Part shown: piece after piece, positions 1-64,000 of the stretch
How positions within the stretch are numbered: position 1 is the first letter of the stretch
Layout: each line of letters starts with the position of its first letter
Assembly: GCA_963662335.2 (NCBI GenBank)
Contig: CAXXVD010000001.1
Location: forward strand, 192,001-256,000
DNA from: Chloroflexota bacterium
Lineage (GTDB): Bacteria; Chloroflexota; UBA11872; VXOZ01
Direction of reading: 5' to 3'
DNA length: 64,000 nt
Made by a program: the position numbers and the translations under genes
The notes under the pieces: generated by a model
Told to the model about the DNA's origin: nothing
Databases searched by the model: none
What the model saw: only the letters and a program-made list of their open reading frames with translations

Positions 1-63
1 CAACGGGAGCATCGGTCGCTGCTCAAAGTAATGAGAGTCTTACTATGGTCAGAACGCTTTGCG

Positions 64-1032
64 TTACGTGACGATGTTCTGCGGCCGGCCTTCCACGAAG
101 GCAATCACGTTCGAGATGATGCCTTCGTTCAGCAACTCGATGCCTTCCGGCGTCTGGTCGGCGAGGTGCGGTGTGAGCGCCACCTGCTCGCACGCGAGGA
201 TCGGGTGAGTCGGGCGGCAGCGGCTCCTGGTCGAACACGTCAAGCCCGGCGCCCGCGAGATGCTCAGACTGCAACGCTGCAACCAGGGCGGCGGTATCCA
301 CCAGGTCACCCCTGCCGGCGTTGATGAGGATTGCGCCCCGCGCTTCATCAGGCCGAGTTCCCGCGCGCCGATGAGGTGGTGACTCTCATCACTGAGCCGC
401 ACGTGCAAACTCACCACGTCGGATTGCCGCAGCAGGTCGTCAAACGCGACGAACTCTACGCCCAATTCCCGCGCCCGCTCCGGCGAGGGGTTGAACGTCC
501 ACGCCAGGCAGCGCATGCCCAGCAGATTCGCGACGCGCGCGACCTCGCGCCCTACGTTGCCCGTACCCACGACACCAAGCGTCTTGCCGCGCAGCATGAC
601 GTTCTGCTTGAGCGTCCAGCGACCGGCCTTGAGTTCGGCGGTTTGGAACGCCGCGCGCTTGGCGGCCGCGAACATCAGGCCGATGATGTGCTCGGCCACC
701 ACGGGCGCGGTGCGGCCCGGCTGGTTGGCCACGGCCACGCCGTGCGCCCGCGCCGCCTCCACGTCAATCGAGTCGACGCCTATTGAGCACGTGGCAATGA
801 GGCGCAGGTCCGGCAACGCCTGGAGCGCGGGCGCAAACCACTTGATCGCCCCGCGCGTATTCAAGATGACGTGGGCGCCCTCTACGCGCTTGAGTTGCTC
901 TGCCATGCTCTGGGGCCGGTCGAGATAGAGGTCAACGTCGCCGTAGGGCGTGAGACGCTCCAGGTGCGGCGAGCCCTGTATCTGGGGCGGGAAGTCGCCG
1001 GGCACGACGAATTTTAGGCGCTTGCCGGACAT
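64..1032 (-). pseudogene. D-isomer-specific 2-hydroxyacid dehydrogenase (SerA-like) with two compensating frameshifts (possibly sequencing errors)
   Basis: GVVGTGNVG Rossmann motif, DVVSLH and C-terminal LTPHLA are in the main frame. The expected segment [39 protein letters not shown] lies in another frame between about 331 and 209. Start taken at MSGKRLK. Confidence 0.75.
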
Positions 1033-1383
1033 ATCCGTATCCTCGGCTGGGGCTGACTCATGCTTCCGCGGACCGCTCCCTTCCCGCGGCGACCGGCGAG
1101 CGTCGCTTGCAACGCCGCCGCAGCCGGTCGGAGCGTGCGCAATGCTTCCGTTATCATACTGCTCGCGCAGTAGGCAGTCGAGTCTTTGCCAGCGCGGTGA
1201 GTTTCGCCTTACCTGCACGTGAGACCATGTCAGATTTATGTGAAGTCACGCAAATTGCGCATAGCAAACTTCAAGACAAGGCGCCGTCCAAACACGTGTA
1301 TAATCATTGGTGCGGGCGTGACGCGATGGGGGTCGCTGCACGTCCGAGACTATCTTTACCATGGAAATTGCGCGGCAGCCGCC

Positions 1384-1452
1384 GTCATTCCCGCGAACGC
1401 GGGAATCCATCTTCGCCGCGCCTGCCTGGACTCCGGCTTCCGCCGGCGTGAC
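1384..1452. repeat. REP-like doublet, family A (GTCATTCCCGCG..CGCGGGAATCC and inverted copy)
   Basis: Palindromic arms plus spacer CCATCTTCGCCGCGC, shared with the copies at 15276-15345 and 22574-22643. Confidence 0.85.
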
Positions 1453-1516
1453 GACCACGCAGCCGCGCGAAAGCGAAAATCCACTACGCTAGACACAAGC
1501 GGGGGCACTGAAGCAC

Positions 1517-2110
1517 ATGCGCGCCATTCTGAGCGTATTCGACAAGACCGGCATCGTTGCGTTTGCCGCCGGATTGGCCGAACTCGGCTGCGAAATCATC
1601 TCTACCGGCGGCACCCAATCCGCGCTGGCAGCGGCCAACGTGCCCGTCACCGGCATTAGCGCGGTCACCGGCTTTCCGGAGATTCTGGACGGGCGCGTCA
1701 AGACGCTGCATCCGGTGGTGCATGCCGGCATTCTGGCGCGCCGGGACTTGCCGGCGCACACGCAGACCCTGCGCGCCCACGGCATCGCGCCCATAGACGT
1801 GGTGGCCGTGAACCTCTATCCCTTCGTGGAAACCCTGAAGAGCGGGGCCGATCACGCTGAGATCGTGGAGAACATCGACATCGGCGGCCCCACGCTCATC
1901 CGCGCCGCCGCCAAGAACGCCGACTCCGTGCTGGTAGTGGTAGACCCGCACGACTACACGCCGGTGCTCGACGCGCTCGCGGCCGGGCAAGCTGACAAAG
2001 CACTACGCGCGCGCTTGGCAACCAAGGCCTTTCAACACACGGCATCCTATGATGCCCACGTCGCCGCGTACTTCGATGAAATGCGCGGCAACCAACCTGC
2101 ACCAGACTGA
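1517..2110 (+). CDS. purH: IMP cyclohydrolase (PurH N-terminal MGS-like domain only)
   Basis: RAILSVFDKTG, STGGT, GFPEILDGRVKTLHP, VNLYPF, ENIDIGGPTLIRAAAKN, AFQHTASYD. Stops before the LRYGENPHQ AICAR transformylase domain. Confidence 0.85.
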   Translation: MRAILSVFDKTGIVAFAAGLAELGCEIISTGGTQSALAAANVPVTGISAVTGFPEILDGRVKTLHPVVHAGILARRDLPAHTQTLRAHGIAPIDVVAVNLYPFVETLKSGADHAEIVENIDIGGPTLIRAAAKNADSVLVVVDPHDYTPVLDALAAGQADKALRARLATKAFQHTASYDAHVAAYFDEMRGNQPAPD

Positions 2111-2166
2111 AACCGCAGACTGGGCAATTGCAGTGAAACCGTTCACAATGACGGCGGGAGGGCAGC

Positions 2167-2478
2167 GTGCTGCATCCAATCGTTAGTAAGAGGGCCACCG
2201 CAGTAGAACGGCTCTGCCGCCGCTACCGTGTCCGGCGGCTTGACCTCTTTGGTTCAGCCGCGACGCGCCAGGACTGGACTGAAGCGAGCGATCTCGACTT
2301 TCTCGTGGAGTTCGAACCGCTGCCGCCAGGCGTTTATGTCAACGCATACTTTGGTTTGTGGGAAGACTTGCAGCAGCTTTTCGATAGGCCGGTGGATCTG
2401 GTAGTCGAGTCAGCCATCAAGAATCCCTACTTCTTGGAATCAGTCGAGGCAACGAGGACGCCCCTCTATGAGACGTGA
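2167..2478 (+). CDS. Minimal nucleotidyltransferase (MNT) antitoxin of an MNT-HEPN pair
   Basis: LFGSAA...SDLDFLVEF and PVDLV motifs; 103 aa; overlaps the downstream HEPN gene. Confidence 0.85.
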   Translation: MLHPIVSKRATAVERLCRRYRVRRLDLFGSAATRQDWTEASDLDFLVEFEPLPPGVYVNAYFGLWEDLQQLFDRPVDLVVESAIKNPYFLESVEATRTPLYET

Positions 2479-2836
2479 GGGCAAGAAATACCTTTACGAC
2501 ATCTACCTGGCAGCAGCATTGGTTGCAGACTTCACACGCGGTAAGACACACGCGGACTACGAGCGTGATGCCATGCTGCGCGCCGCGGTGGAGCGTAAAC
2601 TCGAAATCATCGGTGAGGCAATGAACCGATTGGCCGCGATCGACAGTACAGCGGCAGCCCGTATAAGCGAATACCGACGCACTATCGCGTTCCGCAACAT
2701 CCTGTCTGATATAGCGCTCATGCCCCAATATGACATGGGTTCTCTTCCTGGCGGCCCAGCCAGAAGACGTTCTCACCCGAGCTCACTGATTGCTGAACCC
2801 GCGTATACAAGATTGTCCCGTCTCTCGGCGCAGTGA
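2468..2836 (+). pseudogene. HEPN/DUF86 (HepT-like) toxin, 3'-truncated
   Basis: YLYDI...AVERKLEIIGEA...IAFRNIL matches DUF86. Similarity stops at RNIL (about 2705), before the His of the R-x4-H motif; the ORF then runs antisense into the convergent gene. Confidence 0.7.
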
Positions 2837-3694
2837 TTTCGGCGCGTACGGTTCCCCAGAGATCGCGCACGCGGGCGAGGGGTTGACCCTTGTCTACGTC
2901 TTGGCCAAGCGCAACCAGACTCTCCAGAAGCCGCCGCATGGCGCAGTGACGTATTCCTGAGTCCAAACGTATGGCGGCATCGCAACCTCCAGCGGCGGGT
3001 CGAGCATGCCGAGATGGCGCAAGCAGCGGCGCACGCCGGCCTTGTAGAGGTCTCTCTCTTCTCTGGCAGCCGTGCCGCCGCCGCCCACCTCGCAACCCAC
3101 GGCGGGTATGCCCTGTTGGTTCGCCCAGGTGGAGAGCGTGCCCGGCGCCCAGCGCATCATCCAGTAGCGCTCCAGCCCAAAGGCCGCGGCCGCCAGCGCC
3201 GAGCGTCGGGCGCAGGCATTGTGGGCTTCCCGGAAGCCGCTGAGCGGAAGCAAGTTGCCTTCGCGTCCGGCGCTGTGGAGGTCGATTACGAGGTCCGCGC
3301 CGCCAACGACCACGCGCGCGAGAACACTGGCCAGACGTTCGGTCACCGAGCCTTCGACCTTACCTGGAAAGGTGCGGTTCAGGTCGAGATCATCCTCCGG
3401 CGCTCTGCGCCGCCCGGCGGCAAAGGCCAGCGGATTGGCGCTCGGTACCAGCGCGACCGTGCCCTGCAACTCTCTGGGCGAGAGTTCTTGCGCCAACTCC
3501 ACCAACGCATGCGGCCCCACCAACTCGTCACCATGGATTCCCGCAACGACGGCGACTCTCGGCCGTGGCACGCTCCCGAAGACGCGGGTAAGGGGTACTT
3601 CTACTCTTGCGCCACTTGGCAGCGAGAATCCCACGAATGCGCACTGCACGGTCTCTCGCACGTAACATGCGGCATTACTCGAAGCGCCAGTCAT
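2718..3694 (-). pseudogene. Succinylglutamate desuccinylase/aspartoacylase family (M14) hydrolase with a 1-nt frameshift near 2928
   Basis: AGIHGDE, NPLAF, DLNRTFPG, VIDLHS and CEVGGG motifs. The C-terminal domain (LGQDVDKGQPLARVRDLWG...ITAPRDG) continues in another frame. Confidence 0.75.
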
Positions 3695-3699
3695 CCGCC

Positions 3700-5022
3700 T
3701 TACGCCCGTTCCACGCCGCACCAAGCGGCAAGCTGCCGGGCGCAGATTTCAAGCCCGCGATAGAAGTCGGCCAGCGAGACGAACTCATCCGGGCTGTGCG
3801 CCTGGGCGATGCCGCCGGGGCCAAAGAGGCAGCCGGGCATCTCCGCCTGGGCGTACCAGGCCAGATCGCTGGCGGCGGAAAACCCTCTGATTGCGGGTTG
3901 CGCGCCGGCCTGCGCGACGTTCTGCGTCAGGAGTTCGATGAACGGATGCTCCGGCGCGGTCTCGAACGCCGGAAACGTCACGTTCCGCAGGCCCCAGGTG
4001 AAGCGCGGCGGATGCGCCCGCAGCCATTCGTCAGTCTGGCAAACCGCGTGCACGAACGCCTCGAATTCCGCCTTCACCCGCTCGCGGGGTTCGTCCGGGT
4101 AGTACCAGATGTTGTACTCGATCGCGCAATAGTTCGCCATGGTGCCGGGATTGTTGACCGCGTTGAGTTGGCCGTCCTGCCCGCCGCCGGGCCCGCCGAT
4201 GAAGATGGCCGGCAGGATAGAGTTGTAGCCGGGCGGGAAGAGCGGGTGCGACTTGCAGTTCACCCACTGGCGCTCCAGGTCTTGGATGGCGGTGACCAGT
4301 TTCACGCCTTTCTCCACCGCGTTGACGCCGGGGCCGTTCTCGCCGGGGGCCAGGTTGCGCCAGCGGCTGCCGGCGTGGGCTTCGCGCCCTTCGATCTCGA
4401 TGCGCAGGTGCTCCAGGCCGCCCTCGGTAGGGATGACGGTCAAGTCGGTCGGCTCGGCGTCCAGCACGGCGTCCGTGGCCGGAAATTTCTCAATGCAGTC
4501 CCGTGTGCCGTTGCCCACCAGTTCCTCATCGCTCACCACGTGGAACCACACGTCGCCCGCCGGGCGATAGCCCGCCGCCAGCACGCTCTTGGCGGCGAAC
4601 AACATGCTGACGAGACCGGCCTTCATGTCGGCCGCGCCGCGGCCGTAGAGCTTGCCGTCTTCAATCTCGCCCGCCCAGGGAGCGCGCGTCCACGCGGATG
4701 TATCCCCCACCGGCACCACGTCGATGTGGCCGTTGAAAGTCAACGACCGGCCGCCGCCGCTGCCGGGCAGCCGCGCCGCCAAGGTGGGATAGCCGTGCCG
4801 CGTCTCCCACGTGTGCACCTCGCAGCCAAGCCCATCGAGAAAGCCGGCAACCAGAGCGCGGCACTTGCGCGTTTCCGCCAGGAACTCCGGGCTCGGGGGG
4901 CTTTGCACGGCCGTCTCGCAGGCGACGAGTTGCTGGAGCAGGGCCGTGGCTTCCGCTTGCGCATCACGGGCCTGGCGCGCAATCGCCGCCGTCGCGCCTG
5001 CTAAAGTGTCTTCGGATGGCAT
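3700..5022 (-). CDS. ArgE/DapE family M20 deacylase
   Basis: FNGHIDVVP, LYGRGAADMKAG, SDEE, AEPT, GREAHAG, GPGGIAQAHSPDE. Confidence 0.9.
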   Translation of the reverse strand: MPSEDTLAGATAAIARQARDAQAEATALLQQLVACETAVQSPPSPEFLAETRKCRALVAGFLDGLGCEVHTWETRHGYPTLAARLPGSGGGRSLTFNGHIDVVPVGDTSAWTRAPWAGEIEDGKLYGRGAADMKAGLVSMLFAAKSVLAAGYRPAGDVWFHVVSDEELVGNGTRDCIEKFPATDAVLDAEPTDLTVIPTEGGLEHLRIEIEGREAHAGSRWRNLAPGENGPGVNAVEKGVKLVTAIQDLERQWVNCKSHPLFPPGYNSILPAIFIGGPGGGQDGQLNAVNNPGTMANYCAIEYNIWYYPDEPRERVKAEFEAFVHAVCQTDEWLRAHPPRFTWGLRNVTFPAFETAPEHPFIELLTQNVAQAGAQPAIRGFSAASDLAWYAQAEMPGCLFGPGGIAQAHSPDEFVSLADFYRGLEICARQLAAWCGVERA

Positions 5023-5151
5023 GGATGGGACTCCCAGTGACATAGTTTCAGAAGGTAAACTTTAGCGCCGTGGCCGGTAAACCGCTGGTGCACCTTGAGT
5101 TTGTGGCTAGATCTTGGGCAGCGCCATAGCGTCATGCGGCAGCGACTAGGT

Positions 5152-5244
5152 TGTCATTCCGAGCGCAGCGAGGAATCTAGAGTCCACCACCCATGTCGTC
5201 AGACTTTGCAGCACTTTAGATTCCTCGCTGCGCTCGGAATGACA
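5152..5244. repeat. REP-like doublet, family B (TGTCATTCCGAGCGCAGCGAGGAATCT and inverted copy)
   Basis: Perfect inverted arms of about 27 bp. The same unit occurs at 6361-6454, with a single arm at 61249-61276. Confidence 0.85.
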
Positions 5245-5245
5245 T

Positions 5246-6262
5246 TCAACAGTTTGGCTCAATTTGTATCCGTTGGCCGTCGGCGACGCGGTGGCTGTAG
5301 CGGATTGTGGTGTCGTCCAGCCGCTCCAGCGAAACCGGTTCCGTTTCGCCGCCATGCGTGACCTGTACGCCGACTTCCGACCACTCTCTCGGCACCGCGC
5401 ACGTAAACGTCAGCGTATGCCATTGAATCCTGCCAGGAACGGCGGCCGCTTCCAGCCGGTACGTGACGGCGGCCGGCGCACGTTCTTCGTCCACAATGGT
5501 CGTCTCCCGCGCCAGGATGAGGTAGTCCACCACCTCTTCCGGCACGGCGAGCCAGACCTCATCCCCGCCAACGCGCGTGACGGCTTCCAAGCGGTTGCCG
5601 AGTTCGGTGGGCGTCAATTCCCGGTTGGGAATGACCAGTTCGTCCTGCACCGCATGGGTGTAGTCCACGATCCAGCCGCCGGTTTCGCGGGCGCGGTAGA
5701 CCAGCCGGTAGGGATCGTAGCCCCGGTTGTAATCGTCCAGCTTGTGGTAGACCACCGGCCGGCAGAGTTGCATCAGGTCGGTATCGGGATAGTTGAGTTG
5801 ATCGCGCACGCCGAACATGCTCAGGCACCCGGCCTCCTCGGCCAGCGGCCAAGCGTACGGCAGGCAGTGGTCGTTGCCGGGGGCGATGAAGGTGGTCACC
5901 GGCGTGCCCAGCCGCTCTTCCAGCAGCCGCGCCGAGTCCACCACCTCGATGCGGGCGTTTGCCGGCACGGCCATGCTGCCGGGCAGCTTGTTGTGCGTCA
6001 TGGAATGCGAGGATACCGTCCAGCCGTAGCGCTGCGCCCGCTTGCACTCGGCCACCGACACGTGCACGTAGGTGGCGTCGTAGCCGCTGTTGGGCACGTC
6101 GCGCGGCTCGCCCATCTGTCCCACCACCACCGTCAGATGCCCCGGCGCGCCGAACTGCTCGTGGATGGGCAGGCCGTTCTCTACAGTCGAGGTCGGCACC
6201 TCGTCGTAGGTGGTGGAGTAGACCCAGCGTTTGCCAAATTTCCAGCGAGTGATTTCTACCAT
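5246..6262 (-). CDS. Polysaccharide deacetylase-like (CE4/NodB fold) protein
   Basis: STTYDE (variant of TFDDG), SHSMTH metal motif, TFIAPGN, GGWIVDYTH. Confidence 0.65.
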   Translation of the reverse strand: MVEITRWKFGKRWVYSTTYDEVPTSTVENGLPIHEQFGAPGHLTVVVGQMGEPRDVPNSGYDATYVHVSVAECKRAQRYGWTVSSHSMTHNKLPGSMAVPANARIEVVDSARLLEERLGTPVTTFIAPGNDHCLPYAWPLAEEAGCLSMFGVRDQLNYPDTDLMQLCRPVVYHKLDDYNRGYDPYRLVYRARETGGWIVDYTHAVQDELVIPNRELTPTELGNRLEAVTRVGGDEVWLAVPEEVVDYLILARETTIVDEERAPAAVTYRLEAAAVPGRIQWHTLTFTCAVPREWSEVGVQVTHGGETEPVSLERLDDTTIRYSHRVADGQRIQIEPNC

Positions 6263-6322
6263 AAGAATTCTTCTAGCGTTAACCTTGCTATGCCGCCCTC
6301 ACCCTAACTTTCTCCCTCAGGA

Positions 6323-6476
6323 TGGGCTGACAAGGGTAGGTGTTCTTCAATCGATTCACCTGTCATTCCGAACGGAGCGTAGCGGAGTGAGGAATCTAGA
6401 GCATTGCCCTGCAAAACCGGCATCTCTAGATTCCTCGCTGCGCTCGGAATGACATTTACCTAGCCCTGTCAGCCCA
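6323..6476. mobile_element. 154-bp MITE-like element with 19-bp TIRs and GGA target duplication, carrying a family-B REP doublet
   Basis: Left end TGGGCTGACAAGGGTAGGT vs reverse complement of right end TGGGCTGACAGGGCTAGGT (17/19). GGA at 6320-6322 and 6477-6479. Confidence 0.65.
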
Positions 6477-6495
6477 GGAGAGGGGACAATACCAC

Positions 6496-7698
6496 TTACG
6501 CCAACGCTTCCTTTGCCGCGCGCAGGTTTGCCAGGCGCATCAGGCCGTAATTGTAGACGCTCACCCGGTCGATGCCCAGCGCGCGCACCTTTTCGATTTG
6601 CCCGGCCACGTCCGCCGACGTAATCACCTGCGGCGGAATGAGGCGTAGTCCCTCGCGGAGCGGCACGCGGCCGTCCACAAGCCGCTGCAAGTCATGCACG
6701 GCGCGCCTGAGGATGAGACCATCCAGCGAATATGCCGCGCAGTCCAGCAGTTCGTTTGGAATGCCCTCAGCAAGGGCGCGGCCGATGTCCACGCCGTCCA
6801 GCGCCTGGATGACCGACGCTTGCTCCGGCATGCCCACGCCCATGTTGACGATGGGCACGAAGTCCGATTTGCCGCCCAGCGCCTGCTTGCATTCCGCCCA
6901 CAGCGACATGACCGTATCGATGCGCACGCGCAGGTAGCCGTCGAGCGCCGGAAACGTCAGCGCGTGGCCGGCAATGTTGTCGCCCAAGCCGCCGAGCGCC
7001 GGCAGTTGGTCGCCTTCCAGGTAGTCCAGCACGTGTTCTTGCGCCCAGCGCCGCACGGCGTGCCCGTCCACGCCGGCGTGTTGGGCGTTGCGCAGGCAGT
7101 GTTCGCAGAAGCAGAGACCCAGCAGGTATTCGGTAAACGGGTCTAGTTCCACGCTCGGGATGCCGTGGTGGACGTCGTGCTCGAACGTGCCGTAATGCAG
7201 AAACTCCAACTCGACCTGCGCCGGGGCCAGATTGTCGGCAATATCGCCCACCAGCGCCGTCACGTACGCCCGCACGTCGGGATTGCTGGGACAGAGATAG
7301 TGGGGAATGCGGTCGTCCAGCGCATTGAGTGTGTTGATGCCCGGATAGCGCGTGCCCAGCGCGCTATTGTGCAGGGTGACGGTCCAGGCGTGATACGCCA
7401 GGCCGCGCTTCGCCACCGCGTCCCGGATGCGCCGCATCCCGTCCTCTTCCTGGACGAGCGGCGCGACGATGGGCTTGATTGCGCCGTAGCGCTTCAGATC
7501 GGGCTGGAAGTAGATGGCCGACGAATTGGCGACGAAGAGCTTGCGCGCCGGGTTGTGGGGCCGCAGGTGCTTGACGTTGTGGTAGCTGTGGCTCAGGGAA
7601 ACGGCCCGCATCCCGCCCTCGTCGGCAATCCGCGCCAACGCCGTGTCAACGCCCGCATCCAGCACGTCCCAGGGATACGTCCAGATAACGCCGTACAT
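6496..7698 (-). CDS. Uncharacterised glycoside-hydrolase-like TIM-barrel protein
   Basis: YPWD, SYH, LHNS, CPSNPDVRAY, CFCEHC and YNYGL motifs, reminiscent of GH-like barrels with a Cys cluster; 400 aa. Confidence 0.55.
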   Translation of the reverse strand: MYGVIWTYPWDVLDAGVDTALARIADEGGMRAVSLSHSYHNVKHLRPHNPARKLFVANSSAIYFQPDLKRYGAIKPIVAPLVQEEDGMRRIRDAVAKRGLAYHAWTVTLHNSALGTRYPGINTLNALDDRIPHYLCPSNPDVRAYVTALVGDIADNLAPAQVELEFLHYGTFEHDVHHGIPSVELDPFTEYLLGLCFCEHCLRNAQHAGVDGHAVRRWAQEHVLDYLEGDQLPALGGLGDNIAGHALTFPALDGYLRVRIDTVMSLWAECKQALGGKSDFVPIVNMGVGMPEQASVIQALDGVDIGRALAEGIPNELLDCAAYSLDGLILRRAVHDLQRLVDGRVPLREGLRLIPPQVITSADVAGQIEKVRALGIDRVSVYNYGLMRLANLRAAKEALA

Positions 7699-7744
7699 GG
7701 TTCTTGCCGCTCCCTTCCGGCAACGCTCCGCCCCTCAGGTTCCT

Positions 7745-7776
7745 TCTCCCTGGGGAGAGGGTTAGGGTGAGGGGGG
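7745..7776. repeat. REP-like palindrome, family F (TCTCCC..GGGAGAGGGTTAGGGTGAGGG)
   Basis: Related copies at 6296-6490 (interrupted) and 22482-22510. Confidence 0.6.
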
Positions 7777-7946
7777 AAACTCGTCAAGCCTAAGTCTCCG
7801 AAACGCCCACACCCGCAGTATACTCACTTTGGCGCCACTTGCGGTAGTGGGAGTAGACGCGGTTGTGATTGGGAAAGCAAACAGGCACGTCCTGAAACCC
7901 CACTTGTTCGTCAGATCACTCCATGTCTCCACAAACTGTGCAAGGA

Positions 7947-7955
7947 TGATATAAT
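7947..7955 (+). promoter_or_regulatory. Extended -10 promoter element upstream of the nuclease gene
   Basis: TGaTATAAT, 60-80 nt upstream of the likely starts. Confidence 0.5.
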
Positions 7956-8014
7956 CCTGCCTGGAATGTAGGGTTGGTAGACGCCTCACATTCTACCACG
8001 CAGGGTTTTGCCAA

Positions 8015-9403
8015 TTGGAAGATAGGTACGCTATGACGACTGTCAACAGTCGCAGCCCTGGGCTGACTGGGGCCCTGGAAGAATTGCAGGACGACTTGGA
8101 AGACCTCGAGCAACTCTTCATCCGCCAGGATGAAACCGCTCGCCGGTCCTTACGGCGCTTGGAGGAGGACGGAGAGGACCTGGCGCGGTTGGCGTCCATG
8201 ATTCCAAAGTGGCAAGAGGAGGTGGACGTCTTCAGGACCCTGCGCTTGGATGATTCCGAGATCTTTCATTCCAATTTCCTCGCCTGGCTGCTGCGCCCTG
8301 AAGAGAATCACGGCCTCGGCGATTACTTTCTCCAGGAGTTTCTTGCCGAAGTCGGCGCCGCCCGCGCCGTTGGCGCCGGCGCCCGGATGAGCACCACGGT
8401 GCGCCGGGAGCAGAATATCGAGCTTGACGGGGGAAGCGGCCGGTTGGACATCTGCATCCTCAATGAGCAGGCCGGATTCCTGTGCGCGGTGGAAAACAAG
8501 ATATGGGCATCGGAAAGCGGAAATCAACTGGCCTACTACCGGAAGGCGCTCAGGGAGCGTTACCCAGACTACACGATTCTCCTGGTGTTTCTCACGCCGA
8601 GTGGAAACAGCCCTGAAGACGCAACGGAAAGGGACTACTGGACTACTTATGACTACTCGCGCATCCGGCAAATCCTTGACCGGACAATCGAGGCGAAAGG
8701 CAACTCGGTTCACGAGGACGTTGCCGCCGCGCTACGTCAATACTCGATCACATTGAGGAGAAATATCGTGCCTGAAGTCAGCGACGACATACACAAGCTG
8801 GCCCGCAAGATCTATCGGAAGCATAAGAAGGCCATCGATCTGATAATCGAGCATCGGGAACAGTACGAGCCCAACTATGTCAAAGAGGGATTCCCCATGG
8901 TGCGCGAGGCGGTCAGCAAGCACGAGGAATGGAAGGAGATCCAGTGCAACTATCCGCATGCCCGGTTTGTCTCCGCCACTTGGGACCGGTACGAGGCGCT
9001 CAATACTGGCATTTTGCCTTACAAACTACTGTACTTTCACGTGGGGGTCACCAACGACGGGGCGGATCTGTCGCTGATATTCAACAAGAGTGGCCCTGAC
9101 GACCTGAAGAAGAGGCTATTCGACTGTGTCGCGGCAAACCCCTCGATCTTCGAGGGATCGCTGCCGGGATACGTCAAAGACGACTACTTCGGGCTGCCCT
9201 TTGGGGTGAGCATACTTGAGAGTTCAGACTACGAGCACTGGTATGACGAGGAGAGGATTCGCAAGGCCATTTCTGACAGACTCGAGGCTTTCTCCAAAGG
9301 CCAGTTCCCTAAGGTCAACAAAATCGTCCTCAATTGCTTGGAGGAGTACCGGAGCGAAGAGGCTCAGTCGGTGGACGGCGAAGAAGCGGAACCTTCCGCT
9401 TGA
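8015..9403 (+). CDS. PD-(D/E)XK nuclease family protein (PDDEXK_4-like)
   Basis: EIFHSNFLAWLL.P...HGLGD.FL, GRLDI, AVENKI, QLAYY, VFLTP. Looks less GC-rich than the flanks. Confidence 0.8.
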   Translation: MEDRYAMTTVNSRSPGLTGALEELQDDLEDLEQLFIRQDETARRSLRRLEEDGEDLARLASMIPKWQEEVDVFRTLRLDDSEIFHSNFLAWLLRPEENHGLGDYFLQEFLAEVGAARAVGAGARMSTTVRREQNIELDGGSGRLDICILNEQAGFLCAVENKIWASESGNQLAYYRKALRERYPDYTILLVFLTPSGNSPEDATERDYWTTYDYSRIRQILDRTIEAKGNSVHEDVAAALRQYSITLRRNIVPEVSDDIHKLARKIYRKHKKAIDLIIEHREQYEPNYVKEGFPMVREAVSKHEEWKEIQCNYPHARFVSATWDRYEALNTGILPYKLLYFHVGVTNDGADLSLIFNKSGPDDLKKRLFDCVAANPSIFEGSLPGYVKDDYFGLPFGVSILESSDYEHWYDEERIRKAISDRLEAFSKGQFPKVNKIVLNCLEEYRSEEAQSVDGEEAEPSA

Positions 9404-9458
9404 CGTCAAACAATCGGCGCGCGCTGCCGGCTCAGTAGTTGCGCGATGGCTACGGCAA

Positions 9459-9492
9459 AGAGGCGGGAGGCTTGGCCTCCCGCCTCTCTTCT
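9459..9492. terminator. Probable terminator hairpin between convergent genes
   Basis: AGAGGCGGGAGGC-ttg-GCCTCCCGCCTCT followed by CTTCTT. Confidence 0.6.
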
Positions 9493-9551
9493 TGCCTTCT
9501 TCAGAGCGACTGCTCACTCTCCCGCGATGGGAAAGAACGATCCCGCCGCCG

Positions 9552-10922
9552 CTACTCTTGAATGATGATCGCGTTCAGCAGGTCGGTCGCGGCGCGGCCG
9601 TATTCTTCCGCGGTCATGTTGCCCGCGTTGAACTCATCGTAGACCGGCTTGATTTCGGTGCGCCATTCGCCCCACGTGGTGTAGCGCAGCAGGCCCCAGC
9701 CGGCCGGGCCGCTGTACGCGGACTGGTTGGCGTGGGCAACCGAATCGTAGCCCGTCTCCGCCTTCAGCCTCTCCGCCGGCAGCGTGGAAACCGCCGCCAC
9801 CGGGCTGATGGTGTGGTTCACCGCCAGGGTGTAGCCCACGCTGTTCTCGCCGGACATCATCCACTTCAACACGTTCCAGGCGTGGTCAACCTTATCGCCG
9901 ACGCCCATCAGGATTGCCGGGTACCAGGCGCGGCCGGACTTGTTCGGCGCTTCGCCCGTATACGGCAGGGCAGCGCCGACCACCTCGAATTCCACCGCCG
10001 GCTTGTAGCCGTTGGTAATGTGGAAGCCGACTTTGCCGGTCTGCCAGATGTGCTGTTCGCCTCTGAGGGCGGCGGACTGGTCCGCATTCGGCACGACCTG
10101 GTGCTTATCGCGCAGGTCGCGCCAATACTCTAGCGCCTCGATGAAGACCGGGTGGTCCATGTTGCCGCGCTCTTCTTCCACGTTCCAGCAGAACTCGCCG
10201 AAGTACGTGCCGGTAGCAATGCCGGACACGTTGAACGCGGAGACCCCGCCGGTGTGACCGAACTGTTGATCGCCCTGGGTCATGGCCTTGGCGTACTCCA
10301 GGAACTTGTCCATCGTCCAGGACGCGTCTGCCGGGTCTGCGGAAGGCGCATCAAGCCCGGCGGTGTCGAGCAATTGCTTGTTCATGAGCAGGGCGTCGCA
10401 ATTGCCGGACGCCGGCATGCCCCACAAGGTGCCCTTGTCCAGCCACTGCGTGAGCGTAGCCGGCAAGAAGATCTCGGTGGGAGACAAGCCGTCACGCTTG
10501 AAGAAGTCATCCAACGGCGAGAGCACTTCGGCTTCCGCCAAGTCGAGATAGGAACCCCAACTGCAGCGCAGGAAGTCGATGGGCACGCCGGCCGCCGCGG
10601 CGACCTTGAGCTTCGTCTCCGCTTCGCCAACGCTGGCGAGGTTTTGCAACTCGATCTTGACGTTGGGCGTCTCGGCTTCGTACGTGTCGAAGTACGCGCG
10701 CACCTTCTCCGTGGTGGAAGCCGAATCGCGGGAAAGGTAGATGAGCTGTACCGGCTCCTCTTTCGGGGCCGCTTCGGCCTTGGGCGCGGCCTCTTCCTTG
10801 GCCGGTTCCGCTTCTTCGGTCGTTGCCGCCGGCGCGGCGCCGCAGGCCGCCAGGAAAGCCGCGCCGCCTACCGCCGTTGCCGAGCCAATGAAAGCCCGCC
10901 GTGAAAAACGCTTTGCCAACAT
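9552..10922 (-). CDS. ABC transporter sugar-binding lipoprotein with Tat signal
   Basis: SRRAFI Tat motif, LAACG lipobox, Ala/Glu/Pro linker, and LWGMP, NKQLL, WTMD, TGKVGF SBP_bac_1-type motifs. No permease adjacent. Confidence 0.85.
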   Translation of the reverse strand: MLAKRFSRRAFIGSATAVGGAAFLAACGAAPAATTEEAEPAKEEAAPKAEAAPKEEPVQLIYLSRDSASTTEKVRAYFDTYEAETPNVKIELQNLASVGEAETKLKVAAAAGVPIDFLRCSWGSYLDLAEAEVLSPLDDFFKRDGLSPTEIFLPATLTQWLDKGTLWGMPASGNCDALLMNKQLLDTAGLDAPSADPADASWTMDKFLEYAKAMTQGDQQFGHTGGVSAFNVSGIATGTYFGEFCWNVEEERGNMDHPVFIEALEYWRDLRDKHQVVPNADQSAALRGEQHIWQTGKVGFHITNGYKPAVEFEVVGAALPYTGEAPNKSGRAWYPAILMGVGDKVDHAWNVLKWMMSGENSVGYTLAVNHTISPVAAVSTLPAERLKAETGYDSVAHANQSAYSGPAGWGLLRYTTWGEWRTEIKPVYDEFNAGNMTAEEYGRAATDLLNAIIIQE

Positions 10923-11139
10923 GAGAATTCACTCCTCTCCATGTTGCTGCTCTGAGGTATGCGCCACAAATGAAGCTCTATCGTTACCTGCGCGCACCCC
11001 TTTTTCCCGACTAATGCTGCCTTATAGGTTGCAGTAACGCGCTGCGGTCGTCAAGCAGTGGGGGAGAAAGACCCTGGGGGTGCGTGACATGAGCGGGCGG
11101 CTCTCACGGCAAGCCGGGCGGGCGCGGAGAACACGCGAC

Positions 11140-12288
11140 CTAGCGCTGCGCCAGCGGCGTCCAGCGGCGGTCTTTCGGGCCCGTGTATACGGACGAAGGC
11201 CGGATGAGGCGATTATGCGCCAGTTGCTCCAGGCAATGGGCCGACCAGCCGCCCACGCGGCCCACGGCAAACGTGGGCGTAAAGAGTTCGGCGGAGAGGC
11301 CGACGCCGTGCAGCACCAGCGCCGTGTAATACTCCAGGTTCGTCTGCAAGTTGCGGCCCGGCTTGTATTCCTCCAGCAGGCGCAGCGCCGTCTCCTCCAC
11401 CGCCCGTGCCAGGTCGTAGAGGGTGCGGTCGCCGGCCTGTTCGTAGAGCCGTTCCGCCGCCTGCGAGAGCACGTCGGCGCGCGGATCGCGCACCTTGTAG
11501 ACCCGGTGGCCGAAGCCCATCAGGCGCTCGCCGCGGTCGAGGCGTGCGCGGATATTCTGTTCGGCTTTGTCCGCCGTGCCGATCTCGAAGACCATGTCCA
11601 ACGCCGGGCCGGGCGCGCCGCCGTGGGCCGGGCCTTTCAATGCGCCCACCGAGCCGGTGATAGCGGAGTAGAGGTCCGATTCCGTCGAGACGATTACGCG
11701 CCCGGTGAAGGTGGAAGCGTTCATGCCGTGGTCCATGGCCGTAACGAGGTAGGTATCCATGGCGCGCACGAAGTCGGAATGCGGCTCATTGCCCGTTAGC
11801 ATATAGAGATAATTGGCGGCGTGGCCGTATTCATCCCGGGGCGCCACGACGCTCTTGCCTTCCCGGATGCGGACGTAGTGCGCCACGATCACGGGAAACG
11901 CCGCGCAGATCTTCTCCGCGCGGCGAAGCTGCCCCGCCGGGCTCGTGTCGTCGGGATTGGCGTCGCCCAGGGAAAGCGTGGCGCAGGCCATGCGCAGCGC
12001 GTCGATGACCGGCGCGTTTCTGGCGGCGGCGGCTTCCAGCACGTGCCGGGTCGTGCGGGGCAACTCCTGCCCGCCCCGGAACCGGGTCTTCAGGTCGGCC
12101 AGTTCTTGCGCGTTCGGCAAGCGGTCGTGCCACAGGAGAAAGGCGGCCTCCTCGAAAGTCGCGTTGGGCGCGAGTTCCATGAGCGGATGTCCGCCGATGA
12201 AGAGTTCGCCGGCGAGACCGTCCACGTAACTGAGCCGCGTTTCGGCGGCGGCGACACCTTCCAGGCCGGGGATTACTTTGGTAGACAT
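11140..12288 (-). CDS. Citrate synthase/2-methylcitrate synthase
   Basis: GLEGV, DHGMNASTF, LKGPAHGGA, MGFGHRVYKVRDPR, TNLEYY, RLIRP. Confidence 0.9.
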   Translation of the reverse strand: MSTKVIPGLEGVAAAETRLSYVDGLAGELFIGGHPLMELAPNATFEEAAFLLWHDRLPNAQELADLKTRFRGGQELPRTTRHVLEAAAARNAPVIDALRMACATLSLGDANPDDTSPAGQLRRAEKICAAFPVIVAHYVRIREGKSVVAPRDEYGHAANYLYMLTGNEPHSDFVRAMDTYLVTAMDHGMNASTFTGRVIVSTESDLYSAITGSVGALKGPAHGGAPGPALDMVFEIGTADKAEQNIRARLDRGERLMGFGHRVYKVRDPRADVLSQAAERLYEQAGDRTLYDLARAVEETALRLLEEYKPGRNLQTNLEYYTALVLHGVGLSAELFTPTFAVGRVGGWSAHCLEQLAHNRLIRPSSVYTGPKDRRWTPLAQR

Positions 12289-12478
12289 AACTGAGCCGCT
12301 CTCCCTTCACTGAAACCGGCGGCGTCTCCGCCGCCCGCGAACGCATTCCCAATCCCGGAACCCCGGCACCGGCGAGCAGCGCCGCGCTTGCTCCGGTTGG
12401 AATAGAGACTTTCGCTTCTCAGACTATGGTGTGTCGAAGACGTACGTCCGCTATCCCCCACCGCGGATAGCCTCCCTT

Positions 12479-12487
12479 AGTATAGCA
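12479..12487 (-). promoter_or_regulatory. Extended -10 element upstream of citrate synthase
   Basis: TGcTATACT on the minus strand, about 190 nt upstream of the ATG. Confidence 0.4.
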
Positions 12488-12508
12488 AGCCGCCGGGAAA
12501 ACTTCCGC

Positions 12509-15100
12509 CTACGGCGCGCTCCCGGCCGCGCCGCCGCTGTTTTGCGCATCCCCGCTGTTCTGCGCGGCTTCGGTATTCTGAATTGCAAACGTCACCGTCT
12601 GCACTCGCTGCTGTCCGGCCGTGTCCTGCGCCGTCAGGCGCACCGTGTACACGCCGTCGGGATTTTGGATCGTATCCCACGCGCCAAGCACGGCGTTCGC
12701 CCGCGGCTCCGTGGAGTAGGTGATCCGCACCCATTGGTCCGGGTTTTCCCGCCCGGCGTACGCAACCTCGTAGGAGTGGAAGCCTGGGAAGAACGCATTG
12801 CCGCGAATTTCCAGAATGCTGCGCACCGTGTCGCCTTCGCGGGGATGGATGATGACTACCGGGTCGTCCGGCGGGACGTTGTACTCCTCGGTCGGCGCGA
12901 TTTCCACTTCCTCCTCCTCTTCCGCCCAGGCTTCCGCCCCTTCCGGCAAGACCATGAACACCTTGACCTCGGTCTGGGACTCGGGCACGTTCGGGCCGGC
13001 GCGCAGACCGCTCTCCTTGTGCACGCGGAACGGCACGAAGATGTTATCCACCAAACGCGGCGTATTCTCCTCCAGGAAGATCTCTTCGTACGTTGGGCCG
13101 CAGTGGGGCGTGGGCAGCATACCGGTCCGCGTGCACACTTCTACCTCCACCATGCCGATTGGCCTGGCAAAGTCCACGACCCGCGTCTCCGCGAGCGCGG
13201 CCTCCATAAATGCGTTCCAGATAGGGGTAGCGCCGCGCATACCGGTGAGATTCCACGTCGGCGTGCCGTCGGAATTGCCCACCCAGACGCCGGCGACAAG
13301 CTGCGGCGTGTAGCCAATCGTCCAGCCGTCCCGGTTGTCGTCGGTGGTGCCCGTCTTCGCCGCGGCGGGACGGGAAAGGTCAAGCGGCGTGTACGGCCCA
13401 AACTCCGCGGCGCGGGTCTCGCTATCGGCGAGAATGTTGGTGACCTGGAACGCGATGCGCGGATCGAACACCTCAGTCACGGTAGGCAGTTCGGCGCGTT
13501 GCAACTCGTTGCCGTAGGTATCGACCACCCGGCGAATTGCCGTAACCGGCACGTAGTTGCCGCCCCGCGCCAGTACCGCGTAGGCGTTCGTGAGTTCCAG
13601 CAACTTCACCTCCCCGCCGCCCAGCACGATGCTGGGCCCAAAGCGGCTGCGGTCCGCGAACGTGGTCATGCCCACGCTCTGCATGGTGTCGATGGCCGTT
13701 TCCAATCCCAGGAAGAGGCCCATGCGCACCGCGGCCACGTTGAACGAGTTGGCGAGAGCATGGCGCGCGGTGACCGGCCCCCTGAACTCGCCGCTGAAAT
13801 TGCGCGGTTCGTAGTCGTCCTCGCCTTCGATCTCGATCGTCAAGGGGACGTCCCAAATCGTGGTGGCGGGAGTCCAGCCTTTGGCAAAGGCCGCCGCGTA
13901 GAAGAGCGGCTTGAGGGCCGAACCCGGCTGGCGCGGCGCCAACGCCACGTTCACCTGGCCGTCGATTTCTTCATCGTGAAAGTCCAGGCTGCCGACCATG
14001 GTGAGAATTTCGCCGCTGCGGGGCAAGAGCGCCACCACCGCGGCATTGGTGACGTTGAACCCCGCCAGCGACGCGACGTGCTCCCGCGCGATCTCTTCCG
14101 CCGCGTTCTGCAAGTTCAGGTCCAGCGTGGTATAGACGTGCAGACCGCCCTGGCGCACCCGCTCGGCCCCGTATTGGGCCGCCAGTTGCTCGCGCACGAA
14201 TTGCACGAAGTGCGGGGCCAGGACCGCGCCCTGCTCCTCTTCTTCCTCGGCGGCGGCCGGCGCTGCTTGCAGGCGCGTGTATTCCAGCGGTCGCGCGAAC
14301 GCCTCTTCCATCTCGGCTTGCGAAATGTAACCGGCCACCACCATCTGTTCCAGCACGTACCGCTGGCGGAACTTGGCTCTTTCCTCGTTCTGGTAGGGAT
14401 TGTCCCGCGAGGGCGACGCGGTCAGACCGGCAAGCATCGCCGCCTCCGGCAGCGTAAGCTCGCCCGCGCTCTTGCCAAAGTACACTCTGGCCGCGGCCTC
14501 GATGCCGTAGGCCTGGCTGCCGTAGTAGACCTTGTTGAGGTAGAAGGCGAGGATAGAGTCCCGGCTGAACTGCGCGGTAAGGCGGGCGGCGAGATTGACC
14601 TCCCTCAGCTTGCGCTCATAGGTCTGCTCCGGCGTGAGGCAGATGCCCTTGATGAGTTGCTGGGTAATCGTGCTGCCTCCGGAGACCACTTCCCCGGCCT
14701 GCTGATTCTGCACGAACGCGCGCGATATGGCCCGCACGTCGTACCCGGGGTGCTGGTAGAAGAAACGGTCTTCGGCCGCGACGGTTGCCTGCTTGACGAG
14801 CGGCGGGATGTCCTCGACCGCAAGGACGATGCGCAGCCCCTCGTCCGGATCGGAAATGGCGGCGAGCAACGTGCCGTGCCGGTCGTAGATGTAGCTTGTC
14901 GCGGGCAGCGCCTCACCGCGGATCTTGTCGAGACACGCGGCATAGTCCGCGTCGGTCACCACGTTGCCGCCCGGGGCCGCCTGCGCGCCGCAGGCCGCCG
15001 CCAGCATTATCGCGCACAGCAGAAGCGCGAGCGCCATCTGCCGCCGCGCGCCGCCCCGCGCGCTCCATGCTGAGGCCGGTTGCCGGATCACTCCGCGCAT
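12509..15100 (-). CDS. Class A penicillin-binding protein (transglycosylase/transpeptidase)
   Basis: GT51 motifs EDRFFYQHPG, GGSTITQQL, RKLRE, YLNKVYYG. Transpeptidase motifs SALK, SFN, KTGT. C-terminal Cys pair and Ig-like domain. Confidence 0.92.
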   Translation of the reverse strand: MRGVIRQPASAWSARGGARRQMALALLLCAIMLAAACGAQAAPGGNVVTDADYAACLDKIRGEALPATSYIYDRHGTLLAAISDPDEGLRIVLAVEDIPPLVKQATVAAEDRFFYQHPGYDVRAISRAFVQNQQAGEVVSGGSTITQQLIKGICLTPEQTYERKLREVNLAARLTAQFSRDSILAFYLNKVYYGSQAYGIEAAARVYFGKSAGELTLPEAAMLAGLTASPSRDNPYQNEERAKFRQRYVLEQMVVAGYISQAEMEEAFARPLEYTRLQAAPAAAEEEEEQGAVLAPHFVQFVREQLAAQYGAERVRQGGLHVYTTLDLNLQNAAEEIAREHVASLAGFNVTNAAVVALLPRSGEILTMVGSLDFHDEEIDGQVNVALAPRQPGSALKPLFYAAAFAKGWTPATTIWDVPLTIEIEGEDDYEPRNFSGEFRGPVTARHALANSFNVAAVRMGLFLGLETAIDTMQSVGMTTFADRSRFGPSIVLGGGEVKLLELTNAYAVLARGGNYVPVTAIRRVVDTYGNELQRAELPTVTEVFDPRIAFQVTNILADSETRAAEFGPYTPLDLSRPAAAKTGTTDDNRDGWTIGYTPQLVAGVWVGNSDGTPTWNLTGMRGATPIWNAFMEAALAETRVVDFARPIGMVEVEVCTRTGMLPTPHCGPTYEEIFLEENTPRLVDNIFVPFRVHKESGLRAGPNVPESQTEVKVFMVLPEGAEAWAEEEEEVEIAPTEEYNVPPDDPVVIIHPREGDTVRSILEIRGNAFFPGFHSYEVAYAGRENPDQWVRITYSTEPRANAVLGAWDTIQNPDGVYTVRLTAQDTAGQQRVQTVTFAIQNTEAAQNSGDAQNSGGAAGSAP

Positions 15101-15275
15101 GAGACCTCCTCTGCATCTCGGCTAAAGTCACGGGAGAACACGCGATGTTTCCCGCAAACGACCGTTTTCGCCCTCATTGAGTCAATCTTACATGAGAAGA
15201 GACTCGAAGACTCAGAAGTGGGCGCATGACGTACGCAAAGCGTGTCATTGCTTTGAAAATAGCGCGACGGAATCC

Positions 15276-15345
15276 GTCATTCCCGCGAAAGCGGGAATCC
15301 ACTGCGTGCGCGGCGAAGATGGATTCCCGCTTTCGCGGGAATGAC
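15276..15345. repeat. REP-like doublet, family A
   Basis: GTCATTCCCGCGAAAGCGGGAATCC ... GGATTCCCGCTTTCGCGGGAATGAC; 70 bp. Confidence 0.9.
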
Positions 15346-15391
15346 GGACATGAGGCTGACCTACATTTACCATGAAAATAGCGCAACCAAG

Positions 15392-15509
15392 CCGTTCGCC
15401 CTGAGCGACGTCGAAGGGTGAACGGCGGATTGAGCGTGTAGCAAATCCGCACGCGCCTCTCTCCGTTCATACTTCGACAGGGGCTTCGCGCAGCACTCAG
15501 CACGAACGG
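15392..15509. repeat. REP-like doublet, family C (CCGTTCGYSCTGAGCCTGTCGAAG..TGAACGG)
   Basis: Related copies at 30703-30727, 48029-48059, 59989-60089 and 63797-63829. Confidence 0.75.
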
Positions 15510-15725
15510 AGAGAAGGGCGATCACTCTTTACTCCCTTGTGCGGCCGGCGGGCGGCCATGGTGATTGCTCTGAAGATAGGCGCTCATACCGTTTGCCCCC
15601 GTATCACGTACGGGGCAGGCTTGGGAAGAGAAGCTACTGCCTCAGGCAAGACGCGTAGTATGGTATTGTTGGGGTAAGGCGTTGACACAACAGCGGCGGA
15701 CTGCCGGAGGCAGGGAGCGCCCCAC

Positions 15726-16628
15726 ATGAGGCAAGCGCGAGCACGGCGAAAGCAAGGCGGCACCACGCGCCGCGAGGCCCTCCGCCAACTCTTTGGCGGC
15801 GCGGCCGCGCTGCCTATGACGCGGTTGCGCTCCGCGCCCGCCCAGGCCGCAGCCGGCAGTGAGAACTCGTTCCTGGGCTGGCACGCGGACGCCGAGGAGC
15901 CAACCGCGCCGCCGGTTGTCGCCCCGCCCGCGGTCTGGCAGCCGCCGTACCGGTACGAACCGGCACTACCAAACAACGCGGTCGTCTTGCCCATACTCAT
16001 GTATCACCGCGCCACGTTGCCGCGTCTCTTCGAAGCCCAACTGGCCGGCATGCTCACCGCCGGCTACCGGCCGCTCTCCTTGCACAGCGCGCTGCGGGGA
16101 CTGCGCGGAGACGCAGAGCTCCCCGAGAAGCCGATTGTGCTCACGTTCGACGACGGCTGGAACGTCCAGTTCAAGGGGGTGTTTCCTGTGCTAATCCAGT
16201 ACAAGGTGCCGGCGGCGTTCTTCGTGATGCCGGGATTCCATGAGCGGCAAGACGGGTACATGGACTGGGACCAACTCGCCGCCATCGTGGACGCCGGGCT
16301 GGACGTGGAATCGCACACCCTCAATCACGCCGACCTGCCCCGGCTGGCAAAGACGGATTGGGGCGCGGTGTTGGCGGAGGTTGTGATTTCCAAGCAACTC
16401 CTGGAGGAGCGGCTCGGCCGCGCGACGCGCTTCTTCGACTACCCCCTTGGCCGCCAGAATGCGAAGATTCGGCAGGTGGTGCAGGAAGCCGGCTACGAGG
16501 CTGCCGTCATGATCGGGCCCGGCGTGCACCAATCGGTGGAATCCCTCTACATGATGCGCCGCATCCGCGTCGAGGCCTGGGAACCGTGGCCGAGCGTACA
16601 ACACCAACTCAACTGGTACGGCGCGTGA
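15726..16628 (+). CDS. Secreted polysaccharide deacetylase (IcaB/PgaB-like CE4)
   Basis: TRREAL Tat-like motif, PILMYH, LTFDDG, ESHTLNHADL, DYPLG. Confidence 0.85.
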   Translation: MRQARARRKQGGTTRREALRQLFGGAAALPMTRLRSAPAQAAAGSENSFLGWHADAEEPTAPPVVAPPAVWQPPYRYEPALPNNAVVLPILMYHRATLPRLFEAQLAGMLTAGYRPLSLHSALRGLRGDAELPEKPIVLTFDDGWNVQFKGVFPVLIQYKVPAAFFVMPGFHERQDGYMDWDQLAAIVDAGLDVESHTLNHADLPRLAKTDWGAVLAEVVISKQLLEERLGRATRFFDYPLGRQNAKIRQVVQEAGYEAAVMIGPGVHQSVESLYMMRRIRVEAWEPWPSVQHQLNWYGA

Positions 16629-16633
16629 GGCGG

Positions 16634-17794
16634 TCAGAGGACTTGCCCCCGGCGCAGAATAGTGTCGGGACTCTCCGGATCGCCGTGCACGGTCTCCCGC
16701 GCCGGAAACCGCGCGTAGCGCGCCAGCTTCTCCCGGTCCAGCGTCGCGCCCAAGCCGGGCGCGTCGGGTATGCGCAGCGTACCGCCCGCGAAGGGCAAGA
16801 GCGGCGCGATCACGTCGTCCTCCTGAATTGGGTAGTGCGTGTCGTTGGCGAGCGCGAAACTGCGGTGGCTGGCGATGAGGTGCGCGCCCGCCAGCGTGCC
16901 GATGCCCAGTTCCGCCCACGTGCCCAGCACGCAGGTGATGCCGGACTGGTAGGCAATATCGGCAATCTGCCGCGACTTGAGCAAGCCGCCGGCCTCAGAG
17001 ACGTAGATGACGAACACGCCGCACGCCTGTTTCTGCGCCAGTTGCAGCGCGTCCAGCACCGTCTTGCAACTCTCGTCGGCGGCCACCGGCGTTTCCACCG
17101 CCCGCGCCACCTGCGCCATGCCGTCGAAGTCGCGGTCGGTGACCGGCTGCTCCACGTATTCCAGGCCGTACGGCTCCATGGCGCGGATGGCCTTGATCGC
17201 CGTGGGCACGCTCCAGCCCTGGTTGGCGTCGATGCGAATGCGCACGTCGGGGCCCACCGCTTCGCGAATCGCGGCGATGCTGGCCGCGTCCTGCGCGATG
17301 CTGCGCCCCACCTTGACTTTCAGCGTGCGGAATCCCCGCTCCACGTACGCCTTGGCCTTGACCGCGTTCCGTTCCGGCGTATCGATGAAGAGGTAGCCCA
17401 TGTACTCCACGGCGTCCCGGTAGCGGCCGCCCAGCAGGTCGCAGACGCTGGCGCCAAAGTGCTTGGCCTTGATGTCCAGCAGCGCCATTTCCAGGCCCGC
17501 GATCGCGTGGTTGCCGGTGCGAAACCAGTGGATGGCGTGTTCGTCCATGCGGTGGAGCAGGAACTCGGTGCGCAGCGGGTCCTGGCCCACGAGCAACGGC
17601 CGCAGTTCCGCGTCCACGGCGGCGCGAATAACCGGGATGTGCGGCCCGGCGCACTCGCCGAGGCCGACGATGCCGGCGTCCGTCTCGATCTCCACCACCA
17701 GCGCCGGGGCCGTGCCTCGCGTGCCGCCCGACCACTTCACCGGCTCGCTGAGCGGCACGCGCACGGCGGTGGTCTTGACATCGGTGATCTTCAT
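16634..17794 (-). CDS. Mandelate racemase/muconate lactonizing enzyme family protein
   Basis: MKITDVK, GLGE, GLEMALLDIKAK, KVKVG, IDANQGW, EQP, ADES. Confidence 0.9.
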   Translation of the reverse strand: MKITDVKTTAVRVPLSEPVKWSGGTRGTAPALVVEIETDAGIVGLGECAGPHIPVIRAAVDAELRPLLVGQDPLRTEFLLHRMDEHAIHWFRTGNHAIAGLEMALLDIKAKHFGASVCDLLGGRYRDAVEYMGYLFIDTPERNAVKAKAYVERGFRTLKVKVGRSIAQDAASIAAIREAVGPDVRIRIDANQGWSVPTAIKAIRAMEPYGLEYVEQPVTDRDFDGMAQVARAVETPVAADESCKTVLDALQLAQKQACGVFVIYVSEAGGLLKSRQIADIAYQSGITCVLGTWAELGIGTLAGAHLIASHRSFALANDTHYPIQEDDVIAPLLPFAGGTLRIPDAPGLGATLDREKLARYARFPARETVHGDPESPDTILRRGQVL

Positions 17795-17833
17795 AGAGCG
17801 TTTGTCCCGGCACTGATGCTATGCGCGCCGAAA

Positions 17834-17862
17834 TTGACGAGCAGCCACGCACAGCCTACCAT
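17834..17862 (+). promoter_or_regulatory. Sigma70-type promoter
   Basis: TTGACG-17 nt-TACCAT upstream of the amidohydrolase. Confidence 0.45.
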
Positions 17863-17919
17863 GATTCCTACCACTTTGTAGGCAGAACGCCGCAGCCGCA
17901 ACGGAAAGCAGCATTCGCT

Positions 17920-19101
17920 ATGGCAACGTTCGACGTGGTGCTCAAGGGTGGGCGTGTGCTCGACCCGGCCCAGGGCATAGACGCCCCGCTGGACGTGGGC
18001 GTAAAGCACGGCCGGATCACCGCTTTGGAGCAAGGCCTGCCGGCGGACGACGCGTGGCTCGCGCTCGACGTCGCCGATCACTTCGTCACCCCCGGCCTCA
18101 TCGACATCCACACGCACCTCTATTGGGGCGGCGCCGATCTCGGCGTGCTGCCGGACGCCACCTGTCTGCCCAGCGGCGTGACCACGGCGGTGGATGCCGG
18201 CAGCGCGGGTTGGGCGAATTTCACCGGCCTGCGCCACTTCATCATCGGCCAGGCGCGCACGCGGGTCTTCGCCTTCGTCAATATCTCCAGCATCGGCATT
18301 ACCGACATGCGCGTGGGCGAGAGTCTCAACCTGGCCTACTGCGGCGTGGAAGACGCGATCAAGGCGATCGAGGCAAACCGCGGCGTGGCGCTGGGCGTGA
18401 AAGTGCGCGTGGCGGAAAAGATCACCGGCCCCAACGGTCTGGAACCCTTGCGCCGCGCGGCGGAGGCGCGCGACGCCACGCATACGCGCATGATGGTGCA
18501 CATCTCCGACTGCGAACAGCCGGTGCAGGAAATCCTGGAACACCTGAAGCCAGGCGACATCATCACCCACTGCTTCACGGGACGCGGCCGGCTCATCCTC
18601 AACCAGCAAACGGGCGCGGTGCTGCCGGAGGTGCGCGCGGCGCAGCAAAGCGGCATCGCCTTCGACGTGGGCCACGGGCAGGGCAGCTTTTCCTTTGCGG
18701 TGGCGCGGGCGGCGTTGGACGACGGCTTCCTGCCGGATACGATCAGCACCGACCTGCACGCCTATTCGTCCCACTTCACCGCGCGCAGCCTGCCCGACGT
18801 GATGTCCAAGTTCCTCTTCCTGGGCCGGGACGTGCCCGACGTGGTGGCGCGGACAACCCAGAACGCCGCGGCCGCCATTGGCCGGGCGGACACGCTGGGC
18901 CATCTGCGCGTGGGCGGCGTTGCCGACGTGGCGGCCCTGCGTCTGGAATCCGGGCCGTATCACATGCGAGACGCCGAGGACGAAGAAATCACCGGCGACC
19001 GGCGCCTCGCGGCCACCTACACCGTCCGCGCCGGTGACGTGTACAACCAAGCGGGCCGGCCGGTACGCCGCTGGTACGGGCCGCGCCCTGAGGAGGCATG
19101 A
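17920..19101 (+). CDS. Dihydroorotase-like amidohydrolase/deacetylase
   Basis: PGLIDIHTH, GVTTAVDAGSAG, GVKVR, MVHI, THCF, FDVGHGQGSF, TISTDLH. Confidence 0.88.
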   Translation: MATFDVVLKGGRVLDPAQGIDAPLDVGVKHGRITALEQGLPADDAWLALDVADHFVTPGLIDIHTHLYWGGADLGVLPDATCLPSGVTTAVDAGSAGWANFTGLRHFIIGQARTRVFAFVNISSIGITDMRVGESLNLAYCGVEDAIKAIEANRGVALGVKVRVAEKITGPNGLEPLRRAAEARDATHTRMMVHISDCEQPVQEILEHLKPGDIITHCFTGRGRLILNQQTGAVLPEVRAAQQSGIAFDVGHGQGSFSFAVARAALDDGFLPDTISTDLHAYSSHFTARSLPDVMSKFLFLGRDVPDVVARTTQNAAAAIGRADTLGHLRVGGVADVAALRLESGPYHMRDAEDEEITGDRRLAATYTVRAGDVYNQAGRPVRRWYGPRPEEA

Positions 19102-19102
19102 A

Positions 19103-20161
19103 ATGAATGCTATGCGATTGCCGGGAAGACTCTCCACGACTCTCCGCCACTCCGGCGCAAGCCGGAGTCCAGAGGGCGCCGGCAAGCTGGATTCCGGCTT
19201 GCGCCGGAATGACTATGCCGAGATTTCCGCTTTCGCCGGCAGACGCCGGCTTTGCAAGACTATCTCTCGGCTCCCCTGGTTTGCCGGTCTCGCAATACTC
19301 GCGCTGGCGTTGCTGCTGGGCGCATGCGCCACTGACGCGGGAAGTGAGCCGTTGCAGTCCGACGAAATGAGCGCCGCTGCGTCGGCAACCCCGGCGCAAA
19401 CCGAGCAGGCCGCGCCGGCTGCGGCCGACGCCGCCGCAGACACTGGCTCGACCGCGTCTACGGCGGCCACGTCGTTGACCGGCGCGCCGGCAGCGCGCAT
19501 TACAGACATCCGGTTTGGGAAACATGACGACTTCGAGCGCCTGGTGATCGACTTCGCCACGGACGAAGAGTCCGCACGCGCGGTACCGCATTGGCGGATC
19601 GAGAAGGCGGCAGGGGAGGGAGTAGTGCGGATTCATCTCCCCACCACGACAGAGACCGCGTTCACCGATGCGCAACTGGCAGACAAGTTCACGTGGTTCA
19701 CCCATGTTTACGTCGTCCGCGCGCCGGACCGCAGTCTGTTCGTGGACGTATTCATACCCGGCGCCTACCAGTTGCGCGTGCAGGAGTTGCGCAACCCGCT
19801 GCGGTTGGCAATCGACGTGGCGCCCGGCGGCACGGAAACCTACGTGCTCCCGGCCACCACCGAGCACACGGCGCTCATCGCGCCGCGACCCGGCGCAACC
19901 ATCCACGGCACGTTGACGGTGAGCGGCTACTCGCGGCACTTCGAGGGCAACAACGTCATCATACTGCAGGATAGCGAGGGCAATGAGTTAGCCCGCGCCG
20001 TCACCACGGCCACCGACTACATCGAGACGTGGGGCTTTTTCGCTACCCAGCTTACGGTTCCGGCGGCTACGGGCAGCGGGATGTTGCTCGTCGGTGACTT
20101 CGACGCTAAAGATGGGGAGTTCGAAGGCGTGACCATACCGGTGCAGTTTGGCGGTCCATAG
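19103..20161 (+). CDS. Lipoprotein with AMIN-like domain and C-terminal Gmad2 Ig-like domain
   Basis: AGGAGG RBS, LLLGAC lipobox, DIRFGKHDDFERLVIDF...NPLRLAIDV, and PRPGATI..TLTVSG.SRHFEG. The N-terminus contains an in-frame REP doublet. Confidence 0.7.
   Translation: MNAMRLPGRLSTTLRHSGASRSPEGAGKLDSGLRRNDYAEISAFAGRRRLCKTISRLPWFAGLAILALALLLGACATDAGSEPLQSDEMSAAASATPAQTEQAAPAAADAAADTGSTASTAATSLTGAPAARITDIRFGKHDDFERLVIDFATDEESARAVPHWRIEKAAGEGVVRIHLPTTTETAFTDAQLADKFTWFTHVYVVRAPDRSLFVDVFIPGAYQLRVQELRNPLRLAIDVAPGGTETYVLPATTEHTALIAPRPGATIHGTLTVSGYSRHFEGNNVIILQDSEGNELARAVTTATDYIETWGFFATQLTVPAATGSGMLLVGDFDAKDGEFEGVTIPVQFGGP
19146..19213. repeat. REP-like doublet, family A variant, inside a CDS
   Basis: GCCACTCCGGCGCAAGCCGGAGTCCA ... 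TGGATTCCGGCTTGCGCCGGAATGAC. Confidence 0.8.
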
Positions 20162-20200
20162 CCGCGAGCGGCCGCTTGAGTAGACCATTGTTGCACGGGT

Positions 20201-20581
20201 ATGACCGTAGCGCGGGGGCTTGTCCCCCGCTCCGCGTCGCATGGATCCCGGCCTGCGTCGGCTTGACGGTGCTGTCAGCGGAATCGACGGTATTATCGGC
20301 GGGCATGACCGTAGCGCGGGGGCTTGTCCCCCGCTCCGCGTCGCATGGATCCCGGCCTGCGTCGGCTTGACGGTGGTATTAGCGGAATTGACGGTAATAC
20401 CGGCGGGTATAACCGTAGCGCGGGGGCTTGTCCCCCGCTCCGGGTCGCATGGATCCCAGCCTGCGCCGGAATGACGGTGGTATTAGCGGAATTGACGGTA
20501 ATACCGGCGGGCATGACCGTAGCGCGGGGGCTTGTCCCCCGCTCCGGGCCGCATGGATCCCGGCTTGCGCCGGAATGACGG
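20201..20581. repeat. Tandem array of a 104-bp composite REP unit (3 full copies plus 1 partial)
   Basis: Units start at 20201, 20305, 20409 and 20513. Each contains GTAGCGCGGGGGCTTGTCCCCCGC plus a family-A arm. Confidence 0.9.
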
Positions 20582-20663
20582 AAACGCTTGCGGCAACAGC
20601 GGCGGCGGTGCTGTCCGTTCTAACCGGGCGCGTTCAGGATACGTCACACATGAGAGAGGCACC

Positions 20664-21440
20664 ATGAGCGAACATCACTGGTTCGACGACTTGCAGGATG
20701 AGGAGTTTCTAAGCTGGGCGTCCACGTTCGAGGAAGTACAAGAGAGCGGCTGCGACACGGCGCTCTTCTGCATCGGCGCCATCGAGCAGCACTCGTACCA
20801 CATGCCGCTCGGCACCGACTGGCTGCTGGGCCTTGCCGGCAGCCGCCTGCTGGCGCGTGAGTTGGCAAAGCGCGGGCTGATCGTCTACCTCCTGCCGCCG
20901 ATTCCCATCGGCACCTCCAGCGAGTTCCTCAACTACATGGGCACGCTCAGCTTCAAGCCCGCCACCGTAGCCGCCATCCTGGAAGACATCGCGGCCTGCC
21001 TCAAGCGCCAGGGGTTCAAGCGCATGATCGTCACCAGTTCCCACGGCGGCAACTGGATTCTCAAGCCTACCATCCGCGAACTCAATATGTGGGACCCGGA
21101 CTTCCTGGTGATGTGGGGCGCGCCCGTGGGCGCGGGCGGCTCGGGCCCAGGCAAGGACCGGCACTCCGGCGAGAGCGAGACCTCGCGCCTCATGTACGCC
21201 TATCCCGAACTGATGCGCACCGAGAAGGTGGTGGACTCTTCCCCCGATCTGGGCTCCGAGTTCGTGGACATGATCCCCACGGAATACTATACGCCGAGCG
21301 GCGTGTGGGGCTTTCCCACCAAGGCGGACCGTGACGCCGGCGAAGAGCGCACAAAGCAGGGCGTGGAACGCCAGGCCGGCTACATCATGGAGACCATCGA
21401 GAAGCTGGACGACATGCGGCGCGAGCGCGAGCAGGAGTAG
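20664..21440 (+). CDS. Creatininase family protein
   Basis: GAIEQHSYHMPLGTD, GTLS, SHGGN, HSGESETS, SGVWG. Confidence 0.9.
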   Translation: MSEHHWFDDLQDEEFLSWASTFEEVQESGCDTALFCIGAIEQHSYHMPLGTDWLLGLAGSRLLARELAKRGLIVYLLPPIPIGTSSEFLNYMGTLSFKPATVAAILEDIAACLKRQGFKRMIVTSSHGGNWILKPTIRELNMWDPDFLVMWGAPVGAGGSGPGKDRHSGESETSRLMYAYPELMRTEKVVDSSPDLGSEFVDMIPTEYYTPSGVWGFPTKADRDAGEERTKQGVERQAGYIMETIEKLDDMRREREQE

Positions 21441-21473
21441 CCGCCAGGCTTGCGCCGACCCGCGGTTAGCAAG

Positions 21474-21503
21474 TTGACAACCAGGCATACTTTGCGCTAT
21501 ACT
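21474..21503 (+). promoter_or_regulatory. Sigma70-type promoter for the galU-like gene
   Basis: TTGACA-18 nt-TATACT, about 40 nt upstream of the ATG. Confidence 0.65.
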
Positions 21504-21543
21504 ACATTGGCAGCGTATCTCCTCTCACGGAGCACCCTCTCCC

Positions 21544-22434
21544 ATGGCGCAGCCCTCCCATGTTTCCAAGGCCGTCATTCTCGTTGCCGGTCTCGGCACC
21601 CGCTTGCTCCCGGCCACCAAGTCCCAGCCCAAGGAGATGCTGCCCGTCGGCCGCAAGCCGGTGGTGCAGTACGTCGCGGAGGAAATGGAACAAGCCGGCA
21701 TCAACCAGATTCTCTTCGTTACCGGCCGCAAGAAGAGTTCCATCGAAGACCACTTCGACCGTGATCCCGATCTGGAAGAGCGCTTGGCGGACGGCGACGA
21801 TTTGTCGCTGGGGGAGAAACTGCCAAACTTCGATACCGTGCTCCACGTTTTCTACACGCGCCAGAGCGTGCAAGCCGGACAGGCCGACGCCGTGCGCCTC
21901 GCCCGCGAGTTCGTGGGGGACGATCCTTTCGTGGTGGCCTTTGGCGATACCATCATCAAAGGCGGCAATCTGCTCAAGCGCATGATCGACAGCCACGCGC
22001 AGAGTGGCGCGGCGTGCACGGTAGCCGTGGAACAGGTGCCGCCGGAAGATGCCCATCGCTACGGCGTCGTGATGCCCAAAGACGGTCTTGAAAGCGAATT
22101 CCCTATCCAGGGCATTGTAGAAAAACCGCCGCGCGGCGCCGAGCCAAGCAACTTCGCCGTGGTGCCGCGCTACGTGATGAACCGCGAGATCTTCGAGGCG
22201 ATCCGGCTCACCTTGCCCGGCAAGGGCAACGAACTCTGGCTGGCCGACTCCATCGAAGTGCTCATCAAACAGCAGCAACCGGTGCAGTGCGTTGCCCTGG
22301 CCCCGGACGAGACGCGCTACGACATCGGCAACTTCGAGACGTACTTCAAGGCGTTCATCGACTTCGCGCTCTCTGACGAAAAGTACGGCTACCTGGTGCG
22401 CCAACACCTGCGGCGCAAGGCGGCAGCGCTTTAG
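21544..22434 (+). CDS. galU: UTP:sugar-1-phosphate uridylyltransferase (GalU-like)
   Basis: KAVILVAGLGTRLLPATKSQPKEMLPV, IEDHFD, GD, RYGVV, VEKP, RYDIG. Confidence 0.85.
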   Translation: MAQPSHVSKAVILVAGLGTRLLPATKSQPKEMLPVGRKPVVQYVAEEMEQAGINQILFVTGRKKSSIEDHFDRDPDLEERLADGDDLSLGEKLPNFDTVLHVFYTRQSVQAGQADAVRLAREFVGDDPFVVAFGDTIIKGGNLLKRMIDSHAQSGAACTVAVEQVPPEDAHRYGVVMPKDGLESEFPIQGIVEKPPRGAEPSNFAVVPRYVMNREIFEAIRLTLPGKGNELWLADSIEVLIKQQQPVQCVALAPDETRYDIGNFETYFKAFIDFALSDEKYGYLVRQHLRRKAAAL

Positions 22435-22573
22435 TTGCGATAGGAACCCCTTGCGCCAAGCGGTCAAGCGGGCACAATAAATCCCCCTCTCCCCCAGGGA
22501 GAGGGGAGAAAGCAGACTGGTCTCAATGGCCGTCTGCCGGCCGCTTACAAAAGTGAACACTGGCGTCCTGTTC

Positions 22574-22643
22574 GTCATTCCCGCGCACGCGGGAATCCAC
22601 CGACTGCGCGGCAAAGATGGATTCCCGCGTGCGCGGGAATGAC
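22574..22643. repeat. REP-like doublet, family A
   Basis: GTCATTCCCGCGCACGCGGGAATCC ... GGATTCCCGCGTGCGCGGGAATGAC; 70 bp. Confidence 0.9.
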
Positions 22644-22675
22644 GAAGGCCGCGGCGCTATTGGCAAGGTAAGGCG

Positions 22676-23746
22676 ATGAGTTCGGCGATGGCAGAACCAG
22701 ACACCGCACCGGCGACCAAAGTCGCTTCCGCGCCGGGCCGTTGCGGCATCATCGGCAACCCGACCGACATGTACGGCGGCAGCGTGCTCTCGTGCACCAT
22801 CCCCCAGCGCGGCTACGTTTCCATTCGCCCCGCGGACCGGCTTATCCTCGAATCCGATCAAGGCACGCTCACCGTCCGCGCCCGCGACGACTTGCGCCAG
22901 CGCGGCGACCACTTCGACGTGCTCCGCGCCGTCATTTCCCAGCAGCAGTGCCTGGGCATGAAGGCGCACTTTACGTGCTGGAGCGACGTGCCGGTCGGCT
23001 CCGGCCTCTCAAGCTCTTCTTCATTGGTAGTTGCCGCCCTCTATGCCCTCACCCACTATCAGGGACGCGCCCTGGGCAAGTACTACTTCGCGGAGACGGC
23101 CCGCGCCATCGAACTCAACGACATGGGCGTTGTCTGCGGCTACCAGGACTTCTATATGCCCACGTTTGGCGGCCTCAACTACCTGGACTTCCGCGACAAG
23201 GAGTTTTACCGCGAGGTGCACAGCGAACCGTACGCCACTGTTGAGCCGCTCACCGCTCTGGCGCCGGATTTGCCGTTCGTGTTGGCGCATACCGGCGTCG
23301 AACACCGCGCGGGCGTCGTCCACAAGCCGATCCGCGAACGCTGGCTGGAAGGCGAGCGCGTGGTGGTGCAAGCATACGAAAACATCGCGCGCCTGGCGCG
23401 GGAGGGCAAGAAATCTCTACTGGAGCAAGACTGGACGCGCCTGGGCAAACTGATGAATGAGAATCACGCCATCCAGCGAGATCTCGGTGGCTCCGGCGCG
23501 GCTAACGAGCGCCTCATTCAAGCCGCCCTGGACAACGGCGCGCTGGGTGCAAAACTGGCCGGCGCCGGTGACGGCGGCACCATTATCGCGCTGCACCCGG
23601 AACCGGAACATCTCGGCAACTTGCTCAGTGAAGCCGGCGCCGCGCGCATCCTGCGCCTACAGCCCGTAGAAGGCGTCCGCCTCGAAGTCGTTGCGCAAGG
23701 TGACGAATCCCATGCCATCGGTTCGATTAGGGAGCGCGCCAAATAG
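22676..23746 (+). CDS. GHMP-family sugar kinase, glucuronokinase-like
   Basis: SAPGR.GIIGNPTD, VPVGSGLSSSS ATP loop, GYQD, FGGL, VHKPIRERWLEG, GAKLAGAGDGG. Confidence 0.8.
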   Translation: MSSAMAEPDTAPATKVASAPGRCGIIGNPTDMYGGSVLSCTIPQRGYVSIRPADRLILESDQGTLTVRARDDLRQRGDHFDVLRAVISQQQCLGMKAHFTCWSDVPVGSGLSSSSSLVVAALYALTHYQGRALGKYYFAETARAIELNDMGVVCGYQDFYMPTFGGLNYLDFRDKEFYREVHSEPYATVEPLTALAPDLPFVLAHTGVEHRAGVVHKPIRERWLEGERVVVQAYENIARLAREGKKSLLEQDWTRLGKLMNENHAIQRDLGGSGAANERLIQAALDNGALGAKLAGAGDGGTIIALHPEPEHLGNLLSEAGAARILRLQPVEGVRLEVVAQGDESHAIGSIRERAK

Positions 23747-23798
23747 AGACGGTCTTTAACGGCCTATGTCTGGCCGGCGGGGCTGAAAGGAGATTGCA

Positions 23799-24188
23799 AT
23801 GGCTACCAAGAGTGCGTTCATCAGCTTCGACTACGACCATGATAACGACCTACGGTGCAACCTCGTAGCGCAGGCCAAGAAACCTGATTCGCCATTCAGC
23901 ATCACGGACTGGTCTGTGAAGGAACCATTTGACGAAAAGTGGCGGGAGAAGGTGCGAGACATCATTGAGAGAACTGACCTTACCATTGTAATCTGTGGGG
24001 AGCATACGCACCAAGCCAAGGGCGTGGAAGCGGAAGTGACGATGGCGCAGCAGGCAGGAAAACCGTACTTCTTGCTTAAAGGCCGCAGGAACAAGACATG
24101 CGCGCGCCCAAAGTCAGCCCCTAAAAAGATGAAAATCCACCCCTGGACATGGCCCACCTTGAAAGAGCTTATTGCTAATCCGAAGTAG
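23799..24188 (+). CDS. TIR-domain protein (MTH538/DUF1863, ThsB-like)
   Basis: AFISFDYDHD, DWSVKEP, TIVICG..T, GVEAEV (putative catalytic Glu), GKPYFLL; AAAGGAG RBS. Confidence 0.85.
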   Translation: MATKSAFISFDYDHDNDLRCNLVAQAKKPDSPFSITDWSVKEPFDEKWREKVRDIIERTDLTIVICGEHTHQAKGVEAEVTMAQQAGKPYFLLKGRRNKTCARPKSAPKKMKIHPWTWPTLKELIANPK

Positions 24189-24191
24189 GTT

Positions 24192-24704
24192 ATGGATAAG
24201 CAAGCGCGAGAATCCGTAGTGCACCAGTGTGAGGAAACCTACGGCGGTTCTTTCCATGTGGATCTTCTTGATCAGTACAAAGTCTACGTACAGTCCGCCG
24301 AGCAAGTCAGCGCCCGTCGTGTCGCGGCAAACCGCTTTATGCTAACCATCAACGCCGCGCTGGTTGCGCTGTACGGGCTACAATCCGCCAGTTTTGGCCA
24401 GGGCTACTGGACGCTGCTCATTCCGGTTATAGGGATCCCTGTATCTGTGCTGTGGTACCTGATCATCAAGTCACACGCTGATCTGAATCGCATCAAGTTT
24501 GATGTGATTCACGAACTTGAGCAACATTTGCCAGCAGCGATGTACAGGTATGAGTGGACGATGGCTGAAGAAGGGCAGGGCAAGACCTACCGCGCGGTGA
24601 CCAACCTAGAACGATGCGTACCTATCCTGTTTGCCGTACTGCATATTGCCCTAGGAGTTGTAATGGTCCTGGCAATCGTCGGCGTAATGAATTGGACAGA
24701 ATAA
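24192..24704 (+). CDS. Small 3-TM membrane protein, putative effector of the TIR protein
   Basis: QYKVYVQSAEQVSARRVAANRFML N-terminal helix, three hydrophobic segments, LNRIKFDVIHELEQHLP..Y..EW. Starts 3 nt after the TIR stop. Confidence 0.75.
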   Translation: MDKQARESVVHQCEETYGGSFHVDLLDQYKVYVQSAEQVSARRVAANRFMLTINAALVALYGLQSASFGQGYWTLLIPVIGIPVSVLWYLIIKSHADLNRIKFDVIHELEQHLPAAMYRYEWTMAEEGQGKTYRAVTNLERCVPILFAVLHIALGVVMVLAIVGVMNWTE

Positions 24705-24724
24705 CCACCGCATTAGGAAAATAG

Positions 24725-24976
<252 letters not shown>

Positions 24977-24985
24977 ACATTCACT

Positions 24986-25123
24986 ATGCGATTCAAGCTA
25001 GACGAAAACCTGCCGCTCCAGCTAGAGCGTCTGTTTACGGAAGCCGGCCACGATGCGGTCACAGTCCTCGACGAGGGGCTTGGCGGCGCGGCAGGAAAGC
25101 GCAAGACCCGTCTATTCACATAG
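24986..25123 (+). pseudogene. DUF5615 PIN-like toxin, N-terminal fragment
   Basis: My translation: MRFKLDENLPLQLERLFTEAGHDAVTVLDEGLGGAA, then unrelated GKRKTRLFT*. Only 45 aa. Confidence 0.75.
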
Positions 25124-25130
25124 ACGGGTC
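25105..25130 (-). terminator. Probable rpoD terminator hairpin
   Basis: GACCCGTCTA-ttcaca-TAGACGGGTC, a perfect 10-bp stem downstream of rpoD. Confidence 0.6.
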
Positions 25131-25246
25131 ATCCGGTTCTAAGATTAGCTCTGTTGCCGACCCGCGCTGAGTTCTGGCGAGAGCCGGAATTTCGGCAATC
25201 TCAGCCACTAGCAGCAACCGACTGCTGACAGCTTAGCTGGAGGTCT

Positions 25247-26551
25247 TTACAGGTCCAGGTAATCCTTCAGCTTCTGGCTCCGCGCCGGGTGGCGCAGTTT
25301 GCGCAGGGCTTTCGCCTCGATCTGGCGGATGCGCTCGCGGGTAACGCTGAACTCGCGGCCAACCTCTTCCAGGGTGCGGGTGCGGCCGTCCTCCAGCCCG
25401 AAGCGCAGGCGCAGCACCTTGCGCTCCCGGTCGGAGAGCGAGTTGAGCACCGCTTCCACCTGTTCCCGCAGCATTTGGTAGGAGGCCGCGTCTGCCGGCG
25501 ACATGGTGGACTCGTCCGGGATGAACTCGCCCAAGTGGCTGTCTTCCTCTTCGCCAATGGGCGTCTCCAGGCTCACCGGCTCCTGCGAGACCTTGATGAT
25601 TTCGCGCACCTTGAACTCCGGGATGTCCATCTCGGTCCCGATTTCCTCGGAGGTCGGCTCGCGGCCCTTCTCCTGCACGAGTCGCCGCGAGATGCGCACC
25701 AGCTTGTTGATCGTCTCCACCATGTGCACGGGAATGCGGATCGTGCGCGCCTGGTCGGCAATGGAGCGCGTGATCGCCTGCCGGATCCACCAGGTGGCGT
25801 AGGTGCTGAACTTGAAGCCCTTGCCGTAGTCGAATTTCTCAACCGCGCGGATGAGGCCGATGTTGCCCTCTTGAATGAGGTCCAGCAGCGACATGCCGCG
25901 TCCCACGTACTTCTTGGCCATGCTCACCACCAGGCGCAGGTTCGCCTCGGTCAGGCGCTTGCGCGCCTCGATGCCGATCTTGATCGTGCGTTCCAGCCGC
26001 CGGATGTCGTCCAGGCTCATGCCCTCGCGGTTCTCAAGCTCTTCCTCGGCAAAGAGCCTCTTCTCCATCTGCTTGGCGAGCATGACCTCCTGCGCGGCGG
26101 TAAGCAGCGGCACGCGCCCAATCTCGCGCAAGTAGGTGCGCACCGGGTCGTCCAACGTGCCCGTGTCCTCTTCTCCACCCTTCGCGGCCTTCAGCGCGGC
26201 CCGCTCCAGCGCCACCATTTCGGGAACGCTCGGCGTGGCGCGATCTTCCTCATCTTCTTCCTCGCTGTCAACCTCATTGGCCGGCAGGACGTTGAGCCCG
26301 AGATCGGCAAACACCGAGAAGAGTTCCTCGGCTTCGTCGCTGCCCGCCTCGATGTCCGGAAAGGCCTCCAGCAACTCCTCCTGCGTCAGGTGGCCGCGCC
26401 GCTTGCCGCGGTTTACCAGCTTGCGAATGTCCTCTTCGGTAATCTCAAGCTCCGGCGCTTCGGCCTCGGCAGCCGTTGCCGCCCCGGCCTGAGGCGCTTT
26501 CTTTTCCGCGGCGGTCTGGACGGCGGTGGTAGTCTTCTGCGCAGCCATCAC
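25247..26551 (-). CDS. rpoD: RNA polymerase primary sigma factor
   Basis: [69 protein letters not shown]. Confidence 0.97.
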
Positions 26552-26627
26552 TCCTCCTTCACAGGTTTACCCGTGCACTCTGTGCTGGCGCCATACTGCC
26601 TATTCATCATCTTGCCGCAGCTCACAG

Positions 26628-28493
26628 TCATGAGGTGCGGATGAAACTCGTCTGCTTCAGCGCGCGGTTGAGCTGGCGCAATTGCTCACCGACTCTGCGG
26701 ATTTCCTGTCGGACCTGCGCGCCAAGCGGCTTGCTGTCGTCCGCCCGTTCGCTTGCCAAGAGGAGTTGCAGGTCTTCGTACTCCTCCTGCACGTTGCGGC
26801 GCTTCAACCGCAAGGCCGCGGCCACCACGGTTGGGCGCAGGTGTTCGTCATCGATAGCCGGTTCCTGGCTCTTCTCCCGGCGCAACCGCTCGAGAAGCGG
26901 CTCCACGCCCACTGCCTCCGACTCCTCTGCTGTCGCGGCGCCGTTTTCGTTCCCTGTCAGCACGTGCTCATACGCCGCTCTATGGAGCGGATGACGAAAG
27001 TCCACGGCGTCGATTACGTCAGCCGCGAACCCGCTCGCCCGCGGGTGCGTGATGAGCAGTCCCAGCAGATACCGTTCGAGCGCATCCGCCGGCTGCTCCT
27101 GTCCGTTCTGGGGCGCTTGCTCCTGGCCGGTTTGGCGCTGGGCCGCGGGCGCTTGCCGCGCCGGCCGCCGCGCGTGCAGGAGGTTCATCAGCACTTCGCT
27201 CTGGATGCCCAGGTCCAGCGCCTGCGCCAGCCGCTTCAGATAGTGCTGCCGCGTCACGGGATCGCCGACGTCGGTGATAAGCGGGCCCAATGCCTGGACG
27301 GCGGCGCGCTTGCCGCGGGCGCTGCTGAGGTCGTGCTCGCGGGCAGCGGCGCGGAACGCATAGTCTACGAAAGGCTCCGCGCGCTCGATGCGCCTCTGCC
27401 ACGCGCCGGAGTCCTCGCGCAGAAGGTCGTCCGGGTCTTTGCCCTCGGGCAGCACGGCGATGCGGATGTCCGCTTCCAGCGTACTCTCCAAGCGCATGAT
27501 GTCGCCCACGGACACCTGGGTTTCCACCCGGTCGAACGCCCGGCGGGCTACTTCCAGTCCCCGCAGGGTGGCGGCGTTGCCGGCGGCGTCGGGGTCGAGG
27601 GCCAACACCAGATTCGTTGTCAAACTCTTGACCGCCTTGACGTGCTTCTCCGTGAGCGCCGTGCCCATGCTGGCGACCACGTTGGCCTCGCCATGCTGGT
27701 GCGCCATGATTACGTCCGTGTAGCCCTCCACGATGACGCACTGCTTGCGCTCGCGAATTGGCTGCTGGGCAAGATCCAGGCCGTAGAGCAGTCCGCTCTT
27801 GTCGAAGAGCGGGGTCTGCGCCGTGTTGAGGTATTTCGGCTGAATCTCGGCGCTCAGCGTACGCGCGCCAAAGCCGCGATACCGGCCCCGCGCGTCACGA
27901 ATGGGAAACATGATGCGCCCGCGAAACCGTTCGTACGGCTCACGGTCGCCCTGTGTGAGCAAGCCGGCCGCCAGCAGGTCTTCCGGCGCGAAGCCCAATT
28001 GGACCAGATGCGCGCGGACCGGGCCATAGCGGTTTGGCGCATACCCCAGCATGAAGCGGTCGATGCTTGCTTGTTCGATGCCGCGTTCCGCCAGGTACTG
28101 CCGCGCCCGCGCCGCCTCAGCGGATTCGCCTAACAGACGGTGGTAGAACTGCGCCGCCTCTTGATTGATCTGGGCGAGCAAGCGATAGCGGCTCTGCTGG
28201 CGCTCTGCCTGCGGCGAGAGGACGATGCCGGCCTCCCGCGCCAGCGATTCCACCGCCTGCACGAACGGGGCCTGTTCCCGCTCCATGACGAAAGAGATCA
28301 CGTCGCCGCCGCGCCCGCAGCCAAAGCAGCGCCACGTGCCCCGCTCCGGAAAGACGAAGAACGAGGGCGTCTTCTCTTCGTGAAACGGGCACAGTCCCTT
28401 GAGGTAACGGCCGCTCTGCTGCAGCCGCACCGCCGCTTGCACCACGTCCACCACGGAGACGCGGGCCTTTACGTCCTCAACCGGCAAGGGCAT
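26628..28493 (-). CDS. dnaG: DNA primase
   Basis: CPFHEEKTPSF...CFGC Zn finger, RIMFPI, KYLN, VEGYTDV, DPDAAG, KDPD; upstream of rpoD. Confidence 0.96.
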   Translation of the reverse strand: MPLPVEDVKARVSVVDVVQAAVRLQQSGRYLKGLCPFHEEKTPSFFVFPERGTWRCFGCGRGGDVISFVMEREQAPFVQAVESLAREAGIVLSPQAERQQSRYRLLAQINQEAAQFYHRLLGESAEAARARQYLAERGIEQASIDRFMLGYAPNRYGPVRAHLVQLGFAPEDLLAAGLLTQGDREPYERFRGRIMFPIRDARGRYRGFGARTLSAEIQPKYLNTAQTPLFDKSGLLYGLDLAQQPIRERKQCVIVEGYTDVIMAHQHGEANVVASMGTALTEKHVKAVKSLTTNLVLALDPDAAGNAATLRGLEVARRAFDRVETQVSVGDIMRLESTLEADIRIAVLPEGKDPDDLLREDSGAWQRRIERAEPFVDYAFRAAAREHDLSSARGKRAAVQALGPLITDVGDPVTRQHYLKRLAQALDLGIQSEVLMNLLHARRPARQAPAAQRQTGQEQAPQNGQEQPADALERYLLGLLITHPRASGFAADVIDAVDFRHPLHRAAYEHVLTGNENGAATAEESEAVGVEPLLERLRREKSQEPAIDDEHLRPTVVAAALRLKRRNVQEEYEDLQLLLASERADDSKPLGAQVRQEIRRVGEQLRQLNRALKQTSFIRTS

Positions 28494-28794
28494 TTGCTAG
28501 TTGCAATCTCCCCGCGCGCCGCAACCCAGTCGCGCTCACGCCCATGGCAGCAACACACTATGTCACCACTATCATACCACACACTGGGGAAGATTGCTAC
28601 GTGTCAAGATGGTAAGTACTGGATAATCGACCGCAATTCGGCGCCAGGCGCCGGCCGCCGCGCGAACCCTGGCGTTGCCGGGGCGGCATCTCCTGACTCT
28701 CGGCACGCTGGTCGCCAAGCTGTGATATGCTCACAGTGAACGCGGCTTGACCCGTCAATTGCGTTGGCACTGCGCGCGGATACGGAGAGAGACG

Positions 28795-29784
28795 ATGATT
28801 ACACTGGGCGTAATCGGCTGCGGCAATATGGCGCGGAACCACATGCGCAACGCGGTGGGCATGGACGGCCTCCGCCTGCACGGCTACGCGGATCTCTTCC
28901 CTGACTCTGCTAACGGGTTCCTTCATGAGTTTGGCGGCGCGTACGCCACCGCCGACCCGAGCAAAGTGCTGGCGGACGACGCCATCGACGCCGTGCTCAT
29001 TGCCACGCACCACGACACCCACGTATCGCTCGGCATAGCGGCGGCGGCGGCGGGCAAGCACATCCTCATGGAAAAGCCGCTCTCCATGACCGTGCCCCAG
29101 TGCGACGCCGTGGTAGAGGCGGTGGAAAAGGCCGGCGTGCGCCTGATGACGGGCTTCAAATTGCGTTTTGCGCCACTCATCCAGGAGACCAGGCGGCTCG
29201 TGCCGGAACCGTTTCTGTTGGTGGGACAGATGCTGTGCAACCGCTGGCCGGACACGAGTTGGGCGGCCGATCCGGTCACGGGCGGCGGCAATATCCTCTC
29301 CCAAGGATGTCATACGTTCGACTTGGTCTGCTACCTGGCCGGTTCCGAGCCGGTGGAGGTCTTTGCCGCCGGCGGCAACTACACCCACGAGAACAAGACC
29401 TACCCCGACAACATGGCTGGCACCATTCGCTTTGCCAGCGGGGCGGCCGCCAGCGTCATCCAGGGCGACGCGGCCGACAGCCAGGCGGTCTCTAAGTTCT
29501 TCTTCGAGGTCTTCGCAGACGGCACGAGCGTCCAACTCTACGACCGCCTCCACCGCGCTACGGTCTCCGGCGCGAACGTCGCCGACCCCGGCGAACGCCA
29601 TGCCCCTGAAGACGCCGACCCGGAAGGACTCCAGCAAGAACTCGCCGAATTCGTCCACGGCCTGAACACCGGCGCGCCCTGGCGCATCGGCGCCGACCAC
29701 CACGCAGGACACCGCGCAACGGCCCTGGCCCACGCCTTCTTTGCAGCCATCGAGACCGGGCAACCGCAGCAACTCTCGCCGTAG
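28795..29784 (+). CDS. Gfo/Idh/MocA oxidoreductase
   Basis: GVIGCGNMA, HILMEKP, GFKLRF, GGGNILSQGCH. Confidence 0.88.
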   Translation: MITLGVIGCGNMARNHMRNAVGMDGLRLHGYADLFPDSANGFLHEFGGAYATADPSKVLADDAIDAVLIATHHDTHVSLGIAAAAAGKHILMEKPLSMTVPQCDAVVEAVEKAGVRLMTGFKLRFAPLIQETRRLVPEPFLLVGQMLCNRWPDTSWAADPVTGGGNILSQGCHTFDLVCYLAGSEPVEVFAAGGNYTHENKTYPDNMAGTIRFASGAAASVIQGDAADSQAVSKFFFEVFADGTSVQLYDRLHRATVSGANVADPGERHAPEDADPEGLQQELAEFVHGLNTGAPWRIGADHHAGHRATALAHAFFAAIETGQPQQLSP

Positions 29785-29859
29785 GCGCATTGTGCGCGCC
29801 CTCGCGACGGTCGCATGGCGCCAATGGTATAGAGATGTCGGCCATGCTTGCGGTCGCGC

Positions 29860-30570
29860 TTACTCCGGGGGAAGTGCGCCCACCACTGCTTCCACTCTGG
29901 CAAGCACCGCCGCCGCTTCCTGCGCCAGCGTGAGACGGCCGCTATCAAGCACGATGGCGTCGGGAGGCTGGGTCAGTGGGGCCGCGGCGCGGCTGCTGTC
30001 AATGCGGTCGCGGGCCGCCAAGGTCTGTGCCACGGCTGCTTGCGAAAGGTCCGTTCCCCTGGCCGCGAGTTCCTGCCGGCGGCGCTGAGCGCGGGTTTCC
30101 AAGTCGGCGACAAGGAAGACCTTGACCTCGGCTTGCGGGCAGACTACGGTGCCGATGTCGCGTCCCGCCATTACCACGCCCTTTTGGCGGGCCAGGCGCT
30201 GCTGGGCGGGAAGCAGGGCGGCGCGGGCTTCCGGTTGCGCGGACACCTGGGAAACGTGGGCGTCGACGGCGGGAGCGCGGACTATCCACGTGACGTCTTC
30301 TGCGCCAAGCAGGAGGGTGAACTGCCGGCCGTCGGCGGCCGTGGGCGGCCGGAATCTGATTGCCAGCGTGCGCGCCAGCGCCGCCAGGGCCGGCCCATCC
30401 TCCACCGACACCGGCGCGCGCAAGGCGGCCAGGGTCAAAACGCGGTAGAACGCGCCGGTATCGACGAAGAGGTAGCCGAGCCGGTCGGCGAGCAGGCTGC
30501 CCAGCGCGCTCTTGCCGGAGCCGGCGGCGCCGTCGATGGCGATGGTGAGGCGCGGCTCAGGCGCGGTCAC
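29860..30570 (-). CDS. cmk: Cytidylate kinase
   Basis: IAIDGAAGSGKS, DTGAFYR, GRDIGTVVCP, RDRIDSSR. Confidence 0.93.
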   Translation of the reverse strand: MTAPEPRLTIAIDGAAGSGKSALGSLLADRLGYLFVDTGAFYRVLTLAALRAPVSVEDGPALAALARTLAIRFRPPTAADGRQFTLLLGAEDVTWIVRAPAVDAHVSQVSAQPEARAALLPAQQRLARQKGVVMAGRDIGTVVCPQAEVKVFLVADLETRAQRRRQELAARGTDLSQAAVAQTLAARDRIDSSRAAAPLTQPPDAIVLDSGRLTLAQEAAAVLARVEAVVGALPPE

Positions 30571-31564
30571 GGTTGGTCTCACAGTCGGGATTCCCGGTCG
30601 GCTGTCCCGGCTGAGTCCCGCGAATGTCTGTCCGCCCGAAGTCCGTCCTCACTAAGTCCGGCCGCGGGAAATCCGTTCGCTCGATTTCCGTCCGCTCGAA
30701 TCCCGTTCGTGCTGAGCCTGTCGAAGCGCGCTCCGTCGGTTGCGCGACCGTTCCGGAATGACAGCCCGCGCGGCCATCCGCCCGAGCGCCGCATTCCGTA
30801 GTCCGCGCCGACGGCGGGGACGCTTCGCCCTCGATGGTCGGCACATTAGTTGTCTCCCGCCAATGCGCAATCTCGGCTGCCGTAAGGGGGCGCTGCTTGC
30901 CCGGCGCAAGGTTGCCGAGGCGTGCCGGGCCGATCCGGACGCGGATCAGGCGCGCGGCGCGCTTGCCGATTGCCGCCAGCATGTGGCGAATCTGCCGCTT
31001 GCGTCCCTCAGTGAGGGTCATGGCGAGCCAGGTGTACCCGTTCTGCTCGCGGCCCACCACCGCAACCGTGACCGGATTGAGCCGGTAGCCGTCAATGCTC
31101 ATTGGCGCTTGCAGCGTCTTGCGCTGCTGGGCGGTGAGCGCGCCGCTCACCAGCACCGCGTACTCCTTTTCGCCGCCGTAGCGGGGATGCGCCACCCGCT
31201 GCGCCCACGCGCCGTCGTCGGTGAAGAAGAGCAGCCCTTCGCTTTGGGCGTCCAGGCGGCCCACCGGAACCAAATGCGCGCAGTCCGGGGGCAGGAGGTC
31301 GTACACGGTGGGGCGGCCATGCGGATCATGGCGGGTGGTGAGATAGCCGCCCGGCTTGTGCAGGGCCAGGTAGGTGCGGCCCGGTCGGGGCGCAATTGCT
31401 TTGCCGTCCAGGGCTACCCGGTCGCGCGCCGGGTCAACTTTCGTACCCAGCACGGTGACCGTCTCCCCATTCACGGCTACGCGGCCTTGAACGATCAAGT
31501 CTTCCGCCCGGCGGCGGGAGGCCGCGCCGCAACGAGCCAGGTACTTTTGCAGTCGCTCTTGCAT
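30557..31564 (-). CDS. rluB: RluB/RsuA-family pseudouridine synthase with repeat-derived C-terminal tail
   Basis: ERLQKYLA..G..SRR S4 domain, HKP, VGRLD, KEY, EGRKRQIR, RLIRVRIG. Confidence 0.88.
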   Translation of the reverse strand: MQERLQKYLARCGAASRRRAEDLIVQGRVAVNGETVTVLGTKVDPARDRVALDGKAIAPRPGRTYLALHKPGGYLTTRHDPHGRPTVYDLLPPDCAHLVPVGRLDAQSEGLLFFTDDGAWAQRVAHPRYGGEKEYAVLVSGALTAQQRKTLQAPMSIDGYRLNPVTVAVVGREQNGYTWLAMTLTEGRKRQIRHMLAAIGKRAARLIRVRIGPARLGNLAPGKQRPLTAAEIAHWRETTNVPTIEGEASPPSARTTECGARADGRAGCHSGTVAQPTERASTGSARTGFERTEIERTDFPRPDLVRTDFGRTDIRGTQPGQPTGNPDCETNRDRA

Positions 31565-31691
31565 GGGACTAAGTATACCGCGTAGTTCGTGAGGCGCTCT
31601 CCGCGTTGACAGCGCACACAGCCGCGTGCTACGTTCTGCCAGTCAGCTTTGCACGAGAATGCACGCTACGCAACCGTTAGAGAGGACTCTG

Positions 31692-32492
31692 ATGAAGGTA
31701 CACCTTGGGTGCTTCAGCCGGCCGTGGACCAAGTATGCGTTGGAAGTCTCCATGGAGGGCACGGCGCAGGCGGGCTTCCAGTACTTTGGCTTCATGACGG
31801 CGGGGGACGGTTTGCCGTTGCCGCCCAACGCATCGCAAGAACAGGTGAATAACCTCGCTGGATTGCTTGAGAAGTACAATCTCAAGAACCTGGAGAACTA
31901 CACGAGCATCCCCTGGGGCGATGAAGCCGTGGCGCGCGCGGCGTTGCACAGCTACGTGGACAACAGCCACACGCTGGGCGCAACCTTCATGCACAACAGC
32001 GGCACCAACGACGAGGCGCTCTACGATCAGTTCCTGGAACTCATGGAAGAGGCGGCCGAATACGCCAAGAGCAAGGGCATCGTGGTGATGATGAAGCCCC
32101 ACGGCGGCGTGACAGCCACGGCGCGCGGGCTGGTGGCGCTGATGCAGCGCATTAGCTCCGACAACTTGAAGGTCTTCTACGATCCCGGCAACGTGCTCTT
32201 CTACACCGGCGAGCGGCCGGAGGATGACTTTGAGGAACTCGCGCCGTACGTGGCGGGGATGTCCATCAAGGACGAGACCGGCGGCGTGCAAGGCTCCGTG
32301 GACGTGACGCCCGGCGACGGCGACGTGGATTTCCGGGCGCTCTTCACGATATTGCGCGACCACGACTTCGACGGTCCCTGCATGATCGAGCAACTCGGCG
32401 AAGGCGCCATCGAAGAGGTGCACCATGAGGCCGTGCGGGCGCGCAACTACCTGCATGATCTGCTGGACGAACTCGGCGCGGACGTGGACTAG
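31692..32492 (+). CDS. Sugar phosphate isomerase/epimerase (AP endonuclease 2 fold)
   Basis: MKPHGG, YDPGN, IKD, PGDGDVDF, FDGPCMIE. Confidence 0.8.
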   Translation: MKVHLGCFSRPWTKYALEVSMEGTAQAGFQYFGFMTAGDGLPLPPNASQEQVNNLAGLLEKYNLKNLENYTSIPWGDEAVARAALHSYVDNSHTLGATFMHNSGTNDEALYDQFLELMEEAAEYAKSKGIVVMMKPHGGVTATARGLVALMQRISSDNLKVFYDPGNVLFYTGERPEDDFEELAPYVAGMSIKDETGGVQGSVDVTPGDGDVDFRALFTILRDHDFDGPCMIEQLGEGAIEEVHHEAVRARNYLHDLLDELGADVD

Positions 32493-32566
32493 CGGCGGTC
32501 TTTTGGCCGTAGTTCGGTACGAACGCTAACACCTAGAAGAAGAATGCGAAGGGAGAAGCGGGAAGC

Positions 32567-33295
32567 GTGGGAAGACTGGACAACACGGTGGCCGTCATCG
32601 GCGGCGCGAGCAGCGGCATGGGCGCGGCCACGGCGCGGCTCTTTGCCCAAGAGGGAGCGACAGTGGTCGTGGCGGCGCGCAGCGGTGAAAAGCTGGCGTC
32701 GCTGGTGGACGAGATTACCCGGAACGGCGGCACGGCCCGCGCAGTGCCGGTGGACGCGACCGACCGCGCGGCCGTAGACGCCATGGCCGCAAGCGCCCGT
32801 GAGCAGTTCGGCACAATCGACGTCTTGGTCAACAGCGTGGGCACGAACATCAAGAACCGCGCCTTCACCGAGATGCGGCCGGCGGACTGGGACATGATGA
32901 TCGCGCATAACCTCACCGTAGCCTACAATCTCGTGGACGCGGTCTTGCCCATCATGCGCGAACAGGGCGCGGGCACGATCATCCACTACTCGTCGGACGC
33001 CGTGCAGAAGCCCAACGTGGTCTCCGGCGTCGCCTACCAGGCCACCAAGCACGGCGTGCGCGGCCTGGCCCACGGCACGATGATGGAAGAACGGGAGCGC
33101 GGCATCCGCGTTTCGGTGGTCTATCCCGGCCCGTGCGAAACGCCGCTGCTGGAGAAGCGGCCGGAACCGCCGCCACCGGAAGCCTTTCCCAAGATGCTGC
33201 AACCGGAAGACGTAGCGGCGGCGGCGCTCTTCATTGCCTCGCTGCCGCCGCGCGCCTACGTGCCGGAATTGGTGCTGGCGGCGAGCCTCATGTAG
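32567..33295 (+). CDS. Short-chain dehydrogenase/reductase
   Basis: GASSGMG, DVLVNSVG, YQATK, YPG. Confidence 0.9.
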   Translation: MGRLDNTVAVIGGASSGMGAATARLFAQEGATVVVAARSGEKLASLVDEITRNGGTARAVPVDATDRAAVDAMAASAREQFGTIDVLVNSVGTNIKNRAFTEMRPADWDMMIAHNLTVAYNLVDAVLPIMREQGAGTIIHYSSDAVQKPNVVSGVAYQATKHGVRGLAHGTMMEERERGIRVSVVYPGPCETPLLEKRPEPPPPEAFPKMLQPEDVAAAALFIASLPPRAYVPELVLAASLM

Positions 33296-33374
33296 CGCGC
33301 CCGTGAATGCCTGTGTCAGTGTGCACGTCCGGGGCTAGCCGTAGACTCTTGAATTCCTCTGCTCAACGCGCCCA

Positions 33375-34376
33375 ATGACCGCATCCGAAGCGCCCGCAGC
33401 CCTTGTCGCGATCGCCGGCTCCACCGCCGTAGGCAAGACGGCGCTTGCCGTCGCGCTGGCGGCGGAATTCAATGCGGAGATCGTCAGCGCCGACTCGCGC
33501 CAGGTCTACCGCGGCCTGGACATCGGCACGGCCAAGCCAACGATTGCGGAACGGGCGCGGGTCCCGCATCACGTCGTGGACGCCATTGCCGCTGACGACG
33601 CCTCTTTCTCGGTGGCGGTTTGGCGCGAGCGCGCGGAGAGCGCAAGGCAAGACATCCTAGCGCGGGGCAAGCGTCCGTGGCTGGTGGGCGGCGCCGGCTT
33701 CTACGTGCAGTCGCTCGTGGACGTACTGGCGCTACCCAACGTGCCGCCGCAGCCGGAATTGCGCGCCGAACTCAACGACACGCTCGCGCAAGAGGGCATT
33801 GACGCGCTGTTTGCGCGGTTGCAACGCTTGGATCCGTTGGCGGCGGCGCGCATCGACCGGCGCAATCCCCGGCGGCTCATCCGGGCCTTGGAAGTCTGCA
33901 TCGTCTCCGGCAAGCCGTTCTCCGCGCAGGGCGGACGGCGTCCGCCGCCGTATCCGGTCTTGCAGATCGGTCTGCATACCGACCGCGACGCGCTCTACCG
34001 GCGCATCGACCGGCGGGTTGACCGCATGCTCGCGAACGGCTTCTTGACGGAAGTCGAAAATCTGCTCGCTCGGGGCCTCACTACGGACTTGCCGAGTATG
34101 CAGAGCGCCGGCTACCGCCAGCTTGCCGCCTACTTGCAAGGGTCATGCACGTTGGCGGAGGCTATCCAACAGACGAAGTACGCCACCCACCAGCTTGCCA
34201 AACGCCAAGAAACTTGGTTCCGCAAGCAAAAGGGCATACAATGGATAGAGATAGGGCCTCACGCGGTGGCCTTGGCGCGGGAGCGAATTGAACGCTTCTA
34301 CGCGCTGTGTGCGTCGAGAACCGAATTGAGTTTGAAAAAGGGAGCTGCGAACGATGGCGGTGAGAGATACGCATAG
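33375..34376 (+). CDS. miaA: tRNA dimethylallyltransferase
   Basis: GSTAVGKT, SADSRQVYRGLDIGTAKP, VGGAGFY, RRLIRALEV, AKRQETWFR. Confidence 0.95.
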   Translation: MTASEAPAALVAIAGSTAVGKTALAVALAAEFNAEIVSADSRQVYRGLDIGTAKPTIAERARVPHHVVDAIAADDASFSVAVWRERAESARQDILARGKRPWLVGGAGFYVQSLVDVLALPNVPPQPELRAELNDTLAQEGIDALFARLQRLDPLAAARIDRRNPRRLIRALEVCIVSGKPFSAQGGRRPPPYPVLQIGLHTDRDALYRRIDRRVDRMLANGFLTEVENLLARGLTTDLPSMQSAGYRQLAAYLQGSCTLAEAIQQTKYATHQLAKRQETWFRKQKGIQWIEIGPHAVALARERIERFYALCASRTELSLKKGAANDGGERYA

Positions 34377-34647
34377 GGCGTTCGAGCGGCTCACCAGCGC
34401 GGGCTGCAGTAAGGAGTTGACTGAAGCCTTGCTGGAAATCCTGGGTGATTCTTGGGATACGGTAGCCACCAAGGCGGATATAGCCGACATGGCGACCAAG
34501 GCGGACATTGCCGACACGGCTTCAAAGTCCGACCTGCGCGAACTAGAGTCCCGCTTGGAACTGCGCCTTACACTACGCTTTGGCGTCATGTTGGCGGCCG
34601 CCGTTAGCGTGTTGATCGCGGTGCTGCTGGTGCTGGAACTTGTGTGA
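34354..34647 (+). CDS. DUF1640/CCDC90-like coiled-coil membrane-anchored protein
   Basis: DTH..FERL..AG head, ATKADIADM/ATKADIADT/ASKSDL repeats, C-terminal TM helix. Confidence 0.7.
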   Translation: MAVRDTHRAFERLTSAGCSKELTEALLEILGDSWDTVATKADIADMATKADIADTASKSDLRELESRLELRLTLRFGVMLAAAVSVLIAVLLVLELV

Positions 34648-34733
34648 CCGCGGTAGCAGGATACGCGCGCAACAAACCGCCTGCGACATGGGCGCGCCGA
34701 TTCGGAGCGATGTTGGTGAACAGGGAGCACACG

Positions 34734-35582
<849 letters not shown>

Positions 35583-35584
35583 GC

Positions 35585-35920
35585 ATGTCCGAAAACACCA
35601 AGCGCGCACTGCTCGTCATCGCAGCGCTCCTGCTCGGCATCGTCTCCATCGCCCCGTTTGGCAGGCTCAACCGCAGCGAACGGGCCGGCGTCTTAGCCGC
35701 GGTGGCTACCGCCATTGTGGGTCTGGTGGCGTTCACGCGCCGCGAGACCGAAGGCGAACTGCTGGGCATCCCCTATAGCTTCAGCCCGCCCACCCTGGAG
35801 CGCCTGAAGCGGCGCCTCTGGAACGCCGAGGACCCGCGCGTCTTTACGCCCCACATCTTCGGCTGGGGCTGGAGCATAAACTTCTACCAGATTGGGAAGC
35901 GCCTCGGCCTCATCGGCTAA
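35585..35920 (+). CDS. Small membrane protein with DUF5808-like motif
   Basis: Two TM helices followed by GIPY.F.PPT...WN.EDPRVFTPH.FGWGWSINF. Confidence 0.65.
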   Translation: MSENTKRALLVIAALLLGIVSIAPFGRLNRSERAGVLAAVATAIVGLVAFTRRETEGELLGIPYSFSPPTLERLKRRLWNAEDPRVFTPHIFGWGWSINFYQIGKRLGLIG

Positions 35921-35972
35921 CTCTACGTTCTCCAATTCGTCGCAACCGGCTTCGCAGTAAGAGTCATCGCAC

Positions 35973-38039
35973 ATGGGTTTGCTCGTTGGCGTGGACATTG
36001 GCGGCACGTTCACGGACGTGGTCGTGCTCGATGAGGCGCGCCGCCACCTCCAGATCGGCAAGGTTGCCACGACGCCCGACGATCAATCGCTCGGCTTCAT
36101 CGGCGCCTTGGACGGCATGAGCGTCTCGTACGCCGACGTGGACCTCGTTACCCACGGCACCACCGTTGCCACCAACGCCGTGCTGGAACGGGACGGCGGC
36201 CGCTGCGGCCTGATCGCCACGCGGGGCTTCCGGGACATTCTGGAGTTGCGCCGCCGCGACCGTCCCCACATGTACGGCCTTACCGGGTCGTTCGAGCCGC
36301 TGATTCCCCGCGACCGCCGCCTGGAGGTGACCGAGCGCATTGCCGCCGAAGGAGCCGTGTTAACTCCCTTGCAAGAAGAAGAGGTGTTGGCAGCGGGCAA
36401 GCTGCTGGTAGCGCAGTGGGTCGAGGCGATCGTCGTCAGCTTCATGAATGCCTACGCCAATCCCGCGCACGAACTGCGCGCCAAGGAGATCTTGCAAGCC
36501 GAGTGGCCGCATCTCTACGTGGTGACGTCCAGCGAGACGCTGCCGGTCTACCGCGAGTTCGAGCGCACGAGCACGGCGGTGGTGAACGCCTACGTGCAGC
36601 CGAACGTGGGCGAATACCTGGAACAACTGGAGGAGCGCCTCCAAGCGCGGGGCTACGGCAGCGACCTCTTCATCATGCAGTCGAACGGCGGCATGATGTC
36701 CGCCGCGACGGTGCGCAACTTGCCGCTCAACACCGTGCTTTCCGGCCCCGCGGCCGGGGTAATTGCCGCTACCCGCATCGCCGCTGAGGACGGATTTTCC
36801 AACCTGATTACGTACGACATGGGCGGCACCAGCCTGGACGTCTCGCTGGTGCAGGACGGCAAGCCCCTGCCGTCGAGCGGCATGGACCTGGAGTTCGGCA
36901 TTCCCCTCATGGTCTCGATGATTGACATTCACACGATCGGCGCCGGCGGCGGCAGCATCGCGCGCGTTGACCCCGGCGGACTGCTGCAAGTGGGGCCGCA
37001 AAGCGCGGGCGCGGACCCGGGGCCGGTTTGCTACGGCAAGGACGGCACGGCGCCGACGCTGACCGACGCCAACCTGATACTCGGCAGAATCAACCCCAAC
37101 TATCCGATCGCCGGGGTCGCGGGCGCGGCATTCGACGTTGCCAGCGCGCGCTCCGTGGTAGCGGAGACTATCGGCAAGCAGCTGGGACTCGCCACCGAGC
37201 AGGCGGCGCAAGCCATCGTGACGGTGGCGAACAACCGCATTGCGGGCAGCCTGCGCCGGGTTTCTATCGACAAAGGCCACGACCCCCGCGATTTCGCGCT
37301 CTTCTCCTTTGGCGGCAGCGGCCCGTTGCACGTAGGCTATCTCTTGCGGGAACTGAGCATCGGCCGGGGCATCGTGCCGTACTATCCGGGGATTGCCTCG
37401 GCGTGGGGCTGCGTGATTGCCGACCGCCGGCACGACTTCGTGACGATGCAGAATCGCCTGCTTAGCGAGTTAGACGTGGCTGAAGTGGAACGCGCGTTCG
37501 CCGAGCATCTGGCGGCAGGTGAGGAGATGCTCGCCGGGGAGAACGTGCCGCTGGCGCGCGTCAGCGTCATCCGCGAAGCAGACATCGCCTACGAGGGGCA
37601 GACCCACGTCATTCGCACGGCCCTGCCGGCGGGCGCACTCAGCCGCGAGACCATCGCCGCCAGTTTTCGCAGCGCCTACCTCCAGCACTATGGGCGCGTC
37701 GAAGAAGGATTTGGCGGTTTGGAGGAATTGCTCGCCCAGATTCCGATCCGGCTGCTCAACCTGCGCACGGCCGTTATCGGCGTCCGCGCCGACGTGCGGT
37801 TGAAGGACTTCGTGCACGCGCCGGAGACCACGTTGGCGGAGGCGCGCAAAGAGGAGCGTTCCGTATACGTTGACGATGGGTTCGTGACGTGTCCGGTCTA
37901 CGACCGCACCAAACTGCCGTGGGACACGGCGCTTGCCGGTCCGGCCCTCATCGAGCAGCCGGACACCACAATCTGGCTGGAGCCCGGTTGCGGCGCAACG
38001 GTCGCCCCGGGCGGCAGTTTGCTGCTGGAGGTGACGTAA
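35973..38039 (+). CDS. Hydantoinase A/5-oxoprolinase subunit
   Basis: GVDIGGTFTD, HGTTVATNA, REFERTST, SGPAAG, DMGGTS, GAGGGSIA, SAGADPGP. Confidence 0.92.
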   Translation: MGLLVGVDIGGTFTDVVVLDEARRHLQIGKVATTPDDQSLGFIGALDGMSVSYADVDLVTHGTTVATNAVLERDGGRCGLIATRGFRDILELRRRDRPHMYGLTGSFEPLIPRDRRLEVTERIAAEGAVLTPLQEEEVLAAGKLLVAQWVEAIVVSFMNAYANPAHELRAKEILQAEWPHLYVVTSSETLPVYREFERTSTAVVNAYVQPNVGEYLEQLEERLQARGYGSDLFIMQSNGGMMSAATVRNLPLNTVLSGPAAGVIAATRIAAEDGFSNLITYDMGGTSLDVSLVQDGKPLPSSGMDLEFGIPLMVSMIDIHTIGAGGGSIARVDPGGLLQVGPQSAGADPGPVCYGKDGTAPTLTDANLILGRINPNYPIAGVAGAAFDVASARSVVAETIGKQLGLATEQAAQAIVTVANNRIAGSLRRVSIDKGHDPRDFALFSFGGSGPLHVGYLLRELSIGRGIVPYYPGIASAWGCVIADRRHDFVTMQNRLLSELDVAEVERAFAEHLAAGEEMLAGENVPLARVSVIREADIAYEGQTHVIRTALPAGALSRETIAASFRSAYLQHYGRVEEGFGGLEELLAQIPIRLLNLRTAVIGVRADVRLKDFVHAPETTLAEARKEERSVYVDDGFVTCPVYDRTKLPWDTALAGPALIEQPDTTIWLEPGCGATVAPGGSLLLEVT

Positions 38040-38040
38040 G

Positions 38041-39786
38041 ATGTCCCTAGACCCCATTACGCTCGCGGTCATTCGCGGCGGCCTGGAGCAGATCGCCGAC
38101 GAGATGGACGCCACCCTGGAGCGCATGGCGTTTTCGCCGGTCATCTCTGACGGGTTCGACCGCGCCAGCGGCATCTACCACGTGCGCGACGGTGAGGTCA
38201 TCATGCAGGGGCCGCGCGGCCTGCCCAACTTCATCTGCGTGATGGAGTTCACCGTGCGCTCGGTAATCGAGCGCGTCGAGAATCCCACCGACGGCGACGT
38301 CTACATCGTCAACGATCCGTATCTGGGCGGCACCCACCTGATGGACGTAAAGATGGTGCGGCCCTTCTTCTACAAGGGGAAACTCACGGCGTTCCTGGCG
38401 AACAGCGGCCACTGGCCGGACATCGGTGGGCGCGTGCCGGGCGGCTTTTCGACGCGGGCAACGGAGATCTACCAGGAAGGCCTGCGCCTGCCGCCGGTGC
38501 GCATCATGGCCGGCGGCAAGCTGAACCAGGACGTGCTGGACATCATCCTCCATAACGTGCGCGTCTCCAGCGAGCGCCAGGGTGACATCATCGCCAAGAT
38601 CACCGCGCTCAACCTCGGCGCGGAACGGCTCACGAAATTGCTCGACCGCTACGGTGAAGCCACCGTCTTCGCAGCCGTCGATGAAATGAAGGCGCGCTCC
38701 GAGCAACTCATGCGCAGCCATATCGAGACCATCCCCGACGGCACGTACGAGTTTACCGATTACATTGACAGCGACGGCGTGGAGTGGGAGCCGCTGGCGC
38801 TGCGCCTGAAGCTGACCATCAGCGGCAGCGACGTGCACGTGGACTTTTCCGAGAGCAGCCCGCCCTGCCGGGGACCGCTGAACAGCGTCTTCAGCACCAC
38901 GTTGGCGGGCGTGTTCATTGCCTTCAAGCACATCTTTCCGGACGTGCCCATCAACGCGGGGTGCTTTGCGCCGATTGCGGTCGATATTCCGCCGACGACG
39001 TTTCTCCACGCCCAGCCGCCGCGGCCGGTGGCTGGCTGCGCCGCTGAAGTCTGCCAGCGCGTGATCGACGTGATGCTGGGCGCGTTGAGCCAGGCGATTC
39101 CGGATAATTCCTACGCCGCGCCCATGGGCACGGTCACGAATCTCTCGGTGGGCGGTGAGAATCCGGGCCGGGGATACTACGTCTTCTACTCGTTCATCGG
39201 CGGCGGCTACGGCGGCAATTTCGCCACCGACGGGCTCATCAACGGCAATCCCACCATCGCCGTGGCTCGCACCCAGGCGCTGGAAATCTTCGAGTTTCGC
39301 TATCCGGTGCTCTTCACGCGCTACGCCATCCGGGAAGGTTCGGGCGGCGCGGGCAAGCGGCGCGGCGGCTACGGCGTCATCTTCGAGTTTCAGATTCGGG
39401 ACGGTGACGCCAGCGCGTCGCTGCTGGGCGAACGCGGCCGGTTCGCGCCGTTCGGCATCCTGGGCGGTTCCTCAGCGCAATCGGCCGAGCACGTTTTCAC
39501 GCTGGCAGGAGAAGAATACCGCCCGGAACACGTCACGAAAGACGAGGGCGTGCACATGGAGCCGGGCGACGTGCTGAGCTTGCGGACGCCGGGCGGCGGG
39601 GGCTACGGCGATCCGTTCGCGCGGCCGGCGGCGCTGGTGCTCCAAGACGTGCGGCGCGGCTACTACGACCGCGCCACGGCGCTGCGCGAGTACGGCGTGC
39701 GCATCCAGCCGGATGCGTGGGTGGTGGACGAGGACTCTACGCGGGTGCTGCGCAGACGCAGCCGCGCACAAGAGTCGAGAGACTGA
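38041..39786 (+). CDS. Hydantoinase B/5-oxoprolinase subunit
   Basis: LDPITL, AFSPVI, NDPYLGGTHLMD, HWPDIGG, QEGLRLPP, TPGGGGYGDP. Confidence 0.92.
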   Translation: MSLDPITLAVIRGGLEQIADEMDATLERMAFSPVISDGFDRASGIYHVRDGEVIMQGPRGLPNFICVMEFTVRSVIERVENPTDGDVYIVNDPYLGGTHLMDVKMVRPFFYKGKLTAFLANSGHWPDIGGRVPGGFSTRATEIYQEGLRLPPVRIMAGGKLNQDVLDIILHNVRVSSERQGDIIAKITALNLGAERLTKLLDRYGEATVFAAVDEMKARSEQLMRSHIETIPDGTYEFTDYIDSDGVEWEPLALRLKLTISGSDVHVDFSESSPPCRGPLNSVFSTTLAGVFIAFKHIFPDVPINAGCFAPIAVDIPPTTFLHAQPPRPVAGCAAEVCQRVIDVMLGALSQAIPDNSYAAPMGTVTNLSVGGENPGRGYYVFYSFIGGGYGGNFATDGLINGNPTIAVARTQALEIFEFRYPVLFTRYAIREGSGGAGKRRGGYGVIFEFQIRDGDASASLLGERGRFAPFGILGGSSAQSAEHVFTLAGEEYRPEHVTKDEGVHMEPGDVLSLRTPGGGGYGDPFARPAALVLQDVRRGYYDRATALREYGVRIQPDAWVVDEDSTRVLRRRSRAQESRD

Positions 39787-40085
39787 CGCGCTTCTCCTCT
39801 TCCACCCGGCACACCCTATTGTGCCGTCGTTAGCCCTTGGGAGGGATTTGCCTACACAGGCCCTTCTGATGCGCGGCATGCCCGTCACGCGCCCAAGATC
39901 CATTGGCGCAGGGAGCGCACGCCAGGGTGAATTCGCAGTGCATTCATGCCCGCAGCGGTGCGGTAGCAGCCACAGGCTTCCGTAATTCCACCAAGCTCTA
40001 GCGCCGCTTGCCGCATTTCGCTACAGTATAGGCAGGCACGAATGGCGCGGCGAAGCCTGCGGCTTTCTCCGGCGGAGAGGAGGGT

Positions 40086-40550
40086 TTGCTCGTGAGCGTG
40101 TGGGGTAGGATACTTGTCGTCTGCATAGTGTTGGCGGTAGTGAGCGCCTGCGGCGACTCTGCTGAGGAAGAGGTAGTCCCCACGCCAGCGTCCGCGACTG
40201 AGACTCAATCCTCGCCCACTGCCGAGGCCGTTACGGAAGCGGAGCCAACGGCAACACCGACACCGGCGCCTGACGCCGCGCCCACGCCCGCGGTTGAGGC
40301 TGACGCCGGCACAGATGCCGCGCAGCAGGAGCCCGCGCCCACACAGGCGCAGAGCATCATCTTCTACGACCTCACGGCCATCGAGAAGACCTGTCCGGGC
40401 TACCAGGAGTTCACCGGCTTCCGGCAGACCGTTTCTCAGGTGAAGATTACGTGCACGAGCCCCGGCGTGGAGACGGTCTACTTCGTGGACTTGGATAACC
40501 TGGTAGTGACGGGCATCCGGGTGCCGCTGCTGGAACCGGAAATGCCGTAG
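40086..40550 (+). CDS. Hypothetical lipoprotein, paralog 1 of a tandem triplet
   Basis: VSAC lipobox, Pro/Thr/Ala linker, C-terminal two-Cys domain shared with the next two ORFs. Confidence 0.75.
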   Translation: MLVSVWGRILVVCIVLAVVSACGDSAEEEVVPTPASATETQSSPTAEAVTEAEPTATPTPAPDAAPTPAVEADAGTDAAQQEPAPTQAQSIIFYDLTAIEKTCPGYQEFTGFRQTVSQVKITCTSPGVETVYFVDLDNLVVTGIRVPLLEPEMP

Positions 40551-40601
40551 TCGCGCGGCGCAAGACTGGTAGGCGACCGCGATAGCGCGCGAGGGCGTGT
40601 C

Positions 40602-40991
40602 GTGAAATTGCCGCTCGGGCTCCTCCTTGTAATCCTCATCGCGGCGCTGTGCGGCTGTGGCGGGCAGCCGGCGGCGGAAGCCACGCCGCCGCCCAGTCCC
40701 ATGCAGGCGCCCCAGCCCACGCCGTCGCCCGCGCTTGCGCTTGGTCTGCGGAAGCAGGGCATCGTCTTTCACGATCTCACCCAGGGCGAACGGGACTGCC
40801 CCGGATTGGTGGAGATTCTGGCCCCGCAGGAGGTCTCGCCGGACGGGGCATCCGACTCGCCGGCGGAAGTGGTGCGGCAGGTGCGGCTCATCTGCACGTA
40901 TGAGGACAAGGGCACGGTTTACGTGGTTGATCTGGCGAATCAGACCGTGACCGTCACCCGCAAGCCGCCGCCCGTGCCGGGGATGCCGTAA
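40602..40991 (+). CDS. Hypothetical lipoprotein, paralog 2
   Basis: LCGC lipobox, Pro-rich linker, shared two-Cys domain with an internal insertion. Confidence 0.75.
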   Translation: MKLPLGLLLVILIAALCGCGGQPAAEATPPPSPMQAPQPTPSPALALGLRKQGIVFHDLTQGERDCPGLVEILAPQEVSPDGASDSPAEVVRQVRLICTYEDKGTVYVVDLANQTVTVTRKPPPVPGMP

Positions 40992-40995
40992 GCCA

Positions 40996-41355
40996 ATGGT
41001 CGCGCTTTCTCGCTGCGGAATCCTGCTCTTGAGCCTTGCGCTCGCGCTGTCCGGCTGCCGGAGCGCGCCGCAAGCGTCAACACCCGTGCCGACACCGACC
41101 GTGGGGCTCATCCAACCGCAGGCGCCGACCCGCGCGGAACGGCCTTGGCCGGAAGGCGTGCTCTTCTACGAGATCGAGGAGCCGGAACAGGCCTGCCTCG
41201 GCTACCAGGAGTACCTCTCGTTTAGCGAAACCATCACGCAGATCAAGATCGTCTGCACGCAAGCGGGCGTCGAGACCGTCTACTTCATCGACACGGAGAA
41301 GCAGACGGTAACCGTGGTGCGCATACCCATACCGCTGATCAAGCCGCAAGAGTAG
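40996..41355 (+). CDS. Hypothetical lipoprotein, paralog 3
   Basis: LSGC lipobox, PTPT linker, shared two-Cys domain. Confidence 0.75.
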   Translation: MVALSRCGILLLSLALALSGCRSAPQASTPVPTPTVGLIQPQAPTRAERPWPEGVLFYEIEEPEQACLGYQEYLSFSETITQIKIVCTQAGVETVYFIDTEKQTVTVVRIPIPLIKPQE

Positions 41356-41473
41356 GTGTGTTCAGCGGTGTGGGGGCGGAGAAAGTATAGCAGCTAGCGG
41401 GTAGACGCGATTTCCGCGCTGAGGGATAGCGCTGCCGCCTACACCCATCCACCATTGCACAGCGATCGGACTG

Positions 41474-42325
41474 CTAGAGTCTGCCGCCGCTCTCCGCCGC
41501 GACGAGCACACGCCGGATGTCGTCGGCAAACGTGACTTCCGAGTCATCCTGCGGCGCGTAGCCGATGACCTTGCGCGCGTTGGCGATGCTCCAGAAGGCG
41601 CGGGCGTTGTTGGAGACGCCGTAGAAGATTTGGAACGGGACGCCGTGTTCGTTGGTAATGTCCGGCGTCTCGATTGACTTCACGAAGAGTTGTTGCAGGT
41701 CGCGGGGGCTGATATACGCGCCCAGGTTGCGCTTGTAGCCGGTGAAGTCCGCCGCCGCCGTTGCCGCCGGTATCGGCCGCGGCGCGCCGATGCGTATCTG
41801 CACGATTTCCAGCGCCCGCCCGTACCCGCCGGTGGCAAAGAGAAACCCCAGGTGCTCGTAGCAGGCTTTGGCCCAGCCGTAGTAGTTGTCCGAGAGCGGC
41901 GGCGCGGTCACGTCCAGCATCTCCATTTTGCGCTGCCGCAGCAGGTGTTCGTACCAATCGGCGGCGTGATTGGAACTCGCGACCACCACCCGCCGCGCGC
42001 CTTCTTCCCGCGCGGTCTGGTAGACGTGGAAGGCCAGGTCGAGATTGGCGCGCTCCGAATAGTAGTCGCCGTCGTTCATGGAGCGCCCCACCTTATAGTT
42101 GAACGCCAGGTGCACCACCGCGTCCGCCCCTGCAAAGAAGCGGCGGTACGTCTCCCGGTCCGGGTCGCGCAGGTCGGTGAGGGTGATTCCCTCCACCGGC
42201 GCGCCGTCCCGGGTTGTGTCCCGCGTATCCAGCAGCACCAGGTCGTACCGCTCCCGGAACGCGGGCAGAAGCTGTGACGCCACGTAGCCCGCGGCGCCGG
42301 TCACGACCACTTTCAAACGCGCCAT
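41474..42325 (-). CDS. NAD-dependent epimerase/dehydratase, uronate-dehydrogenase-like
   Basis: VTGAAGYVA, VVHLA, ASSNHA, YYGWAK, IRIG, YISPRDL, YGVSNN. Confidence 0.8.
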   Translation of the reverse strand: MARLKVVVTGAAGYVASQLLPAFRERYDLVLLDTRDTTRDGAPVEGITLTDLRDPDRETYRRFFAGADAVVHLAFNYKVGRSMNDGDYYSERANLDLAFHVYQTAREEGARRVVVASSNHAADWYEHLLRQRKMEMLDVTAPPLSDNYYGWAKACYEHLGFLFATGGYGRALEIVQIRIGAPRPIPAATAAADFTGYKRNLGAYISPRDLQQLFVKSIETPDITNEHGVPFQIFYGVSNNARAFWSIANARKVIGYAPQDDSEVTFADDIRRVLVAAESGGRL

Positions 42326-42346
42326 GCGATCTTGCTCCTTGTTTCG

Positions 42347-43396
42347 CTACGCCAGCGAGACCATTTGGCCGGTATCGCCCGACTCGTAGATCGCGTCCAC
42401 AATGCGCTGCACCGTCAGCGCCTCTTCCGCTTTCACCAGCGGCGGCGTGCCCTCTTTCACATTCTTGACAACTTGGGCAAACTGGCCTTCGTGATTGTGC
42501 TCCTTGCCTTCTTCATGCCCCGGCGTGCTGTCCAGCAAGCCCACGTGCGGCACCTCTTTGAAGATCTTGAGAGGTCGCAGCGTCGCGCCGCCTTCGGTGC
42601 CGCAGAGATAGGCGTTGACTTCATTCGCGATGTTAAGCGCCCAACTGGTCTCCAGATTGATCACCGCGCCGGTGTCGAAGCGGATTTGCGCCGTGGTGAA
42701 GTCCTCAACCGTGTACCGCTCTTGGTCCGCCTCTCTGCCGCGCGTAAACAAGCCGGGCCGCTTTGCCAGTTTCGTGAAGACCGCGCCGGTCACCGCCGTC
42801 GGTTTGGGGTGCCCCATGAGCCACAACGTCAGGTCGAGGGTGTGCACGCCGATGTCGATGAGCGGCCCACCGCCGTTCTTGTCCTTCTCCACGAAGACGC
42901 CCCACCAGGGAATGCCGCGCCGCCGCAGCGCCAGCACGCGCGCGTAATAGATTTCGCCCAGTTCGCCTTGTTCGATGAGATGCTTGAGAAACTGCGCCCG
43001 CTCGCCAAAGCGCGACTGGAAGCCGATCGTCAGCATCTTGTCGTTCCGCTTGGCGGCGGCGATCATCTCCTCGCACTCGGCGGCGTTCATCGCCATGGGC
43101 TTCTCGCAGATGACGTTGGCGCCGGCATTTAGCGCCGCCACGGTCGCGTCCCGGTGCATGAAAGGCGGCGTGCAGACGCTCACCAGGTCCAGGTCTTCCT
43201 TGGCGACCATCTCGTTGAAGTCGGCGTAGACCGCGCCGACGCCAAATTCGTCCGCCACGTCCCGCGCGCGGGGCACGTCCACGTCGCTGATGGCGACCAC
43301 CGTCGCTTCCTCGGGAATCTTCGCGTACCCCGGCAGATGGGCGCCGCGGGCTATGCCGCCGGCGCCGATGACACCGACCCGCACCTTGCTGCTCAT
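42347..43396 (-). CDS. Gfo/Idh/MocA oxidoreductase
   Basis: GVIGAGGIA, CEKPMA, GGGPLIDIGVH. Confidence 0.92.
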   Translation of the reverse strand: MSSKVRVGVIGAGGIARGAHLPGYAKIPEEATVVAISDVDVPRARDVADEFGVGAVYADFNEMVAKEDLDLVSVCTPPFMHRDATVAALNAGANVICEKPMAMNAAECEEMIAAAKRNDKMLTIGFQSRFGERAQFLKHLIEQGELGEIYYARVLALRRRGIPWWGVFVEKDKNGGGPLIDIGVHTLDLTLWLMGHPKPTAVTGAVFTKLAKRPGLFTRGREADQERYTVEDFTTAQIRFDTGAVINLETSWALNIANEVNAYLCGTEGGATLRPLKIFKEVPHVGLLDSTPGHEEGKEHNHEGQFAQVVKNVKEGTPPLVKAEEALTVQRIVDAIYESGDTGQMVSLA

Positions 43397-43488
43397 TGCA
43401 TGCTCCTCGTTCAGCTTCAGGCCGATTGCGTTTCTCTAGTATACATTGACGCCGCCCAGACCGCCGCCGTACGATGAAAAGAGCACCA

Positions 43489-44673
43489 ATGAAGGGACGT
43501 TACGTGATTCTCCTGGCCGGCGGTACCGTCTACACCCCGCTGCAAGAACTTCCGCAGACCGGCGTTGCCATCGACGCGGGCCGCATCGCGCGCGTGGCGC
43601 CCGCCGCAGACTGCGCCGACCTTGCCGGAACTGCTGAAACAATCGACGTATCCGGCTGCATCGTCTGTCCCGGCTTCATCGACATGCACGTGCACGGCGC
43701 TTTGGGGGCGTCGTTCGGCGCCGGCGACGTGGCGGACGTCCACCGCATTACGGACTACCGCGCGCAGACGGGCACGACCGGACTCCTGGCTACGATTGGC
43801 ACCGCTTCTTGGGACGACACGGTCGCGGCATTGCGGGCCGTGGCGCAGGCTGCTTCCGCGCCGGCCGGCAGCCGCGTGCTTGGCGTCCACATGGAAGGCC
43901 CGTACCTCAGTCCCGAACGCCCTGGCGCGATGCGTGTGCCGCTCATGCGCGCGCCTGACCCGGATGAGGTCTCCTTGCTTCAGGACATCGCGCGCGGCAT
44001 GATAAAGGTGATGACCGTCGCGCCGGAGCGGGAAGGCGGCCTGGCGTTGGTGGAACACCTTGCCAAGCTGGGCATCGTGCCTGCCATCGGCCACTCCGAC
44101 GCCACGTTCGACCAGGTAGCGGCGGCGGTGCGCAGCGGCGCAAGCCAGGCCACGCACACCTTCAACGCCATGCGCCCGCTGCACCACCGCGACCCCGGCA
44201 CGGTCGGCGGCGTGCTGGCGCATCCGCAGATTACAGCCGAATTGATTGGCGACGGCGCGCACGTTGACCCCCAGGCGGGCAAACTGCTCATCGCGGCGAA
44301 AGGCTGGGAGCGCGTGGCGCTGGTCACCGACGGCGTGGAGTTTTCCGGCCTGGAGCCGGGCACGTATGAGCGGAAGAGCGGCGCTACGGTAACGGTCTCG
44401 GACGTGCTCGCCACCCGCGACGATGGTACGATAACCGGGAGCGCCTCGCCCATGAATCGAAACGTGCGGGTGTACGCGGAGACCGGCGTGCCGCTGCCCC
44501 ACGCGCTCGCCATGGCGAGTTTCGTGCCGGCGCGACAACTGGGCTTCGGCAATCGCAAAGGGACGATACGCCCCGGCGCGGACGCCGACGTGGCCGTGCT
44601 CAGCCAGGACTTTCAGGTGATGCTGACGATAATCGGCGGCGAGATTGCGTACCGCGCGGCGGAACTAGCGTAG
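43489..44673 (+). CDS. nagA: N-acetylglucosamine-6-phosphate deacetylase
   Basis: PGFIDMHVHG, HMEGPYL, TVAPE, GHSDA, THTFNAM, DGAHV, LVTD. Confidence 0.93.
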   Translation: MKGRYVILLAGGTVYTPLQELPQTGVAIDAGRIARVAPAADCADLAGTAETIDVSGCIVCPGFIDMHVHGALGASFGAGDVADVHRITDYRAQTGTTGLLATIGTASWDDTVAALRAVAQAASAPAGSRVLGVHMEGPYLSPERPGAMRVPLMRAPDPDEVSLLQDIARGMIKVMTVAPEREGGLALVEHLAKLGIVPAIGHSDATFDQVAAAVRSGASQATHTFNAMRPLHHRDPGTVGGVLAHPQITAELIGDGAHVDPQAGKLLIAAKGWERVALVTDGVEFSGLEPGTYERKSGATVTVSDVLATRDDGTITGSASPMNRNVRVYAETGVPLPHALAMASFVPARQLGFGNRKGTIRPGADADVAVLSQDFQVMLTIIGGEIAYRAAELA

Positions 44674-44678
44674 GGACA

Positions 44679-45629
44679 GTGAGCATGACCGGCATCGGCA
44701 TCGACATTGGCGGCACCAAAGTCGCCGCCGGCCTCGTGGATGCCAGCGGCGGCATCCTGGCCACCGCCCGCGCGCCCATCGCCAAAGACTCCCACGCCAC
44801 GATTATGGAGAGTATCTGCGCGGTTGTCGACGACCTGCTCGGCCAGGCGAGCGAGCAGCCAAGCGCGATCGGCATCGCCGTGCCCGGCACGGTGGACCGG
44901 GAGCGCGGCATCGCCGTGTCTGCCGTAAACGTCGGTTGGAAGAACCTGCCGCTGGTTTCCCTCTTGCAAGAGCGCTACGGCCTGCCCGGCGTGATCGCCA
45001 ATGACGCCAACGCCGGCGCGTGGGGCGAGTATGCGTTTGGCGCCGGCAAAGACAACGAGAACCTGGTCTACGTCACCGTTGGCACCGGCATTGGCGGCGG
45101 CATCATCGAAGCCGGACGGGTGGTGCGCGGCAGCGGCGCCGCCGGCGAGATCGGCCACATCCTGGTGCAGCCGGGCGGCCCGCTCTGCAACTGCGGCGTG
45201 CGCGGCTGTTTGGAATCGCTGGCCGCCGGGCCCGGCATCGCCCGCCGGGGACGGGAAGCCGCCACGCGGGAACCCACCGAGACGGTGCTGCGCCTCACGG
45301 ACGGCAACCTCGACAACCTGACCAGCGTCACCGTGCGCGACGCCGCCGCGGCGGGCGACCCGGTGATGCGGCAGGTGCGCGACGACACCGCCCGCTGGCT
45401 GGCGATCGGCTGCCAGATCTGCCAGCAACTCTTCGCGCCGGAGTGCATCGTGTTCGGCGGCGGCGTGATGCAGGACGGCGGAGACTTGATCCAGGGAATA
45501 CGCGCGTGGTTTCAACGGCTGGCCGGCAGCGAACATCCCGATATAGAGTCTTTCATCCGTCTCGCGGCGGTGGACGAGCACGCCGGCATCCTGGGCGCGG
45601 CGGCGCTTGTGCTCCAGCCGGAGGACTAG
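44679..45629 (+). CDS. ROK-family sugar kinase
   Basis: GIDIGGTK, NDANA, GTGIGGG, GEIGH, CNCGVRGCLE. Confidence 0.92.
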   Translation: MSMTGIGIDIGGTKVAAGLVDASGGILATARAPIAKDSHATIMESICAVVDDLLGQASEQPSAIGIAVPGTVDRERGIAVSAVNVGWKNLPLVSLLQERYGLPGVIANDANAGAWGEYAFGAGKDNENLVYVTVGTGIGGGIIEAGRVVRGSGAAGEIGHILVQPGGPLCNCGVRGCLESLAAGPGIARRGREAATREPTETVLRLTDGNLDNLTSVTVRDAAAAGDPVMRQVRDDTARWLAIGCQICQQLFAPECIVFGGGVMQDGGDLIQGIRAWFQRLAGSEHPDIESFIRLAAVDEHAGILGAAALVLQPED

Positions 45630-45642
45630 ACGGCGGGTCGAA

Positions 45643-46098
45643 GTGAGGGAGAGACCCGGTCTTGCGCTTGCGGCACGCATCATGCTGGCGGCGCTTGCCA
45701 TTGCGGCCCTGGCCGCCTGCAACCCGCGCGGCGAACAGCCCGGCAATCTGGACGTGACTGTCGTTTCCGTTTCACCGCAGCCGGCGGCGGTGGGTGACGC
45801 GGAAATCACACTGGCAGTCCGCGACGCCGACGGCAACCCGCTGGAGGGCGCGACGCTCGAGGTGGAAGGCACGATGACCCACGCCGGCATGAGGCCCGTC
45901 ATCGTGGCCACCGAGTCTCTCGGCGCAGGCACATACGTCACCCAGGGCTTCACGTTCACCATGGGCGGCGACTGGGTCATCATCGTGCGCGCCACCCTCG
46001 CCGACGGCAGCACGGCGGAACAGCGCGTCGCTTTGAAAGGCGTCCAGGGCGAGATTCAGATGGACACGAGATCCGAAAAAGCCAAGGAGAGCAACTGA
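45643..46098 (+). CDS. FixH/YtkA-like lipoprotein
   Basis: LAAC lipobox; GTMTHAGMRP and FTMGGDW motifs. Start uncertain (45643 or 45682). Confidence 0.7.
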   Translation: MRERPGLALAARIMLAALAIAALAACNPRGEQPGNLDVTVVSVSPQPAAVGDAEITLAVRDADGNPLEGATLEVEGTMTHAGMRPVIVATESLGAGTYVTQGFTFTMGGDWVIIVRATLADGSTAEQRVALKGVQGEIQMDTRSEKAKESN

Positions 46099-46100
46099 GC

Positions 46101-47690
46101 GTGGCTGCGGCGCGGACCCAGCCGTCGGGCCGGCGCGATCTCCTCGACGTGCCCGTAGTCGGGCGCTTTCTCCGCTGGAAGCACGCCCGCACGTCCATGC
46201 AGGCCGTGCTGCTGGCGGTTTCGGCCCTGATACTCTACGACGGCTTCTGGGGTCCGCAGCTTGCGCCCAAGAATCTCGCCGGTGTGCTCCCCTGGGTGCA
46301 CTGGCGCGGTTTCGCGGTGCTGGCGCTGCTGATCGCGGGCAACCTCTTCTGCATGGCCTGCCCGTTCATGCTGCCGCGCCGCCTGGCCAAGCGGCTCCTG
46401 CCCGCCAACCGCGCCTGGCCGCAGTTCATCCGCAGCAAGTGGCTGGCAATCGGCCTGCTCTTGCTCTTCTTCTGGGCCTACGAAGCGTACGACATCTGGG
46501 CCAGTCCCTGGCTGACCGCGTGGGTGGCGCTGGCCTACTTTGCCGCCGCCTTTGCCATCGACGGCATCTTCAAAGGCGCGGCCTTCTGCAAGTACGTCTG
46601 CCCCATCGGCCAGTTCCACTTCGTCAACGGGATGGTCTCGCCGCTGGAAGTCAAGGTGCGCCAACCTTCGATCTGCGGCTCGTGCCCGACGAAAGACTGC
46701 ATCAAGGGGCGGTACGCTCCGCGGTCCCAACTGCGTACCCTCCGTCATTCCGGCGAAAGCCGGAATCCATCTTCCGGCACACAGCTTCCTCGAGCCGCTG
46801 CACCCACCCCGTCCCAAACACCCGCCAAGTCTTCAACAGACGTCTCAACCCCTGCCGGCCTCCAGCTCGTCCAAACCGGCTGCGAACTCTGGCTCTTCCA
46901 GGAGCGCAAGTCCGGCAACATGGACTGCACCTTCTGCCTGGACTGCATCCAGGCCTGCCCATATGACAACGTGGGCATCCAACTGCGCGCTCCCACCAGC
47001 GAATTCCGCCGCCTGGACGCCTGGCGCTCCGGCGTCGGCGCGGCGGCGCAGCGCACCGACCTCGCGGCCCTGGTGGTCGTGCTCGTGTTCGCGGCCTTCG
47101 TGAACGCCTTTGGCATGGCGCCGCCGGTCTACGATCTGGAGCTGTGGCTCGCCGCGCAAATCGGCGTCGGCAGTGAGCCTGTCGTGCTTGCCGTGCTCTT
47201 CATAGCGGGCCTGGTGGCGTTGCCCTTTGCGCTGGTGGCGTCAGCGGCGTGGTGCAGCCGCGCCTTGGCCGGCGGCCCGGAATCAGTGGCGGCCACGGCC
47301 ACCCGCTACAGCTATGCGCTCGTGCCTATCGGCTTCGGCATGTGGCTGGCGCACTACGGCTTCCACTTCCTCATTGGCGCGCTAACGGCCATTCCCGTGA
47401 CGCAGAGCTTCCTGGCGGATTTCGGCATTCCCATTCTCGGCGCGCCGCAGTGGGAGTTGGCGGCCATTGTGCCCGATAGCTGGCTCGTGCCCCTCGAACT
47501 CCTGCTGCTGGAACTGGGCATGCTGGTCTCGTTGACGGTCGGCTACCGCATCGCGAGAGAACACCAACGCTCGGCGTCCGGCGCCGTCCGCGCGCTTGCG
47601 CCGTGGGCCGTGCTCATCGTGGCCCTCTTCGCCGTTGGCGCGTGGTTGATGATGCAGCCGATGGAAATGCGCGGCACGATGTTGGGGTAG
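46101..47690 (+). CDS. Multi-pass membrane protein with 4Fe-4S binding motifs (FesM/NapH-like)
   Basis: FCMACPF, FCKYVCPIG, CGSCPTKDC, CTFCLDCIQACP, many TM helices. Confidence 0.8.
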   Translation: MAAARTQPSGRRDLLDVPVVGRFLRWKHARTSMQAVLLAVSALILYDGFWGPQLAPKNLAGVLPWVHWRGFAVLALLIAGNLFCMACPFMLPRRLAKRLLPANRAWPQFIRSKWLAIGLLLLFFWAYEAYDIWASPWLTAWVALAYFAAAFAIDGIFKGAAFCKYVCPIGQFHFVNGMVSPLEVKVRQPSICGSCPTKDCIKGRYAPRSQLRTLRHSGESRNPSSGTQLPRAAAPTPSQTPAKSSTDVSTPAGLQLVQTGCELWLFQERKSGNMDCTFCLDCIQACPYDNVGIQLRAPTSEFRRLDAWRSGVGAAAQRTDLAALVVVLVFAAFVNAFGMAPPVYDLELWLAAQIGVGSEPVVLAVLFIAGLVALPFALVASAAWCSRALAGGPESVAATATRYSYALVPIGFGMWLAHYGFHFLIGALTAIPVTQSFLADFGIPILGAPQWELAAIVPDSWLVPLELLLLELGMLVSLTVGYRIAREHQRSASGAVRALAPWAVLIVALFAVGAWLMMQPMEMRGTMLG

Positions 47691-47750
47691 GGAGACCATG
47701 GTCGCACGCTGCGGCGCAGTGCACGTACGGGGGACAAGGGGCAAGATTTA

Positions 47751-47978
47751 GTGAAAGGTTGGGGCTTGAGTCGCTTGCGAACCGCGATGCAGGCCGCCGC
47801 ACGGCGGCGCGGCAATCATCAGCGCCTATTCGCGGCGCCCCTGCTGCTGCCGGCGCACGGCGCGTTGGGCGTGTGGGACGAGGTAGCCGTGGGCGCGCTG
47901 CTGGTGGGCTGCGCAATCGCCTACGCGGTATGGTTCTACATCAGCGGACGCAATGAGAAGCCCGACGACACCGATTAG
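47751..47978 (+). CDS. Small single-TM hypothetical protein
   Basis: AHGALGVWDE followed by a TM helix and acidic tail; co-oriented with the Fe-S gene. Start uncertain. Confidence 0.4.
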   Translation: MKGWGLSRLRTAMQAAARRRGNHQRLFAAPLLLPAHGALGVWDEVAVGALLVGCAIAYAVWFYISGRNEKPDDTD

Positions 47979-48074
47979 GCGCTGCTCGTCTAAGGGCCTG
48001 CTTATAATCGCCTTGACTGCACAAGCAACGTTCGCCCTGAGCCTGTCGAAGGGTGAACGAGACCGCCGCAAACG

Positions 48075-48983
48075 CTATTCGTCCGCCGTCAATTGCCGCA
48101 CCGGCGTTACAAGCAGTCCAATCTCGCCGATCTCGATCTCCACCACGTCGCCGGCTCGCAGCGCCGCCTCTTCCGTCACGATGATGCCCGTGCCCGTGCT
48201 CACCACCGTGCCCACCGGCGCCGGGTTATTGCGCACCAGGTACGCCGTCAGCGTCTCGAACGGATGCCGTATCTGGTCGGTATTCGCCGAGCCAGCAAAT
48301 ATCACCGCGCCGTCGCGGCGGATGCGCGCCGTAATCTCCAGGTGATACGGATCGGTAATCTCACCGGTAGTCACCAGCGTCGGCCCAAGAGCGGTACAAC
48401 CCAGGAAGATCTTGGACTGGGGCAGATAGAGCGGGTTCTCGCGTTCGATGTCCCACGCCGAGACGTCATCGCAAATAGTGTAGCCGATGATCTCGTTGTC
48501 GTAGCCGAGCACGTAGGCCAATTCCGGTTCCGGGGCCGTGAAGCGAGAGTCGACGCGGATGCCGATCGGCTCGCCGGGCCCGGCGCAGTGTTGCGTATCG
48601 CCCTTGTAGAAGATTTCCGGCCGCTCCGATTGGTAGACCTTGTCGTAGATGCCCATTGGCCCTTCCATGTCGGCGTCGCGGAACTCGGCGCTGCGCCGGT
48701 AGGTCACGCCGCAGCCCCACACCTGCGGCGGAAAGAGCGGCATGGTGAGCCGGGGTTCGCCCGGTTCCAGGAGTTCCTCGTAGGCGTGCGCCCCGCCCGT
48801 TGCCTCAGCCAGCCGGTCCGCGAGCACGTCATCCAGCGAGCGCCGCTGCCGGTGAGCCTCGTCCACGAAGTCAAGAGTCGTCGTCAGTTCCTGCGCAGGA
48901 TCAGTTATGTCGGTTACCCGTCCGTCCTCTACCACACCCACCCGCACGCTATTGTCTACTTCATAGAATTGGACCAGTTTCAC
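48075..48983 (-). CDS. Fumarylacetoacetate hydrolase family, 2-keto-3-deoxypentonate dehydratase-like
   Basis: VWGCGVTY, RPEIFYKG, PEPEL, DVSAWDIERENPLYLPQSK, STGTGI. Confidence 0.85.
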   Translation of the reverse strand: MKLVQFYEVDNSVRVGVVEDGRVTDITDPAQELTTTLDFVDEAHRQRRSLDDVLADRLAEATGGAHAYEELLEPGEPRLTMPLFPPQVWGCGVTYRRSAEFRDADMEGPMGIYDKVYQSERPEIFYKGDTQHCAGPGEPIGIRVDSRFTAPEPELAYVLGYDNEIIGYTICDDVSAWDIERENPLYLPQSKIFLGCTALGPTLVTTGEITDPYHLEITARIRRDGAVIFAGSANTDQIRHPFETLTAYLVRNNPAPVGTVVSTGTGIIVTEEAALRAGDVVEIEIGEIGLLVTPVRQLTADE

Positions 48984-49111
48984 GCTAACTCTCCTCCATT
49001 GACAGTTGGCTTCCCGCTTGCGCGGGAAACACGGACTGGAAGCGACTACGCAAGGGACATTATATGTCCTAGAAAGGCACTATCCTGGTAAGGGCGCTTG
49101 CGCGCGTGTCC

Positions 49112-49852
49112 CTATTCTACTGCTTTCACAATCCGCACTCCGTTGAGCGCCATGCTGTACAGAAAGACCAGGTGCAGCACGTCTCCGTCATGGGGCATCA
49201 CGCCGAGCGCCTGCGCCGCCGCTACCGGCAAGTCGTACGTCTGCACGCAGTCTTCCGGCACGACCACGTGGCAATCCCGCTGCGCGGCGTTGGCGGCCAG
49301 CCGCAAGTACATGGCCGTCTGGTAGACGCACAGATCGGTGCAGTCGCCCATAACGAGAAAGTACCGCACCGCGGGATGCCGTTCGAGCCAGTTCGCCAGC
49401 CCGGTGCCGTAAGCCGGGTGCAGCGAATTCTTGGCGATTACCGTGAAGGCCGCGGCGGCGGGCAAGGCCGTCAATTCCGGCACGGTGGCGGACTCCCGGT
49501 CACCGGCTACGCAGTGCGGCCCAAACTGCGCGAATTCCACCGCATCGGCATTGTGAGAATCTTGCGGTAACAGAAAGTGGCGCACGCCCAGCGCATGGCT
49601 GCGTTCGACGGCGTCCGCTACCGGAGAGATGAGTCCCTTGACCCGCTCGCCCGCCAACGGCCCGCTATGACAGAAGCCGTTGACCATGTCCACCACGAAC
49701 ACCGCGACGTTGCGCGCCGCGATGCCGTGAGCGGCCCAGTCGGCTGCCAAGTCAAGCGCTTCCAGACCGGCGCGCCAGTCCGCCAGGAACGCGAGAAACG
49801 CATCGCTGCTCGCATGCAGCGCTTTCGCCCGCTCCGGCATGAGCGTGCTCAC
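49112..49852 (-). CDS. Isochorismatase/nicotinamidase-like cysteine hydrolase
   Basis: VVDMVNGFC, DSH, PHC, KNS, GDCTDLCV. Confidence 0.85.
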   Translation of the reverse strand: MSTLMPERAKALHASSDAFLAFLADWRAGLEALDLAADWAAHGIAARNVAVFVVDMVNGFCHSGPLAGERVKGLISPVADAVERSHALGVRHFLLPQDSHNADAVEFAQFGPHCVAGDRESATVPELTALPAAAAFTVIAKNSLHPAYGTGLANWLERHPAVRYFLVMGDCTDLCVYQTAMYLRLAANAAQRDCHVVVPEDCVQTYDLPVAAAQALGVMPHDGDVLHLVFLYSMALNGVRIVKAVE

Positions 49853-49906
49853 GTGCCGCCTCCTGTCTTACAAATTGCGCCGCTCCGCCGCGTTCTGCCA
49901 CTCTTC

Positions 49907-50695
49907 TCAATCAGCCGGCGCGGGAAGGGTCACGCGAATCTCTTCACCCACGCCCACGTTCAGGGTACGCGCCGCGCTCTCGCTGGGCAAGGCTATTTCG
50001 ATACGTCCGCCGCTATTCACCACCGCCATCAGGCCATTGCCCGCGGCGTAGTGGGACATGATGCCGCATACCGCAAAGTCGCGCACACGAAAACCGGCGC
50101 GCTGCGGCTCCGGGCCGAGGTCTTCAAGCCGCAGGTTGGTAATCAAGTTCCCAAAGCGATCCACGTGGATTACTTCTGCCCTGATATCCTGGCCGCAGCG
50201 CTGCGGCCGCGGCCACGGCAGGCGCATCATGTCCGTACGCGTCGTTCCGAGTTCTTCAGCCTTAACGCCACGGGCGAGATGCGCGGCTACCGGCGCGAAA
50301 ACGTCGCGTCCGTTAAACGTGGCGCTGACCCGCGGCCGCCAGTACGCCGGCCTATCCAGCGTGAAGATGCGGGCCGCGCCGGACTCCGGGACTACGCCCG
50401 TCAACACGCCGTTGTCCGGCGCCGCGAACCGTCCCTGCTCAGTCTCGACCAGCAGCGCCGCCCGCGCGCTGCCCACGCCGGGGTCTACCACGACCACGTG
50501 TATCGAGTTTTGCGGAAAGTGCGGCAGCGCCGTCTCCAGCGCAAACGCCGCCGCCCGCACGTCCTGCGGCGGGACGTCGTGCGTGACGTCAACAATGCGC
50601 GCGTGGGGCGCCAAGCTCAGAATCACGCCCTTCAGCGCGCCCACGAACCCGTCCGCCGTGCCAAAGTCGGTGGTGAGGGTGATGATTGCTGCCAT
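49907..50695 (-). CDS. SAM hydroxide adenosyltransferase/halogenase family (DUF62)
   Basis: ITLTTDFG, VVDPGVGSAR, APDNG, SATFNGRDVFAP, IHVDRFGN. Confidence 0.92.
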   Translation of the reverse strand: MAAIITLTTDFGTADGFVGALKGVILSLAPHARIVDVTHDVPPQDVRAAAFALETALPHFPQNSIHVVVVDPGVGSARAALLVETEQGRFAAPDNGVLTGVVPESGAARIFTLDRPAYWRPRVSATFNGRDVFAPVAAHLARGVKAEELGTTRTDMMRLPWPRPQRCGQDIRAEVIHVDRFGNLITNLRLEDLGPEPQRAGFRVRDFAVCGIMSHYAAGNGLMAVVNSGGRIEIALPSESAARTLNVGVGEEIRVTLPAPAD

Positions 50696-50734
50696 GAACC
50701 GTGAGGTGAGCCGGTTTTTCCGCGCGGCGCCTAC

Positions 50735-51469
50735 CTACGATTTCTCGCCCTCCGCTTTGCGTGTCGTCTGGGCACGGGAAGACGACCGTTGCCCTCGATT
50801 GGAGCCCGCCGACCGCCGACCGCCGCGCGAGCGGCCGGAGGCGGCCTGCCTCCCCCGCGACTGTCTGCCCCGCTGGACCGGCCGCGGCCACAGGTCCGCC
50901 GGCGTAAGCAGCGCCTTGAGATTCTCTTCCACCTGCTGGGCGTCGAGTTCTTCTGACTCCGTCGCCAACGCTACCGCTTGCTTGCTCAAGTTGCGGGTGG
51001 CGCGCTTCTTCCACACCTTGCCCAACGTCTCGACCAACTGTGTCTCGTACTGCTGTCGCCACTCCGCTTGATAGTGAAAGTCGACCGGCTGCGCCATGAC
51101 GCCCGTCTGCGCCAGGCAGCGCGCCATGACGGTATTGGCAAGCTCTTCCCACTTCTTCCCCCGTGCGGCGGCGGCAAGCGCGAACAGGGCCGGCGGCTGC
51201 TTCGCTAGGGCTTCGGCGGCGTCCTGCGCCAGTTGCTCGTCATCCAATGCCGCCAGCGCCGCGGCGAGAGCCTGATACGGACCCAAGTCGCATTCGCCCG
51301 GCTCGAGCGCGGCCGCGGCCGCAATCGCGGCCCGCGCCCAACCCTGCGCCGCGTCCTTGTCCGCTTCCGCTTCCGCCTCCGCCAGCCGCTGCGCCTCCTG
51401 CGCGGCCACCACCACCTGCGTGGCCGGAACGTCATTCCAAACCAACGCCGGCAAACTCGTCGCATTCAT
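50735..51469 (-). CDS. Hypothetical Ala-rich helical protein with Arg-rich C-terminal tail
   Basis: 244-aa ORF with host-like codon style, co-oriented between valS and DUF62; preceded by AGAAGGA. Confidence 0.6.
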   Translation of the reverse strand: MNATSLPALVWNDVPATQVVVAAQEAQRLAEAEAEADKDAAQGWARAAIAAAAALEPGECDLGPYQALAAALAALDDEQLAQDAAEALAKQPPALFALAAAARGKKWEELANTVMARCLAQTGVMAQPVDFHYQAEWRQQYETQLVETLGKVWKKRATRNLSKQAVALATESEELDAQQVEENLKALLTPADLWPRPVQRGRQSRGRQAASGRSRGGRRSAGSNRGQRSSSRAQTTRKAEGEKS

Positions 51470-51682
51470 CGTATCGTCTCATCCTTCTGTATTTCGCTTG
51501 GAGCGATTCGGTTCAATTCTCCACTGCAACGGCCGTCAAATGGCTTCGCAATCCGCGCTTCGTGCGCGCCGGCCCTGCCACGGTACCGCGCGTTTGCTAC
51601 GTGCGTCCGCCGGCACGCTACCAACAATCCGCATTATCCCAGGCTTCACGACGGAAGGCTACCGCCCAGAGGCGGACAGCCT

Positions 51683-54379
<2,697 letters not shown>

Positions 54380-54440
54380 CCTCGCGCTGTCCTCTCTGGT
54401 ATTCACCGTGTCGAGCGGCACTGATTCTCGCGGTCTATAC

Positions 54441-54478
54441 AACAAAAAGCCCGCTCTCATCACCTGACGAAAGCGGCC
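54441..54478 (-). terminator. Intrinsic terminator-like hairpin just upstream of valS
   Basis: Minus strand CCGCTTTCGTC-aggt-GATGAGAGCGG-GCTTTTTGTT. Confidence 0.6.
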
Positions 54479-54636
54479 AAACTACAGTAGAAATGGAGAG
54501 CCGCGCTGCTGCGCGCGCAGCCGAGCGCAACGCGGCCAGCCAATCAGAATCCTCGCAACTCTTTCTGTATGCGCGATACCCCACAGTCCATTGGAACCTA
54601 CCATGCAGATTACGGGCAATAGCCTCTACGCAAACA

Positions 54637-54671
54637 GACTTCACAACGAGCCGCCCGGCCGCTGTGAAGCC
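54637..54671 (-). terminator. Hairpin downstream of tRNA-Glu
   Basis: CTTCACAACGAGCCG / CGGCCGCTGTGAAG imperfect stem, followed by TGTTT on the minus strand. Confidence 0.45.
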
Positions 54672-54678
54672 CCCACCT

Positions 54679-54755
54679 TGGTAGCGCATACGGGATTCGA
54701 ACCCGTGATCTCCGCCTTGAGAGGGCGGTGTCCTAGGCCTCTAGACGAATGCGCC
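54679..54755 (-). tRNA. tRNA-Glu (anticodon CTC)
   Basis: GGCGCATTCGTCTAGAGGCCTAGGACACCGCCCTCTCAAGGCGGAGATCACGGGTTCGAATCCCGTATGCGCTACCA; 77 nt with cloverleaf, T-loop GTTCGAAT and encoded CCA. Confidence 0.96.
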
Positions 54756-54788
54756 ACACCTGTATCCCCACACAGGCCGTATATTTCG

Positions 54789-54817
54789 AGTATAAGCGAA
54801 ACCGTTCAGCCAGTCAA
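54789..54817 (-). promoter_or_regulatory. Sigma70 promoter of tRNA-Glu
   Basis: TTGACT-17 nt-TATACT on the minus strand. Confidence 0.75.
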
Positions 54818-55112
54818 GGTTGGAAAACTGACGGCCATAGGCAGGCGCATTCATAGTCAAGCTGGTACACAAACACACTTAAACCGAGTGACTCACACAC
54901 AGTCTCGACCGTCAATGCCTCTTTTGGGTCTATTCCGACTGTTCTACGGGGGCGCAAAAACTGCCGCGCCACGCGCCTGCGCCTCGACGGCGTCGGCTTG
55001 GCGCTTGCCCTACATTCCGTACCTGGAATATGATGCGCCCAAGCCTTGAGACGTCGAATGTCCGAACGAGGACGTGCGCCCGGATGAATTGTGAGAGGAT
55101 AGGGTCAGTCAA

Positions 55113-55448
55113 GTGTGTGGACGCAAACCGTTCAGTGACCTGACCAAAGACTTCACGCCGGCGCGCCGCCGGCGCATCGAGAACTTGAAGCGGCAATTGC
55201 TCGCGGAAATGCCGTTGCACGAGTTGCGCCGGGCGCGCGCGTTAACCCAGCGAGACCTCGCCGAGGCGCTGCGGGTGAATCAGCCCGCGATCTCCAAGCT
55301 GGAACAGCGGGCCGACGTGTACGTCTCCAGCCTGCGCTCGTACATCGAGGCGGCGGGCGGCAAACTGAAGATCGTCGCCGAGTTTCCCGAAGGCGAAGTG
55401 ACAATCACGAACTTCTCCGACGTGGGAGATGGGGAGCAAACCCCGTAG
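55113..55448 (+). CDS. XRE-family HTH protein, HigA-like orphan antitoxin
   Basis: LHELRRARALTQRDLAEALRVNQPAISKLEQRADVYVSSLRSYIEAAGGKLKIVAEFP. Confidence 0.85.
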   Translation: MCGRKPFSDLTKDFTPARRRRIENLKRQLLAEMPLHELRRARALTQRDLAEALRVNQPAISKLEQRADVYVSSLRSYIEAAGGKLKIVAEFPEGEVTITNFSDVGDGEQTP

Positions 55449-55552
55449 CCCGCGCCATGCATGAAGCTTCGCGCACTGCCCCGGTCCGGGCCGCCATGCG
55501 GCAAACCGGTGGATACGCGCGGGGCATCGCGGTTTAGGACACCAAGAGAAAA

Positions 55553-56671
55553 ATGCGAACCGTGCGTGCAGCCGTCCTCCTGCTGCTGACCTTTGGCTTG
55601 CTGCTGACAAGCTGCCTGAGTCCCGCGGAAGAGCGTTCCGTCTTCAAGGCGGCGCTGCTGCTAACCGAGGTGCTGCCGCAGATACCCATCAAACCGCTCA
55701 ACGCCGCCGGCAATCCTATCCGCCAGGAGCGCACGTTCTACGACGGCACAGACGCAGCGCTGGTGGGCGACCTCTACCTGCCCGACGGCGAGGGCCCGTA
55801 CGGCGCAATCCTCATCTACCTGGGCATCGCCTCACCCGCGGACGATCCCTATGCCCAGGCGCTGGTGCGCGGCCTGGCGCGGCAAGGCATCGTGGTGCTC
55901 GTGCACCAATCGCGCCGCATGGAAGCCGGCATCATCGACCCTGCGGAGATCGAAGGCGTCGTGCAAGCGGTGCTCTACTTGCGCGCGCGGCCTGAGGTTG
56001 ACCGCGAGCGGATCGGTATTCTGGGGTTCTCCGTCGGCGCGGGCCTGGCGCTGCGGGCGGCGGCCGATCCCCGCGTCCGCGACCACGTGGCGTTCGTGCA
56101 CAGCTTTGGCGGCTACTATAACGCGGCGAACGTGCTCAGCGCGGTAACTACGCAGCAGGTGCTTGCCGGTGATAGGGCTGTGTCGTGGCAGCCTGACCCG
56201 CTGGCCGCGGACCTATTCCAACACGCCCTCTTGGCCACGGTAGAGAGTGATGCGGAACGGGCGCAGTTGCAGGCCGCCCTTGCCGGTGACGCCGAGCCGC
56301 CGGACATGCTCTCGCAGCGCGGACGCACCCTAATCGCTCTCTACGCAAACACAGACCCGCGCCGCACCCGGGAAATCCTCGCGGGCGACCCCACTCTGGT
56401 GGGTTGGCTGGAGGACATCTCGCCCGCCCCCGCCATGAAGGACGTGCGCGCGCGCCTCTACGTCGCCCACGACCACGCCGACGCCTTTCTGCCCTACAGC
56501 GAGTCGCTGCTCCTGGCAGAGGCCGCCCAAGAGCACACGACCGTGGTCTTCCAGTCGTTCGTGCTCTTTGCCCACCTCTATCCCACCAACGACGCCAACC
56601 GGCTCATCTTCCTGCGCGAAGTGTGGAATCTTTACTGGCACGTGGTGGCGGTGCTGGCGGAAGTGGCCTGA
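55553..56671 (+). CDS. Alpha/beta-fold hydrolase, probable lipoprotein
   Basis: LTSC lipobox, GDLYLP, VDRERIGILGFSVGAG nucleophile elbow, HDHADAFLP, FAH. Confidence 0.75.
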   Translation: MRTVRAAVLLLLTFGLLLTSCLSPAEERSVFKAALLLTEVLPQIPIKPLNAAGNPIRQERTFYDGTDAALVGDLYLPDGEGPYGAILIYLGIASPADDPYAQALVRGLARQGIVVLVHQSRRMEAGIIDPAEIEGVVQAVLYLRARPEVDRERIGILGFSVGAGLALRAAADPRVRDHVAFVHSFGGYYNAANVLSAVTTQQVLAGDRAVSWQPDPLAADLFQHALLATVESDAERAQLQAALAGDAEPPDMLSQRGRTLIALYANTDPRRTREILAGDPTLVGWLEDISPAPAMKDVRARLYVAHDHADAFLPYSESLLLAEAAQEHTTVVFQSFVLFAHLYPTNDANRLIFLREVWNLYWHVVAVLAEVA

Positions 56672-56692
56672 TTTGCCTGCCCGCCGGGCGGA

Positions 56693-56926
56693 CGCAGGTT
56701 GCAAACCTGCGCTACCGGAGAGGACGGCGTTCGCTCTTTCCAGATTGCTCCGCACTCCCGGCTAGCGTAGCGCGGGGGCTTGTCCCCCGCCTCTTGGATC
56801 CACCATGCCAGCCGTAGCGCGGGGGCTTGTCCTCCGCTGGCGTCGCGTTGCGTTGAACGGGCGTCGCATGAATGCCAGTATTCAGCCTGCCAAAAGGTGT
56901 AGGGGCACGACATGTCGTGCCCCTAC
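56693..56926. repeat. Cluster of REP-like palindromes (families G, D, D, E)
   Basis: CGCAGGTTGCAAACCTGCGCTAC (56693); GTAGCGCGGGGGCTTGTCCCCCGC (56767, 56814); GTAGGGGCACGACATGTCGTGCCCCTAC (56899). Confidence 0.8.
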
Positions 56927-56994
56927 ACCCTCATGCCAGCGTCCTAGGAGTCATGGCAGTTCGCTGCCGCCGGGCGCGGCAGGTTCGCGTATTC

Positions 56995-58662
56995 CTACAT
57001 GCGTTCCGGCGCGGACATGCCCATCAAACTCAGGCAGCGCGCCAGCACGAGTTTGGCGGCTTGCGCCAACTCCAAGCGCGCGCGGGAAAGCGCCGCGTTC
57101 TCCGGGTCTATCACCCGGCAATCGCGGTAGAAGGCGTGGAAGAGCGCCGCCAACTCCTGCGCGTAGAACGCCAGCCGGTGGGGCGCATGTTGCAGCGCCA
57201 CGTCCTCGATGAGTTCAGGCAGGCGGATCATCAGCCGCAGCAGCGTCAGTTCCGCCGGATGCCGCAGGAGTTCCAAGTCGGCGGCGCCCGGCGCAATGCC
57301 CTCGCGCCCGGCGCGTTCCAGGATACTCGCCGTGCGCGCGTGGGCGTACTGGATGTAGTACACCGGGTTCTCGTCGGACTCCTGCTGCGCCAAGTCCAGG
57401 TCGAAACTCATCGCCGTATCGGGCGAGCGCGCCACCAGGAAGTAGCGGCTGGCGTCCACCCCGACCTCTTCCACCACCTCGCGCACGGTCACCACGTCGC
57501 CGGTGCGTTTGGACATGCGCACCTCTTCACCGCCCCGCAGCACGCGCACGAGTTGGTAGAGCAGAATCGTCAGCCGCTCCGGGTCGTGGCCGAGCGCCGC
57601 CAGCGAGGCTTTCACCCGCGGCACGTGGCCGTGGTGGTCCGCGCCCCAGACGTCGATGAGGCTGGTGAAGCCACGCTCCAGCTTGTAGGCATGGTACGCG
57701 ATGTCGGCGGCAAAGTAGGTCGGTTCGCCGTTGCTGCGCACGAGCACGTTGTCTTTGTCTTCCTCGACGTCCGTTGAAACGAACCAGGTCGCGCCCTCCC
57801 GCTCGGCCACCCGCCCGCGTTCGCGCAGGGTGTCGATGGCGGCCTGTACCCGGCCTTCATCCTCCAGCCACGCCTGCGAGAGCCACTCGTCGAACTCCAC
57901 GCCTAAAAGCGCGCAGTCCTCGCGGATGGAATCCAGCATCAGCGCCAGGCCGCGTTCGTGCAGCGCGTTCAGGGCCTCGTCCTCGGGGAGCCCCAGCAAG
58001 GCGTTTCCTTCTTCCTTGTCGATCTGCGCGGCAAGTTCCACCATGTACTCACCGGCGTAGCCGTCCGGCGGCACGTGGGCGTCGAGACCGTGCAACTGCT
58101 GGTAGCGCGCCAGCAGCGTGCGGGCAAAGGTGTCCATCTGGCTGCCCACGTCGTTGACGTAGTACTCCCGCTGCACGCGGTAATTCGCGGCCGCCAGCGC
58201 CCGCGCCAGGGTATCGCCCAGCACGATGTTGCGTCCGCTGCCGATGGTGAGCGGGCCGGTGGGGTTGGCGCTGCAGAATTCGATTTGCAAAGCCGCGCCG
58301 CCGCCCATGTCGCAGTTGCCGTAGGCGGCGCCCTGAGCGACGATCTCGCCCACCTGCCGCGCCAGCCACGTTTCGCTCAAGTGAAAGTTGATGAACCCCG
58401 GCGGCGCCACGCTCACCTCGGCCAGATAGTCACTCTCCGGCAGCGCCGCCGCGATCACCGCGGCAACCTGCATGGGCGGCATGCGCACGGCGCGCGAAAG
58501 CCGCAACGCCAGGTTGGAGGCGTAATCGGCCTTCTCCGGCGGGGCGTACTCCACCGTCACGTCGGTGTTCGCCAACGGCGGCAGTTTGTTCTGCTCTTGC
58601 GCAACGCTCAAGGCCTGCGCCAGAAGCCCGCGAATGTGCGCGCGCGCTGATTGTCTACTCAT
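56995..58662 (-). CDS. argS: Arginyl-tRNA synthetase
   Basis: EFCSANPTGPLTIGSGR, REYYVND, WGADHHG, MSKRTG, NPVYYIQYAHAR, SAPERM. Confidence 0.96.
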   Translation of the reverse strand: MSRQSARAHIRGLLAQALSVAQEQNKLPPLANTDVTVEYAPPEKADYASNLALRLSRAVRMPPMQVAAVIAAALPESDYLAEVSVAPPGFINFHLSETWLARQVGEIVAQGAAYGNCDMGGGAALQIEFCSANPTGPLTIGSGRNIVLGDTLARALAAANYRVQREYYVNDVGSQMDTFARTLLARYQQLHGLDAHVPPDGYAGEYMVELAAQIDKEEGNALLGLPEDEALNALHERGLALMLDSIREDCALLGVEFDEWLSQAWLEDEGRVQAAIDTLRERGRVAEREGATWFVSTDVEEDKDNVLVRSNGEPTYFAADIAYHAYKLERGFTSLIDVWGADHHGHVPRVKASLAALGHDPERLTILLYQLVRVLRGGEEVRMSKRTGDVVTVREVVEEVGVDASRYFLVARSPDTAMSFDLDLAQQESDENPVYYIQYAHARTASILERAGREGIAPGAADLELLRHPAELTLLRLMIRLPELIEDVALQHAPHRLAFYAQELAALFHAFYRDCRVIDPENAALSRARLELAQAAKLVLARCLSLMGMSAPERM

Positions 58663-58799
58663 ATTCCCAGTCCCACCCGGTTCCGCCCCGCATCGGCGAA
58701 GGGCTTACTCTACGGTTCCCCTGCTCTCGGCAGCCTAACTCCAACCCGCCCCCGCCATCCGTACGCGGGCTTCTCCCCCGCAATCGTCCCGCGTCTGTC

Positions 58800-58823
58800 G
58801 TAGCGCGGGGGCTTGTCCCCCGC
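58800..58823. repeat. REP-like palindrome, family D
   Basis: GTAGCGCGGGGGCTTGTCCCCCGC. Confidence 0.8.
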
Positions 58824-59039
58824 CCCTTGGCGTCAACACAACCCCAAATAAAGATAGCGACCGCATCGTGGCCGCTATTCGTACTCTCTATACTACGTCC
58901 TCGCGCCGCCGTTTTCAAGCCATTGGCGTGTTTAGACAGGCTACAAACCCATCCGCGTGCCGCCACTCAATGCGTGGTATGCTAGTGCTACCGCTGCGGC
59001 GGTTAGGTCTCTGCGCCACCAATGAGAGAAGCAACTACC

Positions 59040-59879
59040 ATGATCGTAGACGTACACTCCCACTTATCGGATGCCGCGCTGCACCTCACCGACGAATTCA
59101 AGGCGGATCTCGGCAAGTCGTGGCAAGGGCTCACGATCGACGCGCCGCCCGCGGTCCACCGCCAAGCCGCGGACGCCGTGGACGCCATCATCGTCTTCCC
59201 ACTCTGGGCGCCGCACAGCGGCATCGTGGTGCCCAACGAGTACGTGGCCGACTACGTGCGCGGCGCCGGCGAAAACGTGATCGGCTTTGCCAGCGTGGAC
59301 GCCAACGACGCGGACGCTCCCGACCAACTGGAGCACGCGGTGAAGCAACTCGGGCTGCGCGGCCTCAAGATCGGCCCCATCTACCAGGGCTACGACCCCC
59401 TCTCCGACGGGGCGCTCGCCATGTTCGCCAAGGCCGAGGCGCTCGGCCTGCCCGTCATGTGGCACCATGGCACGACCTTCGTGCGCAAAGCGCCGCTAAT
59501 GTACGCACAGCCCTGGCAGGTGGATGAGGTGGCCATACGCTTTCCGGACCTCAAGATCATCGTGGCCCACATGGGGCATCCTGGCGTAGGCGAGACCGTC
59601 TCGGTGGTGCGCAAGCAGCCCAACGTCTACACCGACATCAGCGGCCTCTATCCCCGGCCCTGGCAGTACTACAACGCCCTGATCACCGCCATCGAGTACG
59701 GCGCGGCGCACAAGCTACTCTTTGGCACGGACTTCCCGCTCTTCTCCGCCGCCGACACCATAGCCGGCCTGCGCAACGTGAATGCCCTGGTGGCAGGCAC
59801 GTCGCTGCCGCGCGTGCCGGACAACGTGATCGAGGAGATCATCCACCGGGAGAGCTTGTCGTTGCTCGGGCTGGAGTAA
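59040..59879 (+). CDS. Amidohydrolase_2 family protein
   Basis: IVDVHSH, NEYVA, GLRGLK, WHHG, IVAHMGHP, LFGTDFP. Confidence 0.88.
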   Translation: MIVDVHSHLSDAALHLTDEFKADLGKSWQGLTIDAPPAVHRQAADAVDAIIVFPLWAPHSGIVVPNEYVADYVRGAGENVIGFASVDANDADAPDQLEHAVKQLGLRGLKIGPIYQGYDPLSDGALAMFAKAEALGLPVMWHHGTTFVRKAPLMYAQPWQVDEVAIRFPDLKIIVAHMGHPGVGETVSVVRKQPNVYTDISGLYPRPWQYYNALITAIEYGAAHKLLFGTDFPLFSAADTIAGLRNVNALVAGTSLPRVPDNVIEEIIHRESLSLLGLE

Positions 59880-59988
59880 TCCCGATTGTCGGCCGGGCTT
59901 TTCTGCCGAAGGTGGCCCGCCGAGACTCGTTCCTGCTGAAGCCACTCGCTCTGCCCGTTCCTGGTCGTTCGCGCTGAGCCGCACTTGG

Positions 59989-60089
59989 CCGTTCGTGCTG
60001 AGCCTGTCGAAGCATGAACGGCCAAGAGCGGCGGCGCTGCCCAGCAACCGTCCCCGCCGTTCACCCTTCGACACGCTCAGGGCGAACGG
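59989..60089. repeat. REP-like doublet, family C
   Basis: CCGTTCGTGCTGAGCCTGTCGAAGCATGAACGG ... CCGTTCACCCTTCGACACGCTCAGGGCGAACGG. Confidence 0.8.
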
Positions 60090-60168
60090 CTCCGGTATCC
60101 CGCCCAAACGGCGACCTGCGCTACTGGCGCACGGCTTTCGCAGTCGGCGCGAAGGGCCTGCCTGCCGT

Positions 60169-60612
60169 TCACTCTTCCGAGGGTTTTTCAGCGTGCCCTG
60201 CCGGCTCCCGGCCAAAGAACCGCCCCATGACCCAGTCATTCACGCCCCAGGCGCGCAGGGCCGAGTAGAGCACCCAGAGGCTGAACACCCGCTGCAACGT
60301 GGCCTGCGAAAGCTGCTGCGCGACCGCAGCCGCCAGCAGTCCGGCCGCCACCGCGCCAATCGCGATCAAGAGCACCGGCTTCAGTTGCAGGTTCTTCATG
60401 CGGTAGTGGGTGATCGCGCCGGCGAGCGTGGTGGGAATCATCACCACCAGCGAAATGCCCTGGCCGATGTGCTGGCCGTAGCCCAGGATGAGCACCGCCG
60501 CCGGCACCATGATGATGCCGCCGCCCACGCCCATGGTGCCGCTGAGCAGACCCGCGCCAAAGCCGATGAGCAGGCTGAAGAGAAAGACGCCGAGTTCCGG
60601 CTCCAGGGTCAT
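60169..60612 (-). CDS. Half-size TauE/SafE (TSUP) transporter
   Basis: GLLSGTMGVGGGIIMVP, QHIGQGISL; about 4 TM helices. Confidence 0.8.
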   Translation of the reverse strand: MTLEPELGVFLFSLLIGFGAGLLSGTMGVGGGIIMVPAAVLILGYGQHIGQGISLVVMIPTTLAGAITHYRMKNLQLKPVLLIAIGAVAAGLLAAAVAQQLSQATLQRVFSLWVLYSALRAWGVNDWVMGRFFGREPAGHAEKPSEE

Positions 60613-61151
60613 TCCGCCGCCTCCTCAGCCGCCTCTTCTTCATTCGCCTCTTCTTCAGACGGCGCGCTCTCAACCAGGTCTTCGCGGTGGAATATCAGGC
60701 TCCACGCCGTCATGACCGCCAGGAGAACCAGACCGGCAATCAGGATCGCGTTGCCAAGCACCGGATGCTGCAACAACATGCGCAGGCCGACCGCCGTCAA
60801 CAAGATGGCAAAGAGGCGGCGCAACTGCTTTTGATTGATGCGGTGGGAGATGCGCACGCCAAGCGGCGCGGCAATGACGGCGCTAATCATGAAACCGGCG
60901 CCGGCGATGTACGCCGGCACGTCATTCCCAGGCGGCTCGTCGCGCGGCCACAGGGCGTAGACCAACGCCGCGGCAATAGCGGTGGGCACGATTGCGCCCA
61001 GGCTGACCGCATGGGCCTCGCGCTGCGAGAGGGCCAGATAGGCCGTAATCAAGGGCACGATGACGACGCCGCCGCCCACACCGGCAAGACCGGCCAGCGT
61101 GCCGCCGGCCACGCCGACGGCAACGTAGCGCCAAAGGGGAATTGCGTTCAT
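60609..61151 (-). CDS. Half-size TauE/SafE (TSUP) transporter
   Basis: GTLAGLAGVGGGVVIVP, AHAVSL, LRRLFA; 4-bp ATGA overlap with the next gene. Confidence 0.8.
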   Translation of the reverse strand: MNAIPLWRYVAVGVAGGTLAGLAGVGGGVVIVPLITAYLALSQREAHAVSLGAIVPTAIAAALVYALWPRDEPPGNDVPAYIAGAGFMISAVIAAPLGVRISHRINQKQLRRLFAILLTAVGLRMLLQHPVLGNAILIAGLVLLAVMTAWSLIFHREDLVESAPSEEEANEEEAAEEAAE

Positions 61152-61248
61152 GGCTTCCAAATGGTAGCACGGCGTCCCCGCGCCCACAACGCGGCCCAGA
61201 ACTACGGCGCACGTCTACTTTCCGGCGGACGAAAACCACACGGAGCCA

Positions 61249-61362
61249 TGTCATTCCGAGCGCAGCGAGGAATCTAGGGCGTCCATTCTGGATTCCGGCT
61301 TTCGCCGGAATGACGGAAGGCCAGACTCCGGCGTGTAGGGGCACGACATGTCGTGCCCCTAC
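61249..61362. repeat. Mixed REP cluster (B arm, A arm, E palindrome)
   Basis: TGTCATTCCGAGCGCAGCGAGGAATCT, TGGATTCCGGCTTTCGCCGGAATGAC, GTAGGGGCACGACATGTCGTGCCCCTAC. Confidence 0.8.
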
Positions 61363-61386
61363 ACGCGGCGGAACGGTTGCCCGGAA

Positions 61387-62409
61387 TCAGGCGGGACAGA
61401 ACACGTCGCGCGGCACAATGCTCAGGCGCAAGTCGTGCGCGCCGTCGGCGCGGGCGCACTCGTAGTAGAAATAGAGGTTTTCACCTACCGGCAGCGCATC
61501 CACGTAGCGCACCGAACGCGAGCCGCCGCGCGACTGCACCACCGGCCCGTTAACACTCAAGCGGGTGAAGCGGCGCAGGTCCGCGGAAAGCGCCAGACCG
61601 CACTGCTCCTCGTAGTTCTCGGAAACGTCCGCCGAGCCGTCGTAGAACGCGAGCCATTGCTGGCCCACGCGCGCGAGGGAAGAGATGCGGCTGCAGTAGC
61701 TATCCCAGCCCCGCTCGCGGGGCGCGAACACGTCGCCCTGCCACTCCCAGTTGCGCCCGTCGCCGCTCACGGCCAGGCCCGTGCTCGACTTGGCGATGCC
61801 GGTGTTATAGACGTCGGCGGTGGCGTGCATGGCCTCGCGCGCGGGCGCGTCCGCCAGCGTGGGCGTAGGAGCGTAACTCACGAACATGTGCCACAGGCCG
61901 CCCACGTTGACGACGTACGGGTCTTTCACACCCTCGGCGTGGATGTCCGCCGCCGTCAATACCGGCCGCCGCGACGCGGGATCAAAGTCGGCCGGCGAGT
62001 CGGCTTCCAGCACGTCGATCCGCCAGCGGTTGTCCGCGCTATCCACAAACGAGACGTAGAGCAGAAAGCGCCCGTCCGCGTCCCGCACCAGGCTGCTCTT
62101 CTCCACGGAAGGAGAGCCGCCAAAGGCGTCTTTGGCAGCCGACCACACCGTCTCGAAGCGCTTCCCGTCCTCACTGCGCGCCACGTAGCACGCGAAGCCC
62201 CGATCCGGCTCCTTTCCGCGACTGGGCGCTGCGCCACGCGGACGCCGCCGCCGGTAGTAGAGGTAGAACGCCCCTTCATCGGGCAGGTAGAGCGCGCACG
62301 GCGCGCCGGCCCAATGCCCGTTGCCGGCCGCTAGCGGTTCGACCACAACGTGGGCCGCATCGGGGTCGAAAAGCGTAACCGGAAAGTGGTAGGTCTTGGC
62401 GTCGCGCAT
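61387..62409 (-). CDS. Five-bladed beta-propeller glycosidase-like protein
   Basis: WAGAP, FYLYYR, ARSEDG..F, KDPYV, GLAVSGDG..W, GWD, FYDG, FYYE repeats. Confidence 0.65.
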   Translation of the reverse strand: MRDAKTYHFPVTLFDPDAAHVVVEPLAAGNGHWAGAPCALYLPDEGAFYLYYRRRRPRGAAPSRGKEPDRGFACYVARSEDGKRFETVWSAAKDAFGGSPSVEKSSLVRDADGRFLLYVSFVDSADNRWRIDVLEADSPADFDPASRRPVLTAADIHAEGVKDPYVVNVGGLWHMFVSYAPTPTLADAPAREAMHATADVYNTGIAKSSTGLAVSGDGRNWEWQGDVFAPRERGWDSYCSRISSLARVGQQWLAFYDGSADVSENYEEQCGLALSADLRRFTRLSVNGPVVQSRGGSRSVRYVDALPVGENLYFYYECARADGAHDLRLSIVPRDVFCPA

Positions 62410-62465
62410 CGTTGGCTTGACTTTCGCGAACCGGCACGCCGGATAGCGCGCCGGCCGGGGGAAGA

Positions 62466-63464
62466 CTAGGCGAAGATTTCCGCTTCGATCTCTGACGGCG
62501 CCACCGGCCGGCTCTCCGTCGTGGAGCGATTGAACGCAAGGGTGAACGCGAGGGTCTTGAGGGCATCGTCCAACGGCGACTGAATCAACAATTCGTCGTC
62601 TTCCGCAACCGCCGCCAGGAATGCCCGCGCCATCGCCACTTCGGCTGATGGTCCCGCGGCGGCATGGACTTCGGTCCCCTGCGGCGTTATCTGCTGCAAT
62701 TCTCCCCCTGAGAAGCGCAGCAGCATCTCCTCGCTCACCAGGTCCAGCCCCGAACTCTGCGGCAGGCCGAAGAAGAGCGCGTAGGTCGTGGCCACGCTGC
62801 CCACCGCGCCGCTCTTGTAAGCAAAGACGCCGGAATAGACGTCCCAGTTTTGGAACGACTCATCGTCCTTCCACGCGCTCCGCCCAAATTCCGCAAAGAC
62901 GTTGTCCACCTCGCCTCCCAGGAGCCGGCACAGGTCGAGCAAGTGCGTGGCCTGCTCGACGATCTGGCCGCCGCCCTGGGCGGAGTCGAGATTCCACGGC
63001 ACTTTCGGCACGCCCTGATACCACCAGATGCGTGCCAGGCCGAGTTCGCGCCCGGCCAGCAGTTCCCGCGCGCGGCTCGCTAAGCTGCCGTAGCGGTGCT
63101 GGTAGCCGACGGCGCAAAGCACCCGGCCCTGCGCCACCGCCATGCGAATGCGGCGGGCGTCGAGCACGCTGAGGGCGACCGGCTTCTCCACGAAGATCGC
63201 GGCTCGCTGCGCGGCGGCGTACTCCACCTGCTCGGCGTGTAGATTAGGCGGCGTGATTATGTAGACCGCGTCGGGCTGCTCGGCGTCGAGCATGTCGCGG
63301 TAGTCGGCGTAGGCCTGCGCGCCAAAGGGCGCGGCGGCCTCCTGGGCGCGGGCTTCGTCCACGTCGCAAATCGCCGCGACCTCCGCGTTCGCCACCTGCC
63401 CCAACGCGCGATAGTGCGCCTGCGCCCGCCGTCCCGCGCCTATCCCCGCCACCCGCAAGTCCAT
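62466..63464 (-). CDS. Gfo/Idh/MocA oxidoreductase
   Basis: GIGAGRRA, FVEKP, VGYQHRY, GGGQIVEQATH. Confidence 0.88.
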   Translation of the reverse strand: MDLRVAGIGAGRRAQAHYRALGQVANAEVAAICDVDEARAQEAAAPFGAQAYADYRDMLDAEQPDAVYIITPPNLHAEQVEYAAAQRAAIFVEKPVALSVLDARRIRMAVAQGRVLCAVGYQHRYGSLASRARELLAGRELGLARIWWYQGVPKVPWNLDSAQGGGQIVEQATHLLDLCRLLGGEVDNVFAEFGRSAWKDDESFQNWDVYSGVFAYKSGAVGSVATTYALFFGLPQSSGLDLVSEEMLLRFSGGELQQITPQGTEVHAAAGPSAEVAMARAFLAAVAEDDELLIQSPLDDALKTLAFTLAFNRSTTESRPVAPSEIEAEIFA

Positions 63465-63503
63465 TATGTCACCTCGATCTCAATCTGATCGTGCCGCTCA
63501 ACC

Positions 63504-63829
63504 GTAGCGCGGGGGCTTGTCCCCCGCCGGAGCCATTGAAACTGATAAACAAAGGATTGACCTAACAATTTCGCAGGTTACAAACCTGCGCTACCGGGGA
63601 CTTTGGAGGCGAGTCTTGCCGCCGTTCTGTTTAATGCGACAGCATTAGGCCTTGTCCCCCGCTCCTTGCCGCGCCTACGTAGCGCGGGGGCTTGTCCCCC
63701 GCACTTGGCCGCTCCTACGTAGCACGAGTCTTGTCCCCCGTTTCCTTCCACCAACGCCCGGGCAAACTTGCTTCGCGTACAAGAAATGGACTGCTTCCGT
63801 TCGTGCTGAGCCTGTCGAAGTATGAACGG
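63504..63829. repeat. Cluster of REP-like palindromes (D, G, D, D, C)
   Basis: Family D at 63504, 63679 and 63719 (degenerate); G at 63572; C at 63797. Confidence 0.75.
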
Positions 63830-63883
63830 AAGCAGTCAATCTCCGCGCCGGAACAGCGCGAGTCTGCAACACGGGGCAAGCGC

Positions 63884-64000
63884 TCACGCCACCGCCGTAC
63901 CGCGCAGCGAATACGCCGTCGTCTCCTCGATGCGCACCGGCAAAATCTCGCCCACCAGATTCTCGCGGGCGTCGCTGAAGAACGTCACCCGGTCGGTGCG
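63884..64000 (-). CDS. miaB: 3' end of a TRAM-domain methylthiotransferase, probably MiaB (partial)
   Basis: My translation: RTDRVTFFSDARENLVGEILPVRIEETTAYSLRGTAVA*, a typical TRAM C-terminus. Confidence 0.65.
   Translation of the reverse strand, partial: RTDRVTFFSDARENLVGEILPVRIEETTAYSLRGTAVA

What the first reader, a model, noticed from the sequence alone, without database searches (positions are those of the whole stretch)
23786..24704. TIR plus small membrane protein: a candidate minimal Thoeris-like anti-phage system
Seen: a 129-aa stand-alone TIR with an intact putative catalytic Glu (GVEAEV), followed after 3 nt by a 170-aa protein with three hydrophobic segments and a polar N-terminal helix (QYKVYVQSAEQVSARR..AN). 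The cassette is about 50-55% GC by eye against a clearly richer host, and sits with a TA remnant between housekeeping genes. Known: ThsB TIRs make NAD-derived signals that activate SIR2-SLOG, TM-Macro or caspase-like effectors; none of these domains is present. I recall the membrane protein family being annotated as an oligomeric (RipA-like, octameric) membrane protein, which is unverified. Inference: the TIR senses phage and activates a pore-forming effector, through a new signal molecule or direct contact. This is the best candidate for an undescribed system in the window.
Basis: partly seen in the sequence, partly recalled or inferred. Interest (0 to 1): 0.82.

Follow-up and report, generated by a model that had tools for sequence, protein, structure and literature searches.

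The report
TIR plus RipA-family membrane effector cassette
A small mobile two-gene cassette, a TIR enzyme followed by a ring-forming membrane protein, looks like a new effector variant of the Thoeris family of bacterial anti-virus alarm systems, and in related genomes it usually sits inside restriction-enzyme operons.

Summary
A 129-aa ThsB-type TIR (23799-24188) with invariant Glu79 is followed after 3 nt by a 170-aa membrane protein of Pfam family 8xMP (24192-24704). The cassette is 52% GC against 65% for the rest of the window. In 79 related loci from many phyla, 77 have the same small TIR directly upstream. The other two have an IS-split TIR and a larger TIR-domain protein. Seven of 8 inspected plasmid loci with distant 8xMP relatives are also TIR-linked, including TIR-NB-ARC-WD40 and caspase-TIR-8xMP-TIR arrangements. 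A type I restriction-modification gene lies within 6 kb in 51 of 79 loci, and 39 are sandwiched between hsdS/hsdM and hsdR. None shares the window's housekeeping flanks. 8xMP models confidently and passes a self-assembly test (0.54 against 0.00 for controls). It has no solved or viral structural relative. Its only recurrent remote signal is sub-threshold SLATT. The best reading is a Thoeris-type signalling system with a new membrane effector family. It is analogous to types V (DUF2270) and VII (SLATT) of a December 2025 preprint, whose main text does not name this family. Function remains untested.

The parts
23782..25089 (+). Extent of the foreign, low-GC segment shared at DNA level with related loci. 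It holds the TIR, 8xMP, DUF433 and the 5' part of DUF5615.
   Evidence: blastn of window 23300-25500 against the 79 loci: all similarity falls within 23782-25089. GC is 0.51-0.56 here against 0.62-0.69 around it.
23786..23792 (+). Shine-Dalgarno motif AAAGGAG, 6 nt upstream of the TIR start codon
   Evidence: Read directly from the sequence.
23799..24188 (+). thsB-like gene: 129-aa stand-alone TIR protein with putative catalytic Glu79
   Evidence: PF08937 E=1.6e-9. PADLOC ThsB 3e-7. AF2 model pLDDT 92.4. Best PDB match 8FZ9 B. cereus TIR, TMq 0.78, followed by ThsB structures. E79 invariant in 53 of 53 sequences.
24192..24704 (+). Putative effector gene: 170-aa 8xMP/RipA-family membrane protein. 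It has a cytoplasmic N-terminal helix, a helical hairpin through the membrane, a cytoplasmic helical insert and a C-terminal TM helix.
   Evidence: PF24838 E=1.4e-36. AF2 pLDDT 91.7, helices 21-66, 73-110, 117-127 and 136-163. 4-copy model ipSAE 0.54 against a best control of 0.00. Invariant R43, L113, P114, E121, W122, E140 in 72 diverse members.
24749..24976 (+). DUF433 antitoxin-like gene (75 aa), intact. It travels with the pair in some relatives.
   Evidence: PF04255 E=2.4e-23. Homologues occur in 13 of 79 loci, 10 of them downstream of 8xMP.
24986..25123 (+). Truncated DUF5615/PIN-like toxin gene remnant (45 codons against about 117 in intact relatives)
   Evidence: PF18480 E=3e-6, matching profile positions 1-35 of 110. 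The intact 117-aa homologue in L049 matches positions 1-109. DNA similarity to relatives ends at 25089.
25097..25138 (.). Inverted repeat (19-nt arms, 84% complementary, 4-nt loop) between the remnant and the 3' end of the convergent sigma-70 gene. Possibly a terminator.
   Evidence: the repeat finder pair I1. The terminator scan did not call it.

Best explanation
This is a two-gene Thoeris-type (TIR-signalling) abortive-infection module on a small mobile cassette.

Proposed mechanism:
1. The 129-aa ThsB-like TIR is the infection-responsive enzyme. Using Glu79, it converts NAD+ into an ADP-ribose-derived signal nucleotide.
2. The 170-aa 8xMP/RipA-family protein is the effector. It sits in the cytoplasmic membrane as a ring homo-oligomer.
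3. It binds the signal at a conserved cytoplasmic site formed at or near protomer interfaces. That site is built from the N-terminal helix, the juxtamembrane end of helix 2 and the short helix 113-127, with conserved Y29, S40, R43, N99, K102, F103, E110, L113, P114, E121, W122 and E140.
4. It then changes conformation and compromises the membrane, which stops the infected cell.

Shown here: the domain identities, the invariant Glu, strict TIR-8xMP linkage across phyla and across TIR architectures, defence-island and type I R-M context in relatives, mobility, and predicted self-assembly.

Inferred: signal production, ligand binding, membrane disruption and phage protection.

The window's copy is an orphan. 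It was inserted between two convergent housekeeping genes together with a DUF433/DUF5615 TA pair whose toxin gene has since been truncated.
For: 1. Domains: PF08937 and PF24838. The TIR fold is closest to B. cereus BcTir (8FZ9, TMq 0.78), then ThsB structures 9B7D, 6LHY and 8WCF.
2. Catalytic Glu79 is invariant in 53 of 53 sequences and present in 77 of 78.
3. Linkage: 77 of 79 genome loci have a small TIR ORF abutting 8xMP on the same strand. The two exceptions are an IS (DDE transposase) inserted between a truncated ThsB_TIR and 8xMP (L064) and a 491-aa TIR_2 protein two genes upstream (L059). Many contig lengths are shared between the two independent homologue lists.
4. Linkage persists at 27-40% identity. 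Of 8 plasmid loci inspected (out of 31 records), 6 have a small TIR directly upstream. One has a TIR-NB-ARC-WD40 protein ending 1 nt before 8xMP. One has no recognisable partner. The only constant across partner architectures is the TIR domain, which points to 8xMP reading a TIR output.
5. Thoeris hallmarks are present. A second TIR gene occurs in about 10 loci and two full TIR-8xMP pairs lie in tandem in L039. A caspase-TIR-8xMP-TIR operon occurs in C. perfringens plasmids, and a TIR-caspase pair lies 2.7 kb from TIR-8xMP in Paenarthrobacter.
6. Defence context: type I R-M genes lie within 6 kb in 51 of 79 loci. 39 of 79 are sandwiched hsdS/M...TIR-8xMP...hsdR on one strand. SoFic, PDC-S45, PDC-M24B, PDC-S09 and TA genes lie nearby.
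7. Mobility: 0 of 79 loci share the 8 tested housekeeping flank proteins of the window. The cassette GC is lower than the flanks by at least 3 points in 63 of 78 loci. Hosts span Chloroflexota, Latescibacterota, Nitrospirales, Proteobacteria, Acidobacteriota, Planctomycetota and a Thaumarchaeote.
8. Effector properties: confident helical membrane model (pLDDT 91.7). The 4-copy model scores ipSAE 0.54, 0.54 and 0.52 against a best of 3 controls of 0.00, with partner pLDDT 73 and runs agreeing in at least 85% of contacts. The mark was reached by 20 of 30 proteins solved as pairs of one chain and 1 of 23 single chains, and these counts hold only roughly here. Invariant L113, P114 and E121 and conserved Y29, S40, R42 and K102 lie in the predicted interface.
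9. Precedent: validated Thoeris types V (3-TM DUF2270, ring oligomer with interface pockets) and VII (SLATT) work this way according to preprint 10.64898/2025.12.03.692087 (sections read).
10. Sub-threshold SLATT_1 similarity is the only recurrent remote signal: 7 of 72 members in NCBIfam and 2 of 72 in Pfam.
Against: - There is no functional evidence of any kind. Protection, NADase or cyclase activity, ligand binding and membrane damage are all untested.
- 8xMP has no recognisable nucleotide-binding domain. It matches no PADLOC model and no solved or viral structure at E<=1e-3.
- The window protein does not itself match SLATT or DUF2270.
- The window copy sits among housekeeping genes with no other defence gene beside it, next to a decayed TA module. 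It could therefore be a relic, although both ORFs are intact.
- An automatic label ties the family to Francisella RipA, a membrane protein with an envelope/LpxA-related role and no described TIR partner.
- The 79 loci are the best 80 of 254 matches to a query built from close relatives, so linkage in the rest of the roughly 2430-cluster family was sampled only through 8 plasmid loci.
- The self-assembly score comes from a 4-copy job unlike the calibration, and it says nothing about ring size.
Confidence: 0.6

Rival explanations
1. Restriction-modification guard, similar to PrrC. The pair is an accessory of type I R-M enzymes. It is held inactive by, or monitors, the HsdR/HsdMS complex and fires when a phage anti-restriction protein disables it. 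TIR and 8xMP would then act as backup suicide module.
For: 39 of 79 loci are sandwiched between hsdS/hsdM and hsdR on one strand. In 16 of those 39 the hsdR alignment starts between -6 and +48 nt from the 8xMP stop, which suggests translational coupling. Three database proteins are 8xMP-HsdR read-through fusions. A Polaromonas plasmid has hsdR-TIR-8xMP-PIN. The PrrC precedent is recalled from my own knowledge and was not checked in any paper here.
Against: 28 of 79 loci and the window itself have no type I R-M gene within reach. 7 of the 8 plasmid loci inspected have none adjacent. The slot between hsdS and hsdR also holds unrelated cargo such as SoFic, PDC-S45 and TA genes, so it may simply be a hotspot for defence genes. 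This reading is also compatible with the main explanation as a trigger mechanism.
Confidence: 0.12
2. Roles reversed, or direct contact. The membrane protein is the sensor or anchor, detecting for example phage DNA injection or membrane perturbation. The TIR is the effector and depletes NAD+, activated by protein-protein contact rather than by a diffusible signal.
For: The TIR is only 129 aa with no separate sensor domain. The genes are 3 nt apart or overlapping in nearly all loci, which is compatible with a stoichiometric complex. In 6 loci the extra upstream TIR paralogue carries a C-terminal hydrophobic extension that would place a TIR at the membrane. TIR and 8xMP divergence co-vary (Mantel r=0.52, 0 of 999 permutations reach it; related loci are not independent).
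Against: In Rhizobium the partner is a TIR-NB-ARC-WD40 protein that carries its own sensor module, so 8xMP is not needed there as a sensor. In C. perfringens 8xMP sits beside a caspase-family Thoeris-type effector with two TIRs, which is the pattern of alternative effectors. Single-domain ThsB proteins are the norm in validated Thoeris systems according to the preprint read. Direct TIR-8xMP binding was not tested because the single complex job went to self-assembly.
Confidence: 0.12
3. Inverted (Panoptes-like) signalling. The TIR makes its product constitutively and the product keeps 8xMP closed. Phage sponges or NAD+-depleting counter-defences remove the ligand and release the membrane effector.
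For: The architecture, a minimal nucleotide-producing enzyme plus a small TM effector, fits both this logic and classical Thoeris. A 2026 review title and abstract in the search listing (PMC13712596) describe such inversion for Panoptes. The mechanism itself is recalled and was not read.
Against: No specific evidence supports it. The closest validated relatives, TIR plus TM effectors of types V and VII, were reported to produce the signal only on infection.
Confidence: 0.06
4. Not defence. 8xMP is a RipA-like housekeeping envelope protein, for example a regulator of lipid A/LpxA, and the TIR-like protein is a nucleotide- or nucleoside-processing partner. Alternatively the pair is a selfish addiction (toxin-antitoxin-like) module.
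For: The Atlas cluster label is 'RipA family octameric membrane protein'. Francisella RipA is a homo-oligomeric cytoplasmic-membrane protein with two essential cytoplasmic domains. It co-precipitates with LpxA and is transcribed alone (passages of PMC4322802, PMC2767360 and PMC12444477). The TIR fold also resembles the nucleotide hydrolases MilB and DNPH1. The cassette sits beside TA genes.
Against: The cassette's position varies. It is GC-deviant, spread across phyla and one archaeon, sometimes duplicated within a genome, and IS-disrupted in L064. These are features of accessory genes, not housekeeping genes. It lies in R-M or defence contexts in 55 of 79 loci. Glu79 conservation and ThsB-family membership point to TIR chemistry. 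The RipA link is a label only; no sequence comparison with RipA was made.
Confidence: 0.07

Closest known systems
Type V Thoeris (ThsB + ThsF/DUF2270, PF10028), preprint 10.64898/2025.12.03.692087
   Same: A two-gene operon of a small TIR and a small effector with three membrane helices. The effector is predicted to form a ring homo-oligomer with ligand pockets between protomers. It is found in defence islands and works by a TIR-made ADPR-derived signal (3'cADPR).
   Different: The effector family differs. The window protein matches PF24838, and PF10028 does not appear among its hits or among the 25 of 64 families listed for 72 relatives. ThsF was modelled as a heptamer, whereas the Pfam name here implies an octamer. 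The signal is unknown here.
Type VII Thoeris (ThsB + ThsH/SLATT) and CBASS SLATT effectors
   Same: A TIR plus a small helical membrane effector that oligomerises. SLATT_1 is the only family that recurs at sub-threshold level among 8xMP members: 7 of 72 in NCBIfam with best E 0.0015, and 2 of 72 in Pfam with best E 0.0029.
   Different: The window protein itself gives no SLATT hit at E<=1. 8xMP has an extra C-terminal TM helix. ThsH was modelled as a filament-like hexamer. No profile-profile comparison could be run because no SLATT sequences were at hand.
BcTir/BcTpr operon of Bacillus cereus (PDB 8FZ9), which has the architecture of type VIII Thoeris
   Same: The window TIR's closest solved structure is BcTir (TMq 0.78, E 5e-8; sequence E 0.0035). 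Glu79 aligns with BcTir Glu82.
   Different: The partner there is a MilB-like glycosidase-TPR protein, not a membrane protein. Sequence identity is only about 20%. The BcTir preprint (10.1101/2023.05.26.542521, passages read) reports BcTir itself as inactive, which differs from the Sorek preprint's account of type VIII TIRs.
Type II Thoeris (ThsB + TM-Macro ThsA)
   Same: A TIR signal activates a membrane-spanning effector that oligomerises and kills (PMC11204291 abstract and passages; preprint introduction).
   Different: There is no Macro domain here. The ligand-binding part would have to be the small helical cytoplasmic face of 8xMP itself.
Francisella tularensis RipA
   Same: Similar size: 178 aa from the 537-nt coding sequence reported in PMC2767360, against 170 aa here. 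Both are homo-oligomeric cytoplasmic-membrane proteins with two cytoplasmic domains (PMC4322802 passages). This matches the topology and self-assembly predicted here. An Atlas cluster with 93% PF24838 carries the RipA-family name.
   Different: RipA is monocistronic, and the passages read describe no TIR partner. Its known phenotype is intracellular growth and LpxA interaction. Membership of RipA in PF24838 was not tested by sequence here.
PrrC/RloC-type genes embedded in type I R-M loci (recalled from my own knowledge)
   Same: An abortive-infection gene placed between hsdS and hsdR of a type I R-M operon, as in 39 of 79 relatives.
   Different: Those are anticodon nucleases with no TIR or membrane protein. 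The window's copy is not in an R-M locus.

Membership tests
Thoeris (TIR-signalling defence systems) | A ThsB-type TIR protein with the catalytic glutamate | tested here: met
   PF08937 38.5 bits against a cut-off of 21.2. E79 invariant in 53 of 53. Fold closest to BcTir and ThsB structures.
Thoeris (TIR-signalling defence systems) | The TIR gene is conserved in an operon with a non-TIR effector gene | tested here: met
   77 of 79 loci are directly adjacent on the same strand. The other two are TIR-linked through an IS insertion or a larger TIR protein. 7 of 8 plasmid loci are TIR-linked.
Thoeris (TIR-signalling defence systems) | Enrichment next to known defence genes | tested here: met
   Relatives: a type I R-M gene within 6 kb in 51 of 79 loci and any defence-like neighbour in 55 of 79. 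The window copy itself has housekeeping flanks plus a TA remnant. No formal background rate was computed.
Thoeris (TIR-signalling defence systems) | The TIR makes an NAD-derived signal on infection that activates the effector, and the system protects against phage | not testable with these tools
   This needs phage challenge, LC-MS and toxicity assays.
Thoeris type V (ThsF) | The effector belongs to DUF2270 (PF10028) | tested here: not met
   The only Pfam hit at E<=1 is PF24838. PF10028 is not among the 25 families listed of 64 for the 72 relatives at E<=10.
Thoeris type VII / SLATT effectors | The effector matches a SLATT model at the curated threshold | tested here: not met
   The window protein gives no SLATT hit. 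There are only sub-threshold hits in 2 of 72 members (Pfam) and 7 of 72 (NCBIfam). A remote relationship remains possible.
Thoeris types I, II, IV | The effector carries SIR2-SLOG, Macro or caspase-like domains | tested here: not met
   None is detected in the 170-aa protein.
Pfam PF24838 (8xMP) | Score above the gathering threshold over the whole domain | tested here: met
   125.7 bits against 30, covering profile positions 1-134 of 136. 72 of 72 relatives match.
Pfam PF24838 (8xMP) | Homo-oligomeric (octameric) membrane assembly | tested here: inconclusive
   A 4-copy model supports self-association (0.54 against a best of 3 controls of 0.00; mark reached by 20 of 30 proteins solved as pairs of one chain and 1 of 23 single chains). 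Ring size could not be tested because at most 4 copies are allowed.
RipA family (Francisella) | Sequence homology to Francisella RipA | not tested
   There is only an automatic Atlas cluster name. No RipA sequence was available to compare. No RipA model appeared among the NCBIfam families listed (one search lists 25 of 37).
PADLOC candidate PDC-M50 | Both components A and B are present | tested here: not met
   The TIR hits PDC-M50B at 6.3e-6, but the membrane protein hits no PADLOC model at E<=1.
DUF433/DUF5615 toxin-antitoxin pair | Intact antitoxin and intact PIN-like toxin | tested here: not met
   DUF433 is intact. DUF5615 is cut to 45 codons and matches profile positions 1-35 of 110.

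The most novel reading that the evidence does not exclude
The 8xMP/RipA family is a previously unrecognised class of nucleotide-gated ring channels in the cytoplasmic membrane. TIR-8xMP would then be a distinct, widespread Thoeris type, with at least 2430 clusters at 50% identity in the effector family. It may use a signal different from those of types I-XI. It would normally be wired into type I restriction operons as a second line that fires when restriction fails. By extension, Francisella RipA would be a domesticated relative of an immune effector.
Probability: 0.25. Interest if true: 0.75.

Novelty: new variant of a known kind. Interest (0 to 1): 0.6.

Why it matters
If confirmed, this would have four consequences.

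- **New Thoeris effector.** It would add a new and abundant effector family to TIR-based bacterial immunity. It would also extend that immunity into poorly studied lineages (Chloroflexota/Dehalococcoidia, Latescibacterota, Nitrospirales, haloarchaea and a Thaumarchaeote).
- **A function for the family.** It would give the first functional handle on Pfam family 8xMP. That family has no solved structure and no literature under that name (searches found nothing relevant).
- **Link to restriction.** It would show TIR signalling modules as regular cargo inside type I restriction operons, often translationally coupled to hsdR. That raises the testable idea of coupling between restriction failure and abortive infection.
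- **RipA.** It would suggest a new way to think about RipA-type membrane proteins.

If the pair is already in the unseen Table S1 of the December 2025 preprint, the value drops to independent comparative support for an unvalidated predicted type.

Tried and rejected
- **Literature on the family name.** Searches for '8xMP', 'octameric membrane protein', 'PF24838', 'PDC-M50', 'ThsF/DUF2270' and TIR with hsdR/hsdS found no description of this pair. A search for 'RipA, octamer, membrane protein' was swamped by RIPA-buffer papers.
- **Solved structures by sequence.** Nothing was found for 8xMP.
- **Fold searches with the 8xMP model.** There were 0 matches at E<=1e-3 in both PDB and BFVD.
- **ESM Atlas, skipping PF24838.** The best score was 0.81, and a cluster with 13% PycTM scored 0.76. 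All are below the level that counts as more than a lead.
- **Genome scan with the 72-sequence alignment.** It failed because the alignment had no conserved stretch. I repeated it with a closer 18-sequence alignment.
- **Fused forms.** The 'longer' search gave only 3 8xMP-HsdR read-throughs and no TIR-8xMP fusion. The tool itself calls finding none weak evidence.
- **Phage collection.** The single hit is the same Haematospirillum plasmid record.
- **Promoter and terminator scan of the cassette.** It found nothing above the shuffled expectation.
- **Flanking direct repeats.** Only short, low-identity pairs were found, with no convincing target-site duplication.
- **Model coordinates.** None are available to scripts, so pocket geometry and electrostatics could not be computed.
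- **Closed resources.** bioRxiv supplements are closed, so Table S1 of the key preprint, which may list this effector, could not be seen.
Full report
**1. Observation**

23799..24188 (+) encodes 129 aa and 24192..24704 (+) encodes 170 aa, 3 nt apart. An AAAGGAG motif lies 6 nt before the first ATG.

The first protein matches Pfam ThsB_TIR (PF08937, E=1.6e-9, above the gathering score). It also matches PADLOC ThsB models (3e-7) and the candidate PDC-M50B (6e-6). The second matches Pfam PF24838, 'octameric membrane protein family (8xMP)', at E=1.4e-36. It matches nothing in PADLOC or NCBIfam.

The cassette is 52.2% GC against 65.1% for the rest of the window.

Downstream lie an intact DUF433 gene (24749..24976) and a 45-codon remnant of a DUF5615/PIN-like toxin gene (24986..25123). 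The remnant covers only profile positions 1-35 of 110.

The flanks are housekeeping genes. An NTP-transferase and a GHMP kinase lie upstream, and a sigma-70 factor lies convergent downstream. A 621-aa ORF beyond the sigma-70 gene looks like a DnaG primase from its translation, but it was not scanned.

The only nuance is that just two of the three hydrophobic segments are strongly hydrophobic (72-94 and 139-170).

**2. The pair is conserved as a pair**

Both proteins have many close relatives of the same length. The search found 808 relatives of 8xMP and 1298 of the TIR. The 120 listed for each are 69-100% and 69-89% identical respectively, and many contig lengths occur in both lists.

A scan of one genome per species (GTDB) with an 18-sequence 8xMP alignment found 254 relatives. 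The best 79 loci were kept.

With HMMs built from the hits, 77 of the 79 loci have a small TIR ORF ending at the start of the 8xMP gene on the same strand. The two exceptions are also TIR-linked:
- In L064 a DDE transposase sits between a truncated ThsB_TIR ORF and 8xMP.
- In L059 a 491-aa protein with a TIR_2 domain lies two genes upstream.

About ten loci carry a second TIR gene, mostly in tandem upstream. L039 has two complete TIR-8xMP pairs in tandem. Three genomes contribute two loci each. Six of the extra TIRs have a C-terminal extension with a hydrophobic stretch.

Glu79 is invariant in a 53-sequence alignment. Pairwise divergence of the two proteins co-varies (Mantel r=0.52; 0 of 999 permutations reach it). 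Because related loci are not independent, this shows co-inheritance rather than proving co-evolution.

**3. Linkage persists in distant relatives and across TIR architectures**

The 8xMP family is large. It has 2430 clusters at 50% identity with E<=1e-3, and 1247 with E<=1e-10.

tblastn against PLSDB plasmids found 31 records at 27-40% identity. I inspected 8 of them.
- Six have a small annotated TIR gene immediately upstream. These are Paenarthrobacter, Synechococcus elongatus, Haematospirillum, Clostridium perfringens, the archaeon Haladaptatus, and Polaromonas.
- In Rhizobium leguminosarum the upstream gene ends 1 nt before 8xMP and encodes a 1215-aa TIR-NB-ARC-WD40 protein.
- In Leptolyngbya the partner is a 432-aa protein with no family hit.
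- The C. perfringens operon reads caspase-TIR-8xMP-TIR. Paenarthrobacter has a TIR-caspase pair 2.7 kb upstream.

The one constant partner is therefore a TIR domain, whatever it is attached to. In addition, 8xMP can sit beside an established Thoeris-type effector. Both facts fit 8xMP as a reader of a TIR product better than as a sensor.

**4. Context: defence islands, especially type I restriction operons**

I clustered all ORFs within about 5 kb of the pair and annotated cluster representatives. Three large recurrent neighbours emerged: HsdS, HsdR and HsdM.

By tblastn:
- 51 of 79 loci carry a type I R-M gene within reach.
- 39 of 79 have hsdS/hsdM upstream and hsdR downstream on the same strand. 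Among the 66 loci with at least 5 kb on both sides, 36 do.
- In 16 of those 39 the hsdR alignment begins between -6 and +48 nt from the 8xMP stop.

Three database proteins are 8xMP-HsdR read-through fusions.

Other neighbours include SoFic (6 loci), PDC-S45 (5), PDC-M24B (4), PDC-S09 nucleotidyltransferase (5), PIN (12) and DUF433/DUF5615 (13 and 11 loci, mostly directly downstream).

None of the 79 loci shares any of the 8 tested housekeeping flank proteins of the window. The cassette is at least 3 GC points below its flanks in 63 of 78 loci.

In the window, DNA similarity to the relatives is confined to 23782-25089. The window therefore holds an orphan copy of a mobile unit, TIR-8xMP-DUF433-DUF5615'. 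It was dropped between two convergent genes, and its toxin gene has lost its 3' part. The window has no type I R-M hit.

**5. The proteins**

*TIR.* The model is confident (pLDDT 92.4). Its best solved match is 8FZ9, 'Bacillus cereus TIR protein' (TMq 0.78, E 5e-8). ThsB structures (9B7D, 6LHY, 8WCF), SARM1 TIR and the MilB/DNPH1 nucleotide hydrolases follow.

8FZ9 is BcTir of the BcTir/BcTpr defence operon (preprint 10.1101/2023.05.26.542521, passages read). Its partner, a MilB-like glycosidase plus TPR, has the architecture of the type VIII Thoeris effector in the Sorek-lab preprint.

*8xMP.* The model is also confident (pLDDT 91.7) and all-helical, with helices 21-66, 73-110, 117-127 and 136-163.

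The short uncharged loop 64-72 and the charged segments 1-45 and 93-142 suggest an N-in topology with two cytoplasmic regions. The same description is given for Francisella RipA (PMC4322802 passage).

In 72 diverse members, R43, L113, P114, E121, W122 and E140 are invariant. Y29, S40, N54, W88, N99, K102, F103, E110 and P144 are at least 90% conserved. Nearly all of them lie in those two cytoplasmic regions.

A 4-copy model gave ipSAE scores of 0.54, 0.54 and 0.52, against a best of 3 controls of 0.00. Partner pLDDT was 73 and the runs agreed in at least 85% of contacts. The mark was reached by 20 of 30 proteins solved as pairs of one chain and by 1 of 23 single chains. These counts hold only roughly because my own alignment and four copies were used.

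The interface pairs residues 113-117, 120-121 and one face of helix 1 of one protomer with residues 8-60 and 76-109 of the next. The invariant motif therefore sits at or beside the protomer interface.

No solved or viral structure resembles the fold.

**6. Relation to known systems**

The key reference is Yirmiya et al., bioRxiv December 2025 (10.64898/2025.12.03.692087). I read the outline and abstract, sections 5, 8, 9 and 14, and passages found by term search. I could not read its figures or supplements.

That preprint validates Thoeris types V-XI. Type V pairs a TIR with ThsF (DUF2270, three TM helices, ring homo-oligomer with positively charged interface pockets, signal 3'cADPR). Type VII pairs a TIR with the SLATT effector ThsH (signal cADPR). 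[quoted passage not shown] PF24838 does not occur in its main text.

The window effector is not DUF2270, SLATT, Macro, SIR2-SLOG or caspase by family scans. Among 72 relatives scanned at E<=10, the only family recurring beyond 3 members is SLATT_1: 7 of 72 in NCBIfam (best 0.0015) and 2 of 72 in Pfam (best 0.0029). This is a lead for a remote SLATT relationship, not membership.

The 'RipA family octameric membrane protein' label comes from an automatic Atlas cluster name. I could not compare sequences with RipA.

**7. Verdict**

The finding is real.

It is a new effector variant of a known kind rather than a new kind of system. It may already be among the unvalidated predicted types of the 2025 preprint.

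The added results here are:
- the strict TIR linkage across phyla and TIR architectures;
- the embedding in type I R-M operons;
- the conserved cytoplasmic interface motif;
- the predicted self-assembly;
- the possible SLATT and RipA connections.

All functional steps remain inferred: signal production, ligand gating, membrane damage and protection.

Noticed in passing
window 20196-20581: Tandem array of a 104-nt unit, 3.7 copies, 93% matches. It lies upstream of a creatininase-like ORF. Several overlapping ORFs in 19100-22620 translate to similar 'IPACAGMT'-type peptides, which suggests a dispersed GC-rich repeat element.
   Followed up: partly
window 24749-25123: DUF433 antitoxin gene is intact, but its DUF5615/PIN-like toxin partner is cut to 45 codons. 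Intact 117-aa versions follow the same TIR-8xMP pair in relatives such as L049.
   Followed up: yes
L004, L011, L023, L053, L062, L065 (second TIR gene about 0.4-1 kb upstream of 8xMP): The extra upstream TIR paralogues are about 170-190 aa. They carry a C-terminal extension with a hydrophobic stretch, possibly a membrane anchor.
   Followed up: partly
L039 4336-6489; contigs OZ220720.1 (L004, L027), OZ242286.1 (L043, L049), CAYRHG01 (L052, L056): One locus has two complete TIR-8xMP pairs in tandem. Three genomes carry two separate copies.
   Followed up: no
L064 3062-6507: A DDE transposase (536 aa, PF13546) is inserted between a truncated ThsB_TIR ORF and the 8xMP gene, so this is a disrupted copy of the pair.
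   Followed up: yes
P0391, P0392, P0393: Predicted proteins in which 8xMP is fused to HsdR N-terminal/helicase domains. They are probably read-through or gene-call artefacts at the overlapping 8xMP/hsdR junction.
   Followed up: no
L086 (C. perfringens plasmid NZ_CP065633.1) 1995-4308 and 6306-7037: A caspase-TIR-8xMP-TIR operon lies about 2 kb from an annotated cpb2 (beta-2 toxin) gene on a mobilizable plasmid. Only the annotation was read.
   Followed up: partly
L084 (Rhizobium leguminosarum pRL22b6) 1131-5238: A 1215-aa TIR-NB-ARC-WD40 STAND protein is followed after 1 nt by an 8xMP gene. This resembles a plant TNL-like sensor wired to this membrane effector.
   Followed up: partly
L068 (Thaumarchaeota MAG) and L087 (Haladaptatus plasmid): The TIR-8xMP pair also occurs in archaea, which implies transfer between domains.
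   Followed up: no
L017 3279-4310 and 7 other loci: A 343-aa protein upstream of the pair has weak Nuc_deoxyrib_tr (E 2.8e-5) and PADLOC 'Effector TIR' (7e-10) matches. It occurs in 8 of 79 loci.
   Followed up: no
window 2155-2490: tblastn match (57% over 112 aa) to a PDC-S09-type nucleotidyltransferase seen near the pair in other loci. It is probably an MNT-type TA component elsewhere in the window.
   Followed up: no
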